This document shows positions 1-64,000 of a DNA stretch of 64,000 bases, in pieces. The notes beneath the pieces are model-generated. The model was not told the DNA's origin. It made no database searches and worked only from the letters and a program-made list of their open reading frames with translations. The position numbers and the translations under genes were made by a program. Source of the DNA: a virus; IMG/VR virus record IMGVR_UViG_3300027974_000021. The stretch is one strand, 5' to 3'. Within the stretch, counting starts at the first letter, position 1, and every line of letters starts with the position of its first letter.

Positions 1-2
1 AT

Positions 3-602
3 TTTGATATTCAAGGATTTGAAATGCATACTGGTGCAGCATCAAAAGATGGAATACCAAAAGATAAGTTTATGAAATTTGATTTACTTATGTCAGGTCA
101 TTTTCATCATCGTTCACAACACGATAATATTACTTATTTGGGTGCACCATATGAAATGACTTGGTCTGATTATAATGATAAAAAAGGTTTTCATATATTC
201 GATACAGCAACTCGTAAATTAGAGTTTATACAAAATCCAAATACTATGTTCTTAAAAGTAGAATATGATGAATCTTATTTTGCTGAGAATCCACCAAATT
301 TTGAAGACTATAGAAACAAATATATAAAAGTAATTATAACAAATCGTAAAAATTTATTAAAGTTTGATACATTTATAAAAAATTTACACAATCATAATCC
401 ATATGATGTAAAAATACTGGAAACGTTTGTTGATTTTTCGTCTGCTAACGTATCTGATGAAATTAACGTAGAAGATACTACTAGCATATTAAATGGTTAT
501 GTTGATACTATCACAACTAGTATTGAAAAAAATAAACTTAAATTATATTTAAACTCGTTGCATGCTGAAGCAATTGCGAGCGAGACTATTATTAAAGAAT
601 GA
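3..602 (+). CDS. gp47: Recombination endonuclease subunit (Mre11/SbcD-like), 5'-truncated by the window edge
   Basis: SGHFHH and YLGAPYEMTWSD metallophosphoesterase motifs; directly upstream of gp46; frame open to the window start. Confidence 0.93.
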   Translation, partial: FDIQGFEMHTGAASKDGIPKDKFMKFDLLMSGHFHHRSQHDNITYLGAPYEMTWSDYNDKKGFHIFDTATRKLEFIQNPNTMFLKVEYDESYFAENPPNFEDYRNKYIKVIITNRKNLLKFDTFIKNLHNHNPYDVKILETFVDFSSANVSDEINVEDTTSILNGYVDTITTSIEKNKLKLYLNSLHAEAIASETIIKE

Positions 603-2311
603 TAATATTTCATAAATTAAAATGGCGTAATTTCCTCTCAACAGGTAATGTTTGGTGCGAAATACAATTGAATAAAATACGAAGTACAATCGTAGTAGGA
701 AAAAATGGTGATGGTAAATCTACCATGCTTGATGCTCTTACTTTTGTTTTATTTGGTGAACCATTTAGACAAGTAAAAAAGAATCAACTAATTAACTCAA
801 TTAATGGCAAAAATGCTGAAGTAGAAATTGAATTTTCTTCTGGTACAAATACCTATAAAATAAAAAGAGGAATTAAACCTAATATATTTGAATATTATGA
901 AAATGGAGTATTACAAAATCAATCAGCAGCAATCAGTGATTGTCAAAAGAAAATAGAAGAACAAATACTTAAAATTAATTATAGAACATTCTGTCAAGTT
1001 TGTATTTTAGGATCTGCTTCTTATATTCCTTTTATGCAATTACCTACAAATCAACGTAGATTAGTAATTGAAGATATTTTAGATATAGGTATCTTCAGTA
1101 AAATGAATGATATACTTAAAATAAGAGCAGTTGATACTAAATTAGCATTAGTTGATGTAAATAAGGATATAGAGATAGCTAAATCAAACATACAAGCCCA
1201 AAAAACTATACTTGAAAACTTATCAGTATCTAAACAAGAGAACATAATCAAGATAGATGATAAAATAGAAAAGTATAGAGAAGATATAAAAGAAATACAA
1301 AACAAAATAATTACATTAAATAAAAGACTTTTAGAGATTGATAGTTTAACAACTGACTCAGTAGATGTATTTGATCGTATAGACAAAGCAAGAAAACTAA
1401 TCGCAATAAATGAAAGTCGTATTGCTGAGATACAAGAAAAGATAATATTTTTTAACGAGAACGAAAATTGTCCTACTTGCGAATCAACAATACAGCATAA
1501 GCAACATGCATTAAGTAAATTAGAAAAAGAAAAAGAAGATATAAAATCTAGACTCTCTAAACTATTAGAAGCTTTGACTGCTGGAGAAACTAGATCGAGA
1601 GAAATAAGAACATTATTTAATGAGAAAATAGAAATTAATAATGAAATATCTAATTTAAATACTAGTGTAAAATTTACTGAAACTAATATTGAAAACAATA
1701 TAGCTGAAAAACAATCATTATCAGACACAACTAGTGATACCAACAAATATAAAGATAAAATTAAAGAATTAGCTGAACTAGCATTAGTTGATGTTGACAA
1801 AAAGAATAATTTAATGCAGGTAATAGAACTAGAAAATACTTCTAAATTACTCTTACAAGATTCAGGTGTTAAAACTGCTATTATTCGAAAGTATTTACCT
1901 GTAATGAATAAGTTAATTAATAAATATTTACAAGCGATGGACTTTTATGTTCATTTTGAATTAGATGAGAACTTCACTGAGACGATACGTTCAAGACATA
2001 GAGATGAATTCACTTATGATAGTTTTTCAGAGGGTGAAAAGATGCGTATCGACTTAGCTATATTGTTCACATGGCGACATATAGCGAAATTGAAGAACAG
2101 TATTAATACATCTTTATTAGTACTGGATGAAATATTTGACTCATCTTTAGATGCATCAGGTGTAGATTACTTTTTAAATCTAATCTCGCAACTAGACGCA
2201 CAAGTTAATGTTTTCGTAATTAGCCATAAGGGTGATACTCTAATTGAAAAATTTATGAGTACAATTAAATTTGAGAAGAAAAACGACTTCTCTACAATCG
2301 TAAATGCATAA
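599..2311 (+). CDS. gp46: Recombination ATPase subunit (Rad50/SbcC-like)
   Basis: Walker A GKNGDGKS, CPTC zinc hook, FSEGEKMRIDL signature, LDEIFD Walker B. Confidence 0.97.
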   Translation: MIIFHKLKWRNFLSTGNVWCEIQLNKIRSTIVVGKNGDGKSTMLDALTFVLFGEPFRQVKKNQLINSINGKNAEVEIEFSSGTNTYKIKRGIKPNIFEYYENGVLQNQSAAISDCQKKIEEQILKINYRTFCQVCILGSASYIPFMQLPTNQRRLVIEDILDIGIFSKMNDILKIRAVDTKLALVDVNKDIEIAKSNIQAQKTILENLSVSKQENIIKIDDKIEKYREDIKEIQNKIITLNKRLLEIDSLTTDSVDVFDRIDKARKLIAINESRIAEIQEKIIFFNENENCPTCESTIQHKQHALSKLEKEKEDIKSRLSKLLEALTAGETRSREIRTLFNEKIEINNEISNLNTSVKFTETNIENNIAEKQSLSDTTSDTNKYKDKIKELAELALVDVDKKNNLMQVIELENTSKLLLQDSGVKTAIIRKYLPVMNKLINKYLQAMDFYVHFELDENFTETIRSRHRDEFTYDSFSEGEKMRIDLAILFTWRHIAKLKNSINTSLLVLDEIFDSSLDASGVDYFLNLISQLDAQVNVFVISHKGDTLIEKFMSTIKFEKKNDFSTIVNA

Positions 2312-2314
2312 ACT

Positions 2315-2638
2315 ATGAAAACAAAACACAAAAAACCAATAACGATAAATCCATTTACTGGAAAATCAAATGAAGTAATTGTCCGTCAAGGAATGGCATC
2401 ACAAACATCTGATGCTTATGGTGCTGTTGATAGAAGAGATGAATCTAAAACAGTTCTTAGAGATAAACAACATCACTTATACTTCAAATTAAAGCTAATT
2501 GAAAATTGGATATATGAAAAGAAACATCGTAAGTTTTTTTCCGATTCAGAACCAACTATAAAACAATTAGAAACACAACGACATAATATGAAACATGAAT
2601 ATAATCGTGTGTCTAAATTATTAAAAGAAAGTAAATAA
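2315..2638 (+). CDS. Hypothetical protein
   Basis: 107-aa ORF tightly packed between neighbours. Confidence 0.6.
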   Translation: MKTKHKKPITINPFTGKSNEVIVRQGMASQTSDAYGAVDRRDESKTVLRDKQHHLYFKLKLIENWIYEKKHRKFFSDSEPTIKQLETQRHNMKHEYNRVSKLLKESK

Positions 2639-3423
2639 TGACTGATATAAAAGAAGTTATATGGGATTCAGTGGACGAAAATGGTAATCCTATAAATCCA
2701 AGACTAGCTACTGTTGAAGAAATAGAAACAAAAAAGAAATCAAAAGGACTTCCTATTATAGAAGAATCTTTTGATAAACGTATTACAAAACCAGAACCAA
2801 CTAAGGTAGAAGTTAATATAACAAAGAGTAGTATAGATGGTAAAGAAATTATAACACCAGTAAGAACAACAGATGGTTTAATTCCATGGAATGATCCACG
2901 TTTAAAAACACCACCAAAAGAATGGGACTTTAAAAAACCAGTAGAAGAAGCAGCACAATTAGGTTTATTATTAATTAAAGTAGCACAAAAATTAAATGGT
3001 GCAGGTCTTTCAGCGAATCAAATAGGAATAGATGCAAAAGTATTTGCAATTACAGTAATTGAAAATTACCAATATGCTGCTTTCAATCCAGTAATATTAG
3101 AATCATCAGAAGAAACTGAATTAATGGAAGAGGGATGTTTATCTCGTCCTGGACTGTGGTTGAAAATATCAAGACCAAAAAAAATTAAAGTTAAGTATTT
3201 CACATTTAAAGGTGAAGAAGTGCTTAATGAATTAGATGGTTTTCATTCGAGAGTATTTCAGCATGAATACGATCATATGCTAGGAATAGACTTTACTCAA
3301 AGAGTGGGTAAATTGAAATTAGATATGGCTTTAAAAAAATTAGATAAACAATTAAGAAAAGCTGCAACTACTCAGCAATTAGAATACGAAGCGAAACTAA
3401 GACCTAAGTTATTTGCAAAATAA
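2638..3423 (+). CDS. def: Peptide deformylase with N-terminal extension
   Basis: GAGLSANQIG, EEGCLS and QHEYDH motifs. Confidence 0.95.
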   Translation: MTDIKEVIWDSVDENGNPINPRLATVEEIETKKKSKGLPIIEESFDKRITKPEPTKVEVNITKSSIDGKEIITPVRTTDGLIPWNDPRLKTPPKEWDFKKPVEEAAQLGLLLIKVAQKLNGAGLSANQIGIDAKVFAITVIENYQYAAFNPVILESSEETELMEEGCLSRPGLWLKISRPKKIKVKYFTFKGEEVLNELDGFHSRVFQHEYDHMLGIDFTQRVGKLKLDMALKKLDKQLRKAATTQQLEYEAKLRPKLFAK

Positions 3424-3452
3424 TTTACTTCCAAGATTTTTTATAGTATAAT
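3424..3452 (+). promoter_or_regulatory. Sigma70-type early promoter
   Basis: TTTACT-N17-TATAAT; this architecture occurs 11 times in the window. Confidence 0.75.
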
Positions 3453-3485
3453 ATATGTCTAATCAATTAAAAAGGTATTTTTATT

Positions 3486-3659
3486 ATGGACTCAAGATTT
3501 GACCACATCAATTCCCTTCAAAAACAAAAACAAGCATTCGAATATCAATTAAGACAACAAAAAGAAAGAAATCAAACTCTTAAAGAAATACAACACATAG
3601 GTGTTATATTTGGTGTTGGTTTTTTATTTGGATTATTATTCAATGTCATATTCTTTTAA
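3486..3659 (+). CDS. Small membrane protein (57 aa, not in ORF track)
   Basis: MDSRFDHINS...IGVIFGVGFLFGLLFNVIFF; AAAAGG upstream, follows a promoter. Confidence 0.6.
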   Translation: MDSRFDHINSLQKQKQAFEYQLRQQKERNQTLKEIQHIGVIFGVGFLFGLLFNVIFF

Positions 3660-3828
3660 ATCACATAACGAATTAAATAAAAATTTGACTGATTACATTT
3701 CAACAGTCACTGATAAAGAAGACATTTCTAAAATACCGATCGAATCGATTAATGATTTTTTAAATGGTTTAGAGTCATTTTTAGAAGAATCAGCAAGTAA
3801 TTAAGGCGAAATTAAGGCGACTTCAATA

Positions 3829-3899
3829 TAAGTTATTGATTTATATATCTTTTTTATTTTCTCCTAATTATATACTTTTAGATCGTTTTATAGTAGAAT
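3829..3899 (+). promoter_or_regulatory. Extended early promoter with upstream TAAGNYATTGA box
   Basis: TAAGTTATTGA ... TATACT-N17-TAGAAT. Confidence 0.7.
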
Positions 3900-3912
3900 A
3901 TATGTATATATT

Positions 3913-6132
3913 ATGAATAAAAAAGATTTATTAGCGAAACTACTTTCTACTGAAAATATAACTGTTTTAAGACAGCCAGTTGCGACTGCATCTTTTAACG
4001 TTGAAACTAGAGTTCTTACTCTTCCTGTCTGGAAGAACCTTTCCGAAAATATTGAAAATATGTTAATTGCCCATGAAGTAGGGCATGCTCTTTACACTCC
4101 ATTTAGAAAATCAGAAACAGAAGAATTTAATAATAATAAACTATTACATTCTTGGGCGAATGTTATTGAGGATGTTAGGATTGAAAAGAAAATACAAAAC
4201 GAATATCCAGGATTGAAAAAAGACTTTGTTTCAGCTTATAAAGAATTAGTTGATAGAAATTTCTTTGGCGTTAAAGGTAGAGATTTAGTAAAAGAACAAT
4301 TTATTAATAAAGCAAATTTGTTTTATAAAGCTGGTTATAACTGTGGTGTTAAATTTACAACAGAAGAATATGGTTATATAAAAGAAATTGATAATTGTGA
4401 AACGTTTGATGATGTTATGAAGTTAGCAAAAAAACTTACTGCTTATTCTGTTGCTAAAAAAGAATTAGAAAAACAAGCTTTAGAAAAACTTGCTGCATTG
4501 TACTTACAAAATGGTGATGAGAATGAACAAGGTGAACAACTTAAAGATTCTTTAAAAGATCTTCTTATGGATGAACTGGACGAAAATGGAAACAAAATAG
4601 GTGGTTCTAAATCTAATCCTGAAATAACTGTTCCTGAAACTGATAATACTACTGAACAAACAATTCAAGACAAATTTGATAATATGTTATCAAAACACAC
4701 AAGCAATAATGAATTTGTTATGGTTGACTATAATCCAAAATTTGTAGGATTCGATCCTTATGTACCATATACAAAATATATGGCAGATGTAGATGCTTGG
4801 TTAGCAATTAGAAAAACTAAAGAAGATTTAGAATTATTGAATGCTAAAAAAGCAGGTCATGAAGGATGGGAAACTACTGAAGATAAAATAAGATTAGCGA
4901 GCAGTGAATTCAATTCATATCTACAAGAAACTAAAAAAGAAGTAAATTACTTGCTTAAAGAATTTGAAATGAGAAAATCAGCAAATCAATATTATAGAAC
5001 AAAAGAACATAAAACTGGTGTAATTGATATTAGGAAATTAGCATCTTATAAAATTAAAGAAGAAATATTTAAAACTATCCAATCATTACCAAAGGGAAAA
5101 AATCATGGAATGGTTATGTTAATGGATTGGTCTGGTAGTATGAGTGGTATATTAAAAGATGTTATTAAACAAGTTTATTTAATGACTAGTTTTTGCAAAA
5201 TAGCAAATATACCATTTACTGTTCTTGCTTTCACTAATGGTATATCTGACTCTAATCCTGAGAAAGCATTATGTGATGTTGAAAGAACAAAACAATTTGG
5301 TGAAAGATATATACCTTATGATAATAAACTATCGCCTGAAGAAAATCAAACTAAAAAGACAATTTCTACAAATCAATTAGATGTTGAGATGTTTAGAGTT
5401 GTTGAACTTTTATCTAATAAAATGAGCAAAGAAGAGTATAATAAAATGGGTGCTTTATTATTCTCTGAAATGTATAAGAATGTTTCTAATTATAAATTAG
5501 CATCAACTCCTTTAAATGAATCTTTATATTATATGATTGATTTCTTACCAAGATTTAAAAAATTAAATAATGTTCAAAAACTTTCTTTTATAGTATTAAC
5601 AGATGGCGAAGGACATAGCATCTATCCAAGACGTTTTGAATCTTACAGTTCTTATGGATCTACTATAAAAAAACATTTATATCTTAGAAAAGATAATAAA
5701 GACTATGAATTTAAAACATATATGCAAACTGGTGCTTTAATTAAAATAATAAAAGATCAAGATCCAAATACAACTTGTCTTGCGTTTTCTTTAATAAGAA
5801 ACAATAGAAGATGCATAAGCAATACATTATCCCAATTAACTAGTTATACAAATAATGGAAGTTATGGGTGTGCTGATGAATCTTCTGTAATTAAAATAGC
5901 AAAAGATTTTAAAGAATTAGGTGCTTCTGCATTAAAAGAAGTTAATTCTTATGATGAATATTATTTAATCCCGATAGAAAGTATTAAACCTGAAGCTTTA
6001 AATATTACTAATGATTTGAATTCTACAAAAGAAAAAACAGCAAATCAAATAGCAAAATCATTTACTAAGCTTTTAAAACAAAATAGAAATAGTAGATTCT
6101 TATTAACTTCTTTTGCAAAACAGGTAGCATAA
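3913..6132 (+). CDS. vWA-domain protein with N-terminal HExxH metallopeptidase-like domain (CobT-like partner of the MoxR ATPase)
   Basis: AHEVGH...NVIEDVRIE; MIDAS DWSGSM, TPL, LTDGEG. Confidence 0.85.
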   Translation: MNKKDLLAKLLSTENITVLRQPVATASFNVETRVLTLPVWKNLSENIENMLIAHEVGHALYTPFRKSETEEFNNNKLLHSWANVIEDVRIEKKIQNEYPGLKKDFVSAYKELVDRNFFGVKGRDLVKEQFINKANLFYKAGYNCGVKFTTEEYGYIKEIDNCETFDDVMKLAKKLTAYSVAKKELEKQALEKLAALYLQNGDENEQGEQLKDSLKDLLMDELDENGNKIGGSKSNPEITVPETDNTTEQTIQDKFDNMLSKHTSNNEFVMVDYNPKFVGFDPYVPYTKYMADVDAWLAIRKTKEDLELLNAKKAGHEGWETTEDKIRLASSEFNSYLQETKKEVNYLLKEFEMRKSANQYYRTKEHKTGVIDIRKLASYKIKEEIFKTIQSLPKGKNHGMVMLMDWSGSMSGILKDVIKQVYLMTSFCKIANIPFTVLAFTNGISDSNPEKALCDVERTKQFGERYIPYDNKLSPEENQTKKTISTNQLDVEMFRVVELLSNKMSKEEYNKMGALLFSEMYKNVSNYKLASTPLNESLYYMIDFLPRFKKLNNVQKLSFIVLTDGEGHSIYPRRFESYSSYGSTIKKHLYLRKDNKDYEFKTYMQTGALIKIIKDQDPNTTCLAFSLIRNNRRCISNTLSQLTSYTNNGSYGCADESSVIKIAKDFKELGASALKEVNSYDEYYLIPIESIKPEALNITNDLNSTKEKTANQIAKSFTKLLKQNRNSRFLLTSFAKQVA

Positions 6133-6449
6133 TGACTGAAACAATTTCATTAAAAGATAAAATTATAGAATTAAGATCTAAAATACTTATACATTCTTAT
6201 ATGTATTGGTATAAAGACAATCCTCTTGTGTCTGATGCTTTATTTGATGCTTGGAAAAAACAATTAGTTGAATATCAAGCTGAGCATAAACAAAAATTTC
6301 CTAATGAAAAAATAGAGTTTTTTGAAACTGCATTTATTAATTGGGATGGTACTAATTCAAAGGCACTCCCTTTATTTGATGAATGGATTACGAATAGAGT
6401 TGAGATGCTGGACAAATATAAAAATGCAACTCCATACTTTAATATTTAA
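6132..6449 (+). CDS. Stand-alone NAD-dependent DNA ligase domain Ia-like protein
   Basis: LRSKILIHSYMYWYKDNPLVSDALFDAWKKQL resembles LigA Ia (H..Y.Y...D.P.I.D.EYD). Confidence 0.7.
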   Translation: MTETISLKDKIIELRSKILIHSYMYWYKDNPLVSDALFDAWKKQLVEYQAEHKQKFPNEKIEFFETAFINWDGTNSKALPLFDEWITNRVEMLDKYKNATPYFNI

Positions 6450-6612
6450 ATTTATGATATTACTTTCTCTATCAGGTTGTTTTGGTTCCACACTATTAAC
6501 TTTGGGTGGAATTAAAATAACCACTGGGGATGTAATAACAAAAATCGTTAAAATTGTACCAAAAAACGATGAAAATCTAGAAGATTACGAAAATAAAAAA
6601 CTATAATATGAC

Positions 6613-6682
6613 TAAGCTATTGAAATATATATCTTTTTTATTTTCTGGAAGTATATACTTTTTCAACGATTTATGGTATAAT
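6613..6682 (+). promoter_or_regulatory. Extended early promoter with upstream TAAGNYATTGA box
   Basis: TAAGCTATTGA ... TATACT-N17-TATAAT. Confidence 0.7.
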
Positions 6683-6684
6683 AT

Positions 6685-7884
6685 ATGTATAAACTAACTA
6701 AAAAAGGCAAATATATGATGAATGATGTGAATATAAAAAAGTTTGTAGAATCTCTACATAAATCTTATTCCAATGATGAGAATAAATTCAATTGGAAACA
6801 GATCGTTAAGGTTTTTAAAACCACTAAATTTGATAACAAATCAGAAGTTTATAATTGGGTGAGAGCACAAAAAGCTGGAAGAGGTGCTTATATTATTCCT
6901 CTGTCAAGTGTTTCTTCTTCGGTGACAAATAATGTTGTCAAAGTAGATACTGTAAAATCTGAATCTTCTAATTTAGATGTTAAGTCTTTAGTTCCAATTA
7001 GAGATAGTAATTATGTTCCATTCGGAAATTACAAAGATTTAGAAACTATTATATCTTCTAAACAATTTTATCCAACATTTGTGACTGGACCGACTGGTAA
7101 TGGTAAATCTACTTCAATTGAACAAATTTGTGCAAAACATAAAATTTCTTTAATTAGAGTTAATTTAAACAGCTTAACAGATGAAGATCAATTAATTGGT
7201 ACTAAAACACTTATCGATGGTAATATACAAATCGTAGAGGGACCAGTTGTTATAGCAATGAGATTAGGAATCCCACTATTGCTTGATGAGATCGATGCTG
7301 GTGGTGCTAATACTCTATTATGCTTGCAACCTATCCTTGAAGGAAAGCCATTCTATTTTAAATTAAAGAATGAGATTATCGTTCCTAAATTTGGCTTTAA
7401 TATATTCGCGACAGCGAACACTAAGGGTAAGGGATCAGAAGATGGAAGATATATTGGTACGAATGTTTTGAATGAAGCATTTCTTGAAAGATTTGCTGTG
7501 ACATTCCAACAAGAATATCCAACACCATCGATTGAATTAAAGATCGTTAAAAATCTGATGGACTCTTATAAATGTAAGAATGACAAATTCGCTCAGACTT
7601 TAGTTAAGTGGGCTGATGTAATTAGAAAAACAAATGAATCTGGTGGTGTTGATGAAACAATTACTACAAGAAGATTGGTTCATATTGTAAGAGCATATTC
7701 AGTATTTAAAGATATGGATAAATCTATACAGTTATGTACGAATAGATTCGATGAAGCAACAAGACTTGCTTTTATTGATTTATTTGACAAAGTATCAAAT
7801 AACAAAGAAACTTCGGCTCCGAAACCATCAGAGTCTGAAGTTGCGAGTGCTGTAGTTAATCAACAACAAACAGTGAGTGCTTAA
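6685..7884 (+). CDS. cobS: MoxR/CobS-like AAA+ ATPase (true start may be near 6715)
   Basis: GPTGNGKS, LLLDEID, TANTKG, NEAFLERF, ITTRRL. Confidence 0.9.
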   Translation: MYKLTKKGKYMMNDVNIKKFVESLHKSYSNDENKFNWKQIVKVFKTTKFDNKSEVYNWVRAQKAGRGAYIIPLSSVSSSVTNNVVKVDTVKSESSNLDVKSLVPIRDSNYVPFGNYKDLETIISSKQFYPTFVTGPTGNGKSTSIEQICAKHKISLIRVNLNSLTDEDQLIGTKTLIDGNIQIVEGPVVIAMRLGIPLLLDEIDAGGANTLLCLQPILEGKPFYFKLKNEIIVPKFGFNIFATANTKGKGSEDGRYIGTNVLNEAFLERFAVTFQQEYPTPSIELKIVKNLMDSYKCKNDKFAQTLVKWADVIRKTNESGGVDETITTRRLVHIVRAYSVFKDMDKSIQLCTNRFDEATRLAFIDLFDKVSNNKETSAPKPSESEVASAVVNQQQTVSA

Positions 7885-8249
7885 TGCTAACTTGGAATTC
7901 ACTTACTAAATCACAAAAACGTTGGGTAGAAAACGTTGCGAAAATTCTACCCGATTGTGTGACAAATGGGCATATTACAGCAACACAATGTTATGACTCT
8001 TTTAAACTATTAGAAAAACAAAGAGTTTCAGGTAGTCCAAAAATTGGATATCCGAATTGGTTGTTTAAACTTAATAAAATTAAAAGAGGAATCTATTTGT
8101 TTCCAGCAGAGGGAGTGACAGTACAAAAAGCATCTCAATCTTTAAGTGGGAAAGCTGAACCTATTGCTATTACCAACAGAGTATCAGAAGAAGATAAATC
8201 GTTTTTAAATGATTTAAAAGCTTTTGGTATTGATATAAAAGTTTCTTAA
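7884..8249 (+). CDS. Hypothetical protein, paralog of 8350..8697
   Basis: Shared KIGYPNWLFK.NKI..G.Y.FPA.G and EEDK.F. Confidence 0.75.
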   Translation: MLTWNSLTKSQKRWVENVAKILPDCVTNGHITATQCYDSFKLLEKQRVSGSPKIGYPNWLFKLNKIKRGIYLFPAEGVTVQKASQSLSGKAEPIAITNRVSEEDKSFLNDLKAFGIDIKVS

Positions 8250-8314
8250 TGGGAGTTTGTTAGTTTATTGTGAAGTGGGAGTCCCATATAAGAAAATTTC
8301 ATTTTTTCTCCCAC

Positions 8315-8343
8315 TTTACTTACAATAAAAAATATAATATAAT
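8315..8343 (+). promoter_or_regulatory. Early promoter, probably producing a leaderless transcript
   Basis: TTTACT-N17-TATAAT, ATG 6 nt downstream. Confidence 0.7.
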
Positions 8344-8349
8344 AGTGAT

Positions 8350-8697
8350 ATGATAACATACGATAATGCTTCTAAAGCCCAAAGAAAATGGATTGATGCA
8401 GTAATTACTATTTTTCCAAATATTGAAAAAACAGGAGTAATTTCAGCAGCAGAATGTTATTCAGCTCATATGAATTTATTAAAAAATCGTAAAGCAGATT
8501 CAGATAAAATAGGATATCCTAATTGGTTATTTAAAACTAATAAAATAAGTCCAGGAGTTTATTTTTTTCCTGCAAAAGGATTAAACCCTGAGAGTATAGT
8601 TAAAACGACTCCAGTGGGAGATTCTTCTGTAAGAGCAGAAGTATCAAAGACAGAGGAAGATAAACAATTTTTTAAAGATGTATTAACAAATGTATAA
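8350..8697 (+). CDS. Hypothetical protein, paralog of 7884..8249
   Basis: Shared motifs as above. Confidence 0.75.
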   Translation: MITYDNASKAQRKWIDAVITIFPNIEKTGVISAAECYSAHMNLLKNRKADSDKIGYPNWLFKTNKISPGVYFFPAKGLNPESIVKTTPVGDSSVRAEVSKTEEDKQFFKDVLTNV

Positions 8698-8971
8698 ATT
8701 TAACGAAGATAAACTAATAAAAGAATTAAAAGAATATATTGACCAAACATATAAAGGTCATTATTCTAAAAAGAAATTTCAGTCAACAGAGTTCATCGTT
8801 GATTGTGGTCATGGTCTAGGATTTACACTAGGCAATGTTTTAAAATATGCTCAAAGGTATGGGCATAAAGATGGACAAAATCGTAAAGATCTTTTAAAGA
8901 TTTTACACTATGCTCTTCTTGCTTTACATATACACGATCAAGGAGAAAAACTTAATAATGAAAAGGAGTGA
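8690..8971 (+). CDS. DUF3310 / T7 gp1.7-like putative nucleotide kinase
   Basis: HY...GFTLGNVLKYAQRYGHKDG...DLLKILHY. Confidence 0.7.
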   Translation: MYKFNEDKLIKELKEYIDQTYKGHYSKKKFQSTEFIVDCGHGLGFTLGNVLKYAQRYGHKDGQNRKDLLKILHYALLALHIHDQGEKLNNEKE

Positions 8972-8973
8972 GA

Positions 8974-9675
8974 ATGAAACTAAGTAAAGAAACACTTGCG
9001 ATTATGAAAAACTTCGCAGGTATTAATGCCAATCTAATGTTAAAGAATGGTAATAAAATATCAACAATATCGCCAGCAAAAAGTGTAATGGCTGTGGCAC
9101 AAATTTCAGAGAACTTGCCAATTAATGGTTCTGGGAATTTTGGTATATATGAATTAAACGATTTTCTATCAGCTTACACATTAATGGAAGATCCAGATTT
9201 AACATTTGCTGATAATTTTTGCATGATTTCTAAAGGTCATCAAAAAATTAAATTCTATTCAGCAGCAAGTGAAATGCTACTTGTTCCATCAAAAGAAAGT
9301 TTGCCTGTTTCTGATGATGTATCTTTTAATTTAAGAGCAGCAGATTTAGATATTATTTCAAAGTCAGCAGCAGTTTTAAAAGTAAGTGACATATCAATCG
9401 TATCAAAAGATGGTAAAGTAAGTGTTGAAGTTGCTGATAAAAAAGCACAACAAGCTGCAAAATCAGGACAATCAACAGCTAATACTTTTAATCTAGATAT
9501 TGGTACATCAGATAAAGAGTTTAAAGTGAATATGAAAGTTGATAATTTACAAAAAATTGTACTTACAGATTATGTAGTGACAGTTGATAGCAAAAAACTA
9601 TCTAAGTTTTCAGCAACTAAAGGTTCGCTAGTATATTACATCGCAATCGAATCTGATTCTGTAATCGGCAAATAA
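8974..9675 (+). CDS. gp45: Sliding clamp
   Basis: MKLSKETLAIMKNFAGIN, FGIYELNDFL, YYIAIE; AAGGAG RBS. Confidence 0.95.
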   Translation: MKLSKETLAIMKNFAGINANLMLKNGNKISTISPAKSVMAVAQISENLPINGSGNFGIYELNDFLSAYTLMEDPDLTFADNFCMISKGHQKIKFYSAASEMLLVPSKESLPVSDDVSFNLRAADLDIISKSAAVLKVSDISIVSKDGKVSVEVADKKAQQAAKSGQSTANTFNLDIGTSDKEFKVNMKVDNLQKIVLTDYVVTVDSKKLSKFSATKGSLVYYIAIESDSVIGK

Positions 9676-9677
9676 TT

Positions 9678-9700
9678 TAATGGGAGGAATACTCCCATTA
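9678..9700 (+). terminator. Hairpin after gp45 (terminator or processing site)
   Basis: TAATGGGAG-gaata-CTCCCATTA, perfect 9-bp stem; no clear U-tract. Confidence 0.5.
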
Positions 9701-9717
9701 TACAACTATATTATATT

Positions 9718-10227
9718 ATGAATAAAGCGACTCTTAAAAAATTAATTCCTGTTTATATAGATCATAACAATAAATTTCATAAAATTAAAGATTATTTTGT
9801 TCATGAAGATACTGGTGATGTTTGGTCTTTTAAATGGAGAAGATATATGAAACTTAAACCTCCTATATGTAAAAATAAACCAAAATCATCACGAGATCTT
9901 TATCCTTATTTGTCTATTCATAATAAAAAAATATTTAAAAATCTTGCTGGCACAAGAAAAACTATGGATATTCATAAAATTGTTAAAACTTCTTTAATTT
10001 TTCATTACAATACTCTCGCAAAAGAACTTATAAAAGTTTATAAGCATATACAAAAAAAAGATTTATCACTATTACCAAAATCAATCCAAGAACAATTATA
10101 TAGAGGATTAATAGTGAATCATATAGACCACAATAAACGAAATTACAATCCAAAAAACCTTGAATTAGAATCTTTTCAAGGTAATGCAGTTAAATATCAA
10201 AAACATAAAAAACAAAAAGCACTATGA
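9718..10227 (+). mobile_element. Free-standing HNH homing endonuclease
   Basis: VNHIDHNKRNYNPKNLE HNH motif; lies between gp45 and gp44, which are normally adjacent. Confidence 0.8.
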
Positions 10228-11177
10228 TAAACACATCTGAAAACCAATTTGTTTGGGTTGAGAAGTATCGCCCTCGCACAATAAACGAATGTATTTTACC
10301 TAAAAAATTTAAACTTACATTAAAGTCTTTCATTAAAGGAGGACAGATACCACACTTTCTATTTTATGGTACAGCAGGAGTTGGTAAAACTACTGTGGCT
10401 CGTGCACTATGTGATGAAATTGGTGCTGAGTATATAATCATAAATGGTTCTGAAGAGGGTCGTATGATTGACACTCTAAGAGTGAAGATTAAAGGATTCG
10501 CTTCAACTGTATCTTTGACTGCAGCAAAAAAAGTAATTATTCTAGATGAAGCTGATTATATGACTCCGAATATAATGCAACCAGCTTTACGAGCATTTAT
10601 AGAAGAATTTTCTTCTAATTGTAGATTTATACTTACTTGTAATTTTAAGAATAAAATTATTGATCCGATTAAATCAAGATGTTCTGTAGTTGACTTTAAA
10701 ATACCAAATGATGAGAGAGCAGTTATTGCTACTGATTTTTTCAATAGAGTTGTTGAGATCCTGGAAAAAGAAAATATAAAATACGATAAGAAAGTAGTCG
10801 CTACTCTTATACAAAAGTTCTTTCCTGACTTTAGAAAAACATTAAACGAACTACAAAGATATTCGGTAGGTGGTACTATCGACACAGGAGTTCTTGTGGG
10901 GGTATCAGATGAGTCTTACACACACTTATTTAAATATTTAAAGAATAAAGAGTGGGATAAAATGCGTGAGTGGATTGATCTTAATTCAGACATTGATACT
11001 ACAAATTTATTCTCAGAAATATTTGAAAAATGCCAACCAGCAATTGAAAAGAATTCAATACCAGAGTTGGTGTTAATACTAGCAGATTATCAATACAAGT
11101 CAGCTTTCGTAGCAGATGCGAATATTAATAAGATTGCTGCAATGACAGAGATAATGAAAAAATGTCAGTGGAAGTAA
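10224..11177 (+). CDS. gp44: Clamp loader large subunit
   Basis: WVEKYRP, GTAGVGKTT, ILDEAD, SRC. Confidence 0.97.
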   Translation: MINTSENQFVWVEKYRPRTINECILPKKFKLTLKSFIKGGQIPHFLFYGTAGVGKTTVARALCDEIGAEYIIINGSEEGRMIDTLRVKIKGFASTVSLTAAKKVIILDEADYMTPNIMQPALRAFIEEFSSNCRFILTCNFKNKIIDPIKSRCSVVDFKIPNDERAVIATDFFNRVVEILEKENIKYDKKVVATLIQKFFPDFRKTLNELQRYSVGGTIDTGVLVGVSDESYTHLFKYLKNKEWDKMREWIDLNSDIDTTNLFSEIFEKCQPAIEKNSIPELVLILADYQYKSAFVADANINKIAAMTEIMKKCQWK

Positions 11178-11572
11178 AAAAGTATAAAACAAATCCATTT
11201 AAGTTCGTCACAGCTATCAATTACAGTAAAGAAAACCTACATGAAACAGAGACTTTCGAAGAAGATTATTTGCCTTATATTATTAATAGATCTCTCTCTA
11301 TGTTTCCAGATACAGTCCAAATAGCTAATGAAATCAACATTTTGCACTATGTTCCAAAGAAGTGGCAATTTCTGTTTTACCTAAATATAGTCGCTAAGAA
11401 GAAAAGATATTCGAATAAAAAGTGGGCAAAAAAATCTAAAGATTCTAATGAACCTTTTATTATGGAATATTATAACGTTTCTGCTCAAAAAGCAAAAGAG
11501 ATATTATCCCTTTTAAAACCAGAGCAGATTGAAATTATTAAATCAAAATTTTATAAAGGTGGCATACAATGA
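11162..11572 (+). CDS. gp62: Clamp loader small subunit
   Basis: YLPYIINRSLS, KKKRYSNKKWAK, MEYYNVS; synteny. Confidence 0.9.
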   Translation: MSVEVKKYKTNPFKFVTAINYSKENLHETETFEEDYLPYIINRSLSMFPDTVQIANEINILHYVPKKWQFLFYLNIVAKKKRYSNKKWAKKSKDSNEPFIMEYYNVSAQKAKEILSLLKPEQIEIIKSKFYKGGIQ

Positions 11573-12036
11573 GTGAAGTTGAAAATAAACAAGAATCATT
11601 AGAGACTGTAAAAGAAGATTCAAATAAGTCTGTTCCATATGCATGGAGTCCAGACAAAATGTTAGAAGTTTTTCTGATCGAACCAGATAACTTTTTAAAA
11701 ATTAGAGAAACATTAACACGTATCGGTATCGCAAGTCGTACTGATAAAAAACTATATCAATCTTGTCATATATTACATAAACAAGGAAGATATTTTATCG
11801 TTCATTTTAAAGAATTATTCTCTTTAGATGGAAAAGAATCTAATATTACTACAAACGATATTGAAAGAAGAAATACAATAGCTGTATTATTGGCTGATTG
11901 GGGATTATTAAAAATTAAAGATCTTGCCCAAATTTCATCAAAAGCTTCTTTAAGTCAAATCAAAGTTTTAGCACATAAAGACAAAGCAGGTTGGGAACTT
12001 GTGGCTAAATATAATATTGGAAAAAGAGCAAAATAA
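11569..12036 (+). CDS. regA: Translational repressor RegA
   Basis: FLKIRETLTRIGIAS, LYQSCHILHKQGRYFIVHFKELF. Confidence 0.97.
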   Translation: MSEVENKQESLETVKEDSNKSVPYAWSPDKMLEVFLIEPDNFLKIRETLTRIGIASRTDKKLYQSCHILHKQGRYFIVHFKELFSLDGKESNITTNDIERRNTIAVLLADWGLLKIKDLAQISSKASLSQIKVLAHKDKAGWELVAKYNIGKRAK

Positions 12037-12192
12037 ATGTTTTATATTTGGCATACTTTATTAGTAGTTGCTTTTATAGTTATGGCATTCTTTATGGGTC
12101 TTATTTTAGGTAAGAAAATAGACTCAAAGACACGAAATTTAAGCTTATTGAATAAAAAAAAAGATAATAAATTCAATAACTTGAATAAATAA
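12037..12192 (+). CDS. Small membrane protein (51 aa, not in ORF track)
   Basis: MFYIWHTLLVVAFIVMAFFMGLILGKK...; starts immediately after the regA stop. Confidence 0.55.
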   Translation: MFYIWHTLLVVAFIVMAFFMGLILGKKIDSKTRNLSLLNKKKDNKFNNLNK

Positions 12193-12205
12193 TATTGTAT
12201 AGGTA

Positions 12206-12233
12206 CTAGTAATTTTAAAAATAATACCTATAT
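12206..12233 (+). promoter_or_regulatory. Candidate RpoH (sigma32)-type promoter
   Basis: CTAG-N17-CCTATAT versus alphaproteobacterial consensus CTTG-N17-CYTATNT; upstream of the hsp20 operon. Confidence 0.5.
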
Positions 12234-12240
12234 AATAGTG

Positions 12241-12335
12241 TATATTCGATCGTTGTATCGAGTATAACATACCTGATTGTTCCAATAGTGGAAAGTCAGC
12301 AGTAAATAATAACCTTGCTTTCACAGGAGGATATA
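12241..12335 (+). ncRNA. ROSE-like RNA thermometer (structured 5' UTR)
   Basis: Three successive hairpins; the last, CCTTGCT-ttcac-AGGAGG, pairs a UUGCU motif with the SD. Confidence 0.65.
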
Positions 12336-12539
12336 ATGATAGCAAACATAAACCAAGCGATTGACACTCTGTCAAACGCACAAAAGTCTTTAGTAGAAAC
12401 TTTTATTAAAGATTCAAAAGTAGCAGAACCAGTAAATACAATTATTGATGCTACTCAAACTTTTAGCAAAACATTAGCAAAATCATTCGTCAACTTAACA
12501 GAGACATTTGTTGCGAACGTTAGCAAAGGAGGAAAGTAA
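12336..12539 (+). CDS. Small amphipathic helical protein (phasin-like?)
   Basis: AGGAGG RBS then ATG 12336; stop overlaps hsp20 start (TAATG). Confidence 0.7.
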   Translation: MIANINQAIDTLSNAQKSLVETFIKDSKVAEPVNTIIDATQTFSKTLAKSFVNLTETFVANVSKGGK

Positions 12540-12985
12540 TGACTAGACTTCCTACTTTTTTTAACGATGCGTTCAAAGACTTTGATAAGTTTTTCGTAGG
12601 TTTCGATGACCAATTGGCACGATTCCACGATATACACGAGTCATTTGGCAAAATGATACCAAACTACCCACCATACAACTTAAAAAAAGTTGACGAAAAC
12701 AAATATGTTATCGAAGTGGCTGTAGCTGGTTTTGCGAGATCAGATATTGAAATCACACTAGAAGATGACAAATTAGTTATCAAAGGTGAGTCAAAGTCTG
12801 ATGAATCAAAATCAAAAGATGTTGATCTATACAAAGGTATAGCAAATCGTGCTTTCGAAAGATCGTTTGCACTGTCTGAGAATATCGAAGTAAAAGATGC
12901 TCAATATCTAAATGGTATGTTAAAAGTTATTCTTGAAAGAATAATCCCAGAACATAAAAAACCAAAAAAAATAGAAGTAAAATAA
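12539..12985 (+). CDS. hsp20: Small heat shock protein
   Basis: NYPPYNL, IEVAVAGF, KGIANRAFERSF, NGMLKV. Confidence 0.96.
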   Translation: MTRLPTFFNDAFKDFDKFFVGFDDQLARFHDIHESFGKMIPNYPPYNLKKVDENKYVIEVAVAGFARSDIEITLEDDKLVIKGESKSDESKSKDVDLYKGIANRAFERSFALSENIEVKDAQYLNGMLKVILERIIPEHKKPKKIEVK

Positions 12986-12996
12986 TCTATTTAAAA

Positions 12997-13026
12997 GATT
13001 GGTGGAGTTTAATTATTCCACCAATC
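12997..13026 (+). terminator. Hairpin after hsp20
   Basis: GATTGGTGGA...TCCACCAATC, 10-bp stem. Confidence 0.55.
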
Positions 13027-13404
13027 AAAAATACATTTAAAGAGAAAAATAAAATGACACCTTATAACATATGTGAAAACAAATGGATAAGTAAAGCTAA
13101 AAAAGAAATAAAAAATAATTATAAAGAATATCAACCTATATATGAAATATTTGTAGGCATATCATTACTTATAATTTTTATTTTAGCAATACTTACTGCA
13201 TTAAGTAGTTTTCTATAAAATATGAACAATCTTAATAGAGATTGTATTAATCACCTTAATTGTTTAGGCATTCCTTGTTGTTTGCTTAAACAATGCAAGT
13301 GCGAAGAACCATTCACTTTGCAGAAACATATATCCACACCCGATACACCTATCAAAACTCCATCAGAATTACTCCAGGATGAATTGGAGCCGATTCTCTA
13401 AACC

Positions 13405-13433
13405 TTTACATACAAGTATTTTTATAATATAAT
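13405..13433 (+). promoter_or_regulatory. Early promoter, probably leaderless
   Basis: TTTACA-N17-TATAAT, ATG 7 nt downstream. Confidence 0.7.
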
Positions 13434-13440
13434 ATAGTCT

Positions 13441-13761
13441 ATGAATCAAAATAATCCACAAGTTAAAATAATCGTATTGTTAAATGGTCAACATATGATT
13501 GGTAAAGTAATTAAAGAAGATGAAAAGGAACTTACTATTGAAGCACCTGCTGTTATATTAACAGGTGAAGATGGTAAGGAACAAAAAAGAATGTCATTAG
13601 CATTCGCACCATTTCTTCCATTCTCATCAGATAAAGTATTTACTTTTAGATCAGATATGATATTAACAACATCAATTCCAGCAGAAGCATTAACTAACGA
13701 ATATAATCGTATGTTTGGCTCTGGTTTGGATATTATAACAAAACCATCTTTAATCGTATAA
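13441..13761 (+). CDS. Conserved T4-like hypothetical protein (Sm-like fold likely)
   Basis: IIVLLNGQHMIG...LAFAPFLPF...EYNRMFGSG; usual position before gp43. Confidence 0.7.
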   Translation: MNQNNPQVKIIVLLNGQHMIGKVIKEDEKELTIEAPAVILTGEDGKEQKRMSLAFAPFLPFSSDKVFTFRSDMILTTSIPAEALTNEYNRMFGSGLDIITKPSLIV

Positions 13762-13771
13762 TTAAAGAAAC

Positions 13772-13800
13772 TTTACTTCCAAGAAATTTTATAGTATAAT
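13772..13800 (+). promoter_or_regulatory. Early promoter
   Basis: TTTACT-N17-TATAAT. Confidence 0.7.
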
Positions 13801-13854
13801 ATATGGTAGTAAAGTAAAAATAAACAATATAGTACAACAAGGAGTAAATATATA

Positions 13855-14205
13855 ATGACTATACTAAAAAGAATGTTCGGTAGAAAATCTTCTGCAAGAA
13901 GTGTAAAACCAACATTATCGAAAAAAGCGAAAGTGTTAAACCTTTTATCAAAAGGTGAAAACATTGCATGGAAAACAATCAGAGATAGATTTGATCTAGA
14001 ATCTCCAAGAGCGATGATTGACACATTAAGAGCAGAAGGTCATATGATTTATGGCAATAAAGTTGCTGGTAAAACATATTACAGACTAGGAGCACCAACA
14101 AGAGCAATTATTGCTGCTGGTATTCAAGCTTTATATGGTACAAAATTCAAATATTCTAATTGGAAAAATCCAGTAAGAAAATCTGAATTGTCACCAATTA
14201 ACTAA
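13855..14205 (+). CDS. Winged-helix-like DNA-binding protein
   Basis: KAKVLNLLSKG...FDLESPRAMIDTLRAEGHMIY...YRLG; AAGGAG RBS. Confidence 0.7.
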   Translation: MTILKRMFGRKSSARSVKPTLSKKAKVLNLLSKGENIAWKTIRDRFDLESPRAMIDTLRAEGHMIYGNKVAGKTYYRLGAPTRAIIAAGIQALYGTKFKYSNWKNPVRKSELSPIN

Positions 14206-14360
14206 TTAAAGAATTTACTGAGAGGGCTAAATCCTTGCCAGTAAATAGTGGTGTGCCTTTATCTTCTTCTTCTTAGAATTGAAGAAATTTGTTATGTGCC
14301 TTCAAATGTGGCACACCACTCTTAATAAAAAGGTTGCGATATATTCGCGAGAAAAAATAA

Positions 14361-16865
14361 ATGAATTCTAAAATAGGTACAAATTTTTACACTAACGTTT
14401 CCACTACAGCCAACGATGTGCTCGTTCGAGCAGTCACTGATGTTGGTACTCGAATCCAAGAACGAATCCCTTTTAAACCACACTGTTATATTACCAAAGG
14501 AACTGGTGATACACCCTACAAAACACTAGACGGAAAACCTTGTTATAGAGTTAATTTTGACTCTATGAAACACGCAAGAACATTTTTTGAAGAATTTAAA
14601 ACAATCTCTAATTTTGACGTGCATGGAATGCTTTCATTCACTCATCAATATATTAATCAAGCATATCCTGAAGCAAGTTTAGATTTTGATTATTACAAAA
14701 TAAGAATCTATTCTTTAGATATAGAAACAACAACTGAGAATGGTTTTCCAGACGTAAATAATCCAACTGAATCTATTATACTTCTTTCAGTACAAGACAT
14801 TCATACTAAAAAAATCATCACATGGGGATTAAAAAAATATACAGGAGAACGTACAGATGTTGAATATCGTGCTTTCCCTGATGAGAATGCTATGCTTGAT
14901 GATTTTATTAAGTGGTGGCATAAAAATTGTCCAGACATTATTACTGGTTGGAATGTAGGTGCATTTGATACAGTTTATCTTTATAAAAGAATTCAGATAT
15001 TGCTAGGTGATTATACTGCTAAGAAATTAAGTCCATGGTCTTTTATTTCATCTAAAACAGTTTCAGTAAGAAATAGACAAACAACATATATTGATTTTGA
15101 AGGAACATCTCTTTTAGATTATATGAGTTTGTATAAGAAATATACTTATACGAATAAAGAATCTTATAAGCTTGTTGATATAGCACAAGATGAATTAGGT
15201 GTGACTAAATTAGATCACAGTGAATATGCTTCATTTAAAGAATTTTATACAAAGAACTGGAATAAGTTTGTTGATTATAACATAAGAGATACTGAATTAA
15301 TTACTCAACTAGAAGATAAAATGCGTCTTTTAGAATTAATTGTCACTTTTGCATATAAAGCGAAAGTTAATTTTACTGACGTTTATTCTCAAGTAAGAAC
15401 TTGGGATATGATTATTCACAATCACCTTATACAGAAAAATATTATTATTCCACCTAAAAAACCAATAGGAAAAAGTCAACAATTTGAAGGAGCATATGTA
15501 AAAGATCCAATCTTAGGAATGCATAAATGGGTTGTTGGGTTTGACTTAACTTCACTTTATCCACATTTAATTATGCATTATAATATCTCACCAGAAACAA
15601 TTCAAAATAAAACTTACAAATCAGGAGTAGATCATTATCTAAACAATCCAGCTGAGTTTCAAGATGATGAAACTGTTGCTGTAAATGGTTCAGTTTATAC
15701 AAATAAAATTGAGGGAATGCTTCCTAATATTATGAATACTTTTTATGCTCAAAGAGATATTGCTAAAAAGAAATTAATAGAAGCTGAAAAACAATTTCAA
15801 ACAACCAAAGATCCTAAGCTTAAAAAAGTTATATCAAAATATAATAACGAACAAATGGCTTATAAGATCGCTCTGAATAGTGCTTATGGTGCGATAGGTA
15901 ATGAACATTTTAGATATTTCGACATACGTATGGCTGAAGCAATCACACTTGGTGGACAACTTGCCATAAAATGGATTCATAATAAGATGAATGATTATGT
16001 GAACAAAATTTTAAAAACAGAAAATAAAGATTATATTATTGCAGTTGATACAGATTCAATTTATGTAAATTTTGAAAAAATAGTAGAGAAAGCATTCTTA
16101 GATGTACCTGATAGAGCAAAGATTGTAGCATTTATAGATAAAATTTGTCAAGATAAAATAATACCATATATCAATACTTGTTATGATGAATTAGCAAAAC
16201 GTCATAATGCTAAGAATAAAATGATAATGAAACGAGAGAGTATTTCTGATAGAGCAATATGGACTGCTAAGAAAAGATATATTCTTTCAGTATTAGATCA
16301 AGAGGGTATTTCTTATAGTACACCAAAATTTAAAATAATGGGTTTAGAAATTGTTAAATCAAGTACACCTATGATTGTAAGGAAAAAGCTTAAAGATGCT
16401 CTTCCTATTATATTATATGGCAATCAATATGAATTATTTAATTTTATTAACAACTATAAAAAAGAATTTTATAGTTTAAGACCAGAACAGATTGCATTCC
16501 CTAGATCATGTCAAGGTATAAACGAATATGCTGATTCTGTAAAGATTTATAAACTATCAACACCAATGCATACTCGTGGTGCGTTAATGCATAATCATTT
16601 TGTAAATAAAATGAAACTAGCGAAGAAAATTGCTCTTATAAGAGAAAGTGATAAAATTAAATTCATACATCTTAAAACACCAAATCCTTTACAATCTACA
16701 AATGTAATTGCTTTTTTAGACACACTACCAAGTGAATTTAAAGTAGATCAATATATTGATTATGATACAATGTTTCAAAAAGTATTTTTAGATGCTTTAA
16801 AGTTGATTATTACACCATTGGGGTGGAAAACTGAAGAAACAAGTAGTTTAGAAAATTTCTTTTAA
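14361..16865 (+). CDS. gp43: Family B DNA polymerase
   Basis: DIETT exonuclease I, FDLTSLYPH, KIALNSAYG, VDTDS; C-terminal clamp peptide SLENFF. Confidence 0.98.
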   Translation: MNSKIGTNFYTNVSTTANDVLVRAVTDVGTRIQERIPFKPHCYITKGTGDTPYKTLDGKPCYRVNFDSMKHARTFFEEFKTISNFDVHGMLSFTHQYINQAYPEASLDFDYYKIRIYSLDIETTTENGFPDVNNPTESIILLSVQDIHTKKIITWGLKKYTGERTDVEYRAFPDENAMLDDFIKWWHKNCPDIITGWNVGAFDTVYLYKRIQILLGDYTAKKLSPWSFISSKTVSVRNRQTTYIDFEGTSLLDYMSLYKKYTYTNKESYKLVDIAQDELGVTKLDHSEYASFKEFYTKNWNKFVDYNIRDTELITQLEDKMRLLELIVTFAYKAKVNFTDVYSQVRTWDMIIHNHLIQKNIIIPPKKPIGKSQQFEGAYVKDPILGMHKWVVGFDLTSLYPHLIMHYNISPETIQNKTYKSGVDHYLNNPAEFQDDETVAVNGSVYTNKIEGMLPNIMNTFYAQRDIAKKKLIEAEKQFQTTKDPKLKKVISKYNNEQMAYKIALNSAYGAIGNEHFRYFDIRMAEAITLGGQLAIKWIHNKMNDYVNKILKTENKDYIIAVDTDSIYVNFEKIVEKAFLDVPDRAKIVAFIDKICQDKIIPYINTCYDELAKRHNAKNKMIMKRESISDRAIWTAKKRYILSVLDQEGISYSTPKFKIMGLEIVKSSTPMIVRKKLKDALPIILYGNQYELFNFINNYKKEFYSLRPEQIAFPRSCQGINEYADSVKIYKLSTPMHTRGALMHNHFVNKMKLAKKIALIRESDKIKFIHLKTPNPLQSTNVIAFLDTLPSEFKVDQYIDYDTMFQKVFLDALKLIITPLGWKTEETSSLENFF

Positions 16866-16866
16866 A

Positions 16867-16935
16867 TAAGCCATTGATTTTATTAACTTTTTTCTTTACA
16901 GAAAGCTTTACTTTTAATAAGAAATATGGTATAAT
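16867..16935 (+). promoter_or_regulatory. Extended early promoter with upstream TAAGNYATTGA box
   Basis: TAAGCCATTGA ... TTTACT-N17-TATAAT. Confidence 0.7.
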
Positions 16936-16944
16936 ATAGGGTGT

Positions 16945-17160
16945 ATGAGTAATAAAAGTATATTAAAAACTGAAGATATATTAACTGCTATTGATGTGTG
17001 TTCAAATATATTAATAGACACATTAAAAGACGTTGAATATCTTGAAACTAAAAAAGCAGAGGGTGATCTTGCTGATAGTGAATATCAAGAATTACACTAT
17101 GCTCGTGGATATTCTGATGCTATTCGTACAACAATAAAATACTTAGAAACAATAAAATAA
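16945..17160 (+). CDS. Hypothetical protein
   Basis: 71-aa ORF right after a promoter. Confidence 0.6.
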   Translation: MSNKSILKTEDILTAIDVCSNILIDTLKDVEYLETKKAEGDLADSEYQELHYARGYSDAIRTTIKYLETIK

Positions 17161-17163
17161 ACT

Positions 17164-17709
17164 ATGAAATATATTGACACAGATCTACCAGTAAAAAAAA
17201 CTATCTTTAAACCAAATTACATAACTCGAAAAACAAATTTCAATAATGGAAACGAAGTATATATTCTTAATGTAGTTAATTCTGTTGAAGCTATTAACAA
17301 ATTATATGGTGAATTTACTTTAGTGACTGGTAGATATTCTGTATATGATACTGTATCTAAGACACATATAGCTGAATTAAAAACTAGAACCTTTGGTTTA
17401 TACGATGAACATAATGAAAAGAAATTACATCCATTTATATTAAAAGGGTTGATGATTGGAAAGAAAAAATATGACAATCTAATGAGGATTTCAAAACAAT
17501 TTAATAAACCAACTTTGTATATTAATCATTTACAAGGTGATCATTTAATTATTTTTAATTTAAATGAAATTGATCCTACAAAATTAAAATTAATTAATAT
17601 GAGAGTAAAAGATAAAACATCTCAACAAATTATAATGAAACCGAGTTATCTACTCAACTATACACTTGGATCGTTTTATATTAATCAATTAGAAACACAA
17701 TATGTTTAA
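17164..17709 (+). CDS. Putative PD-(D/E)xK nuclease
   Basis: YSVYD...IAELKTR. Confidence 0.5.
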   Translation: MKYIDTDLPVKKTIFKPNYITRKTNFNNGNEVYILNVVNSVEAINKLYGEFTLVTGRYSVYDTVSKTHIAELKTRTFGLYDEHNEKKLHPFILKGLMIGKKKYDNLMRISKQFNKPTLYINHLQGDHLIIFNLNEIDPTKLKLINMRVKDKTSQQIIMKPSYLLNYTLGSFYINQLETQYV

Positions 17710-17944
17710 ACTTATATTTAAAGTTTTATTAGTATTTTGTGTTATATTCACAATACATAGTTTGGCTCGTAAGAATCCAACCTATGATGCTGTAGTTTTA
17801 AATTTAATACCAAACAGCTGTGATCGTGAATGTAAGAAAAAACTATTTGAAGCTGAGATGGAAGATTCAATGCAACAAATGGCAAAAAGTATAATGAGTG
17901 AGTTGTTATATCAAACAAAACAAATAACTAAGGATAGACAATAA
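17702..17944 (+). CDS. Hypothetical exported or membrane protein
   Basis: N-terminal hydrophobic segment. Confidence 0.6.
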   Translation: MFKLIFKVLLVFCVIFTIHSLARKNPTYDAVVLNLIPNSCDRECKKKLFEAEMEDSMQQMAKSIMSELLYQTKQITKDRQ

Positions 17945-18381
17945 TGGACACTAAATCTTTTAATTACAAAAAACAATCGCACGTTGAACAAGTGAATGAT
18001 GAATCTTTTGAAAATAAAGAAAAGATGAATACTAATAGAAATCAAGATTTAATTGGTGCAGTTATATTTGCAATTATATTAATATTACTTTTAACTTTTA
18101 TGCCAAAATCTGCTATATCAACTGAAAAGAAAATTAAAGATGAAATTACAGAATGGTATGAGAACACAACAATTTCGATAGCAAACGAAATAGTTTCTTT
18201 AGGAAATTCAGTAATTTCTGTTCCTAATAAAATAGAAACTGGATTATCTAATTTTTGGCAAGAAACAAAAACATATCAAATTGAAAGCTGGTCTAAAACA
18301 AGAGAAGAAAATCCAGTAGTGTTTTCAACAATTGATAAATTAAAAGAATATTTTGTACCAAATGGAACTGAAACGAAATGA
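17944..18381 (+). CDS. Hypothetical membrane-anchored protein
   Basis: Single hydrophobic segment LIGAVIFAIILILLLTF. Confidence 0.6.
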   Translation: MDTKSFNYKKQSHVEQVNDESFENKEKMNTNRNQDLIGAVIFAIILILLLTFMPKSAISTEKKIKDEITEWYENTTISIANEIVSLGNSVISVPNKIETGLSNFWQETKTYQIESWSKTREENPVVFSTIDKLKEYFVPNGTETK

Positions 18382-18463
18382 TATTATCTTATATATTTTT
18401 AATCATATTTTTTGCTGTAATAATTGGATTATGGTATCTATTAATTTCAGATATAATTAAATA

Positions 18464-18676
18464 ATGCATATGTTATATAATAAAATATTTATACATAAAC
18501 TTGTTGAAGATCTAGATGATGTAAGAGAGTATGTTGAAAACAACATGCCAGTTGCAGCAATTTCTAGAATCAATTTAATTAAAAAAGATATATTAAAAGC
18601 ATCAAGTGCTATTGATCAAGAAACTAAAATTAGAGGTAAGGTGACTGTAATTAGAAGAAAAGGGAATCATTGCTAA
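18464..18676 (+). CDS. Hypothetical protein
   Basis: 70-aa ORF within an operon. Confidence 0.5.
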   Translation: MHMLYNKIFIHKLVEDLDDVREYVENNMPVAAISRINLIKKDILKASSAIDQETKIRGKVTVIRRKGNHC

Positions 18677-19068
18677 TGAAAAGATTTATTTTTTTAACTA
18701 TATTCTACCTTATGCTTAGTTTTTTCCTTGCGAAAGCAGTGAGCGCACAAGCGATAGTAAGATCTTTCAATTCAGATGCATTTGTCACAGCTTATATTAA
18801 TGGCAATGCGTATGGGTATGATGCAGATAGAATTAATCGACAATCTGGTCCGAGAAATTCCTGCATTTATGAAAGTCAAGAAAGAACCAAAGATGGTGTA
18901 GTTATTGGCAGAGATGAAGTGAAGCGATGCCACGAAGAAGTAAAAACTGGTGAAAGTGATTCTTCTTTAATAAAAGATTTGATTACATCACCTCTTGGTG
19001 AAACGATGATAGTACTAATGTCTTCTCTTTTATTACAAAGAGTTGCTGGTGGTACATCTGCTAGATAG
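18676..19068 (+). CDS. Hypothetical secreted protein
   Basis: Signal peptide ending AVSA; two Cys. Confidence 0.6.
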   Translation: MKRFIFLTIFYLMLSFFLAKAVSAQAIVRSFNSDAFVTAYINGNAYGYDADRINRQSGPRNSCIYESQERTKDGVVIGRDEVKRCHEEVKTGESDSSLIKDLITSPLGETMIVLMSSLLLQRVAGGTSAR

Positions 19069-19083
19069 AAAGGAGGAAACGAT

Positions 19084-19536
19084 ATGAAAAAAATATTATT
19101 AATAGGTTCGTTAATGTTCTTAGGAGCATGTGCTGGTAATTTGTCTAAATTAGATGGCAAAGCATCAGTTGACGGAAACGAAGATTTAATTAAAGTTGCA
19201 GCATTAGTATGTAATGAATTTAAATCTACTGACGCAGTATTATATGGCTGTGGTTCTGGTGTGTCTTCAGACATGGAGTTATCAAAATCAAAAGCAATAT
19301 TAAATGCTAAAATTTCTGTTGCCGATGTATTATCAAACAGCTTAACAAAACAAGAAACATTGTCAACGACTGAAAGTACAAAAGACGGAGTAAATCGTCA
19401 GTATCAGTCAACAGAGAAAAACCAAACATTTGAACAATCCTTATCAAAGTATAAAGTTGTTTATGATAAACAATTTTTAGATCAAGGAAGATTCAGATCT
19501 TTTATAGTGATTGAATATAAAATAAAATCTCTATAA
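19084..19536 (+). CDS. Lipoprotein (LPP20-like)
   Basis: Lipobox LGAC; YGCGSGVS.D...SKSKA..NAK; AGGAGG RBS. Confidence 0.75.
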   Translation: MKKILLIGSLMFLGACAGNLSKLDGKASVDGNEDLIKVAALVCNEFKSTDAVLYGCGSGVSSDMELSKSKAILNAKISVADVLSNSLTKQETLSTTESTKDGVNRQYQSTEKNQTFEQSLSKYKVVYDKQFLDQGRFRSFIVIEYKIKSL

Positions 19537-19543
19537 TCCCATC

Positions 19544-19587
19544 TTTACTTGCAATTAAAAATGGGGTATAATATACCTATACCCCAT
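19544..19587 (+). promoter_or_regulatory. Early promoter with a perfect inverted repeat over the -10 box
   Basis: TTTACT-N17-TATAAT; ATGGGGTATA-N7-TATACCCCAT. Confidence 0.65.
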
Positions 19588-19756
19588 AAAAATATTATGA
19601 AAACCTTAAAAGAATTAAAAATAGAATTAAAAGAACTTCAAAACGAACACGAGTTTGAATCAACTAACTATCTAAAAAACAATTATAATCTCAAAAAAAT
19701 AGAAGAAGATATTGTTGAATTACAAGATACAATCAATAAAAGGGAGAAATATACAA

Positions 19757-20854
19757 ATGCCTGATTTTTTAAAAGACGCAATAAAAGATATTAATAACGA
19801 ATATGCTGGTACAGCTGATGGTGATTTAGTCGGAGATTCTACATCATTTGTAGATACTGGATCTTATATATTCAATGCTTTATTATCTGGTAATATCTAT
19901 GATGGCTTACCAGCAAACAAAATTACTGCATTAGCAGGAGAACCATCAAGTGGAAAAACATTTTTCACATTAGGAATTTGTAAAACATTTCAAGAATTAG
20001 GGAAACAAGCAGGCATTATATACTTTGAAACAGAGGGTGCTATCACTAAGGATATGTTAGCTGAAAGAGGAATAGATCCTAAAAGATTTGTATTAATACC
20101 TGTATCAACAGTACAAGAATTTAGAAATCAAGCTACAAAAATTTGTGATAATATTGATAGAGTTCCACTTGAAGCAAGACATCCTATTTTAATTGTATTA
20201 GATTCTCTTGGTAATCTTTCAACTGAAAAAGAAGTAAAAGATATTATTGAAGGAAACGACACACGTGATATGACGAGAGCACAATTAATTCGTGGTGCTT
20301 TCAGAGTACTTGCTTTAAGATTATCTAAAATACAAGTTCCTATGATTGTCACAAACCACACATATGATGTAATTGGGGCTTATGTACCAACAAAAGAAAT
20401 GGGTGGTGGTTCTGGATTAAAATATGCTGCATCAACAATCGTGTATCTATCTAAAACAAAAGACAGAGACAGTGAAAAAAATGTAGTTGGTAATATTGTA
20501 AAAGCCACTTTACAAAAATCTAGATTTACAAGAGAGTTTTTGAAAGCTGAAATAAAACTTTCGTATGAAAAAGGTCTTGACAGATACTATGGATTAATTG
20601 ACGTTGCAGTTGATGCTGGTATATGGAAAGATGAGGGTGGAAGAATTGATGTTGGTGGAACCAAAGTTTTTGGTAAAGCTATTAAAGAAAACCCTGAGAA
20701 ATATTTTACAAAAGAAGTATTAGATAAAATAAATGAATATACTCAAAAAGCATTCAGATATGGATCTACTATTGAACTATCAGATAAAGTGAGTGAAATA
20801 CAACCAGAAGAGAAAAAAGATGGTGGACGAAAAACAAAATCAAAATCCGAATAA
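19757..20854 (+). CDS. uvsX: RecA-like recombinase UvsX
   Basis: [45 protein letters not shown]; start moved to the ATG after AGGGAG. Confidence 0.97.
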
Positions 20855-21335
20855 ATCGGAAATTCCAGCTACAAGGGAAAATTTATTTCCTTTCATTAAT
20901 CCTGACTCATATCAGTCTAAAGAAGCATATGAAGCAGCAAGGGATGAGTATCTTAAATCACAACCAGTAATTGTACCACCATATGAAACTTTAGAAACTA
21001 AAGGTAAATATGGAGCAAATGAACTTAGATTTAAAAATGGAATACTTGAAAATGTAGTTGTATCCTTTGGTAAAGTATCATTTGAAAATCAAACAGATGG
21101 TAATATTAAATTATTCTACGAGTATGATGCTGATGTAGAAAAATCATTACATCCATTTAATGTAGAGATACCAGAAAGTAAGCAATTACTTGAAAGACAT
21201 TTAGGAGACTTTCTTATGGCTTGTATAGAAGAACAAGTTAGAAATAAAACTATTTTGTTTAGAGGTGGCAGCGAAGAAATGGAAGCATATACAAAAAAAA
21301 CTAAAACTGATGAGAATAGAAACAACAATACTTAA
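20820..21335 (+). CDS. Conserved hypothetical protein at the gp40 position
   Basis: [11 protein letters not shown]...LFYEYD...LGDFL; between uvsX and gp41. Confidence 0.6.
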
Positions 21336-22713
21336 AAATTTACTTCATGATGAGGATTATGCTCGTAAAGTTGTACCACATTTACGTGAAGAATATTTCC
21401 AAGATAAAATTGAAAGAGCAATTGCTAGTCAAATACTAAAGTTTTTTATTAAATTTAATAAACCAGCTACAGTTGAAGTTATTGATATTGAACTTGGTAA
21501 TGATAAAGCTTTATTTGAAACTGATTATCAACAAGCACAAGCTTATACGAAAGACTTAAAGAATAAAGAAGATATAAATTCTAAGTGGTTAGTTGACGCA
21601 ACTGAAAAATTTTGTAAAGATAAAGCTGTCTATAATTCTATTATGGATAGTATTAAAATTATAGATGGTCGTGATAAAGTAAGAAAACAAGACAGTATTC
21701 CTTCTTTACTATCTGATGCACTTTCAGTTTCTTTTGATAAATCAGTTGGTCATGATTATCTTGAAAATGCGGACGATCGTTTTGATTTCTATAAACGTAC
21801 AGAAGAAAAAATACCATTTGATATAGATTTGTTTAATACTATTACACGTGGTGGTGTAAGTAATAAAACTTTGAATGTTGCCTTAGCAGGAACAGGAGTT
21901 GGTAAATCTTTATTCTTATGTCATTTTGCATCAGCAAATTTAATGAATAATCTTAATGTACTCTATATAACTTTAGAGATGTCTGAAGAAAAGATTGCTG
22001 AACGTATTGATGCGAATTTATTAAATGTCACTATGGATGAGTTAAAAATCCTAGAGAAAATAGATTTTACTTTACGTGTTGATAGAGTGAAAGAAAAAAC
22101 TAAAGGAAAACTTGTTATAAAAGAGTTTCCTACAGCAACAGCACATGTTGGTCATTTTAGATCATTACTTGATGAACTAAAAATGAAAAAAGATTTTAAA
22201 CCAGATGTTATTTACGTGGATTATTTAAATCTATGTGTTTCTGCTAGATTAAAATATGGTGGAAATAATAATTCTTACACTGTTATTAAGAGCATAGCAG
22301 AGGAATTAAGAGGACTAGCAGTACAATATGATTTACCTATAATGACTGCTACTCAAACAACAAGACAAGGATTTACTTCTTCTGATTTAGGATTAGAAGA
22401 TACTTCTGAATCATTCGGTCTTCCAGCAACAGCTGACTTTATGTTTGCGATTATTGCTACTGAAGATATGATTAAAGAAGGAATAGCAAGTGTAAAACAA
22501 TTAAAGAATCGTTATAACGATCCTAATTATTATAAAAGATTTGTCGTTGGTGTTGAAAGAAACAAGATGAAAGTCTATAATCTTGAAACAGAACATATGA
22601 AAAGACATATGGCACTAGCCGACGCAGGAGATTCTACACCTGTATTTGATAAAGGAAATATAGGTGAAAGAATAAAGGCAGAAACAACATCATCGTTTAA
22701 ATTCGATGAATAA
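21310..22713 (+). CDS. gp41: Replicative DNA helicase
   Basis: AGTGVGKSL, ITLEMSEE, VDYLN, SESFGLPATAD, QLKNRY. Confidence 0.97.
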   Translation: MRIETTILKNLLHDEDYARKVVPHLREEYFQDKIERAIASQILKFFIKFNKPATVEVIDIELGNDKALFETDYQQAQAYTKDLKNKEDINSKWLVDATEKFCKDKAVYNSIMDSIKIIDGRDKVRKQDSIPSLLSDALSVSFDKSVGHDYLENADDRFDFYKRTEEKIPFDIDLFNTITRGGVSNKTLNVALAGTGVGKSLFLCHFASANLMNNLNVLYITLEMSEEKIAERIDANLLNVTMDELKILEKIDFTLRVDRVKEKTKGKLVIKEFPTATAHVGHFRSLLDELKMKKDFKPDVIYVDYLNLCVSARLKYGGNNNSYTVIKSIAEELRGLAVQYDLPIMTATQTTRQGFTSSDLGLEDTSESFGLPATADFMFAIIATEDMIKEGIASVKQLKNRYNDPNYYKRFVVGVERNKMKVYNLETEHMKRHMALADAGDSTPVFDKGNIGERIKAETTSSFKFDE

Positions 22714-22728
22714 CATAAAGGAAAAAAG

Positions 22729-24027
22729 ATGACAACAAAAGTGATAACCGCAGCAACTAAAGTTGATTGTGAGCATTTGCTTGCGACTTTTGTAGATCAT
22801 TCACACTATGACACTTTGGTGGAATATGATTGTGATTTCTATGCTCCATCTGTAGATGGGATAAACAGCGAGAAAAACATTCTGTTTAAGTTTAGAAAAA
22901 ATTGGTTTACGAAAGAGCAACAAGACTTAGCATATAAAGGTCTTCGAGAAGCAGCAGTCGAAACACAAAATCGTGGCATAGCAGCAGGACCAAAAGGTTC
23001 AAAACTTGGTGGTCGTGACTGGGTGACGGAATATCAAGAAGAAATGCTTGAAGCATTATCTAAGTATGAAACTACACTTGATGGTTCTAATCCTATAACA
23101 ACAATCACAGAAAAATATAAAAACAAAGATAAAACAGCAGCAGGAAACAGAGGATCTGTTTGGCTTAAGAATAAAGTCACTGATGAAGGATTTATCTTTG
23201 AAGAGTGGTTAAATGAAATAAAATCATTATCTCGTGATGAAATAGTGAAAGAAGCAATACGAGTAAAGTCTAAATTGACTTCAACAACTTCATATGCGCA
23301 AGCAGTGTGGTCTGGTATTGCTGGATATTTTGATAGATATCCTCGTATTCCTTATGGAAGAGCAACATCATTTACTGAAAAGAATCCTGAGAAATTTGCT
23401 ATGGGGTTCCCATTCTTACAAAAACTTTCAGATGGTTTTAAACAATTACTGCCTGAACGTTTTGCGAAACAAAAAGAAGCATGTGACAAAATGGATCCAA
23501 AGTTTATTATTCCAGGAACTGTATTTACTACAGCGACTGTAAATAAAACTTTTAGAACAGCAGCACATAGAGATGCTGGTGATTTAAATGAAGGATTTAG
23601 TAATCTTACAGTAGTATCAAACAATGGTAAGTACAAAGGAGGTTATCTAGTACTACCAGAATACAAAGTTGCTGTAAATATACGTCCAGGAGATTTATTA
23701 TTAATTAACAATCACGAGGGTATTCATGGAAATACTGAAATGACTGTTGAAGATCCTGAAGCAGAACGTATTTCTTTCGTTTGTTATTTCAGAGAAAAGA
23801 TGCTAGAACTTGGCTCTTGGAATTATGAATTAACAAGAAAAAATTACGTTGAAGATAGACGTAGAAATAAAGACCATCCATTACAAAGAGAACTTTGGAA
23901 TGGAGTTTCAGAAAATATGTGGAAAGATCAAGAATGGTATGATTATCTAACATCTAAATTAGGTAAAGAATCATTATACAAATACCATCCTGAAGCAAAT
24001 AAATCTTCACTTGAAGCATTTTTTTAA
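22729..24027 (+). CDS. TET/JBP-family 2OG-Fe(II) dioxygenase (5-methylpyrimidine oxidase)
   Basis: FTTATVNKTFRTAAHRDAGD (HxD), GGYLVLPEY, GDLLLIN.H..IHGNT (distal H), RISFVCYFREKM (2OG-binding R). Confidence 0.85.
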   Translation: MTTKVITAATKVDCEHLLATFVDHSHYDTLVEYDCDFYAPSVDGINSEKNILFKFRKNWFTKEQQDLAYKGLREAAVETQNRGIAAGPKGSKLGGRDWVTEYQEEMLEALSKYETTLDGSNPITTITEKYKNKDKTAAGNRGSVWLKNKVTDEGFIFEEWLNEIKSLSRDEIVKEAIRVKSKLTSTTSYAQAVWSGIAGYFDRYPRIPYGRATSFTEKNPEKFAMGFPFLQKLSDGFKQLLPERFAKQKEACDKMDPKFIIPGTVFTTATVNKTFRTAAHRDAGDLNEGFSNLTVVSNNGKYKGGYLVLPEYKVAVNIRPGDLLLINNHEGIHGNTEMTVEDPEAERISFVCYFREKMLELGSWNYELTRKNYVEDRRRNKDHPLQRELWNGVSENMWKDQEWYDYLTSKLGKESLYKYHPEANKSSLEAFF

Positions 24028-24029
24028 AC

Positions 24030-25034
24030 ATGTCTCTCCATGAATTTTTAGGAGAGGAACGAGCACTAGATTGGTATTATACTGCTAATTCTTTAAACAA
24101 GGGATTAAAACTTGGTTATCGGAGAGTATCTGGTAAGATAGGATTAACAAATAAAGAATCTGGTGTTCGTGGCGCATGGGTAGAAAAAAGAATTGCACTC
24201 TTTAAGAACTTATTCGCATCTGGTTATTCAATAATTCCTTTTTCAACACCAACAGAAGCAACAGCAGCAGATGGATTTACATCTGTTGATACATACACAA
24301 ATTGTGATATACTTATATTAGAATTTGGTGGAACAAATTTACAATTCTATAAAAAAGATTGGGACAAAACAGTTGAACTGATTAAGTCACATTCTGGTAA
24401 AATAATATTCATTAACGACGATCCTGATCTACCATTTCTTTGGGAGTTATTACCAAATGAAAAATGGGATAGATGGGTAGTCGCAGCAAACGCAACCAAC
24501 TCTGCAGAAGTTTCAACAATTCTTAAATGCCCAATAGGTGTAAGAGTTGTAGATTTACCAATGGCGAATGGAATGTCATTTGAATCTTTTTCAAATGGTG
24601 ATATAGATAAAACTGTTTATATCGGAAGACCAAATGGAAGAACAAAATACTTCAAAGAATTTTTAAAGTCATCAAGTCTTGAAATATCAGGAAAACCAAA
24701 AGAGTGGACTGATTTTAATATAAACGTTATTGAAAATCCACAACAAAAAGATCGAAGAAAATTTTATAGAAATTATAAAGGATGTTTAACTGTTTATGAT
24801 AGTAAGCATAAAACATCTGGATGGAGAACTGGTCGTGCTTTTCATGCACTTTATGCTGGTATTCCAGTTTGTGCACCATCTGGAAATAATGGTTTAAATT
24901 GGACATATCCTGTAGAAACTGCAGAGGACTTAACTAAATTTACATCGTTATCAGATGAAAAACGTAAATTGATTTGGGAAAAACAAAAATCAATTATTCA
25001 AAATGAAACAAATATAGATTTAATTTTATTATGA
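24030..25034 (+). CDS. DNA glycosyltransferase, T4 beta-glucosyltransferase-like (GT-B)
   Basis: Colinear with T4 BGT as recalled: KIIFINDDPDLPF~KIYYLFTDIRLPF, TVYIGRPNGR~VIYGGSFRSGQR, TGRAFHALYAG~TLRVWETMASD, RKLIWEKQKSII~RKEMLSIQHDIL. Confidence 0.78.
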   Translation: MSLHEFLGEERALDWYYTANSLNKGLKLGYRRVSGKIGLTNKESGVRGAWVEKRIALFKNLFASGYSIIPFSTPTEATAADGFTSVDTYTNCDILILEFGGTNLQFYKKDWDKTVELIKSHSGKIIFINDDPDLPFLWELLPNEKWDRWVVAANATNSAEVSTILKCPIGVRVVDLPMANGMSFESFSNGDIDKTVYIGRPNGRTKYFKEFLKSSSLEISGKPKEWTDFNINVIENPQQKDRRKFYRNYKGCLTVYDSKHKTSGWRTGRAFHALYAGIPVCAPSGNNGLNWTYPVETAEDLTKFTSLSDEKRKLIWEKQKSIIQNETNIDLILL

Positions 25035-25480
25035 TAGTATCTTACGATATGGATGGTGTTCTTGCACTAAACCCACCACCAAATATAAAAAAATGGGGAC
25101 ATATGAATGGGGCTGAAAGAAGAGCAAGAAAAGAATTTCTATATGATTGGTATAGTTCTGCTGAACTATTATATAAACCAACTGAAGATAAATTTCATGT
25201 AATTTCAGCAAGAAAGAAAGACCAACGCACATGGGAAATAACGATGAATTGGTTAAATAAATATTTTCCTGGAAGAGTAATTTCATTATCTTTATTAAAT
25301 GTACCAAGAACTGTGAACAATGTAGTAAAGTTTAAGAATGATGCGATTAACTCAATTGGTGCAATCGAGCATACTGAAGATAATAAAAAAGTATTAAGAG
25401 GTATTTCAAAAATTAATAAGACTATTAAATTATACTTTTGGGAAAAGGATATGACAAACAAGGAAATATTCAATGGCTAA
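25031..25480 (+). CDS. HAD-superfamily phosphatase
   Basis: SYDMDGVL (DxDG), ISARK, K, EDN. Confidence 0.8.
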   Translation: MIVSYDMDGVLALNPPPNIKKWGHMNGAERRARKEFLYDWYSSAELLYKPTEDKFHVISARKKDQRTWEITMNWLNKYFPGRVISLSLLNVPRTVNNVVKFKNDAINSIGAIEHTEDNKKVLRGISKINKTIKLYFWEKDMTNKEIFNG

Positions 25481-26063
25481 AAACTATTTTCATTTAAAAC
25501 TTCCTTTTAAAGACCCTTTAAGTGAAAAAGGTATGACGTGGTTTCACAATCTACCACCTTGTTTTATACAAGTACCAAATCAATATTTTAATCCAGAAGC
25601 TGTTGAGTTTTTTAAAAAACATAAATTACTCTATTGGGATGCTGAGGTTTTTTCATTTCCTGCAAATTACAAAATGGAAATACATGTTGATGCTGTTGAG
25701 TTTTCAGAAAAATGTAAATTAAATTGGGCTTATAGTAAAGGAGACCATCATAATCTTTGGTTTAAACCAAAACCATCTTGGATACCAAGAGCAACTGACG
25801 GAGAACAAAACGATGGACGTTATGATGACTACAGCTACACTTTTGAAGAAAATGAAGTTGAAGAAGTTGAAAGAACTACTGTAAGAACACCAACTTGTAT
25901 AGTAAGTGGTCAGCCACATAGTGTGCGAACATATAGTGAGCCAAGAAAAGCAATTTCTGTCACTCTATATCCATATGGAACTAATCCACCAGCTTTACCA
26001 AAAGACTGGGGAATGCCAATATCAAACATGAAAGAGGTTTTAAATGATTACATCGTTGATTAG
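25473..26063 (+). CDS. DSBH/2OG-Fe(II)-like protein, paralog family A
   Basis: IHVD...KLNW...WFKPK...GQPHSV...RKAISV. Confidence 0.65.
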   Translation: MAKNYFHLKLPFKDPLSEKGMTWFHNLPPCFIQVPNQYFNPEAVEFFKKHKLLYWDAEVFSFPANYKMEIHVDAVEFSEKCKLNWAYSKGDHHNLWFKPKPSWIPRATDGEQNDGRYDDYSYTFEENEVEEVERTTVRTPTCIVSGQPHSVRTYSEPRKAISVTLYPYGTNPPALPKDWGMPISNMKEVLNDYIVD

Positions 26064-26197
26064 AACAATCCTTTGGGGATTTGTTAATATTTTATTCTGG
26101 ATAGTTATAGCAACACTATTCTCTCTTATGATATTTACAATATTCATAGGATATGCACTTGAAAGAATGGGGCATTTTATAGATTGGGTATTTAAAC

Positions 26198-26332
26198 ATG
26201 AAAAGAAATCCAGTAGCTAAATCTTTAAGAACACCCAAATTTAAACAAAAGATTGTAAAGAATAAAAAACAGTATAGCAGAAAAAATAAAACAATAGAAG
26301 AAATTAATCATCACTTTGAAATATATGAATAA
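26198..26332 (+). CDS. Small basic protein, ArfA-like (44 aa, not in ORF track)
   Basis: MKRNPVAKSLRTPKFKQKIVKNKKQYSRK. Confidence 0.55.
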   Translation: MKRNPVAKSLRTPKFKQKIVKNKKQYSRKNKTIEEINHHFEIYE

Positions 26333-26921
26333 ACAATACGATTCTAATTTTTTTTTTCATTTAAAAGAACAATTTGATCCACTACAAAATATGGAAATAA
26401 TTAAAAAATTTCCTACAGGAAAACATATTTTAGATAAAAATTATGCATCACCTAATCTTAAATCTTTTGAAACTGATATATTCGAAATAGCTCAAATAGA
26501 GTTATTCGTCACTCCAGCTGGAGGAAAACTAGGTACTCATATTGATTCAGGATCACCAAGTGGTTCAGTTAAAATGAATTTTAGTTATGGTGATTCTAAT
26601 GCTTATATGGAATGGTTTAAATTTAAAAACGGAATGGCTATACCTGTAAATGAATGGATTGATGCTAGAGATTCTGAGATGGATCAAGAGACAGATCAAG
26701 ATAAAATCACATTAAGATATCGCGATAATGATTGTGAACTTATTTGTTCAGAACTTATAAGAAGACCATCAATTGTAAATGTTTCAATTCCCCATGGATT
26801 AAATTGTGAAAACAGTGATATAAAATGTATGACTGTTGCTGTTCTATTTGAACAATATTTAAATAATGAATGGAATAAAATTACAATGCCAAAGGCATTA
26901 GAATTATGGGGTGATAGATGA
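26325..26921 (+). CDS. DSBH/2OG-Fe(II)-like protein, paralog family A
   Basis: THID...KMNF...MEWFK...PSIVNVSIPHGL. Confidence 0.65.
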   Translation: MNKQYDSNFFFHLKEQFDPLQNMEIIKKFPTGKHILDKNYASPNLKSFETDIFEIAQIELFVTPAGGKLGTHIDSGSPSGSVKMNFSYGDSNAYMEWFKFKNGMAIPVNEWIDARDSEMDQETDQDKITLRYRDNDCELICSELIRRPSIVNVSIPHGLNCENSDIKCMTVAVLFEQYLNNEWNKITMPKALELWGDR

Positions 26922-27148
26922 AATATAGAATAACTCCACGAAGAACTTTAGTAAAAACATTGATCTATAGAATATGGGTAATACTTTCTTCTTATATAGT
27001 AATTGTTTTGACAGGACAGACTTGGACTCAAGCATTACTGCCCACAATAATATTGAATGTACTTTGGTCAATTTCTTATTACAATTATGATAGGTTATGG
27101 CAGAAGATTGAATGGGGTATTGAACCAATGAGAAAGAAAAGAAAATAA
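26918..27148 (+). CDS. DUF2061-like small membrane protein
   Basis: RTLVKTLIYRI...YY.YDRLW.KIEWG. Confidence 0.7.
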   Translation: MKYRITPRRTLVKTLIYRIWVILSSYIVIVLTGQTWTQALLPTIILNVLWSISYYNYDRLWQKIEWGIEPMRKKRK

Positions 27149-27301
27149 TATGAATAAACAATATAATGAATATGATTCGTTCGATTCTAATTGGTCAGCT
27201 GAAATAGAATCAATAAATCCATCAGGGCAAAGTCAAGGAAACGAAGAAGTTGACAATTACAAAACATCATCACTTTGGGAAGTTATTAAGGATATGTTTG
27301 A

Positions 27302-27523
27302 ATGAAAGATCGTTTAAACAAAGCTTGGGAGTTTGAAATAATACTTAACGAGAGCAAAAATAAAATAAAATCTTGGTTTTATTCTGACACTGAAGAAGAT
27401 GCGAAAAATAGAATTGAAAATTATATGAATGCTAAAATTATTTCTTTAAAAGAAATACCAAAGCCAGAACTATATTATGCTGATAATAAAAAAAATAAAG
27501 TTATTAAAGAAAACAAAGTTTGA
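27302..27523 (+). CDS. Hypothetical protein
   Basis: 73-aa ORF. Confidence 0.5.
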   Translation: MKDRLNKAWEFEIILNESKNKIKSWFYSDTEEDAKNRIENYMNAKIISLKEIPKPELYYADNKKNKVIKENKV

Positions 27524-27746
27524 TTCTTTCGCAAGATGGACTGCAGCAATTGCAGGCATTTTTGCAGCACTTTGCACTGGAAGTGCAGTGTTATCTTTTC
27601 AAGTTTGGGGATGGGTACTCGCTTTTATATCTTCTAGTTGTTGGTTCTATGCAGCAAGTGTAGATTCAGATAAACCACGTATTTTAATGAACTGTTTCTA
27701 TGTAATTTGGTCTTTAATTGCTATAATTAATTGGATTCGTTTTTAA
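27477..27746 (+). CDS. Small multi-pass membrane protein
   Basis: Three hydrophobic segments. Confidence 0.6.
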   Translation: MLIIKKIKLLKKTKFDSFARWTAAIAGIFAALCTGSAVLSFQVWGWVLAFISSSCWFYAASVDSDKPRILMNCFYVIWSLIAIINWIRF

Positions 27747-27754
27747 CCTAAATA
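27747..27754 (+). promoter_or_regulatory. Candidate gp55-type late promoter
   Basis: CCTAAATA, resembling T4 TATAAATA, 5 nt before ATG; similar sites at 30586, 38630, 51173 and 61777. Confidence 0.5.
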
Positions 27755-27759
27755 ATGGT

Positions 27760-28248
27760 ATGGCATATATTACTTTTAGAGGGGGAACAAAAGAACAGAA
27801 AAAACTAGCTAAATCATTAGCTGAGTTTTGTCTTAAAAAACTCATTTCATCTCGTCTAAGTAATACATTAGATATTCGTATAGTATTTAAACCAACACTC
27901 TACACAAAAACAGAGTCGTATGGTGAAACTACCTATTATGAAGATTCAAATATACCACCAAAAGACTTCCTTGTAGAAATAGATTCAAAATTAAAAATGA
28001 GAAGTATGCTTGAAACAATTGCTCACGAGTTGGTTCATGTAAAACAATGGGCTACTGGTGAGATGAGAGAAACTAAAGATAATTTTATTACTAAATTTAA
28101 AAAAGACACCATTAATTCAAACAAAGTAAATTATTGGGATCAACCATGGGAAATAGAAGCGATGGGTAGAGAAGAAGGATTGTTTATTCAATGGGTTGAA
28201 GAAATGAATTTGTCTGAACAAACTTGGACTAAACGAAAGTATTTCTAA
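27760..28248 (+). CDS. HExxH zinc metallopeptidase-like protein
   Basis: TIAHELVHVKQW...YWDQPWEIEA. Confidence 0.8.
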   Translation: MAYITFRGGTKEQKKLAKSLAEFCLKKLISSRLSNTLDIRIVFKPTLYTKTESYGETTYYEDSNIPPKDFLVEIDSKLKMRSMLETIAHELVHVKQWATGEMRETKDNFITKFKKDTINSNKVNYWDQPWEIEAMGREEGLFIQWVEEMNLSEQTWTKRKYF

Positions 28249-29351
28249 TGGCTGCAAATCCATCTGAATTTATTGCAAACCTTTTTAACGTTAAATCGAT
28301 AATTGAAATAATTAAAGAGTCTCCAGCAAAAGTAATTTTTAATAAAAATGATATAGTAATTTATACAGCAGATAAATCTACAAGAAGCAATGCTTTTGAT
28401 AACTTTAGAAAAGCTGCAGATAAAATTAAATCAAATTCTAAATCTAAATTTAAAAATTATCATATAAAACCCTCTTCTAAATCTTCACTTGGCGTATTTC
28501 AATTCTTTTTAGATTCAGCCAAATTACAGAAAGCATCAGGTGATATTTACTTTAAACCTATTATAACAAAAGGTTCAGGTGGTAAAGTTTTTGAAAATGA
28601 ATTAGAAAAAGATTTAAATGCTTACTTTAAAGGAGAGCCAGTAAAAAATTTAAAACATGCAGATACAATTCAATCTTTATTCTCAAATAAAACATTTCTT
28701 AGTATATATAAAATAACACCAAAAAATTTAAATGCATTTGAAGCGAAAGCAGTAGGAAATAGAAATTCAAAAAGACCAGCAAGTTTTTCAAATGGTCAAA
28801 TATCTCTTGGGAATAACACAGGAGAAGCTGTAAGTGATATTGATATTATTGGTCCGAATAAATCTATATATTGTTCTCTTAAATTTTCATCATCTTATTA
28901 CATCTATAATGGAAGTATGAAAGAAATATTTGAAGTCACTCCTAGAGTGAGAGATGAAGCATATAAGTTCTTTGGTTTAGATGGAATCGGAATGGCTGGA
29001 TTTGGCGAGATATTTCGTTCAAATGTAGTTTCTCCCAAAAGTCTACAAGTAGTTAGGAAAAATTTAGCAAAAACTATTCAATTATCTCTTGGGCAAGAAG
29101 TGACACTAATTAATAAATTCGGTCCAGGAAAAAATGATATTGATGTAATTTTTAAAGGATATACGTCTGATGTTTTAATTTCAGCAGATCCAGTTTACAA
29201 ATATCCTGAATCTGGAAAACGTAAATATGCAGCAATAGAATTTCCAGCAACTATCAATAACGACAAATATGCTGTTGGAATGCAATTTAGAGGAACAACA
29301 GAGGGTGCACTTACACCAAGATATTTAAGAATATTATTAAAAAAAATATGA
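28248..29351 (+). CDS. Putative restriction-like PD-(D/E)xK endonuclease
   Basis: GKVFENEL...AVSDIDI...IYCSLK. Confidence 0.5.
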   Translation: MAANPSEFIANLFNVKSIIEIIKESPAKVIFNKNDIVIYTADKSTRSNAFDNFRKAADKIKSNSKSKFKNYHIKPSSKSSLGVFQFFLDSAKLQKASGDIYFKPIITKGSGGKVFENELEKDLNAYFKGEPVKNLKHADTIQSLFSNKTFLSIYKITPKNLNAFEAKAVGNRNSKRPASFSNGQISLGNNTGEAVSDIDIIGPNKSIYCSLKFSSSYYIYNGSMKEIFEVTPRVRDEAYKFFGLDGIGMAGFGEIFRSNVVSPKSLQVVRKNLAKTIQLSLGQEVTLINKFGPGKNDIDVIFKGYTSDVLISADPVYKYPESGKRKYAAIEFPATINNDKYAVGMQFRGTTEGALTPRYLRILLKKI

Positions 29352-30574
29352 AACAATTTAATGAATACCTTGTAGAATCAGTTAATGCTCATATGGAGCA
29401 TTTAGAAGACTTAGTCTTTAATGAAGGATTATCAGGCACTAAAAAAGCTATTAATTTCCTTTATGATTTAAGAAAAATGCTTCAAGGTAAGTCTACAAGT
29501 AAATTAAAGACCACAGTTAAATGGGATGGTGCTCCTGCTATTTTCGTAGGAATAGATCCTAAAGATAAAAAGTTTTTCGTTTCAACTAAGTCTATTTTTA
29601 ATGCAACACCAAAAGTATATAAATCTGTGAAAGAAATACAACAAGGTGAAGAGAATAAAGATTTAAGTAATAAACTTATTACAGCATTTGAAGAATTTTC
29701 TAAAGTAGTTAAGTCAGGCATTTATCAAGGTGATATAATGTTCACAAAAGATACTTTAAAGAAAACTTCAATTGAAGGTGAAAGTTATATTACATTTCAT
29801 CCAAATACAATTGTATATGCGATACCTGCAAATACAGCATTAGCAAATACTATATCAAAGGCAAATATAGGTGTAGTATTTCATACAACTTATAAAGGAT
29901 CTTTAGGTAAGCTTACAGCTGAGTTTGGACAATCAATTGTAGATAGATTTAAAAAGTCATCAACTATATGGGTGGATGATGCAACTTATAAAGATGTATC
30001 AGGATCTGCTACATTTACTAAAGCTGAATTATCAAATTTAGATGCATTGCTTGAGAGAGTAGAGAAACTTTTTTCTAAAATCAATAATAAAGTTATAACA
30101 GATATTCAAGCTGATAAAGAATTACTTGAACTAATTAAAATATATAATAATTCTAAAATTAAAGAGGGTGAAAAAATAACAAACGTAAAAGCACATGTTG
30201 CTGGTTTATTTCATTTTATACACGATCGTTATCAAGCAGAAATAGATAGTAAGAAAACAGATAAAGCAAAAGATAGATACAAGGCTGAAAGAGAAAAAGT
30301 TTTAAAGTACTTTTCAGCTCATAAACAAGAAGACATTATAGGAGTATTTGATCTTACAAATGCTATTGCCGATGCTAAAAAGATTATTATAGCTAAGATG
30401 AATGAAGCATCAGAAATAGGTACTTTTTTAAGAACAGATAAAGGGTTTGTTCCAACAGGAGTAGAGGGTTTTGTAGCTATTGATAAAGTAGGAAATGCTA
30501 TAAAAATCGTTGATAGACTTGAGTTTTCACGTGCTAATTTTTCACCAGATATATTAAAAGGTTGGCAAAGATAA
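29348..30574 (+). CDS. Ligase-fold nucleotidyltransferase-like protein, probably virion-packaged
   Basis: TVKWDG (motif I), QGDIMF (III), EGFVAID (IV), IKIVDR (V); N-terminus MKQFNEYLVE resembles a capsid-targeting sequence. Confidence 0.65.
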   Translation: MKQFNEYLVESVNAHMEHLEDLVFNEGLSGTKKAINFLYDLRKMLQGKSTSKLKTTVKWDGAPAIFVGIDPKDKKFFVSTKSIFNATPKVYKSVKEIQQGEENKDLSNKLITAFEEFSKVVKSGIYQGDIMFTKDTLKKTSIEGESYITFHPNTIVYAIPANTALANTISKANIGVVFHTTYKGSLGKLTAEFGQSIVDRFKKSSTIWVDDATYKDVSGSATFTKAELSNLDALLERVEKLFSKINNKVITDIQADKELLELIKIYNNSKIKEGEKITNVKAHVAGLFHFIHDRYQAEIDSKKTDKAKDRYKAEREKVLKYFSAHKQEDIIGVFDLTNAIADAKKIIIAKMNEASEIGTFLRTDKGFVPTGVEGFVAIDKVGNAIKIVDRLEFSRANFSPDILKGWQR

Positions 30575-30624
30575 ACACTAAAACTACTAAATATAGCATA
30601 TAATACGGATGGATAACTTGAAAC

Positions 30625-32931
30625 ATGAAGACAATAAAACAACTATTATCGGAATTACCGAACAAATCTCTTATATTTGCATTCGGTCGCTTTAACCCAC
30701 CAACAGTTGGGCACGAACTTTTGATCTCAAAAGTTGAAGCACTTTCAAAGAAAACATCAATCCCATATCGTATTTACACAACAGCTACTCAAGACAAAAA
30801 GAGTAATCCATTATCTCAAAAAGATAAAATTAAGTATATGGAAAAGTCTTTTCGTAATGCTCATATCTATGCTGCGAAAGGAAACATTATACAATTATTA
30901 CAAAGTTTTGAGAAAGAAGGAATTAAAGAAATTCATTTAGTTGTTGGTAGTGATAGAACAAAAGAATTTGAATCTCTTTTAAACAAGTATAATGAAAGAG
31001 AGTATAACTTTAGTAAAATAGAAATTCATTCAGCAGGAGAAAGAGACCCTGATAGTGATGATGCTGATGGTATGTCAGCAAGTAAGATGAGAAGTGCAGC
31101 ATCTAAAGGAGATTATAAATCTTTTGAAAAAGGTGTCACTAAAAAACTTACAGACATTGATACTAAAAAAATGTATAATGATGTTCGTAAGGGACTGGGT
31201 TTAAAAACAGAATCTTTTGAAATTAATATTTCAAATAATCAAAACGAATTAAGAGAAAAATATTTTAAAGGTGAAATATTTAAAGTAGGAACAACAGTTA
31301 AAGACGATAAAGGAGTGTACGAAATTATGGACAGAGGAACAAACTATATAACAGTTATAAACGAAAATGGAGAGTTAAGCAAGAAATGGCTTGATTCAGT
31401 AAAGGAAGTTATTACAGATATGAATTATAAAAACGAAGCTAAAGACGAACATCAAATTTCTTATAAAGGATTTACAACTTCTAATTTTGAAATTGTTCCT
31501 GAACTAAAACCAATTATTGAATCAGTAATTTCATCTGAAACAGATTCAGTAGCAATTATTAATGCACTCAAATCAATTGATGAATCACTAAAATTTTATA
31601 AACAAAATAAAGATATATTTCAAGTTCCTTTAATGAAAGGGATAGATGCTTTAAATAATATAGATCATGCAGTGTCAGGTATAGTTGCTGATTTAGTTTT
31701 AAAACTTCCAAAAGGTACATTTAAAGAAACATCAATCACTGAAGCATCTGATAATCCATTTAACTTCACATCAGCTGATAAAATTAAAATAGCAAGAATT
31801 ATAGCTGGTGCTTTAGGAATAGATAATCCTGAGAAAATGTCTAGCCCTGAACAATTAATTAATCTAGGATTAAGAAAATTAAGAACAAAAAGAATTACAC
31901 CTGAATTATCTGATGTAGTAAATCAAATGTTAAAAACAGCAGATATGTTAGATGTTAAGTATGATAAAAAATTATTACCACAAGCAATGCAAGAAGCAAC
32001 TGGTGATAAACAAGAAAGAATTACAACATTAAAAGACAGAGTGTCAGCTCTTTTAGCAAAATTAGGTAAAATTAATCCTGCTGATGAGGATGCTAAAACT
32101 CAAATGGCAATTATTAAATCTGATATAGCAACAGCTAGATTAAGATTACAAGGATTACAAAGTAAAGAAGCTGTAGATGTACTGGGACCATTGGGTTCTA
32201 TAGATATACAAAATGATCCAATTACACCAGCGATTATGCCATCTTTTATGAAGTTTGGCGAAGAAGTAGAAAATTTAAAAGAAATGAATAAGTACACTGT
32301 CAAAACAGTTGTAAAAGATCCAGCAACAATGGCAGGTGGTGAGAAAAGTGAGAATAAAGAATTATCAAGAGTTGTTTTCGCTAAGACACCAGATGATGCA
32401 AAAGAAAAAGTTAAAAAAGTATTAAAGACTACTGGATATTCAGTTTTATCTCAACAAATAATTAAAACTGAAACAGTAAAAGAAGAAGAGTTAAAAGAAG
32501 CAGGTGCAGGTCTTTGGGCAAACATACAAGCGAGACGTGAAAAAGGATTAAGACCAAAACGTCCAGGAGAAGAAGGATATCCTAAAACTTTAGACATTGA
32601 ATCAAAAGAAAATGAAAAAGATGAAGAAGAAAAAGAATTAAAAGAAAAAGATAAAAATGATCCATGTTGGGTAGGTTATAAACAAGTTGGAATGAAAAAG
32701 AAAGATGGAAAAGAAGTTCCAAATTGTGTACCTGAGTCAACTAAATTAGAATCTGTTTTAACTTTAATACGAAGAATTAAAGAACAAAAAAAGACTATGT
32801 TAGTTGCACGACCAAATAATTTAATGAAAGCAGGACAAGAGAGAGTAGTAAGAATTCCTGTAAGTAAGTGGCAAGACTATCGTAAAAAAGGATTTATACA
32901 AGCAGAGGAAAAAGATAATGAAAACTCTTAA
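30625..32931 (+). CDS. Cytidylyltransferase-like (HIGH/HUP) domain polyprotein, probably virion-packaged
   Basis: FGRFNPPTVGH, VVGSDR, AGERDPD, MSASKMR; MKTIKQLLSE leader; appended modules such as DPCWVGYKQVGMKKKDGKEVPNCVPE. Confidence 0.8.
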   Translation: MKTIKQLLSELPNKSLIFAFGRFNPPTVGHELLISKVEALSKKTSIPYRIYTTATQDKKSNPLSQKDKIKYMEKSFRNAHIYAAKGNIIQLLQSFEKEGIKEIHLVVGSDRTKEFESLLNKYNEREYNFSKIEIHSAGERDPDSDDADGMSASKMRSAASKGDYKSFEKGVTKKLTDIDTKKMYNDVRKGLGLKTESFEINISNNQNELREKYFKGEIFKVGTTVKDDKGVYEIMDRGTNYITVINENGELSKKWLDSVKEVITDMNYKNEAKDEHQISYKGFTTSNFEIVPELKPIIESVISSETDSVAIINALKSIDESLKFYKQNKDIFQVPLMKGIDALNNIDHAVSGIVADLVLKLPKGTFKETSITEASDNPFNFTSADKIKIARIIAGALGIDNPEKMSSPEQLINLGLRKLRTKRITPELSDVVNQMLKTADMLDVKYDKKLLPQAMQEATGDKQERITTLKDRVSALLAKLGKINPADEDAKTQMAIIKSDIATARLRLQGLQSKEAVDVLGPLGSIDIQNDPITPAIMPSFMKFGEEVENLKEMNKYTVKTVVKDPATMAGGEKSENKELSRVVFAKTPDDAKEKVKKVLKTTGYSVLSQQIIKTETVKEEELKEAGAGLWANIQARREKGLRPKRPGEEGYPKTLDIESKENEKDEEEKELKEKDKNDPCWVGYKQVGMKKKDGKEVPNCVPESTKLESVLTLIRRIKEQKKTMLVARPNNLMKAGQERVVRIPVSKWQDYRKKGFIQAEEKDNENS

Positions 32932-33217
32932 AGACTTTTTAACAGAACAAAAGCAAGAACTACCAAAACCATTTATTGAACAAATAAAAAAGTACACGTA
33001 TCATAACGATCACTTTAAAGCAAGAGCATATATTGCTACATTAATGGGAAATAAAAGACTTGCTAAATTATATGATTCACTAGAAAAACTACATGATGAA
33101 TATTATAGTTATTTTGGAAATGATGTAATTGATCTTCGATCAAAAATTGAAGTAAATTTAAAAAATGATATAAAAAATTATTATTCCAATTGGGAAGAAG
33201 TAATTAAAGCATTATAA
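32918..33217 (+). CDS. Probable internal head protein
   Basis: MKTLKDFLTE leader resembling the T4 internal-protein capsid-targeting sequence. Confidence 0.6.
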   Translation: MKTLKDFLTEQKQELPKPFIEQIKKYTYHNDHFKARAYIATLMGNKRLAKLYDSLEKLHDEYYSYFGNDVIDLRSKIEVNLKNDIKNYYSNWEEVIKAL

Positions 33218-33231
33218 AAAAGGAAACAAAA

Positions 33232-33867
33232 ATGAAACACAATTTAGCTGTGTTTACATTATGTTTTGTTATCGGCTTATTTGCCTTGAATCGAGTGTCT
33301 TTGGCACAAACACAAACAAATACGAGTGGAAGTAATACTGCTATTACAGGTGGTTATTCTTCAACATCTAATTCAACTTTTCAATCAGGTTCATCAAGCA
33401 ACACTACATCGACAACGTCGAATACAACAAATGCATATAGTGGTGATACAAGAGTGACTGCTCCAGCAAATGCTCCGAGTATGTCAGCTTATTCACAAGA
33501 CTTATGTTTAGTGGGTTATTCTGCTGGTGTATCTACATTTGGTTTAGGTGTCACTGGTGGATCTTATTCATCAGATTTAAATTGCGAAAGAATTAAACTT
33601 TCTAAAGTATTAAATGATTTAGGAATGAAAGTGGCAGCAGTTTCTATACTATGTCAAGATCCTAGAGTATTTTTTGCGATGGAACAATCTGGAACTCCTT
33701 GTCCATTTGAAGGAAAGATTGGTGCTGAAGCGAATGCAGCATGGTTAAAATATGACAAGTTAAGACCAGACTATAATCAGTATGTTGATAAGCTTGTTGT
33801 AATTGAAAATGCACGTAAAGAAGAAGAACTTAAGAAGTTAAATGGAGGAACTACTGAAAAAAAGTAG
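33232..33867 (+). CDS. Secreted Cys-containing protein of unknown function
   Basis: Signal peptide, S/T-rich region, SQDLC...NCERIKLS...CQDPRV...TPCP. Confidence 0.8.
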   Translation: MKHNLAVFTLCFVIGLFALNRVSLAQTQTNTSGSNTAITGGYSSTSNSTFQSGSSSNTTSTTSNTTNAYSGDTRVTAPANAPSMSAYSQDLCLVGYSAGVSTFGLGVTGGSYSSDLNCERIKLSKVLNDLGMKVAAVSILCQDPRVFFAMEQSGTPCPFEGKIGAEANAAWLKYDKLRPDYNQYVDKLVVIENARKEEELKKLNGGTTEKK

Positions 33868-34009
33868 TTTCCAACATTGCTGATAATAATGCAAGTACGA
33901 GCGATAACGATGATAATTCAACAAAAGGAGAATTCTCATGGCGATACTTATTGTTATTATTATTATTTGTTGGGGTGCTTATTTAACATTTTTTAAGAAG
34001 AAGTAAGCT

Positions 34010-34270
34010 ATGCCTAGAAAAAGAAAAAGGCAAAGACTTTCAGCTTTAGAAAAATTAAAAAAGAAAGCACCTAAGATACCAGACTTTACTTGTCCTGATA
34101 TAGACCATTTAATTAATTATGTGGAAGATCTTGATATACTTAAACGTGGACAATTAACTTATTTTAAACGACGTATGGAAGCTTTAAGAAGTGCCAACGA
34201 TGGTTTAAGAGATAGTGGTATATATTGGTATGATAGAATGAAAGAACATTTAAACGAAGATGAAAAATAA
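34010..34270 (+). CDS. Hypothetical protein
   Basis: 86-aa basic ORF, KAPKIPDFTCPDID. Confidence 0.65.
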   Translation: MPRKRKRQRLSALEKLKKKAPKIPDFTCPDIDHLINYVEDLDILKRGQLTYFKRRMEALRSANDGLRDSGIYWYDRMKEHLNEDEK

Positions 34271-36071
34271 ATTATTAAAAACTGATTACAAAAAACTAAG
34301 GATATCTTTATTCTTAGTATCGTTATTGTCATGTCTTTTTATTAATACAGCATACTCACAAACATCTACAACTACTGTGACAGTAAATGGTAATACAACC
34401 ACAACTACAGTGACAACTAATACACCAGTTAGTTCCACTGTAGTTCCAAATACTCCAAATTTTGGTGACATAACAACTAATTCTACAGTGTCACAACAAA
34501 CTCAAACAACAGTTGCAGAAGCAAATAAAAATTCTGGAAACTTATTTTCAGGAACTAATTTCTGTAATGGTGGATGGACTGGTACACAAATTACAAATAG
34601 TCCATCAGGACAGACTAGCGATTTAGGTTGTAATTATTTAACAGGTAAGGGTCAGTCAACTTATGCTGAAAATAGTTTAATACTTACAGATAAAGGAATA
34701 TCTAAAATAGAACAAAATTTAGGATTTACTCAATCAGCATCAGCATATACTCATCATTTCTGGAATTGGGAAACTAATGTCAATATGTCCCATTCAGTAA
34801 TTAATAATGATACTGGTGGAACAATTACACAAAATAGAGTAATATCAGGAAATAGAAGTATTAATAATGGTAATCCAGGAATAAAAAGTTTAGATAATAT
34901 TAGTATTGGAGCAAATAGTGCGTCAGGATATACATCTAAGATAAGATTTGATTTATGGACACCGCAATATAACGGAACTTGGGTGGGTGTTGATATTTCT
35001 CAACCTAATTTAAACATTACATATACAGGTTTAACAATCACAGTATCAGTTCCTGTGATAACAAGCATAACTACAGTCGAAACTTGTCAATCATTAGGCA
35101 CTTGTTATGTACCAGCAGTTATTGAATTGCCTACATTTTTAGCTCCAACAACAGGTGGTACAACAACAGAATTAATTACTGAAGAAAAAATTAAAGAAAT
35201 ATTTAAAGAAGAATTTATTAAAGTAGGTCTAACTGCAACAGATATTGGTATGACTAATTTAGATTATAAAGAAATGGCTACTCAAATAAACACAACAGCT
35301 ATGGCTGATATGAAAGAAGCAAACCCATCTATTTTTGGACCAGCAACAGATGTTGGTGTAGGTGGAAAAAGTGTTGGAACTACAACAGAACCAGCACCAA
35401 TTATATCATCACCAATTACATCATCAACTTCGACAATGAATACAACAAGTGACGATAAACCTACAATAAAGGAATCATCAAATGTCAGTTCAAACTCAGA
35501 AACAACTACAAAAACGTCAAGCGAAACAACTACAAAAACGTCAAGCACGACAACTGAAAAAACAGAAACTTCTACAGCTAAGTCTACTCCAAGCGAAAAT
35601 ACGAAAACAGAAGGATCGTCGTCAAAGACGTCATCATCTGAAAATGTATCGAATGAAAAGGGAAGCACTACTGCGTCAGGGTCTATTAATACCAGCAATG
35701 CTACTCCAAAAGATGAAAAAATCAGCGTAAGTGTAAAAGCTGCAGTTGACAAAGTTGAAAGAGAATTAAAAAGTATAGGTGATAAAACAAAAGCAATACA
35801 AGAAATTAAAATTGATGGGATTAAAGCAGGTGCTCCAAATTTAGGAACTTATGAGAATCGTGCTTTTTACGAACCTAAATATTATAATGGAGTACCAAAT
35901 CCAGATTTTTATTTACAAGCTGATATAGCACAAAAGCCAGTTTATGCAAATGTGACGTTAGCAGCATATACAAATAATGATCCAATTGGAAAACAACAAG
36001 CAGCAATGCAAGAAATTCAAGATGAAATGAATGATATAATTATTCAACTTGAACAACTAAAAAGGAAATAA
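34260..36071 (+). CDS. Large secreted S/T-rich protein
   Basis: Signal peptide, beta-rich domain, low-complexity linker, C-terminal coiled coil. Confidence 0.8.
   Translation: MKNKLLKTDYKKLRISLFLVSLLSCLFINTAYSQTSTTTVTVNGNTTTTTVTTNTPVSSTVVPNTPNFGDITTNSTVSQQTQTTVAEANKNSGNLFSGTNFCNGGWTGTQITNSPSGQTSDLGCNYLTGKGQSTYAENSLILTDKGISKIEQNLGFTQSASAYTHHFWNWETNVNMSHSVINNDTGGTITQNRVISGNRSINNGNPGIKSLDNISIGANSASGYTSKIRFDLWTPQYNGTWVGVDISQPNLNITYTGLTITVSVPVITSITTVETCQSLGTCYVPAVIELPTFLAPTTGGTTTELITEEKIKEIFKEEFIKVGLTATDIGMTNLDYKEMATQINTTAMADMKEANPSIFGPATDVGVGGKSVGTTTEPAPIISSPITSSTSTMNTTSDDKPTIKESSNVSSNSETTTKTSSETTTKTSSTTTEKTETSTAKSTPSENTKTEGSSSKTSSSENVSNEKGSTTASGSINTSNATPKDEKISVSVKAAVDKVERELKSIGDKTKAIQEIKIDGIKAGAPNLGTYENRAFYEPKYYNGVPNPDFYLQADIAQKPVYANVTLAAYTNNDPIGKQQAAMQEIQDEMNDIIIQLEQLKRK
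35499..35546 (+). repeat. Perfect 24-bp tandem duplication (ETTTKTSS x2)
   Basis: GAAACAACTACAAAAACGTCAAGC x2 followed by a degenerate third copy. Confidence 0.9.
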
Positions 36072-36074
36072 ACA

Positions 36075-36311
36075 ATGATAGATAAAATAAAAGCAAATTT
36101 AAAAGAGATAATCGCTACAGTAGCAATTATTGGTACAATCGGTGGTGGTTTTATCAAGTATGGTGAAATCATGAGTAAGATTGATAGCATTGATCCAGCA
36201 AAAGCAAGCGAGATGAGAAAAGAATTTGCTGTTCTACAAAAAGAAGTAGATTTAATTAAAGTGCAAATTAAAGAATTACGACAATTAAATTCTAATCCAT
36301 TAGCAAGATAA
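36075..36311 (+). CDS. Small TM + coiled-coil protein
   Basis: IIATVAIIGTIGGGF, heptads, ends NPLAR. Confidence 0.7.
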   Translation: MIDKIKANLKEIIATVAIIGTIGGGFIKYGEIMSKIDSIDPAKASEMRKEFAVLQKEVDLIKVQIKELRQLNSNPLAR

Positions 36312-36429
36312 TTAAAGACTTTATATTATATAACAATCTTTAACTAAGGAGAGTTATGCTAATTACAATCGGAATGGTTATATTCATTCTCATTATAGCG
36401 TATATAATAATAAGTCAAGATTAAAAAAT

Positions 36430-36675
36430 ATGAAAATAATATTAAACAAAATCGGAATACAACTAAAAATACTTTTCTTTATGTCAGCATTTATTAGTTT
36501 ATTTTATGTAGGATTACTCCTTGGAGAGTATCGTGCATTAAGAGATTATTGTTTAGTAGAAAATAAAAAATGTGATATTTCTTCTGTTGTAGAAAAAGGA
36601 TCTTTTATTACTTTTAGAAATTCTTCATCTACAACAGACAATATAAAAAAACATTTTAACAACTCGAAAAATTAA
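36430..36675 (+). CDS. Small membrane protein
   Basis: One hydrophobic segment. Confidence 0.5.
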   Translation: MKIILNKIGIQLKILFFMSAFISLFYVGLLLGEYRALRDYCLVENKKCDISSVVEKGSFITFRNSSSTTDNIKKHFNNSKN

Positions 36676-38268
36676 ATGACACCAGTAGATAAAACTAAAA
36701 AAGATAATTTGGCTAGAGGAATTCTTACATACAAAGATTTTAAAAGATTATTAGATATACAGAATTTACAAGGCACTCAAGCATTCGCTCAAAATACTCA
36801 AGCAACAATTGATGAAATTGATGAAGGAATGTTTAAAAATATGGCAATTGACTTACAAGATTTGTCAGCTGATGATTTTTATAATAAGTATAAAATGACG
36901 AAAGCAGAAGCAATGCGTAAGTATGGTAAAAGCGAATCTGTTATCGATATTCCACAAAAAACTTATTCAAAGTTAGTTTTTGATAATGCTGATACAGAAG
37001 AACCAAAATTAAAAGAGTCAGTAAGAAAAATTATATTAGATCAAATAGAAGAATTTAAAAAGAAAGCACCAGTTATAAAATTTAGTTTAATTGGTTCAAT
37101 ACTTACTAAACAATATAGAGATGATGCTGATTTAGATGTTAATGTTCTTTTTGATGTTCCAGAAAATCAAAGAGATGAAAAGAGATTAGAAATTGCTAAA
37201 TCATTAAGAGATATAAATGGCAAAACAGTTCCAGGAACTAATCATCCTATTAATTACTTTGTATTAACAGATCCAAAATTAAAAGAAAGAAATGATAATT
37301 TAAGTGATGGTATTTTTGATATTGCGAAAAATGAATTTATTAAAAAACCAGTAGAATTTAAATTTAATCCTGAGAAATACGCAAAAGATTTTGAAGACAA
37401 AGTAAAAAGATTAGATGTTGTTAAAGGTGAATTAGAAAGAGACATAGTTGATTATCAAGATTTAAAACGTTTAGATCCAGACAATGTTGAAAACTTAAAA
37501 GGAATCGTTTCGAAGAAGATTGGTGAAATTATGTCAGGTATTAAAGCATTAGTAGATGCTGGCGATCAAACTATGAAAGATCGTAAAGAAGTTTTTGATG
37601 CTGACTTGACACCAGATGAAATACGTGAGTATGGCAAGAAGAATGCTTTACCTAAAAATGTTATTTACAAAATGCTTGAGAAATATCATTACTTAACATT
37701 CTATAAAAAATTAAAAGAAATAATAAAAGATGGAGAAGTTTCTGACTCAGAAATAGCTTCAATAAAAGAATCAAACGATCCTTATGATTCTAAATTTGAT
37801 TTTGGTTTAGATGATTATGAAATGGATTCAATTATTCGTAAGTATGATAATGAAGATCCACTTGAAGATGACGATTATTTGGATATATACGATGATGAAG
37901 AATTAGAAGTTGTTGACGATGAAAACACTACTTATGATGTTCCTACAATTAAAGAAGTTCTTACAAGACCAGAACGTATTAAATCACGTATTCGTTTTGC
38001 AAGAACAAAAGGAAGAAGAAATGCTAAATTACGTCTTGCTTTAAAAAGAGCATCAACAATGGACGTAGTAAATAAAAGAGCAAGAAGACTTGCAATTAAT
38101 AAAATTAAAAAATTATTATTTAAAAAGTCACCAGCAAATATGTCAGTTGCTGAAAGAGAACGAGCAGAAAAACGTATAGCAGCATTACCAAAATCTTATA
38201 TTAATAATTTTGCTATGAAACTTGTTCCTGTTGTTCGTAAAATTGAAAGAACAAGATTAACAAAATAA
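36676..38268 (+). CDS. Multi-module protein with a Pol-beta-superfamily nucleotidyltransferase domain
   Basis: LIGSILTKQYRDDADLDVNV (GS...DxD), acidic linker, very basic C-terminal module. Confidence 0.7.
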   Translation: MTPVDKTKKDNLARGILTYKDFKRLLDIQNLQGTQAFAQNTQATIDEIDEGMFKNMAIDLQDLSADDFYNKYKMTKAEAMRKYGKSESVIDIPQKTYSKLVFDNADTEEPKLKESVRKIILDQIEEFKKKAPVIKFSLIGSILTKQYRDDADLDVNVLFDVPENQRDEKRLEIAKSLRDINGKTVPGTNHPINYFVLTDPKLKERNDNLSDGIFDIAKNEFIKKPVEFKFNPEKYAKDFEDKVKRLDVVKGELERDIVDYQDLKRLDPDNVENLKGIVSKKIGEIMSGIKALVDAGDQTMKDRKEVFDADLTPDEIREYGKKNALPKNVIYKMLEKYHYLTFYKKLKEIIKDGEVSDSEIASIKESNDPYDSKFDFGLDDYEMDSIIRKYDNEDPLEDDDYLDIYDDEELEVVDDENTTYDVPTIKEVLTRPERIKSRIRFARTKGRRNAKLRLALKRASTMDVVNKRARRLAINKIKKLLFKKSPANMSVAERERAEKRIAALPKSYINNFAMKLVPVVRKIERTRLTK

Positions 38269-38270
38269 TT

Positions 38271-38624
38271 ATGGTTAAAAAATTTAAAGATTTAAAAGAA
38301 GATATTATAGATTTAGTTTGTGAAACTAGATCATATGATGATTTAATACAAGAAGAATCTGAATATCAAGGTAAGGCTGTGACTTTAAATAAGCCATTTA
38401 GAACTTCTGGTGGACCAAAGAAATTTGCTGTATATGTTAAAAACAGTTCTGGTAATGTGGTTATAGTTAGATTTGGTGATCCTAAAATGGAAATTAAAAG
38501 AGACGATCCAGCAAGACGTAAAAGTTTTAGAGCAAGACATAATTGTGATACAGCTAATGACAAAACTACACCCAGATATTGGTCATGTTATCAATGGCGT
38601 GCAGGGTCAAAAGTAGAGGGATAA
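38271..38624 (+). CDS. Conserved basic protein, probably an internal head protein
   Basis: EYQGKAVTLNKPFR...VRFGD...RRKSFRARHNC...YWSC. Confidence 0.7.
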   Translation: MVKKFKDLKEDIIDLVCETRSYDDLIQEESEYQGKAVTLNKPFRTSGGPKKFAVYVKNSSGNVVIVRFGDPKMEIKRDDPARRKSFRARHNCDTANDKTTPRYWSCYQWRAGSKVEG

Positions 38625-38683
38625 ACTGTACTAAATAGAGTTTGAAGGCACATAATACAATATAATAACAATAAGGATATAAA

Positions 38684-38917
38684 ATGAGTGAAAATAAACA
38701 AGATAATACATCAGTGAAAGTACAAGAAGCTACAGTTGAGACTCCTAAAGTTGAAGCACAACCAGCAGCAGCACCAAAAGTAGAAGTACAAGCTGAAGTA
38801 AAAGCTGAAGTTAAGGTTGAAACACAACCAGCTGAAGTAAAAGTAGAAGCACCTAAAAATAGATTAATAGATGGTGCGGTAGACGCATTAAACAAAAAAT
38901 TAGATTTCAGAGTATAA
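38684..38917 (+). CDS. Low-complexity KVE/PA-repeat protein
   Basis: Repeated (P/V)KVE units; AAGGA RBS. Confidence 0.65.
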   Translation: MSENKQDNTSVKVQEATVETPKVEAQPAAAPKVEVQAEVKAEVKVETQPAEVKVEAPKNRLIDGAVDALNKKLDFRV

Positions 38918-39253
38918 ATGGAAGAGAATTTTAAGAAAAAAATATTGAAAAAACTATCAACTCCTGTATCGGATTATTTAAAAAAGAAACAACCTTTAAA
39001 TAATGAAAATGATCCAGGAGAATATGATAGTGAAGGATCTATGGCTAAAAGTCAATTAACTTCAATATTAAATAATGCTAAAGAGATTAAAGAAATGCTT
39101 AATGACAATGATAATCTTCCTGAATGGGTACAAAGTAAAATAACAAAAGCAGAAGATTATATATCTACATGCAAAGATTATTTAAAATCAGAAAAGACAC
39201 AAAAGACTGAAAACATAAAAGAAAGTTTTTCAGATTTTATTAAAAAGAATTGA
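38918..39253 (+). CDS. Conserved hypothetical virion-associated protein
   Basis: EYDSEGSMAKSQL...LPEWVQSKITKAEDYI. Confidence 0.7.
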   Translation: MEENFKKKILKKLSTPVSDYLKKKQPLNNENDPGEYDSEGSMAKSQLTSILNNAKEIKEMLNDNDNLPEWVQSKITKAEDYISTCKDYLKSEKTQKTENIKESFSDFIKKN

Positions 39254-39326
39254 ATAACTATATTATAGCTATAATAACAAATAATCATTCTTAAGGTGAT
39301 TATTTTAACTTAAAAGGAAAATTACT

Positions 39327-40547
39327 ATGTCATTATGGGGAAATAAAGATAGTAAAACAGCTACAGGAACAGTTGCTATTGCCGCAGATGGCGCAGTGAC
39401 TGGAACTTCAACTGCTTTTACTACAGAATCAAGAGTCGGTGATTTTATTCGTGTATCAAATGAAGATTATCGAATTACTGTCATCACTTCAAACACAGCA
39501 GCAACTGTTGTTGCTGGTGTTGTTGGTGCAACACTTACTGCAGTTAATGCAGGTGCATCATATACATTATCAGAAAAACCAAAGTATGTATCTGATCCAA
39601 CTAAAGTTTTTGGAGTAGATGCTACAGAAGCAGTATCAGGTGGAGACAATGTAGTTTCTATCGCTGTTGCTTCTGGTGGTCTTCGTTATCTAGAAACACC
39701 TGCAGTCACATTGACTGCTCCAGTATCGTTGACTATTCCAACGACTGCTGTTTCTATCGCTGACGATACTATCACTTCTGCTAATCATAGATTATTAACT
39801 GGTACTAAACTAACATACTTAAAAGTAGGTGCAACTGCAATTACTGGTTTGGTAGATGGTACTGCTTACTTCATTATTGTGGTTGATGGTGATACATTTA
39901 AATTAGCAAGTTCTTTATCAAATGCTCAAGCTGGTACTGCCATTAACTTGACTGGTACTGGTACTAGTACACAAACTTTCACTGGTGATACTGCTACAGG
40001 TACTGCAACTATCTCTGGTGGTTTGGTCACAGCAGTTGCTGTCACTGACTCAGGTTCTGCGTACACATCAGCTCCAACTGTTGTTGTTGGCAAACCTCGT
40101 CGTACTATTCCTACTTCTGGAATTACAACAGCTACTGATACTATTGCTTACACTACACATGGCTTAAATGCTGCTGATGTACTTGTTTATAACAATGGTG
40201 GTGGATCTTCTGCAACTGGTTTAACTTCTGGTACAACATACTATGTTATATCTTCTGGTTTAACTGCAAATGCATTTAAAGTTTCTGCTACTGATGGTGG
40301 ATCAGCTGTTGATATTACTGGTACTGGTAATAATGCTCAGTACTTTGAAATCCAAGCATCTACTAACCAAGCAACTGCTACATCTTCACTAGGAGATTCT
40401 TCTACAAGTGGAACAGCTCATGCTGGTTGGGTACTAAGAACAGTAGGAACAGGTGGACGTGCTGGTAGAGTAAATTATGAAACACTTGTTGCTATGGGAA
40501 CAATCGCTGGCGATCAAGCTGACGATACTGAGTTCAAAGATAGTTAA
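39327..40547 (+). CDS. Virion structural or fibre protein with an internal duplication
   Basis: G/T/A-rich; two DTI....H.L......Y...G....TGL..GT.Y repeats; MSLWG start and HAGWV...ETLVAM end. Confidence 0.75.
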   Translation: MSLWGNKDSKTATGTVAIAADGAVTGTSTAFTTESRVGDFIRVSNEDYRITVITSNTAATVVAGVVGATLTAVNAGASYTLSEKPKYVSDPTKVFGVDATEAVSGGDNVVSIAVASGGLRYLETPAVTLTAPVSLTIPTTAVSIADDTITSANHRLLTGTKLTYLKVGATAITGLVDGTAYFIIVVDGDTFKLASSLSNAQAGTAINLTGTGTSTQTFTGDTATGTATISGGLVTAVAVTDSGSAYTSAPTVVVGKPRRTIPTSGITTATDTIAYTTHGLNAADVLVYNNGGGSSATGLTSGTTYYVISSGLTANAFKVSATDGGSAVDITGTGNNAQYFEIQASTNQATATSSLGDSSTSGTAHAGWVLRTVGTGGRAGRVNYETLVAMGTIAGDQADDTEFKDS

Positions 40548-40630
40548 TAAATAAAATAAAAACAATCCTAGAGTTGGGATGGTTAGATACAAATAATCAT
40601 CCCCTCTATAACATATAATAGGAGAAAATA

Positions 40631-41224
40631 ATGGCTGATCAAAAAATATCAGATTTAACTGCTGCAACCAGTGCTGCTGGTGCAGATCTATTCACACTCG
40701 TACAGGGTGGTTCGAATAAAAAAATAACAATTACAAACTTCTTAGCAAACTTGAATTCTGCTGTAATAGTAAATTCAAATGGTGCTGACCAAGATACTCG
40801 TATCTCTGGAGATAACGATAACAATCTACTTTTCACAGATGCTTCTGCTGATAAAGTAGGTATCGGTACTTCTACACCATCTGAGAAACTTGACGTTGCT
40901 GGTAATTTAGCAATATCAAATGGATTCTTAACTTTTTCACAAACACCTCAAGCTGCAACAGGTAATGCTGCTGCAAGTTTGTCAACAGCTATAACTAACT
41001 TTACTTTATCTTCTGGAAGTGATTCTTTATCTCTTGCAGCAGGTTCAACAGGTCAAGTTAAAATTATAAATGTAATAGCAGGTGCTGGTTCAGTATCAAT
41101 TAACGTTGCGACTCGAGTTGGATTCACAACAGTTAATAGTAGTACTGTTGGTGGGACAATAACGTTATTAGCATTAGCTAGTGGATGGATAATTCTATCA
41201 GCTAGAAATATGACAATAGCATAA
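40631..41224 (+). CDS. Virion structural or fibre protein
   Basis: MADQKISDLTAAT, VGIGTSTPSEKLDVAG. Confidence 0.7.
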   Translation: MADQKISDLTAATSAAGADLFTLVQGGSNKKITITNFLANLNSAVIVNSNGADQDTRISGDNDNNLLFTDASADKVGIGTSTPSEKLDVAGNLAISNGFLTFSQTPQAATGNAAASLSTAITNFTLSSGSDSLSLAAGSTGQVKIINVIAGAGSVSINVATRVGFTTVNSSTVGGTITLLALASGWIILSARNMTIA

Positions 41225-41245
41225 TATATAATAAAGGTTTAAATT

Positions 41246-41467
41246 ATGACATATAATGTAAAAAGTAAAATTGAAGAGTATTCTAAAATTTTAGGAGAAA
41301 AACAAAGTTTCTTAATTCAACTTCGCAATACAACAGCTCAAACTATAAAAGAGATTGATATGTTGACTGGTGCTATACAAGCATTAAATGAAGTAGAAAT
41401 TTCAACTAAATTAAAAGAAGAAACTTCAACCAAAGATAATGACAGAGCAAAAACTAGCGGAAAATAA
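41246..41467 (+). CDS. Small coiled-coil protein (possible fibre chaperone)
   Basis: Heptad pattern, GAIQAL. Confidence 0.55.
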   Translation: MTYNVKSKIEEYSKILGEKQSFLIQLRNTTAQTIKEIDMLTGAIQALNEVEISTKLKEETSTKDNDRAKTSGK

Positions 41468-41828
41468 TTTCCTAAGTTATGCTATTAAATATTATGATAA
41501 TCCTACTATTGGGAATTTATCAGAATTTGAAGATGATTTAAAAAGATTTATTCATCTTTCTAAACTTTTAAAAAGATATAAACTTTCTTTAAATATAGAT
41601 GATTTAAAAGAAAGACTTATATTAAATCATATAATTATTATCTATAATCTTTGGGGACAATCTGCAACAAAAATGTTGTTTTTTAAGATAGGTGAAGATA
41701 ATTGGAATGTATTAATTCCTTTTCTTACCTATCTTGGAAGACTGCCTGAGTTTATTCCAGACACAGCAGTTCGCACAACAAGTTTGACGATTGATGAAAA
41801 CGTACAAAAGAAATTAAGAGAAATATAA
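41439..41828 (+). CDS. Conserved T4-like hypothetical protein
   Basis: EFEDDLKRF...LKERLILNHIIIIYN...MLFFK. Confidence 0.75.
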   Translation: MTEQKLAENNFLSYAIKYYDNPTIGNLSEFEDDLKRFIHLSKLLKRYKLSLNIDDLKERLILNHIIIIYNLWGQSATKMLFFKIGEDNWNVLIPFLTYLGRLPEFIPDTAVRTTSLTIDENVQKKLREI

Positions 41829-42598
41829 TGGCAAATCTAGTAGTAGATAATCTTATCGCTTTAAGAATTTTATATTTGCTTGTCACACCTTTCGTGAAGA
41901 CAAAAGCATATGAATATGGAATTATTGATGATAAAGGTAATTATCTTAAAAAATATTCAGAATTAAAAACTTCAGCAGAACGTGAATCATTTTCATATTT
42001 GCATCGACTAGTTTTTAAATTAAAAATGTTATTAGCGAAACTTCCTGGAGGAGATAATCGTCTTAAATCTCTAGTTGCAGCATTATACTTAATCAAAGAA
42101 TTTTATATTAAAAAAGAATCACTATATCTAGTTGAATCAAGATATAATGAATTATTATCATCTAATGAGTCAATGAGTTTAGATGAACAAGAAGTAAAAG
42201 ATTTTTTAAGAGATTTATATTTAACAGAAGAAGTACAAGAAGATATAGCAAATGTCACAGGTGCTGGTGTAAGTACAGATGCCCCAGTTGTTTCACAAAA
42301 AGCTGCAAGACGTTATGCTATGTTTAATGTTAAAGATTCTATATATGGTAAATTTAAAAATGGTAAAACTAAATGGACTCGTTGGTCTGAATATTTAAAT
42401 TTAGAAGATGAAGGAGAAAGTTTAATTTATAATTTTGCTCGTAAAAATCCTAAAGGAATTATAGTTTTAAAAAATGGTGATAAAATGAAAGCAATACGTT
42501 TTAATCGCTATGGTGGTGGATCTTGGTCTTCTATTAAAAGAAATAAAGAATCTAAAGAACAAGAAATAGCAAATATAGTAGCAACAGAATTAAATTAA
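41828..42598 (+). CDS. Conserved T4-like hypothetical protein (probably virion)
   Basis: AYEYGIIDDKG...HRLVFKLK...AALYLIKE. Confidence 0.75.
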   Translation: MANLVVDNLIALRILYLLVTPFVKTKAYEYGIIDDKGNYLKKYSELKTSAERESFSYLHRLVFKLKMLLAKLPGGDNRLKSLVAALYLIKEFYIKKESLYLVESRYNELLSSNESMSLDEQEVKDFLRDLYLTEEVQEDIANVTGAGVSTDAPVVSQKAARRYAMFNVKDSIYGKFKNGKTKWTRWSEYLNLEDEGESLIYNFARKNPKGIIVLKNGDKMKAIRFNRYGGGSWSSIKRNKESKEQEIANIVATELN

Positions 42599-42601
42599 TT
42601 T

Positions 42602-43264
42602 ATGTTTGAATTTTTAAGTATAAAATCATTAAGTAGTTTTTTCACATTATCAACATTATTTACATTAATACCTGATTTTGTGTTTCATGCAATATTTCTT
42701 ACAGGTCTAGTAGGGTTTATAATTACATCTATTCCTTTTATACCAATCCCACTTAAATTTTTCTATCGTATAATGTTTTTAATTGTATTAATATTAGGAA
42801 CATGGTTAGAAGGATTAAATTATGCGAATAGTTCTTCTGCTACTAAAAAAGCATTAAATGAAAGTAAAAATAAAATAAAAACATACGAAAAACAAATAAA
42901 AGATTTGTCTGAAGCTTCAGATAAAAATTTAGAGAGAATAGTTAAAAAAATAAATGAAAGAGGTGAAAATGTCCATGCAAAAGTATCAAAGATTATCCCT
43001 GACAATCTTAATAGGCAGTGTGCTCTTCCTTATGATGTCAAATTGCTCCATAATGAAGCCATCACAGGTATCCCCGAAATACCCAATGCCACCAGAGGTG
43101 TTGATGGAAAGTCCAAAACAAATGAAAACAATAAAGTAGAATTAATAACGTTATTAGAAACAACTGTTGATAATTATACAGAATGTAATATAGTACGTGA
43201 AAAATTAATTGCTTTACAAAATTGGGTAAAAGAAGCAGAAAGACTACAAAAAAATGTCAGATAA
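42602..43264 (+). CDS. i-spanin (Rz-like)
   Basis: N-terminal TM segments, coiled coil, CALP...LLHNEA...VDNY.EC...LIALQNWV. Confidence 0.7.
   Translation: MFEFLSIKSLSSFFTLSTLFTLIPDFVFHAIFLTGLVGFIITSIPFIPIPLKFFYRIMFLIVLILGTWLEGLNYANSSSATKKALNESKNKIKTYEKQIKDLSEASDKNLERIVKKINERGENVHAKVSKIIPDNLNRQCALPYDVKLLHNEAITGIPEIPNATRGVDGKSKTNENNKVELITLLETTVDNYTECNIVREKLIALQNWVKEAERLQKNVR
42969..43139 (+). CDS. o-spanin (Rz1-like lipoprotein) embedded in the i-spanin
   Basis: GAGGTG RBS, hydrophobic signal, Cys, Pro-rich PKYPMPPEVLMESP; +1 frame. Confidence 0.65.
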   Translation: MSMQKYQRLSLTILIGSVLFLMMSNCSIMKPSQVSPKYPMPPEVLMESPKQMKTIK

Positions 43265-43703
43265 CTATGAAAATGGTAATGGTAATGGTAATGGAAATGG
43301 AAACACTAAGTCACGTTTCGTTAAATTAACATCTGATATCGAATTACTTAAAACATTATTAGGCAAACTTGATAGAAATGTAGATAAATTAGCAGATGCT
43401 TCATTAGAAGTAAGTAAGTTAATTTCTCAACATGAAGTAAGAATTGAAAATAATGAACAAAAGAGTGAGCATTTAAATAGCGAAATACACGATTTAAATA
43501 TGCGTATAATGGATGTGCATAAAGAAATTAAAGAAGTAAGCTACCATTTATCAAATACAAGTTCAACCAATATTGAGAAATTATCAAATAAAGTACATAA
43601 TATTGAACGTTGGAAATGGTATGCTGGTGGTGCTATTTTAGCTATTGCTATGGGTATGGAATATAAGAGTTTAGCCCAAATATTGTTAAAATTGTTTAGT
43701 TAA
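43254..43703 (+). CDS. Coiled-coil protein with C-terminal TM (XhlA- or holin-like)
   Basis: Heptads then IERWKWYAGGAILAIAMG. Confidence 0.65.
   Translation: MSDNYENGNGNGNGNGNTKSRFVKLTSDIELLKTLLGKLDRNVDKLADASLEVSKLISQHEVRIENNEQKSEHLNSEIHDLNMRIMDVHKEIKEVSYHLSNTSSTNIEKLSNKVHNIERWKWYAGGAILAIAMGMEYKSLAQILLKLFS
43272..43304 (+). repeat. AATGGW hexamer repeat encoding (NG)n
   Basis: aatggt x3, aatgga x2, aac. Confidence 0.85.
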
Positions 43704-43708
43704 AACAC

Positions 43709-43737
43709 TTTACATACAAGTTAAAATATAGTATAAT
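43709..43737 (+). promoter_or_regulatory. Early promoter of primase
   Basis: TTTACA-N17-TATAAT. Confidence 0.7.
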
Positions 43738-43747
43738 ATACGTTATT

Positions 43748-44776
43748 ATGTTGTTTATTGACATCAAATACATTGATTTAGTATCTCCAAAATTGAGAAA
43801 CTTTAAAAAGAAAAATACTTATCTTTGGAATTTCAGTTGTCCAATATGTAAAGATTCTAAACGTAGTATATTAAAGGCAAGAGGTTTTATTTACAAGATT
43901 AAAAATAATTTAAACTTCAAATGTCATAATTGTAGTGCTAGTATGGGGTTTAGTAATTTTTTAAAATTTATTGATCCTAAATTAGAAAGTGAATATAATG
44001 TTGAAAAATATAAAAGTAATTCTAAAGTTGGAGTCTCTAAAGAACCGATTAAAGACTTCTTTGACCAATTTAAACCAGAGAATAAGAAAGAAACTATTTC
44101 TGGTCTTCTTAATGCTGAGTGTGTCACCACTCTACAAAATGAACATCCTGTTCGTAAGTACTTATCAAAACGTAAAATACCAACTGAATACCTTGCATCT
44201 TTATATTGGGTTAATACATTTAAAAAATGGGTTAATGACAATGTTGCACCGAAGTTTGCTTCGATTGAAGAAGATCATCCAAGGTTAGTAATACCATTTT
44301 ACGATAAGAAAAAGAATTTACTTGCAATACAAGGACGTACTTTAGGAAAAGAATTACCAAAGTATTATACAATTAAGACAAACGAGAAGAACGAAAAGAT
44401 ATTTGGTTTAGAAAAGTTAGATGAGAATAAGACTATATATGCTGTTGAAGGACCGATTGATAGTATGTTCTTACCTAATGCTGTTGCTGTTGCAGGTACT
44501 TCTTTTGAAATAAAAAGACTTTTAAAAAATAAAGAACGTGTAATAGTAATAATAGATAATGAACCAAGAAATGTTGAAATTTGTAAATCGATATATAAGT
44601 GTATAAACTTAGGATATGGAGTGTGTTTGCTTCCTTCAAATATATCTGGTAAAGATATAAATGAAATAGTTTTAAAACAACCTAAGATAAATATAGTAAA
44701 TTTAATTAATGAAAATACGTATCGTGGACTAGAAGCAGAACTTGCTTTTAATAAATGGGTACGTTGTAAAATATAG
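43748..44776 (+). CDS. gp61: DNA primase
   Basis: CPICKDS...CHNC zinc finger, RLVIPF, VEGPIDS, DNEPRN, KDINE. Confidence 0.96.
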   Translation: MLFIDIKYIDLVSPKLRNFKKKNTYLWNFSCPICKDSKRSILKARGFIYKIKNNLNFKCHNCSASMGFSNFLKFIDPKLESEYNVEKYKSNSKVGVSKEPIKDFFDQFKPENKKETISGLLNAECVTTLQNEHPVRKYLSKRKIPTEYLASLYWVNTFKKWVNDNVAPKFASIEEDHPRLVIPFYDKKKNLLAIQGRTLGKELPKYYTIKTNEKNEKIFGLEKLDENKTIYAVEGPIDSMFLPNAVAVAGTSFEIKRLLKNKERVIVIIDNEPRNVEICKSIYKCINLGYGVCLLPSNISGKDINEIVLKQPKINIVNLINENTYRGLEAELAFNKWVRCKI

Positions 44777-44784
44777 AGGAAAAT

Positions 44785-45159
44785 ATGAGCGACGATAATA
44801 ATACGATTGACATAACTAAGATACAAGAACAACAAAGACGTATAGAGCATGAGCAAAATGTTCTTCTTCAACCTCTTTGGAGATCTGTTATGAATATTAA
44901 AACACCAAGACAAGCTATATCTTGTGCTTCAGCAATGATTGTTGCTGGTAAAGATTTATTAGTTTTAGAATTGGGTGCTGATGTCGCTAAAAACTTTATT
45001 GATAATTTAAATTATAATACTCTTGATCTAGTGACGAGTAAACAAGAAGAAATACAGAATGAATTAGATAAGATAGCAAAAGAAGCTATTTCACCAACAG
45101 TTGTGAAAGCTGATTTTACAAAGAAAAAAGAAAAGGAAAAAGAAAATGACAAACAATAA
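44785..45159 (+). CDS. Hypothetical protein
   Basis: 124-aa ORF, GAGGA RBS. Confidence 0.65.
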   Translation: MSDDNNTIDITKIQEQQRRIEHEQNVLLQPLWRSVMNIKTPRQAISCASAMIVAGKDLLVLELGADVAKNFIDNLNYNTLDLVTSKQEEIQNELDKIAKEAISPTVVKADFTKKKEKEKENDKQ

Positions 45160-45346
45160 ATTCGATAGAACGATGGCAATATATTCTGCTAATCAAGAAA
45201 TCGAAAAGAAAGAAAAAGCTTTATTAAGAGCAAGAAAAGAAGTTGCAATAAATGCAAATGGAACTTCTGGATATTCTATTAAAGAAGGAAAGAATGCTGG
45301 TAAAGTGGTAGGTCATCTTAAAAAAGATAAAAATATTATTGAATAG
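45146..45346 (+). CDS. Hypothetical protein
   Basis: 66-aa ORF, AAGGA RBS. Confidence 0.6.
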   Translation: MTNNKFDRTMAIYSANQEIEKKEKALLRARKEVAINANGTSGYSIKEGKNAGKVVGHLKKDKNIIE

Positions 45347-45350
45347 TTAA

Positions 45351-45560
45351 ATGTTGAATTGGTTATTCTATACCATTCCTGAAAAGAAAAGAATACATTA
45401 TGGTATTTGTCTATGGCTTGTTATGTGGATTATACCTGAATATTTACTTAAAGTGCATTTTACAATAGTAATGCAATTTATAAATTTTATAACATATGAT
45501 ATACTATATTTTAATATGTTAAAAGCTGAAGCAAAATTTAAAGATGACGAAGAAAAATAA
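45351..45560 (+). CDS. Small membrane protein
   Basis: Hydrophobic segments. Confidence 0.5.
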   Translation: MLNWLFYTIPEKKRIHYGICLWLVMWIIPEYLLKVHFTIVMQFINFITYDILYFNMLKAEAKFKDDEEK

Positions 45561-45568
45561 ACAAGTAC

Positions 45569-46129
45569 ATGATTAATAAAACTCTCTTACAAATTGATAA
45601 TAGACAATTAACTATATTTGATGATGTTTATTCAGCAGCAGACAGAGAAAGACTTTATCATTTTTGTTCAACTAGGCATTTCACTACAGATGGAAGTGAT
45701 ACAGCAAGATTAGAATATAAAGGCGATTTTAATTTATACTGTAATCTACTCGCAGGCAATCAATTACAACAATCAAATTTTCTTAACTTAGAAGGAACTA
45801 AAGAAATACTTTCTATGTTAGATGGGTACGAGATTATTCAAGCAAGAGTTAATCTAAGTACACTTCACGATAAGAATCGTTTTCACTGCGATGCTGCAGG
45901 ATCAAACGATGTAAGAACTATATTATACTATCCTAATATGACATGGAATATTGAGTGGGGTGGTTATACTATGTTTACAAATCAGAACATGAGTAAATTA
46001 GAATATTGTTCTTTTTATATTCCAGGAAGAGTAATACTTTTCGATGGCACAATACCACATTGCATTTCATCACCAAGCCCATCGGCTCCCACTTACAGAT
46101 TCAGTTTCGTAATTCAATACTACAAATAA
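45569..46129 (+). CDS. 2OG-Fe(II) oxygenase (prolyl-hydroxylase-like)
   Basis: FHCD, YYPN..W..EWGG.T, PGRVILFDGTIPH, RFS. Confidence 0.85.
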   Translation: MINKTLLQIDNRQLTIFDDVYSAADRERLYHFCSTRHFTTDGSDTARLEYKGDFNLYCNLLAGNQLQQSNFLNLEGTKEILSMLDGYEIIQARVNLSTLHDKNRFHCDAAGSNDVRTILYYPNMTWNIEWGGYTMFTNQNMSKLEYCSFYIPGRVILFDGTIPHCISSPSPSAPTYRFSFVIQYYK

Positions 46130-46135
46130 TAAACT

Positions 46136-47935
46136 ATGACACAAGAACTATATAACGACATACGAGTTGACTACTCTCGAGATTCATTATTCGATGAAAT
46201 AGGCAAAATTCGTATGAAAGAGTCCTACATGAAGGACGATGAAACATCTCCACAACAAAGATTTGCTTTCGTAAGTAAAACATTTTCTTCAAATAAAGAA
46301 CATGCCCAGAGACTTTATGATTATGCTTCGAAACATTGGCTATCATATTCTACTCCTATTCTTTCATTTGGAAGAAGTAAAAAAGGATTACCGATTTCTT
46401 GTTTTCTAAATTATATAGAAGACACAGCTGAAGGATTAGTTAAAAATCTTTCAGAAACTAACTGGCTATCTATGGTTGGGGGTGGAGTTGGTATAGGATT
46501 TGGTATAAGATCAGCTGATGATAAATCAACAGGTGTATTGCCACATTTAAAAATATACGATGCAGCAACACTCGCATACAGACAAGGACGCACACGAAGA
46601 GGATCGTATGCTGCTTATCTTGATATATCTCATCCTGATATAATTGAATTCTTAGAAATAAGAAAGCCGACAGGAGATCCAAATGTTCGTTGTTTAAATA
46701 TGCATCATGGTATTAATATACCACATGAGTTCATGGAACTTATTGAAAAATGTATGTTAGATACTGAAGCAGATGATAAATGGGCTTTACGTGATCCACA
46801 TACACAAGAAGTTAAATCTTATATAAGTGCAAGAGATTTATGGCAACGTGTATTAGAAATGCGTATGATGACTGGAGAACCATATCTTCATTTTATCGAT
46901 ACATCAAACGAACATCTTCCAGCATTTCTTAAATCAAAAAATTTAAAAATTCATCAATCAAATCTTTGTTCTGAGATTATACTTCCAACCAGTGTCGAAA
47001 GAACTGCTGTGTGTTGTTTATCATCAGTCAACTTAGAATACTTTGATGAATGGAAGAAAGACGATCAGTTTTTAGCAGATATAGCAGAGATGTTAGATAA
47101 TGTTCTTACATATTTTATAACTCACGCTCCGAATGCTATATCTAGAGCAAAATACTCAGCTGAAAGAGAAAGAAGTATCGGAGTTGGTGCACTCGGTTTT
47201 CATGCTTACCTACAAAGCAAAAATATTCCATGGGAGTCTGCAATGGCAGTATCTGCCAATACTCGAATGTTCATGCATATTAGAAATCAATTAGATAAAG
47301 CGAACATTAAACTTGGAAAAGAAAGAGGTGAAGCACCAGATGCAGTTGGAACAGGGCAGAGATTTTCTCATGTAATGGCAATAGCACCTAATGCTTCATC
47401 TTCTATCTTAATGGGAAATACTTCACCATCAATTGAACCATTTAGAGCAAACGTTTATAGACAAGATACCCTTTCTGGTGCGTCTATAAATAAAAATAAA
47501 CACTTAGATAAATTAATTAAAAAAGCTTGTGAAAAAAATAGTAAGCTTGATTATAATGAAATTTGGTCGAGTATTATAATGAATGATGGTTCGGTTCAAC
47601 ACTTAGATATATTAAAAGAAAACGATAAAGATACTTTTAAAACAGCTATGGAAATAGATCAACGTTGGGTTGTAGAACACGCAGCAATACGTCAAGAGTT
47701 TATTGACCAAGCACAATCAGTTAATTTATTCTTTAGACCAGATACAGATATTAAATATTTACATGCTTGTCACTTTATGGCTTGGAAAAAAGGTTTAAAG
47801 ACTTTATACTATTGTCGTAGTGAGAAAATTGGTAAAGCTGATAAAGTTGCTAAGAAAATTGAACGAAGAATCATAGAAGAAATTAAAATAAAAGACTTAA
47901 CAAATGAGGATACATGTTTAGCTTGCGAGGGTTAA
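46136..47935 (+). CDS. nrdA: Ribonucleotide reductase class Ia alpha subunit
   Basis: PISCF, QSNLCSEI, IAPNASSS, KTLYY, C-terminal CLACEG. Confidence 0.97.
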   Translation: MTQELYNDIRVDYSRDSLFDEIGKIRMKESYMKDDETSPQQRFAFVSKTFSSNKEHAQRLYDYASKHWLSYSTPILSFGRSKKGLPISCFLNYIEDTAEGLVKNLSETNWLSMVGGGVGIGFGIRSADDKSTGVLPHLKIYDAATLAYRQGRTRRGSYAAYLDISHPDIIEFLEIRKPTGDPNVRCLNMHHGINIPHEFMELIEKCMLDTEADDKWALRDPHTQEVKSYISARDLWQRVLEMRMMTGEPYLHFIDTSNEHLPAFLKSKNLKIHQSNLCSEIILPTSVERTAVCCLSSVNLEYFDEWKKDDQFLADIAEMLDNVLTYFITHAPNAISRAKYSAERERSIGVGALGFHAYLQSKNIPWESAMAVSANTRMFMHIRNQLDKANIKLGKERGEAPDAVGTGQRFSHVMAIAPNASSSILMGNTSPSIEPFRANVYRQDTLSGASINKNKHLDKLIKKACEKNSKLDYNEIWSSIIMNDGSVQHLDILKENDKDTFKTAMEIDQRWVVEHAAIRQEFIDQAQSVNLFFRPDTDIKYLHACHFMAWKKGLKTLYYCRSEKIGKADKVAKKIERRIIEEIKIKDLTNEDTCLACEG

Positions 47936-48336
47936 GAATATGGAGTGTTTTACTCCTTTTAACAGTATTAACATCTTGCATTCCTGCAGCAATACTTACA
48001 GTTAAGAAGTTATTACCATCAGCATATGATGATAATGAAATGTTAATGATTTCAAATCTAAGATATGATGTACGACAAGTACAATGCACTGGTGACAAAT
48101 CACACGAAACCATAGTAAAAATATGGGAAGGGAAAGAAAAACTGTATTACTATTCATCAGCAAAAGAAAATGAAGATGTTTTAAAAATGGTAAGACCATT
48201 TTCTGAAAGTATGAGAGGTCTTTATGACTCTTCAAAATCAGGTTCAATGAAAGAACTTTACTGTATTGAAAAAGTAATTAATTTAACAAAACAAGTGGAT
48301 ATTATAGCAAATGCACTTGCAGCGAGGAACAAATAA
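47914..48336 (+). CDS. Lipoprotein
   Basis: Lipobox LTSC. Confidence 0.65.
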   Translation: MFSLRGLRIWSVLLLLTVLTSCIPAAILTVKKLLPSAYDDNEMLMISNLRYDVRQVQCTGDKSHETIVKIWEGKEKLYYYSSAKENEDVLKMVRPFSESMRGLYDSSKSGSMKELYCIEKVINLTKQVDIIANALAARNK

Positions 48337-48587
48337 TGACTATAAATGAAGCAATACAAGAAATGCAAGCATTAACACAATCTGATAATGCATGGTTAAG
48401 AGAAAAAGCAACTAAAGTAATAAGATATAATCATCAACATGACTCAGGACAACTATCAACAGCTGAATATACAGATCTATTAAATGATTTGGCTCGTATT
48501 GAAGAAATACAAGAAGAAGCTGATACAATGAAATACAAAGCAGCAATTGAAAAAATAATTACGACTACATTTTCATTACTTAGTTAA
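48336..48587 (+). CDS. Hypothetical protein
   Basis: 83-aa ORF translationally coupled to the lipoprotein. Confidence 0.65.
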   Translation: MTINEAIQEMQALTQSDNAWLREKATKVIRYNHQHDSGQLSTAEYTDLLNDLARIEEIQEEADTMKYKAAIEKIITTTFSLLS

Positions 48588-48591
48588 TATT

Positions 48592-49290
48592 ATGTTCATA
48601 TTTAAAAATATAGATAATTGGATTACTGACGAAGAACGTTTAAATATAAAAAATAAAGTTGAAGATTTAAAATCTGATTGGAAACATATAAAAGATTTTC
48701 CTTTAGCAAAGTCTGCTAAACTTTTAGCAGCACAAGATCCTGAACTTTATAAGTCAGCTGAAAATCAATATTTTTTAGGTGATGCTACATATGTATTAGA
48801 AAATCTAGATCAAAGAAATAAATTTTTATCAGAAAACTTAAATGTTTCATTCTTTGATTTGTATGGAAAAATAATTAGTACAATTAAAGATATAACAGGA
48901 TTGCCTACTTCTTACTTGTCTGAATATCCACGTCCTGGATTTCATATATTTCGAGGTAAGCAAACACCACATCCTTTTGAATATCATATAGATACTACAA
49001 TATGCAGATATGATACTAATTATAAACCAGAACAATGTTATTCTTTTTTATCTTTAATTGAATCACCAAGCAGTGATCCTGCTGGTTTAGAGTATAAAGA
49101 TACAAATGATTTTGATGCTTTAAGAGATTATCCTGAAAAAGTAAAGCTATATAACTTAAATACTTTTTATTATTGGAAAGGTGATCATTTTCATAGGATG
49201 AAAAAGTTTGGTATGAATGACGGAGAAAGTAGAATTACTTTACAAGGTCATTATGTACTTAAAGATAATAGAGCATATATTTACTGGTAA
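48592..49290 (+). CDS. 2OG-Fe(II) oxygenase-like protein, paralog family B
   Basis: PGFHIF, YHIDTT, HR, RITLQGH. Confidence 0.7.
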   Translation: MFIFKNIDNWITDEERLNIKNKVEDLKSDWKHIKDFPLAKSAKLLAAQDPELYKSAENQYFLGDATYVLENLDQRNKFLSENLNVSFFDLYGKIISTIKDITGLPTSYLSEYPRPGFHIFRGKQTPHPFEYHIDTTICRYDTNYKPEQCYSFLSLIESPSSDPAGLEYKDTNDFDALRDYPEKVKLYNLNTFYYWKGDHFHRMKKFGMNDGESRITLQGHYVLKDNRAYIYW

Positions 49291-49294
49291 GATT

Positions 49295-49981
49295 ATGAAA
49301 CGTTTTTCTTTTGCTGAAATACAAAATTTCTTTTCAGAGGGCGAGCGAAACCAAATAGCAAGAAAGGTTTTAGAATTAAAATCACATTGGAAAAAATTAC
49401 ACGACTATAATGTGTATAAAAATAGTCTTGATATGAAATCTGATTATTCTAAAAACCAATATTTACTTGGTGATAGTATATATCCACTTACTCCCAAAGA
49501 TACAAGTGAGATAAATAAAGAAGTTCAAGGAATACTTTTAAAAGAATTTAAAGACCTAATATATAAAAAACTAATTGATAATGTTGGTAAGTGGTTTGAA
49601 GTATTTAATTATAAAGAAACTGAATTTTATCCAAATTTACCAATTCCTGGATTTCATATATTTGACGGAAAACAAACTGCTCAGCCATTTGGATGGCATA
49701 CTGATACGACACTTTGTTTATGGGAAGATAATATAGATCCTAAAAGACTGTTTTCTTTTTTATCTCCTATTATAATGCCAGAAAGAGGAGCACACTTAGA
49801 GTGGTTAATGCCATCAGGAAAAGAAACTATGATACCATATGAGTATGGTACACTTCATATATGGAATGGTTTAGAACAGCATAGAATAGGTCGCCACTCA
49901 TTAGCTAATTTTGAAAAACGAATTACATTACAAGGACATATTTACATTAATCCAAACGGAAAAGTACAACTATTTTTTTAA
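49295..49981 (+). CDS. 2OG-Fe(II) oxygenase-like protein, paralog family B
   Basis: PGFHIF, WHTDTT, HRI, RITLQGH; start moved to the ATG after the upstream stop. Confidence 0.7.
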   Translation: MKRFSFAEIQNFFSEGERNQIARKVLELKSHWKKLHDYNVYKNSLDMKSDYSKNQYLLGDSIYPLTPKDTSEINKEVQGILLKEFKDLIYKKLIDNVGKWFEVFNYKETEFYPNLPIPGFHIFDGKQTAQPFGWHTDTTLCLWEDNIDPKRLFSFLSPIIMPERGAHLEWLMPSGKETMIPYEYGTLHIWNGLEQHRIGRHSLANFEKRITLQGHIYINPNGKVQLFF

Positions 49982-49999
49982 CTTAACACACAGAGGAAC

Positions 50000-51001
50000 A
50001 TGAACGTGCCAAAAACGACAGAAACTCTATCTTTAACAAAAGAAAGAAATTATTTTAAACCATTCAATTATCCATGGGCATATGATGCATGGCTTAAACA
50101 CGAACAATCACATTGGTTGCATACAGAAGTACCAATGTTAGAAGACGTGAAAGATTGGAAAAGTAAATTAACACCATCTCAAAAGAGTTTTCTTACAAAT
50201 ATTTTTAGATTCTTTACACAAGGGGATATTGATGTAGCAGGTGGTTATGTGATGAATTATCTTCCATATTTTCCACAACCTGAAGTAAGAATGATGATGT
50301 GTGGATTCGCAGCACGTGAAGCATTACACATAGCAGCATATTCTCATTTAATTGAAACATTGGGTTTGCCAGAAGCAACTTATAATGAATTTAATAATTA
50401 TAAAGAAATGGCAGCAAAGCATAATTACTTTGTTGACTTAGCATCTAAAACTACAAGCAAAGCAAGTATTGCTACAAGTATAGCAGCATTCTCAGCATTT
50501 ACAGAGGGTATGCAATTGTTTTCATCTTTTATTATGTTGTTAAATTTTCCAAGACATGGTTTGATGAAAGGTATGGGACAAATTGTCACTTGGTCGATAG
50601 TAGATGAAACACAACATTGTGAGAGTATGATAAGATTATTCCGTACATATATAGAAGAAAATAATGAGATATGGAATGATTCTCTTAAAAAGAAAATATA
50701 TGATATCGCTGAAAAGATGGTAGAGTTAGAAGATAACTTTATTGATCTTGCTTTCTCAATGGGCGATATGCAAAATTTAAAAAAAGAAGAGGTGAAAGAA
50801 TATATTCGTTATATTTGTGATCGTAGACTCATATCAATGGGATTACGAGGTATTAATAAAAGAAAAACAAACCCACTTCCTTGGGTAGAGGACATGATAA
50901 ATGCTCCAATACATGGAAACTTTTTTGAAAATCGTATTACTGATTATGCAAAAGGATCTCTAAAAGGTAATTGGGGTGATGTTTGGGGTGCAAAAAAATA
51001 A
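50000..51001 (+). CDS. nrdB: Ribonucleotide reductase class Ia beta subunit
   Basis: FFTQGDIDV, EALHIAAY, EGMQLFSSF, DETQH, NFFE. Confidence 0.97.
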   Translation: MNVPKTTETLSLTKERNYFKPFNYPWAYDAWLKHEQSHWLHTEVPMLEDVKDWKSKLTPSQKSFLTNIFRFFTQGDIDVAGGYVMNYLPYFPQPEVRMMMCGFAAREALHIAAYSHLIETLGLPEATYNEFNNYKEMAAKHNYFVDLASKTTSKASIATSIAAFSAFTEGMQLFSSFIMLLNFPRHGLMKGMGQIVTWSIVDETQHCESMIRLFRTYIEENNEIWNDSLKKKIYDIAEKMVELEDNFIDLAFSMGDMQNLKKEEVKEYIRYICDRRLISMGLRGINKRKTNPLPWVEDMINAPIHGNFFENRITDYAKGSLKGNWGDVWGAKK

Positions 51002-51177
51002 TGAAAATACAAACAGTTAAATTTCATTGTATGTCTTGTGAAACAGAGGGTAAAATTTCATTTACTACTCAAGATGATACATTGTCTAAAGCAGATGTTG
51101 CTTATTGTCCAATGTGCGCACATGATATAGCTGAAAATAACGATAATGAGTTTGAAGAACAAGAACAAGATGAATAA
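51001..51177 (+). CDS. Small zinc-ribbon protein
   Basis: CMSC...CPMC, acidic tail. Confidence 0.7.
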   Translation: MKIQTVKFHCMSCETEGKISFTTQDDTLSKADVAYCPMCAHDIAENNDNEFEEQEQDE

Positions 51178-51185
51178 ATATAAGT

Positions 51186-51608
51186 ATGACACAATGGTTA
51201 TACGAAAACAAAGAGTTCAATGATCCTTCAAAATATTTCGGATTTATATATTCTATTACAAACCTTTTAAATAATAAAGTTTATATAGGACGAAAATATT
51301 TCACTTCTGCTAAAACGAAACAGCCACTCAAAGGAAGAGTTAATAAAAGACGTTCGAGAGTAGAAAATGATTGGAAAGACTATTGGGGATCTTCATCTAC
51401 GTTTTTAAAAGAAATAGAAGAAACAGGAAAACAAAATTTTAAAAGAGAAATACTTCGACTTTGTAAAACAAGAGGAGAAGTTAATTATTGGGAAGTGAAG
51501 TATATGTTTGAATTTGATGTATTAAATGCAAAACTTCCTAATGGTGAGAACAAATATTATAATGAAAATATAATGATGAAATTTACAAGAAAGAACATAG
51601 GTAAATGA
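51186..51608 (+). CDS. GIY-YIG nuclease-family protein
   Basis: GFIYSITN...YIGRK, YWGSS, FKREIL, YYNENI. Confidence 0.8.
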   Translation: MTQWLYENKEFNDPSKYFGFIYSITNLLNNKVYIGRKYFTSAKTKQPLKGRVNKRRSRVENDWKDYWGSSSTFLKEIEETGKQNFKREILRLCKTRGEVNYWEVKYMFEFDVLNAKLPNGENKYYNENIMMKFTRKNIGK

Positions 51609-52714
51609 AAACCTTACTATTAATTAACGCATTATTTCTATCAACCATCGCAGCATTTTATGCGATTACTGGATTGATAGCTATATTTGCAACAGCTGTA
51701 ATACCAATAGCAATTATGGGTACAGCTTTAGAAACAGCAAAGCTTGTTATAGCATCTTGGTTATATAGAAGATGGAACGATATAACAAAAGTAATGAGAT
51801 ATTATTTTAGTGTATCATTAGTTGTACTTATGCTCTTAACGAGTATGGGTATTTTTGGCTTTTTAAGTAAAGCACATTTAGATCAAGCAGTACCAAGTGG
51901 TGAAGTATCTTCTAAAGTTTATATATTAGATGATAAAATTAAATATCAAAGAGAATTAATCTCAAGAAACCAAAAAACTATTAAACAATTAGATGATTTA
52001 GTTGAACAAAGTATCGGTCGTACAAATGATGAAAAAGGTATTAATGCAGCAACTGAACTAAGACGTAAGCAAGAGGGTCAAAGAAATAAATTAGTTGCTG
52101 AAATAGAAAAAGCACAGAATACAATCAATAGTTTAAATAATGAAAGAGCTCCAATCGCAGGACAACTAAGAAAGATCGAAGCAGAAGTTGGTCCGATTAA
52201 ATATATTGCTGCTTTAATATATGGCGATAAAATAGATGAAAATATACTTGAGAAAGCTGTAAGATTTGTAATTATTATTATTGTATTGGTATTTGACCCA
52301 TTAGCAGTTATGATGTTAATTGCTTGGAACAGAGAAATAGTATTTACAAGTGGAGTAAAACCACAAGATCCAACTCCAACAACACCATTAACAATATTAC
52401 CAACTATTAAACCATTAACAGAAGTAAAAGAAATAGTTAAAGATATAAAAACTGAGATAAAATCTAAATTAAAAGAAACTTTAAATAAAGTAAAAGAAAA
52501 AATAACTGATGGTAATTCATATTTGGAACGTAAGCGAAAAGAAAGAGCAAACGATTTATCAAATATAAATACAAATAAGACACCTACTGCGTTTTATGAA
52601 ATTGATAACGTAGACGTGTATGAAAGAAAGTCAGATATAAAAGAAACAATAACAAGACCATTACACGGAAGACCAGAAGAACCTAAAAATTCTGTGATTC
52701 CTAAGAAAGAATAA
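51605..52714 (+). CDS. Membrane protein with a long coiled coil
   Basis: Three N-terminal TM segments, GIFGFLSKAH, EVGPIKYIA, FDPLAV. Confidence 0.75.
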   Translation: MKTLLLINALFLSTIAAFYAITGLIAIFATAVIPIAIMGTALETAKLVIASWLYRRWNDITKVMRYYFSVSLVVLMLLTSMGIFGFLSKAHLDQAVPSGEVSSKVYILDDKIKYQRELISRNQKTIKQLDDLVEQSIGRTNDEKGINAATELRRKQEGQRNKLVAEIEKAQNTINSLNNERAPIAGQLRKIEAEVGPIKYIAALIYGDKIDENILEKAVRFVIIIIVLVFDPLAVMMLIAWNREIVFTSGVKPQDPTPTTPLTILPTIKPLTEVKEIVKDIKTEIKSKLKETLNKVKEKITDGNSYLERKRKERANDLSNINTNKTPTAFYEIDNVDVYERKSDIKETITRPLHGRPEEPKNSVIPKKE

Positions 52715-52716
52715 TT

Positions 52717-53037
52717 ATGAATAATGAAGAAATTAAATCTTTATGGCGACCAGCAATTGCTTGGTTGTATATTGCTATTTGTTTTGTTGACTTTATGGTA
52801 TTTCCAATTTTATGGAATATAGCACAAATATCATTTTTAAAAACAATAGTAATTACTGCATGGACACCATTAACATTACAAGGTGGTGGATTATTTCATA
52901 TTTCGATGGGAGCAATATTAGGTGTGACTGCTTATGGAAGAACACAAGAAAAACTTAATGGTTCTTCGATCACAACAACAGTAATGCAACCACCAGCAGC
53001 AAAACCACCTACACCAAATTTCCCAGTTCGTGATTAA
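52717..53037 (+). CDS. Putative holin (GTA 3TM-like)
   Basis: WRPAIAWLY...GAILGVTAYGRTQEK. Confidence 0.65.
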   Translation: MNNEEIKSLWRPAIAWLYIAICFVDFMVFPILWNIAQISFLKTIVITAWTPLTLQGGGLFHISMGAILGVTAYGRTQEKLNGSSITTTVMQPPAAKPPTPNFPVRD

Positions 53038-53078
53038 TATGACTGAAAAAAACTAAACAAACAACTTAAAGATAAATT

Positions 53079-53231
53079 ATGGCAAAACGTGCAGCAAATT
53101 ATGGAACAAATACTAAGAGAGAATCAAAACCAAAACGCACAAGTATTGGAAATGGCTTTTTTAGTAAATCAATGATGAATAAGCATAAACGAAGATCGCA
53201 TAAAGCTTATCGTGGTCAAGGAAGACCTTAA
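53079..53231 (+). CDS. Small basic protein ending YRGQGRP (50 aa, not in ORF track)
   Basis: MAKRAANYG...KRTSIG...NKHKRRSHKAYRGQGRP. Confidence 0.7.
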   Translation: MAKRAANYGTNTKRESKPKRTSIGNGFFSKSMMNKHKRRSHKAYRGQGRP

Positions 53232-53259
53232 AAAAGTATTTTTTATTATGAATAATGTT

Positions 53260-53808
53260 ATGAAATATGTGATTACAGGTCATAGATCTGGTATAGGTAA
53301 ATCTATATTTGATTATTATGTAAAACAACCTAATGTATATTGTGTTGGTTATGATTTATCACATCATTTAGATTTAAACGATTCAAAAGTACATTCAGAT
53401 TTTATAGATAGTTGTAAAGATGCTTCAGTCATAGTATTGAATGCACATACTGGACAACAACATGTTTCTTTAGAAGTTCTTTATAATCTTTATAAACAAG
53501 AATTAAAACATATAATCATAATGGGTTCAATGGTGAGTAAAATATGGAAGACTCTACAAGAAGTTCCTCAAGGATTTGAAAGCTATTGGTCGCAAAAGAA
53601 ATTACTTGATAAAACAATAGAAGAATTATATAATCCAAACATACCTCTTAAAATTAGTATCATTCGTCCAGCTTGGGTTGATACTCAACTCGCAAAAGAA
53701 TATTCAGGAAAAAAATTAACAATAGATTCAGTTTTAAATGTAATAAGATTTATAATTGAGAATAAAGACACACACATAACAAATATGGAATTACAATGTA
53801 CGAATTAA
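53260..53808 (+). CDS. Short-chain dehydrogenase/reductase
   Basis: ITGHRSGIG, LNA, GS, YWSQK (YxxxK), PAWVDT. Confidence 0.85.
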   Translation: MKYVITGHRSGIGKSIFDYYVKQPNVYCVGYDLSHHLDLNDSKVHSDFIDSCKDASVIVLNAHTGQQHVSLEVLYNLYKQELKHIIIMGSMVSKIWKTLQEVPQGFESYWSQKKLLDKTIEELYNPNIPLKISIIRPAWVDTQLAKEYSGKKLTIDSVLNVIRFIIENKDTHITNMELQCTN

Positions 53809-55019
53809 GAAACAGTGCTGATGGTGAACTTCCTAAAATAGTCACAAACACTCATCGTTATTGGGTTGAAATGAATGATGGTAAAAAATACTTAGATATT
53901 CAATCTGGTAATAGTGCTTTCACACTTGGTTATGGTAATACTGAAATAGTAAAAGCAATGGCTGATAAAATTACTTCAGTTGGTTTTATAAGAGGAAATA
54001 CTGGTGAGAGTGATACAGATACTCAAGAGATGGTTCATTTTGTTTTATCTGAATCAAGAATGTCAGTTATGTCTTGGGCTATTTCTGGAACCTCAGCAGT
54101 AGAGTGTGCTATTATGATGAATGATAGTTATTGGAAACAAGTAAATCCTAAAAAACATTTAATTGTATCTTGCACTCCAGGATATCATGGCACAAGTTAT
54201 CTTACAAGAGCAATGGCTAGTCCATATACAGCTGATTTTCCATCTGATAGATTAAGATGTATTAGAGCACCTAAGTGGAACACAATAGAAGAACGTGCAT
54301 TGGAAGAAGAAAGAGCATTAGCAGAATTAGAAAAAAGATTTACTAAATTTGATGACTCTTCAAACGTTGGTGCTTTTATAATGGAAACATGTCCTTGGAT
54401 GGATGGAATACTTCCTTACAGTAAAAGATGGTGGGATGGTGTTAGACATCTTTGCACACAATATAATATAAATTTTATCACAGATGATGTGGCAGTTTGT
54501 TGGGGTAAATCATTATCTTATTTTGGTTATTCAACAGCAGGGTACAATGTTCAACCAGATATTATCGCTTGTGGTAAATCATTATCAGCAGGATATGCAC
54601 CAATTGGATTTGCAGCAGGTAATTCTCGTATTGGTGAAATTCTTTCAACACAAGAATGGGGATGGGGTCATACTTGGCAACCTTACATGGCTGGTATTGG
54701 TGCAATGAAAAAAGTAAAACAAATTATTCAAGATAATGGTCTATTTCATACAGCAAAAAGAACAGTTATACGTTTAGATGAAATTGCAAAAGATTTATTT
54801 AATCAAGGATATATAAAAAGTTATAGGCAACAAGGATTGTTTTTAGAATTAGATTGTAAGAATCCAACTGTTGGAGTAATGGGTAAGCTTGTTCGTTCAG
54901 GAATGCTTTCAACTACTCAACAAAACAATTCAGTAAGAATTATAGCAAATTTAATTGCTGATGATGAGTATTTTAATGAATTAAAGACTAGATTAAAGGA
55001 TTTTTTTAGTAAAAGCTAA
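53796..55019 (+). CDS. Class III PLP-dependent aminotransferase
   Basis: LGY, SGTSAVE, YHG, ITDDV...WGK, PDIIACGKSLSAGY, GHT. Confidence 0.9.
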   Translation: MYELRNSADGELPKIVTNTHRYWVEMNDGKKYLDIQSGNSAFTLGYGNTEIVKAMADKITSVGFIRGNTGESDTDTQEMVHFVLSESRMSVMSWAISGTSAVECAIMMNDSYWKQVNPKKHLIVSCTPGYHGTSYLTRAMASPYTADFPSDRLRCIRAPKWNTIEERALEEERALAELEKRFTKFDDSSNVGAFIMETCPWMDGILPYSKRWWDGVRHLCTQYNINFITDDVAVCWGKSLSYFGYSTAGYNVQPDIIACGKSLSAGYAPIGFAAGNSRIGEILSTQEWGWGHTWQPYMAGIGAMKKVKQIIQDNGLFHTAKRTVIRLDEIAKDLFNQGYIKSYRQQGLFLELDCKNPTVGVMGKLVRSGMLSTTQQNNSVRIIANLIADDEYFNELKTRLKDFFSKS

Positions 55020-55022
55020 CCA

Positions 55023-55051
55023 TTTACATACAAGTATTTTTAGAGTATAAT
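55023..55051 (+). promoter_or_regulatory. Early promoter, probably leaderless
   Basis: TTTACA-N17-TATAAT, ATG 6 nt later. Confidence 0.7.
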
Positions 55052-55057
55052 ATGTCT

Positions 55058-55531
55058 ATGATTATAGTATCAAATCATATTAATATGTCACATACTGATC
55101 CATTTAAAATTGATATGATTGAAAACGATTTAGAAGCTAACAGAACATCAAAGAACATTGTTCCTTTGTTTGGAAGCATATTTGATATTGAGAAAAAAGG
55201 TACCAAATATTCGCTTGTGAATAAAAACTGGAACAATCGTATCCATGGTAAAGTAATTAGTTATGATCGATCCTCTCCTAATTCTATCTTTTTTGAAATT
55301 CAAACAAAATACGTTCCACCAATTTCTTTTTTTGATTATCTAGTTGAATCAAAAAGATATTCAATTGAAGCAACTTATGGTACTGAAAAAACAAACTATG
55401 AAGATTTTAATGAGTTTGGTTTTGTTGGTGCTTATGATAATGGCGATGATGAGTGTTGGGAAACTACACCACATAATTTAAAAGATGATTTAATACCACC
55501 ACATTTATTGGCTTTATATAATATAGTATGA
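55058..55531 (+). CDS. Hypothetical protein (YubB/DUF1281 ferredoxin-like fold possible)
   Basis: F..QTK..PP...IEATY...GFVG.Y. Confidence 0.55.
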   Translation: MIIVSNHINMSHTDPFKIDMIENDLEANRTSKNIVPLFGSIFDIEKKGTKYSLVNKNWNNRIHGKVISYDRSSPNSIFFEIQTKYVPPISFFDYLVESKRYSIEATYGTEKTNYEDFNEFGFVGAYDNGDDECWETTPHNLKDDLIPPHLLALYNIV

Positions 55532-56385
55532 GAAAATCTGTAATAGTTAAATCTGCAATCGGTCGAGTATATCATGTCGAAGAAAATGATACTTTCTATG
55601 GTTCAAGATTAAAGAGCAGTGGATATCAAATAAACAATTTAAGATATTTTAGATCATTAACACCAAACGCAAGAACAATTATTGATGTAGGTGGTCATTT
55701 AGGAACTAATACTATTGAATATGCCACGTGGGCTAAGAATGTAAAAACGTTTGAACCAACATCATATTTAAGAAAATGGTTATTAGAAAATATTGAGTTG
55801 AATAAAAATGCTAAAACTAATGGCAAAGGTTGGTTTAAATTAGCTGATAAATCTTATGCTCCTATTTTAATGACTGGTGATATAGAAGTATTTCCATATG
55901 CTTTAAGTGATAGTGAGGGAGAACAAATTTTAAATACACTTACTTGTGCTTCTGGACATAATCATATAGAATTAGATTTTAATGGAAAAAAATTAACAAA
56001 AAAAGGTTGGGTTAAAAAATCTGAAAGCAAATCTACAAGAACTATTAAAGAAAAGATATTAACAAGAACATTAGATAGTTTTAAATTTACAAAAGTAGAT
56101 GGAATTAAAATAGACGTAGAAGGATTAGAATTTCAAGTTATAAAGGGTGCTATTAATACAATTAAAAAGTATCGTCCAGTGATTCAAACTGAAATTCAAA
56201 TAGGAATGTGTAGACGTGCTGGTTATGAAGCTAATGAATTATGCGAATACTTAGCAAATATGGATTATGTACAGACACTTTCTGATGGAACAGTTATAAA
56301 CCCATCAAATGTTTTTAGTGAAGTCAAAGCTAAAATAGATAGATTTTGGATACCAAAAGAAAAATTAAAAAATGATATTAATTGA
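55528..56385 (+). CDS. FkbM-family SAM-dependent methyltransferase
   Basis: IDVGGHLG, FEP, TLDSF, IKIDVEGLEFQVIKGA, PVIQTE. Confidence 0.88.
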   Translation: MRKSVIVKSAIGRVYHVEENDTFYGSRLKSSGYQINNLRYFRSLTPNARTIIDVGGHLGTNTIEYATWAKNVKTFEPTSYLRKWLLENIELNKNAKTNGKGWFKLADKSYAPILMTGDIEVFPYALSDSEGEQILNTLTCASGHNHIELDFNGKKLTKKGWVKKSESKSTRTIKEKILTRTLDSFKFTKVDGIKIDVEGLEFQVIKGAINTIKKYRPVIQTEIQIGMCRRAGYEANELCEYLANMDYVQTLSDGTVINPSNVFSEVKAKIDRFWIPKEKLKNDIN

Positions 56386-57238
56386 TTATTCACAAGTAGC
56401 AATCGCAAATATACTTTCTTTTAAACAAGATGTTCAAAAAGGAAGACCAATGCAAGAAGTATCTAATATTATTCGTCATGCGATACTCTCTACTATTAAA
56501 TATTATAAGAAGAAATTCTCAGCAGATTATGGTGATTTAGTTATATGTGCTGATGGTAAAGACGTTTGGAGAAAAGTAGAATTTCCTTTATATAAAGCAC
56601 ATCGTAAGAAAGATAGAGAAGCAGATCCAGTTGATTGGAAACTTATTTTTGAAACTATGTCTGATGTAAGAGAAGATTTAGTTAAATATTTTCCTTATAA
56701 AGTATTACATATTAATCATGCTGAAGCAGATGATGTAATTGCTACACTAGTGAAAGAAAGACCTTTAGAAAAACATATGATTGTTTCTTCTGATAAAGAT
56801 TTTAAACAATTACAAAAATTTGGAAACGTTGAACAATATTCACCATTACTTAAAAAACAAGTAAATAAATCATCAGTAAGAGAAGCTGAGCAATATATAA
56901 TAGAACATATAGTAAGAGGTGACTCTGGAGATGGTGTTCCAAATGTACTTTCACCTGATGATATCTTTAACAAAGATGAAAGACAAAAACCAATTACTAA
57001 AAAGATATTAAATAATTTCTTAGAAAAAGGTTTCAATGCTTGTGAAAACGATGAGCAGAAAAAAAACTATTTAAGAAACCAAAAATTAGTATGTCTTGAC
57101 TCTATACCTAAAAATATAGCAGATGATATACTAAATGCTTATAATAACATAAAACCAACAGGAGATAAAATGACAGTATACAACTATTTAATTGAAAAAC
57201 GTTGTAGTCTATTACTCCAAGAAATAGAGGAGTTTTAA
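56372..57238 (+). CDS. rnh: RNase H / 5'-3' exonuclease
   Basis: MILIDYSQ, YKAHR, EADDVIA, SSDKDFKQL, GDSGDGVPN. Confidence 0.95.
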   Translation: MILIDYSQVAIANILSFKQDVQKGRPMQEVSNIIRHAILSTIKYYKKKFSADYGDLVICADGKDVWRKVEFPLYKAHRKKDREADPVDWKLIFETMSDVREDLVKYFPYKVLHINHAEADDVIATLVKERPLEKHMIVSSDKDFKQLQKFGNVEQYSPLLKKQVNKSSVREAEQYIIEHIVRGDSGDGVPNVLSPDDIFNKDERQKPITKKILNNFLEKGFNACENDEQKKNYLRNQKLVCLDSIPKNIADDILNAYNNIKPTGDKMTVYNYLIEKRCSLLLQEIEEF

Positions 57239-57241
57239 AAC

Positions 57242-57634
57242 ATGGGAAGACGTGTTTATGAAATATTAGAAGAACTAAATAATGATATAACTGCCATTGT
57301 TAAATACAAGAATAATGCTCAGTTAAAATTAGTTTTACAAAACAACTTTGATAGCAATTTAAAATGGGATTTACCAGAAACAAATCCACCATTTAAAGCT
57401 GCAATTGAGCCACAAGATATGGCTCCATCAAATCTTACTTTAGAAGTAAGAAAGTTTTATATCTTTAGAAGAAAAGATTTAAAACCTGCTCAAAGAGAAT
57501 TATTATATATTCAAATGTTAGAAAGATTAGACGCAAAAGAACAAAAGATTCTTCTTGCATTAAAAAATCAAGAATTAACATCTTTATATCCAAATATTAC
57601 GAAAGAATCTGTTTCAACATACATCAATGCTTAA
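57242..57634 (+). CDS. Conserved T4-like hypothetical protein
   Basis: W.LPE..PP...RELLYIQMLE.L...E..IL; usual position after rnh. Confidence 0.75.
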   Translation: MGRRVYEILEELNNDITAIVKYKNNAQLKLVLQNNFDSNLKWDLPETNPPFKAAIEPQDMAPSNLTLEVRKFYIFRRKDLKPAQRELLYIQMLERLDAKEQKILLALKNQELTSLYPNITKESVSTYINA

Positions 57635-57869
57635 AATAGGCAATATAATAGAAAAAATATCTAATCGTTCATTCCCAGCTGAAATAAGAGTTTGGGATGA
57701 TGAAACATTAGTCACAGTGCATCGTTCAACTGAAACTGCACAATTAATAACAACAGAATTTACTTCTTTTAATAATGGTACTTGGGAAAATGAAGAATTT
57801 AAAATATCATATCCTAAAGTAGATAGAACTAAAAAGATAGAGACATTAGTTAGAGTTAAAAAGAAGTAG
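57627..57869 (+). CDS. Hypothetical protein
   Basis: 80-aa ORF. Confidence 0.55.
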   Translation: MLKIGNIIEKISNRSFPAEIRVWDDETLVTVHRSTETAQLITTEFTSFNNGTWENEEFKISYPKVDRTKKIETLVRVKKK

Positions 57870-57879
57870 AAATTATATT

Positions 57880-58356
57880 ATGTCAAGTGAAAAAAACATC
57901 GTAGGAATACGTCATAAGTTCGCTACACTGCGAAATCAAACTATCCACATAGATATCAATGGTTTTCAATTAAAAACTACAATTGACAAAGTTGATGAAC
58001 TTTTCGAATATAACGTAATACGTTATTGTGTTAATTCTGTATTGTATCAACTTGATAGAGCAAGACAAGACGCAATTGATTATAATATGGTAGAGCAAAT
58101 GGGGTTTCCGTGTAAATTTAATAACACAGCAACTGTACCAGCAGATATGTCTGGTCATGCTGAACCTCAAAGAGTTTCTATTATTATATTAGTTGATGAT
58201 GTTAATTCTAAATTACCAGATTATTGCGTAAAAGGAATGACTGGAACATCATGGGATATACATTCAAACCCAGAAGCACCAGAATTTTTAGATTATATTA
58301 ATTATTTGACTGGAACTATTGATAAACCAGAAGCTGAAATAGTATCAATACACTAA
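57880..58356 (+). CDS. Hypothetical protein
   Basis: 158-aa ORF. Confidence 0.6.
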   Translation: MSSEKNIVGIRHKFATLRNQTIHIDINGFQLKTTIDKVDELFEYNVIRYCVNSVLYQLDRARQDAIDYNMVEQMGFPCKFNNTATVPADMSGHAEPQRVSIIILVDDVNSKLPDYCVKGMTGTSWDIHSNPEAPEFLDYINYLTGTIDKPEAEIVSIH

Positions 58357-58423
58357 GTCATTGAAATATAATGCTTTTTTATTTTTTATAAGTATTTACT
58401 TAATTACTCAAATATAGTAAAAT
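58354..58423 (+). promoter_or_regulatory. Extended early promoter with upstream TAAGNYATTGA box
   Basis: TAAGTCATTGA ... TTTACT-N17-TAAAAT. Confidence 0.7.
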
Positions 58424-58457
58424 ATACCTATAAACAAATAATAAAAAGGAGTATATT

Positions 58458-58664
58458 ATGGGAAATGTGAAAAATTGGTTAATGCAAATGGAAGATGATA
58501 CATTTGTATTATCTAGAGAAGAGTTTGTTAAAAAACATGGTGAAAGACAAGCTAAGAGTATCTTTGATAAATTACAAGACCCAGAGTTTGATTTAACTGA
58601 CGCACAACAAGCAATGGCTGAAGTTGCTTTAGATTTAGAAATAGCAGCAGAGGAGGGTAGATAA
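58458..58664 (+). CDS. Hypothetical early protein
   Basis: AAGGAG RBS; MGNVKNWLMQMEDD. Confidence 0.7.
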   Translation: MGNVKNWLMQMEDDTFVLSREEFVKKHGERQAKSIFDKLQDPEFDLTDAQQAMAEVALDLEIAAEEGR

Positions 58665-58665
58665 T

Positions 58666-58986
58666 ATGTTTCCTCTTAGAGAACCACTTCCTTATGCAAC
58701 ATTTGGTATAGCTGACTACAAATATTCACCACATAGAATTACTTTATTAAAAGTTGTTAATTCAGTATGGCAAGATTATTTGGGTGGAGTTATTTGTGAT
58801 GTAGTGAGCACAGAAGATGGTGTTTTTGAAGCAATGGCAAGACCTGAAACTGTAAGTGCTGAATTTACAAATAGAATTAAAGCATTCGAAGATGCTGATG
58901 ATATCTTTAATGATATAAATTATTTAGAAATTAAAGATGATTTAGAAACATTTGTAGATGAAAACAATATAAGCCATAGTCACTAA
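58666..58986 (+). CDS. Hypothetical protein
   Basis: 106-aa acidic ORF, GAGG RBS. Confidence 0.6.
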   Translation: MFPLREPLPYATFGIADYKYSPHRITLLKVVNSVWQDYLGGVICDVVSTEDGVFEAMARPETVSAEFTNRIKAFEDADDIFNDINYLEIKDDLETFVDENNISHSH

Positions 58987-59109
58987 TATGCTTAATACAT
59001 TTTTATTAATTGTTTTAATTTGGGGGATTTACTCTCACGTACAAGTACAAAGACGTATAGAACTTCACTTAGAAGAAATAAAATATAATCTAAGAGAAAG
59101 AATGAGAAA

Positions 59110-59319
59110 ATGAAAGAAGTCACTATCATTAGAAATAGAAAATCTAAAACTTTTACATTTAACAAAAATACTTTCTTAAAATTCTTAGATGAAAAAGAAT
59201 ATTTTAGATCTGAAGAGTTAGCAAAACAAGTAGTAAATGAAGTTTGGGCATTAGAAAAAGGTGAAAGTTTTAAAGTAATGGGATATATGTTCACAACAGA
59301 AAATTATATAAATGATTAA
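59110..59319 (+). CDS. Hypothetical protein
   Basis: 69-aa ORF. Confidence 0.55.
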   Translation: MKEVTIIRNRKSKTFTFNKNTFLKFLDEKEYFRSEELAKQVVNEVWALEKGESFKVMGYMFTTENYIND

Positions 59320-59575
59320 ACAATTAGTAATACCAAAACAAACACATTATTGTGCTGATGCCTATGCATCATCAATTGATAAAACCACAATAAATTTTAT
59401 CAAAGAATATATGTTTTTAAAACTTAAATTTAAAGCAGAAGTGAAATATAATGAGCAAAAAGATATTACTTTTGTTGAAATAGATCAAATTGATGGCGAT
59501 TATACAAATGTCGTTATGTTAAAAGGTAATCCACAAGTAAATAATATTAAAGATTGGTTAATAAACAAATGGTAA
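59312..59575 (+). CDS. Hypothetical protein
   Basis: 87-aa ORF overlapping its neighbours. Confidence 0.55.
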   Translation: MIKQLVIPKQTHYCADAYASSIDKTTINFIKEYMFLKLKFKAEVKYNEQKDITFVEIDQIDGDYTNVVMLKGNPQVNNIKDWLINKW

Positions 59576-59784
59576 ATAATAACATAATTTTAATAGAAGA
59601 ATATAAAAAGAAACTAGACCAGCAAGAAAAACTTATTGCAGAACAATCTTTTAAAATAAATGATTTAAAAGATGTGATTGATCGTATGCACGAAGATATG
59701 GAAAATTTAACAAGAACCATAAAAAAAATGACATACTTAGATCCTGTTGATAGTATGTCTTTTAAAGATGATGAGAAAGATTAA
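59569..59784 (+). CDS. Small coiled-coil protein
   Basis: Heptad pattern. Confidence 0.55.
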   Translation: MVNNNIILIEEYKKKLDQQEKLIAEQSFKINDLKDVIDRMHEDMENLTRTIKKMTYLDPVDSMSFKDDEKD

Positions 59785-59790
59785 TATTAA

Positions 59791-60033
59791 ATGAACGATC
59801 CAATAAGACAACAGGACTTATATCATCTTTATGCCAGTATTCGTGAACGTTTGCATAGGATAGCAAATGAAAATCATCCAGATCCTCTGCAGAATCAGAT
59901 CCGTCGCGAGATGGCAGAAGAATTGCTAGAATATTTACGCAATAATGAAGCAGGATTAAATAGTCAAGTTAGTTATAAAGAACAATGGATAACTGGTGAA
60001 ATAGAAAATAGAAAGAATAATCAATATGAATAA
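59791..60033 (+). CDS. Hypothetical protein
   Basis: 80-aa ORF. Confidence 0.55.
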   Translation: MNDPIRQQDLYHLYASIRERLHRIANENHPDPLQNQIRREMAEELLEYLRNNEAGLNSQVSYKEQWITGEIENRKNNQYE

Positions 60034-60165
60034 AAAGAAAAAATTAAGTAAAAAATGGGTATTGGATGGTTTTTATTTTGATGGTAAAGATCACTTTGAT
60101 TTATATAAAGATCATAGTGGTAATGTAAAACGTGTTAAACAAAAGAAAAAATTAAAAGTTTGTTA

Positions 60166-60708
60166 ATGCAAAAAGAACCAGTTAAATGGTATGATCGCTC
60201 GGCTGATTTTAGAAGACTTTCAGATATTGAAATGAGTGAATGCTTACGCAAATTAAAAATTTCTAAATTACATGTTAATATTCAAGACGATATGTATATG
60301 TGTCTTGCTAATTTAAGAGATTTAGGTTCTATTTCATCATTTAATAATGAATTAAAAGAAAACTTCTTTGTTTATTGTAAAGAAGTTGGCATAGATATTG
60401 AAAACTATAAAAGATCAGATGAAAAAAGAGTTATGACTGCTTCTTTTGCTAGTATAATATGGGATAAAATAGTTAAATTAATAAATGCTAATGAAGCAGA
60501 TTCTTCTAAAAGAGTTAAGGGTATAAAAAAACTAGTTCTCTTTCGTTTATTACAAAAAGAATTACCAGATCTTGATAAGAAACATATTCATAAGAATGTA
60601 AAGAATAATATTAAATTAGGTGCTTTAGAATATCATCAACAATCAAAATCAAGTAAGTTAATTCGTAAAGGACAATACTGGAGCACGTATGTTAAAGTCA
60701 ATAAGTAA
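60166..60708 (+). CDS. Hypothetical protein (possible C-terminal winged helix)
   Basis: About 180-aa basic ORF. Confidence 0.55.
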   Translation: MQKEPVKWYDRSADFRRLSDIEMSECLRKLKISKLHVNIQDDMYMCLANLRDLGSISSFNNELKENFFVYCKEVGIDIENYKRSDEKRVMTASFASIIWDKIVKLINANEADSSKRVKGIKKLVLFRLLQKELPDLDKKHIHKNVKNNIKLGALEYHQQSKSSKLIRKGQYWSTYVKVNK

Positions 60709-61534
60709 TTTTAGTTGGGAAGAATTTTCAACACGTAATAATTTATATTTTCGTGTTGCTTATTATATTTTTGTACATGTATTAGCATTACTCGCATTTA
60801 AATATGCTACACTAACTACATTCTTTACATTTATATTATTCTGGTGGTTTGGTGCTTGGGCTGTATCAGGTTATACTCATAGAACACTATCACATAAATC
60901 TATTGTAGTTAAGAATAAATATTTAGAGCATTTAAGTAATATATTTGCTATATACGCAGGGATTGGCACACCTTTAGGATGGGCAGCATTGCATCGTATG
61001 CATCACACTCATCTTGATACTGAGTTAGATCCACATAGCCCACATAGAATAGGGTTTTGGAGATCTTATTTACATTTATGGGATTGGCGTAAAGAAGATG
61101 TACCATTAAAATATACAGCAGGATTATTTCGTAATCGTATTGCTGTTTATTATCACAATCGTGCTTTACCTACTTTATTATTATTCTGGTTTGGTTTATT
61201 CTTTATATCAGAATTTTTAAAAGTAAATCTAGGACTATTAGGTGGATTAGAAGTTTGTATTGGTGCAGCATTAGCTGTAGTTGCAGGATTGCATGGTATG
61301 GGTGTGACAAATGCAGTAAGTCATAGTCACGAAATACCAAAACAAGTTGTGTCTCTTGATCCAATCGCAGGAGCATTCGTTAATTGGGGCGAAGGAAATC
61401 ATGAATATCATCACGCAAAACCAATGAATTATAGTTTTGGTGATGGCATATCAGATCCTGTCGCAAGAACTGCCGAATTATTCGAAAAATTAGAATTAGT
61501 TCAAATCAACAGAACGAGTGAATTAAATGGATAA
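60689..61534 (+). CDS. Membrane fatty-acid (delta-9-like) desaturase
   Basis: His boxes HRTLSH, HRMHH and HEYHH, DPHSP, TM segments. Confidence 0.9.
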   Translation: MLKSISNFSWEEFSTRNNLYFRVAYYIFVHVLALLAFKYATLTTFFTFILFWWFGAWAVSGYTHRTLSHKSIVVKNKYLEHLSNIFAIYAGIGTPLGWAALHRMHHTHLDTELDPHSPHRIGFWRSYLHLWDWRKEDVPLKYTAGLFRNRIAVYYHNRALPTLLLFWFGLFFISEFLKVNLGLLGGLEVCIGAALAVVAGLHGMGVTNAVSHSHEIPKQVVSLDPIAGAFVNWGEGNHEYHHAKPMNYSFGDGISDPVARTAELFEKLELVQINRTSELNG

Positions 61535-61692
61535 AACATTATATAAAACTGGTATATTTTTTGCTGTAATAACAATTATAGCATTTTTTTTAATTTCGTG
61601 TACAACTACTCCAACGGAAACTACAAAACCGATGGAAAAAGTTATAGATGGATTTAAAAGTATAATCATACCAACACCATAATCCGTTTTAT

Positions 61693-61769
61693 TCACTCGT
61701 AGTTCAATTGGATAGAATACCAGTCTACGAAACTGGGGGTTGCAAGTTCGAGTCTTGCCGAGTGAGCCA
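61693..61769 (+). tRNA. tRNA-Arg(ACG)
   Basis: Acceptor stem TCACTCG/CGAGTGA, anticodon arm CCAGT-CT-ACG-AA-ACTGG, T arm GCAAG-TTCGAGT-CTTGC, encoded CCA. Confidence 0.95.
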
Positions 61770-61790
61770 AATGATAACTAAATAGATTAT

Positions 61791-62462
61791 ATGAATTTTG
61801 TTGTAAATTTACCACATATACAATGCTGGATTAAAAAAGAGTTTCTCTATGACTTTAAAAAAGGTTTCGGAGAATATGTTCCATGTACTTGGGTGACTCT
61901 TAAATCTATTCCACGTAGAGCATTCTACATTGAGAGTTATTTACCAGAGTATGGAGCACTCTATGATAAACTTCCTATAAGTGCTTATGTGTGGAAAACT
62001 GATATTGATTTAGATAAACAACTTCCTTTAGATTTTTTACAACTATGGGATGGTTTTAGTTATCATATTACAGTAATTGAAAAACAATACCTACAACATT
62101 CTCGTGTTGAGATTATATTAAGAGATGGTTCACGTATGGGTGGTGAATATCTATTTACAGTAGATAGTGCTCATGCTGATCCAAATATTCCAAACGTCAC
62201 CGAGTCAGAAGTTCCTACAGAACACAAATCACACAATATTGGTAAATTAGATAATGGGCAATGGTTCGCTCAGCCAAATAATCGTATGCTTTTCTTCGAA
62301 TCAAGTGCAAATAAAGCTAAAGGTTTAAATGTGCCTGATTTTAAAGTAAGTTCAAAATATTATCATTGTGAACAGAATCCAAAATGGGTATTCGGAGATT
62401 CCGATGAATACTTTTATCCATCATATGAAATCAACAAGAAACCTACTAAAAATGATAATTAA
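61791..62462 (+). CDS. Conserved hypothetical phage protein
   Basis: GALYDKLPISA, LQLWD, YLFTVD, EHKSHN...AQPNNR. Confidence 0.75.
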   Translation: MNFVVNLPHIQCWIKKEFLYDFKKGFGEYVPCTWVTLKSIPRRAFYIESYLPEYGALYDKLPISAYVWKTDIDLDKQLPLDFLQLWDGFSYHITVIEKQYLQHSRVEIILRDGSRMGGEYLFTVDSAHADPNIPNVTESEVPTEHKSHNIGKLDNGQWFAQPNNRMLFFESSANKAKGLNVPDFKVSSKYYHCEQNPKWVFGDSDEYFYPSYEINKKPTKNDN

Positions 62463-63135
62463 TCATAAAGCATTAGATTCTAAACTTTGTCCTTTACCAT
62501 TAACTGCAGAGGGTATGCAGTGGATGGAAAATGATAATACATATGAAAAACAAACTAAATTATGGGTGCCAATTAAATACCATAATTCTGATTTTTTAAA
62601 ATGGACTATGAATATAGGATTAAGTATTACAGACATAGAATTATTTTGTAATCCAGCAAATCATTCAATGCCTGTACATCTAGATGGAAATGAATTACAT
62701 GATGAATTTAAATTGAATTATGCATTTAATCCAAGAGGAAATAGTTTAATGAATTGGTTTAAACCAAAACCTAACACAATTGGCAAACGTGAGGGTGTTA
62801 GATATAAAAATAAAGATGAGAGAAATATTGATACAGCAGATTTATATTGGTATCCTGAAGAAGTTGATTTAATTGAAAGTCATGATGTTGAAGTTTCAAT
62901 TGTTCAAGTAGGACAACCACATAACGTGACAACTACTCAACATTCTAGAAAATGTTTGTCTTGTGTATTTGATAAGAGACTTGTAAATGGTTATACTACA
63001 AACGAAGATATTATATTAAAAGAAGATCTACACATAATTGCGAAAAGAAGAGATGAAGCTGTTGGTAAAAAAATACTTCAAGATATTGTTCCTATGTGGG
63101 AAGCAATAGATTTATTTAAAAAATATATTATATGA
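62452..63135 (+). CDS. DSBH/2OG-Fe(II)-like protein, paralog family A
   Basis: VHLD...KLNY...WFKPK...VGQPHNV...RKCLS. Confidence 0.65.
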   Translation: MIINHKALDSKLCPLPLTAEGMQWMENDNTYEKQTKLWVPIKYHNSDFLKWTMNIGLSITDIELFCNPANHSMPVHLDGNELHDEFKLNYAFNPRGNSLMNWFKPKPNTIGKREGVRYKNKDERNIDTADLYWYPEEVDLIESHDVEVSIVQVGQPHNVTTTQHSRKCLSCVFDKRLVNGYTTNEDIILKEDLHIIAKRRDEAVGKKILQDIVPMWEAIDLFKKYII

Positions 63136-63305
63136 GTCAAGGAACAATTATAGAAACTGCAGCGAATACAGTTTATTGTGATGGCTACGATTCTAGTGTA
63201 GATGACGATACTCATCCAAGAGTATTTTATACATTAAAAGAATATAAAGATGGTGAAACAAAAGCTGTTTGTTTTTATTGTGGTACAATTTTTAAAAAAA
63301 TATGA
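63132..63305 (+). CDS. zf-CHCC zinc-finger protein (NDUFS6-like; 57 aa, not in ORF track)
   Basis: VYCDG...HPRVF...CFYCGTIF. Confidence 0.75.
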   Translation: MSQGTIIETAANTVYCDGYDSSVDDDTHPRVFYTLKEYKDGETKAVCFYCGTIFKKI

Positions 63306-63895
63306 AAAACATTTATTGCGCAAATTTAAAACTTCCAGTTAATGATGTGATGATAGATAAAAATTGGTTAAGTAAAATGCCAAACAAAGGACACTTTCCT
63401 ATACCAGAAAAAGAAGTAAATCCTGAATTATTAGATTTTTTTGAAGGAAAGGGGATGTACTTAAAAAATGCTGATGTGTTTTGTTCTCCTCCAGGATTTT
63501 ATTTACAAATACATATCGATGGAACTGATTTAGGAACAAATTCGTGTGCGATTAACTGGCAATATTGTTCTGAAAAAGGATCTTATATGCAATGGTGGAA
63601 TCCAAAACCTGAATTCGCAAATAAAAATATTATAGAGCCAGAAAGTTTTAGTGAAAATAGTTATAAAATAGAAACAACACCATATGCTTATGCTTGGACT
63701 CCTGAAGAATGTGATTTGGTTAATACTTCTGAAGTAGGTTTTCCATCATTAGTAAATATAGGTGTGCCACACTCAATGAAAAATGATACAAAAGTTAATC
63801 GATATGCGATTAGTTTGACATGGAAACGTTATAATGGTTCAACAGTAGAATGGGATTATGTATATGAGAAATTACAGTCATACGTTGTGGCGTGA
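63302..63895 (+). CDS. DSBH/2OG-Fe(II)-like protein, paralog family A
   Basis: IHID...AINW...QWWNPK...PSLVNIGVPHSM...RYAISL. Confidence 0.65.
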   Translation: MKNIYCANLKLPVNDVMIDKNWLSKMPNKGHFPIPEKEVNPELLDFFEGKGMYLKNADVFCSPPGFYLQIHIDGTDLGTNSCAINWQYCSEKGSYMQWWNPKPEFANKNIIEPESFSENSYKIETTPYAYAWTPEECDLVNTSEVGFPSLVNIGVPHSMKNDTKVNRYAISLTWKRYNGSTVEWDYVYEKLQSYVVA

Positions 63896-64000
63896 ATTAA
63901 ATCTGCCAATATCACCGATTAAAAAGGATTATGTATTTCCTAAAGAATCAGATCAAGATATAGTAGCAAAATACACAGACCATTATCATGAAAGACATTT
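63864..64000 (+). CDS. Partial ORF, probably another family A paralog
   Basis: MRNYSHTLWRELNLPISPIK resembles the L.LP..P starts of the other paralogs; runs off the window. Confidence 0.45.
   Translation, partial: MRNYSHTLWRELNLPISPIKKDYVFPKESDQDIVAKYTDHYHERH

Follow-up and report, generated by a model that had tools for sequence, protein, structure and literature searches.

The window analysed here, a stretch of 64,000 nucleotides of the viral record IMGVR_UViG_3300027974_000021, contains a T4-type replication module; the complete genome of this phage, on which the motif counts are based, comprises 144.8 kb and 191 open reading frames (ORFs). The genes described between 8974 and 25480 lie on the + strand. 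The sliding clamp gp45 (8974..9675; PF09116 gp45-slide_C; phrog_223 'DNA polymerase processivity factor', E 4.4e-55; 34 homologues) is accompanied by a gp62-like small subunit of the clamp loader (11162..11572) and, after it, by regA (11569–12036; phrog_225 and phrog_242 for the two genes), so that a complete T4-type clamp system is present in the window. The family-B DNA polymerase gp43 is located at 14361..16865 (PF00136, PF03104, phrog_262 E 4e-301). The UvsX recombinase (19712–20854) and the gp41 helicase (21265–22713), both identified by phrog_97/phrog_19 profile matches, are situated directly upstream of a gene for a TET/JBP-family 2OG/Fe(II) DNA dioxygenase of 432 aa (TET; 22729..24027), and the modification genes lie inside the replication module. 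Two bases past the TET stop begins a gene for a candidate GT-B DNA glycosyltransferase of 334 aa (GT; 24030..25034), followed by a small HAD-like gene (25031..25480) with a DxDGV start (MIVSYDMDGV), which travels with TET and GT, shows homologous position and start in the related loci L113 and L098, and displays no clamp-like tail. No match to the TET–GT region was found among isolated phages by blastn.

Membership of TET in PF12851 is clear (E 2.4e-23; 82.6 bits against a curated cut-off of 34.9), and the iron ligands H280-x-D282 and H333 (HxD...H) are invariant in 52 homologues. The structural model (pLDDT 90.5) retrieved NgTET1 (4lt5), TET2 (7ne6) and CcTet (8jkk) as top Foldseek matches with E about 1e-10, and its predicted fold is the double-stranded beta-helix of solved TET enzymes. 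As a C5-methylase (PF00145) could not be matched anywhere in the complete genome, TET is most likely a thymine dioxygenase, and a 5mC oxidase is the less likely identity. In close homologues GATase, AADT and DNMK-like kinase genes come next, and the ParB-type relatives of TET fall in the published context of T-dioxygenases; the substrate is therefore probably thymine. The original prediction had attached weight to the pathway operating without a sequence-specific methylase, an absence that is to be expected of a thymine dioxygenase.

The three peptides from which that prediction started were recovered on translation. gp43 terminates in KTEETSSLENFF, with SSLENFF at 16842..16862 as the reference clamp-binding epitope of this phage, which follows the T4 gp43 SLDFLFG consensus; TET terminates in PEANKSSLEAFF, with SSLEAFF at 24004..24024; and GT, whose N-terminus reads MSLHEFLGEE, starts with MSLHEFLG (24030..24053). 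The TET tail and the first GT codons together make up positions 23995–24056. The two C-terminal tails are identical at six of seven positions, and among the 191 ORFs the C-terminal pattern occurs in gp43 and TET only. That peptides of the SLxxF type are ligands of T4 gp45 is borne out by T4 gp43 (SLDFLFG) and gp55 (SLDFLYEAND); the tails of T4 gp43, gp55 and gp33 are interchangeable gp45-binding epitopes, functional when placed internally too (PMC2988020), and a crystal structure of the RB69 clamp with its peptide exists (cited in PMC2988020).

Conservation of the TET tail is nearly complete. All of the closest 120 homologues (58–99% identity) keep the motif S/T-L-E/D-x-F/L-F, with S/T at position 1 in 118, L at position 2 in 117, E/D at position 3 in 119, and F/L at position 5 and F at position 6 in every one of them, while the linker of three to five residues in front of it occurs in 52 distinct sequences. 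Such a distribution suggests that purifying selection acts on the peptide only and leaves the linker variable. Among representatives at 50% identity the tail is retained also in cases in which the C-terminal stretch before it is different. In the model, pLDDT falls to 72 and then to 47 towards the end, where a short helix is predicted at 428–431. The peptide conforms to the T4-type consensus S/T-L-D/E-x-L/F-F and stands at the terminus, with a flexible linker of variable sequence between it and the folded domain.

In a survey of 84 related loci with 1147 ORFs, 146 C-terminal tail matches were observed against 0.39 expected from the internal motif rate, and together with the restriction of the pattern to gp43 and TET in the complete genome this places the likeness beyond chance. 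The matches are made up of 79 TET, 27 gp43 and 40 enzymes of unrelated families encoded in the TET clusters, among them GNAT (11/13), GT1 (5/5), TAGT, AADT and others; in the remaining ORFs a single tail was detected (1/942), which again belonged to a TAGT. The tail is thus limited in these loci to gp43 and DNA-modifying enzymes and was found in no other gene family. It is barely credible that the tail has no targeting role and either belongs intrinsically to the structure or catalysis of the dioxygenase or resembles the clamp peptide by accident: chance resemblance was rejected on the numbers given above, and a structural element on the near-invariant motif behind 52 different linkers and its occurrence on unrelated folds. 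Moreover, the model is least confident at the tail, which follows a hypervariable linker and is missing from homologues with the same catalytic domain in phages without a clamp. What speaks for an intrinsic origin is AADT, which may end in GLxxF even where no clamp is to be expected: a mycobacteriophage AADT ends YAGLRRFK, and gp45 would not be anticipated in that phage. For AADT the tail (GLExF) may be a feature of the family itself, and owing to the mycobacteriophage example AADT carries less weight as a tail-bearing family.

Some observations within the phage itself counsel caution in reading such motifs. Its own gp55 tail, NNIETIDLDNDKDNDYN, and gp33 tail, GSTATLPF, are unlike the gp43 type, so that the clamp also takes less strict peptides and the sequence does not settle the matter by itself; the baseplate hub protein ends EGLANFFS, which illustrates that loose look-alikes arise by chance. 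Look-alike N-termini were also noted in small ORFs near gp32 and in three genes at 29348–33217, for which PHROG searches yielded no function.

Pairing of the tails across genomes speaks for docking of TET on gp45. The same core is present on gp43 and TET in 35 genomes (26 distinct pairs), including the isolates DLP6 and C48C1, and gp43 of the related loci ends SSLEDFF(G) in 27 of 29 cases; the TET of Cr30, with the tail GATLF, fits this core poorly. The residue after FF matches in some gp43/TET pairs (none/none, G/G, N/N, S/S) and differs in others (G/A, A/V, G/none), and no strict covariation was found at this position. One locus (L092) combines the TET tail STLDSLFS with the gp43 tail DSLDEFFS, so that the polymerase of this phage does not reproduce the T-L/L-F variant seen in TET.

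Phages without a T4-type clamp provided natural controls. According to the original prediction, the motif should be kept in T4-like phages and lost in clamp-less ones, and this was the distribution found: in the cases examined, all tail-less TET homologues belong to phages without sign of a T4-type replisome. They comprise S-CBWM1, whose complete genome gave no profile match for gp43 or gp45, a PolA-type cyanophage contig (L111), and four contigs that combine ParB with a short TET. The N-terminal peptide of GT follows the same division between T4-like and ParB-type phages. P0264 lies on a 6-kb contig, the context of which is uninformative. These controls bear as well on the idea that the tails bind a different partner (gp32, helicase or a scaffold) or join the modifying enzymes to one another, which could be argued from the presence of the tail on several enzymes of one pathway, as expected of a multi-enzyme assembly. 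We regard this as very improbable, since the polymerase has the same peptide, the receptor in T4 and RB69 is gp45 (PMC2988020, PMC6212786), the tail is missing where gp45 is missing, and no result points to another candidate receptor.

Docking on gp45 was also addressed by complex prediction of the gp45 trimer with TET residues 373–432, which gave a score of 0.58 ('weak support'; best of three controls 0.00), a value that may reflect likeness only, because clamp–peptide complexes have already been solved. The individual runs scored 0.60, 0.51 and 0.58, with a partner pLDDT of at least 41 and a contact agreement of at least 69%; 58 of 80 solved complexes attain the mark applied, as do two of 110 mismatches, and scores of 0.60 or lower came from only seven of the 80 solved complexes, plus both passing mismatches. 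The best reading of the TET tail is that SSLEAFF is a gp45-docking peptide like the one at the end of the polymerase, and we consider this likely.

GT is less readily classified by sequence. No Pfam or PHROG family was matched at E <= 0.01, and tblastn recovered no homologue among isolates. Its model (pLDDT 94.9) has a T4 beta-GT-like fold: the best Foldseek TM-scores were obtained with T4 BGT (1j39, TMq 0.69, E 3e-8), and over 1j39, 1qkj and 1c3j TMq ranges from 0.66 to 0.69 with probability 1.00, at about 14% identity in the structural alignments. By predicted fold and by context, GT would accordingly be a DNA glycosyltransferase, though its sequence does not place it in the BGT family. Its N-terminal pattern is found in GT only among the 191 ORFs, and M-S-L-x-x-F-L/F-(G/D)-E is kept in 54 of 121 family members, these 54 lying at 52% identity or more. 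In each of the 13 GT copies found adjoining a tailed TET the N-terminal peptide is present, and it also occurs in L113, which is T4-like and has gp45; GTs without it were ParB-type in all four phages looked up. The first ten residues are modelled at pLDDT 64 with a helix at 3–7, the C-terminus being well ordered. From these data the arm SLHEFLG probably repeats the gp45-docking device of TET, with a weaker case for GT than for TET.

It is nevertheless conceivable that the dioxygenase alone docks, while the GT arm contacts the dioxygenase or DNA or stabilises the GT fold, and GT reaches its substrate by diffusion or via TET. In favour of this, the GT motif lies at the other terminus than the tails and fits the T4-type consensus only in part, with His at the acidic position and GEE following; residues 13–22 pack on the domain and are present also in ParB-type GTs that are devoid of the first ten residues; the enzyme nearest in fold, T4 beta-GT, is not a gp45 ligand (PMC13216743); and an N-terminal gp45 ligand was not documented in the literature searched. 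However, the first eight to ten residues are conserved in the 54 members and, in the cases checked, confined to T4-like settings, GT is the sole ORF of 191 with such a start, and gp45 motifs function at non-C-terminal sites (PMC2988020, PMC6212786), for which reasons we hold docking by the dioxygenase alone to be unlikely. The original proposal that oxidase and glycosyltransferase both dock on gp45 is, for TET, strongly supported by conservation, co-occurrence with gp43 and gp45 and the controls, and more modestly for GT.

As TET ends in the polymerase-type peptide and GT starts with a similar one, modification is probably coupled physically to phage DNA that has just been replicated. In the mechanism we envisage, the TET tail would act as a gp45-docking peptide on a short flexible linker, and the GT arm as the same device at the opposite protein end. 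The phage clamp loader would put gp45 at primer ends, gp45 would stay on fresh phage DNA, and its three pockets could accommodate the polymerase together with the dioxygenase and the transferase, so that thymine would be converted to 5-hydroxymethyluracil and then glycosylated on the nascent strand; selectivity of the modification for phage over host DNA would be the consequence. A wider reading, which we put forward tentatively and rate as possible rather than probable, takes gp45 as the required DNA-tracking partner of T4-like post-replicative hypermodification enzymes, in the role that ParB plays elsewhere for short phage dioxygenases; the enzyme class concerned might, as tentatively, include thymine dioxygenase, glycosyltransferases, GNAT and perhaps AADT. 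Some ParB-less T-dioxygenase candidates are inactive in heterologous hosts (PMC13229309, PMC8256090), and if gp45 were such a partner, this would account for the lack of activity of the ParB-less clade C1 dioxygenases when they were expressed by themselves in E. coli, and for the confinement to phage DNA of an enzyme acting on plain thymine.

Clamp-binding peptides as recruiters of enzymes and a clamp-associated DNA glycosyltransferase in T4 are already known. The assumption that neither a clamp-tethered TET nor a clamp-tethered GT had been described therefore stands for TET, within the literature searched, and had to be given up for GT: binding of T4 alpha-GT to gp45 was reportedly found by Sommer et al. 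in 2004. T4 alpha-GT co-purifies with gp45, in confirmation of that finding, yet the glucosylation pattern is reportedly not governed chiefly by this contact, the alpha/beta ratio being driven mainly by expression level and not by clamp affinity (PMC13216743), and docking may for this reason matter less in vivo than proposed here. The literature searched contained neither a polymerase-type clamp tail on a TET/JBP dioxygenase nor a tail common to several unrelated T4-like hypermodification enzymes, and the 5mYOX papers searched mention genes for clamp and clamp loader only among the neighbours, with no description of a peptide that binds the clamp. Provided that the tail is real, it offers a simple physical answer to how post-replicative thymine oxidation is confined to phage DNA, bears on the 5mYOX problem of inactive ParB-less T-dioxygenase candidates, and supplies a sequence signature for DNA-acting enzymes in T4-like metagenomic contigs.

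Compared with known systems, the gp43, gp55 and gp33 epitopes of T4 and RB69 are likewise short hydrophobic-acidic peptides (S-L-D/E-x-L/F-F) ending a flexible linker, with the cognate clamp encoded in the same genome; there they ride on polymerase and transcription factors, whereas here the carriers, as predicted from sequence and fold, are a base dioxygenase and a glycosyltransferase. T4 ligase shows that a gp45 motif can be transplanted to a different DNA enzyme and is not confined to the C-terminus: its internal helical LDFLF loop in the NTase domain binds gp45 with a measured Kd of about 11 uM (PMC6212786), and the motif binds as a short helix. A helix of this length is modelled in both the TET tail and the GT arm, which are in contrast terminal and putative. 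T4 alpha-GT, like GT, is a phage DNA-modifying glycosyltransferase, clamp-associated in T4 and predicted to be so here, and is proposed to modify DNA during replication as in our scheme; unlike TET it ends ...EQFDIITK, without a gp43-like terminal peptide, and it acts on 5hmC incorporated during synthesis, whereas GT has a beta-GT-like predicted fold. The phage 5mYOX thymine dioxygenases, some of them ParB-dependent and others not (PMC13229309; Burke et al., PMC8256090), agree with TET in the TET/JBP fold, the lack of a neighbouring C5-methylase and the linkage to GTs or to GATase, kinase and AADT genes. In the phages with ParB and a short TET, these two genes are likewise followed by the BGT-like GT and the HAD gene, but the TET subfamily described here is set apart by an extra N-terminal domain of ~190 residues, the lack of ParB and the polymerase-type tail. 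Among eukaryotes, the PIP box of DNMT1 recruits this methyltransferase to PCNA behind the fork for maintenance methylation. As in our proposal, a DNA-modifying enzyme is brought to nascent DNA by a clamp-binding peptide, although in DNMT1 it serves a methyltransferase copying an epigenetic mark and here would serve the marking of viral DNA.

The phage under study has a complete T4-like genome of 144.8 kb with direct terminal repeats (G000), of which the window is one part. On the plus strand of the window lie the genes for the gp45 sliding clamp (8974-9675; PF09116, phrog_223), a gp62-like clamp-loader subunit and regA (11162-12036), the family-B polymerase gp43 (14361-16865), UvsX (19712-20854), the gp41 helicase (21265-22713), a TET/JBP dioxygenase (TET; 22729-24027; PF12851, 82.6 bits, cut-off 34.9) and a 334-aa protein (GT; 24030-25034), which starts 2 bases past the TET stop codon. 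The three peptide ends named in the original prediction were recovered by translation: gp43 terminates in TSSLENFF and TET in KSSLEAFF, while GT begins with MSLHEFLGEE. Of 191 ORFs in the genome, two have the pattern at the C-terminus (the tail), namely gp43 and TET, and one, GT, has its N-terminal form. The gp45-binding epitopes of T4 are the tails of gp43, gp55 and gp33, which are interchangeable and also function when internal (PMC2988020), and an internal helical LDFLF loop is the gp45 contact of T4 ligase (PMC6212786); read directly, the T4 tails are SLDFLFG in gp43 and SLDFLYEAND in gp55.

The tail was present in all 120 closest TET homologues (58-99% identity), with S (103) or T (15) at position 1, L (117) at position 2, E (75) or D (44) at position 3, a free position 4, F (112) or L (8) at position 5 and F (120) at position 6, followed by one small residue or none. 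The linker of 3-5 residues between the conserved KYHPEA segment and the tail occurred in 52 different forms. When homologues were sampled as 50%-identity representatives, nearly all proteins of long architecture had the tail, as did some with another C-terminal region, and TETs of roughly 300 residues were devoid of it. Many homologues of about 300 aa share another conserved ending, ELERAKxRxxGDPLY/F (P0260, P0284, P0300, P0333, P0347, P0354 and P0377 among them); its carriers are of the size class of ParB-linked TETs (four contexts checked), and it could be a partner-binding peptide of the short TETs' own, the partner being ParB or possibly the beta clamp of the host.

Where both ends were readable, gp43 and TET possessed the same core in 35 genomes (26 distinct pairs), such as ATLDSFFA and ATLGDFFV in DLP6 and ATLEDFFG and ISLEEFFV in C48C1; Cr30, with the TET tail GATLF, nearer the gp33 type in look, is a weaker example. 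A clean gp43-TET covariation at the residue after FF was not found. Retention of the motif in T4-like phages and its loss in phages without a clamp had been proposed as a comparison able to refute docking, and the hypothesis survived it: long TET homologues without tail were found in S-CBWM1, whose complete genome matched neither gp43 nor the gp45 profile, and in a cyanophage-like contig of 79 kb whose replication module is PolA-type, and the short TETs of four ParB-type contigs were likewise tailless. In a 203-kb T4-like contig an HNH endonuclease gene splits gp43 into exonuclease and polymerase parts (L108:12155-15665).

A scan of the C-termini of all 1147 ORFs of 84 related loci detected 146 tail matches versus 0.39 expected from internal motif frequency, namely 79 TETs, 27 gp43 and 40 enzymes encoded beside TET. 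The latter, from unrelated families, comprise GNAT acetyltransferases (PSLEDFLK, 11/13), group-1 glycosyltransferases (SSTLDDLFG, 5/5), TET-associated glycosyltransferases (TAGT; NTLDEFFG), amino acid:DNA transferases (AADT; GLENFL, GLEMFFA, GLEALW) and three smaller families; among the proteins beside TET with a gp43-type ending are ones of 213 and 385 aa of no known family. Tail-bearing neighbours were seen in loci L080 (3828-4469), L032 (11294-12625), L066 (4015-4815), L023, L059, L064 and L092. Outside the tail families a single ORF of 942 matched, and its Pfam call was TAGT too. The AADT ending may be partly intrinsic to that family, since an AADT of a mycobacteriophage, in which no gp45 is expected, ends with YAGLRRFK.

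In the GT family, 54 of 121 members start with M-S-L-x-x-F-L/F-(G/D)-E, 35 directly at the conserved IGYRRVSGK core and 21 with an extension lacking the motif, the remaining 11 being fragments with unreadable start. The peptide was present in all 13 loci with a GT beside a tailed TET, as well as in the GT of L113, located between gp46/47 and gp45; all four GTs without it whose contexts were looked up were ParB-type. Confidence in the GT model is lowest over the first ten residues (pLDDT 64, helix 3-7). The good order of its C-terminus (pLDDT 90) may explain the N-terminal placement of the peptide in this family. The GT peptide has His at the acidic position, no earlier example of a gp45 ligand at an N-terminus was found in the literature searched, and the case for docking is weaker than that for TET. 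Similar N-termini occur in three consecutive genes of the window, MKQFNEYLVE (29348-29380, a DUF6267 protein), MKTIKQLLSE (30625-30657, a 768-aa cytidylyltransferase-like protein) and MKTLKDFLTE (32918-32950, a 99-aa protein), the last resembling SLHEFLGE of GT; family searches of the three genes gave no explanation. Clamp-loader small subunits also have clamp-peptide-like N-termini, MSLFKDD in T4 gene 62 (L109) and MADLFKE in two T4-like contigs (L089:20783-21163; L092:19125-19505).

In the phage itself, gp55 (G000 21012-21611; phrog_234), ending with NNIETIDLDNDKDNDYN, and gp33 (G000 102163-102726; phrog_254), ending with GSTATLPF, the two transcription ligands of the clamp, both encoded outside the window, have diverged from the gp43-type peptide, thus known clamp ligands tolerate quite different peptides. 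EGLANFFS at the end of a baseplate hub protein (G000 106957-107694, minus strand, outside the window; phrog_150) is most likely a loose chance look-alike. These two observations count against docking, as do the missing clean covariation after FF and the T4 alpha-GT result given below. A small plus-strand ORF of the window (3601-3804; 67 aa if started at GTG, about 53 aa if at the first Met), which gave no family match, ends with the hydrophobic-acidic NGLESFLEESASN, like gp55-type clamp epitopes.

Complex prediction of the gp45 trimer, with alignments, and TET residues 373-432 was rated as weak support, scoring 0.58 (runs 0.60, 0.51 and 0.58; the highest of three controls was 0.00), with partner pLDDT of at least 41 and contact agreement of at least 69%. 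Of 80 solved complexes, 58 attained the score mark, against 2 among 110 mismatched pairs; passes at or below 0.60 comprise only 7 of the 80 solved complexes and both passing mismatches. Since clamp-peptide complexes have already been solved, the pass may reflect likeness only, and it adds little.

The TET model (pLDDT 90.5) matches NgTET1, human TET2 and CcTet, and H280-x-D282 and H333 are invariant in 52 homologues. Pfam and PHROG searches found no family for GT; its predicted GT-B fold (pLDDT 94.9), with best TM-scores to T4 beta-glucosyltransferase (TMq 0.69), bears out the designation glycosyltransferase at fold level. A HAD-like gene of about 150 aa with a DxDGV start follows GT (window 25031-25480; L113:10981-11424; L098:10924-11391) in T4-like as well as ParB-type phages, therefore TET-GT-HAD forms one travelling module. 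TET is most likely a thymine dioxygenase producing 5hmU, which GT would then glycosylate, because the complete genome contains no C5-cytosine methylase, the same dioxygenase in related T4-like contigs is followed by genes for the thymidine-hypermodification enzymes GATase, AADT and a DNMK-like kinase, and non-T4 phages have the same BGT-like GT and the small HAD-like gene downstream of ParB and a short TET, the published layout of ParB-dependent thymine dioxygenases (PMC13229309). Some ParB-less clade C1 enzymes are inactive in E. coli, the cause not being known (PMC13229309); lack of the clamp would be one explanation open to test, with the proviso that the C1 enzymes assayed may differ from the TET subfamily analyzed here.

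The original prediction that both enzymes dock on gp45 is partly supported, with strong comparative evidence for the TET part and moderate for the GT part. In the literature searched, neither a TET/JBP enzyme bearing a clamp-binding peptide nor a distribution of such peptides over hypermodification enzymes was found to be described, and work on phage TET, 5mYOX and GT mentions clamp and clamp-loader genes as neighbours only. The clamp-binding peptide as a device and a DNA-modifying enzyme on a clamp as an idea are both already known, for example from the tails of T4 gp43, gp55 and gp33, the T4 ligase loop, T4 alpha-GT on gp45 (Sommer 2004) and DNMT1 on PCNA. A clamp-bound glycosyltransferase had thus been described before; in T4, the contact of alpha-GT with gp45 is reportedly not what chiefly sets glucosylation levels (PMC13216743). 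The clamp-tailed modifying enzymes described here would be a variation on an already known kind of mechanism.
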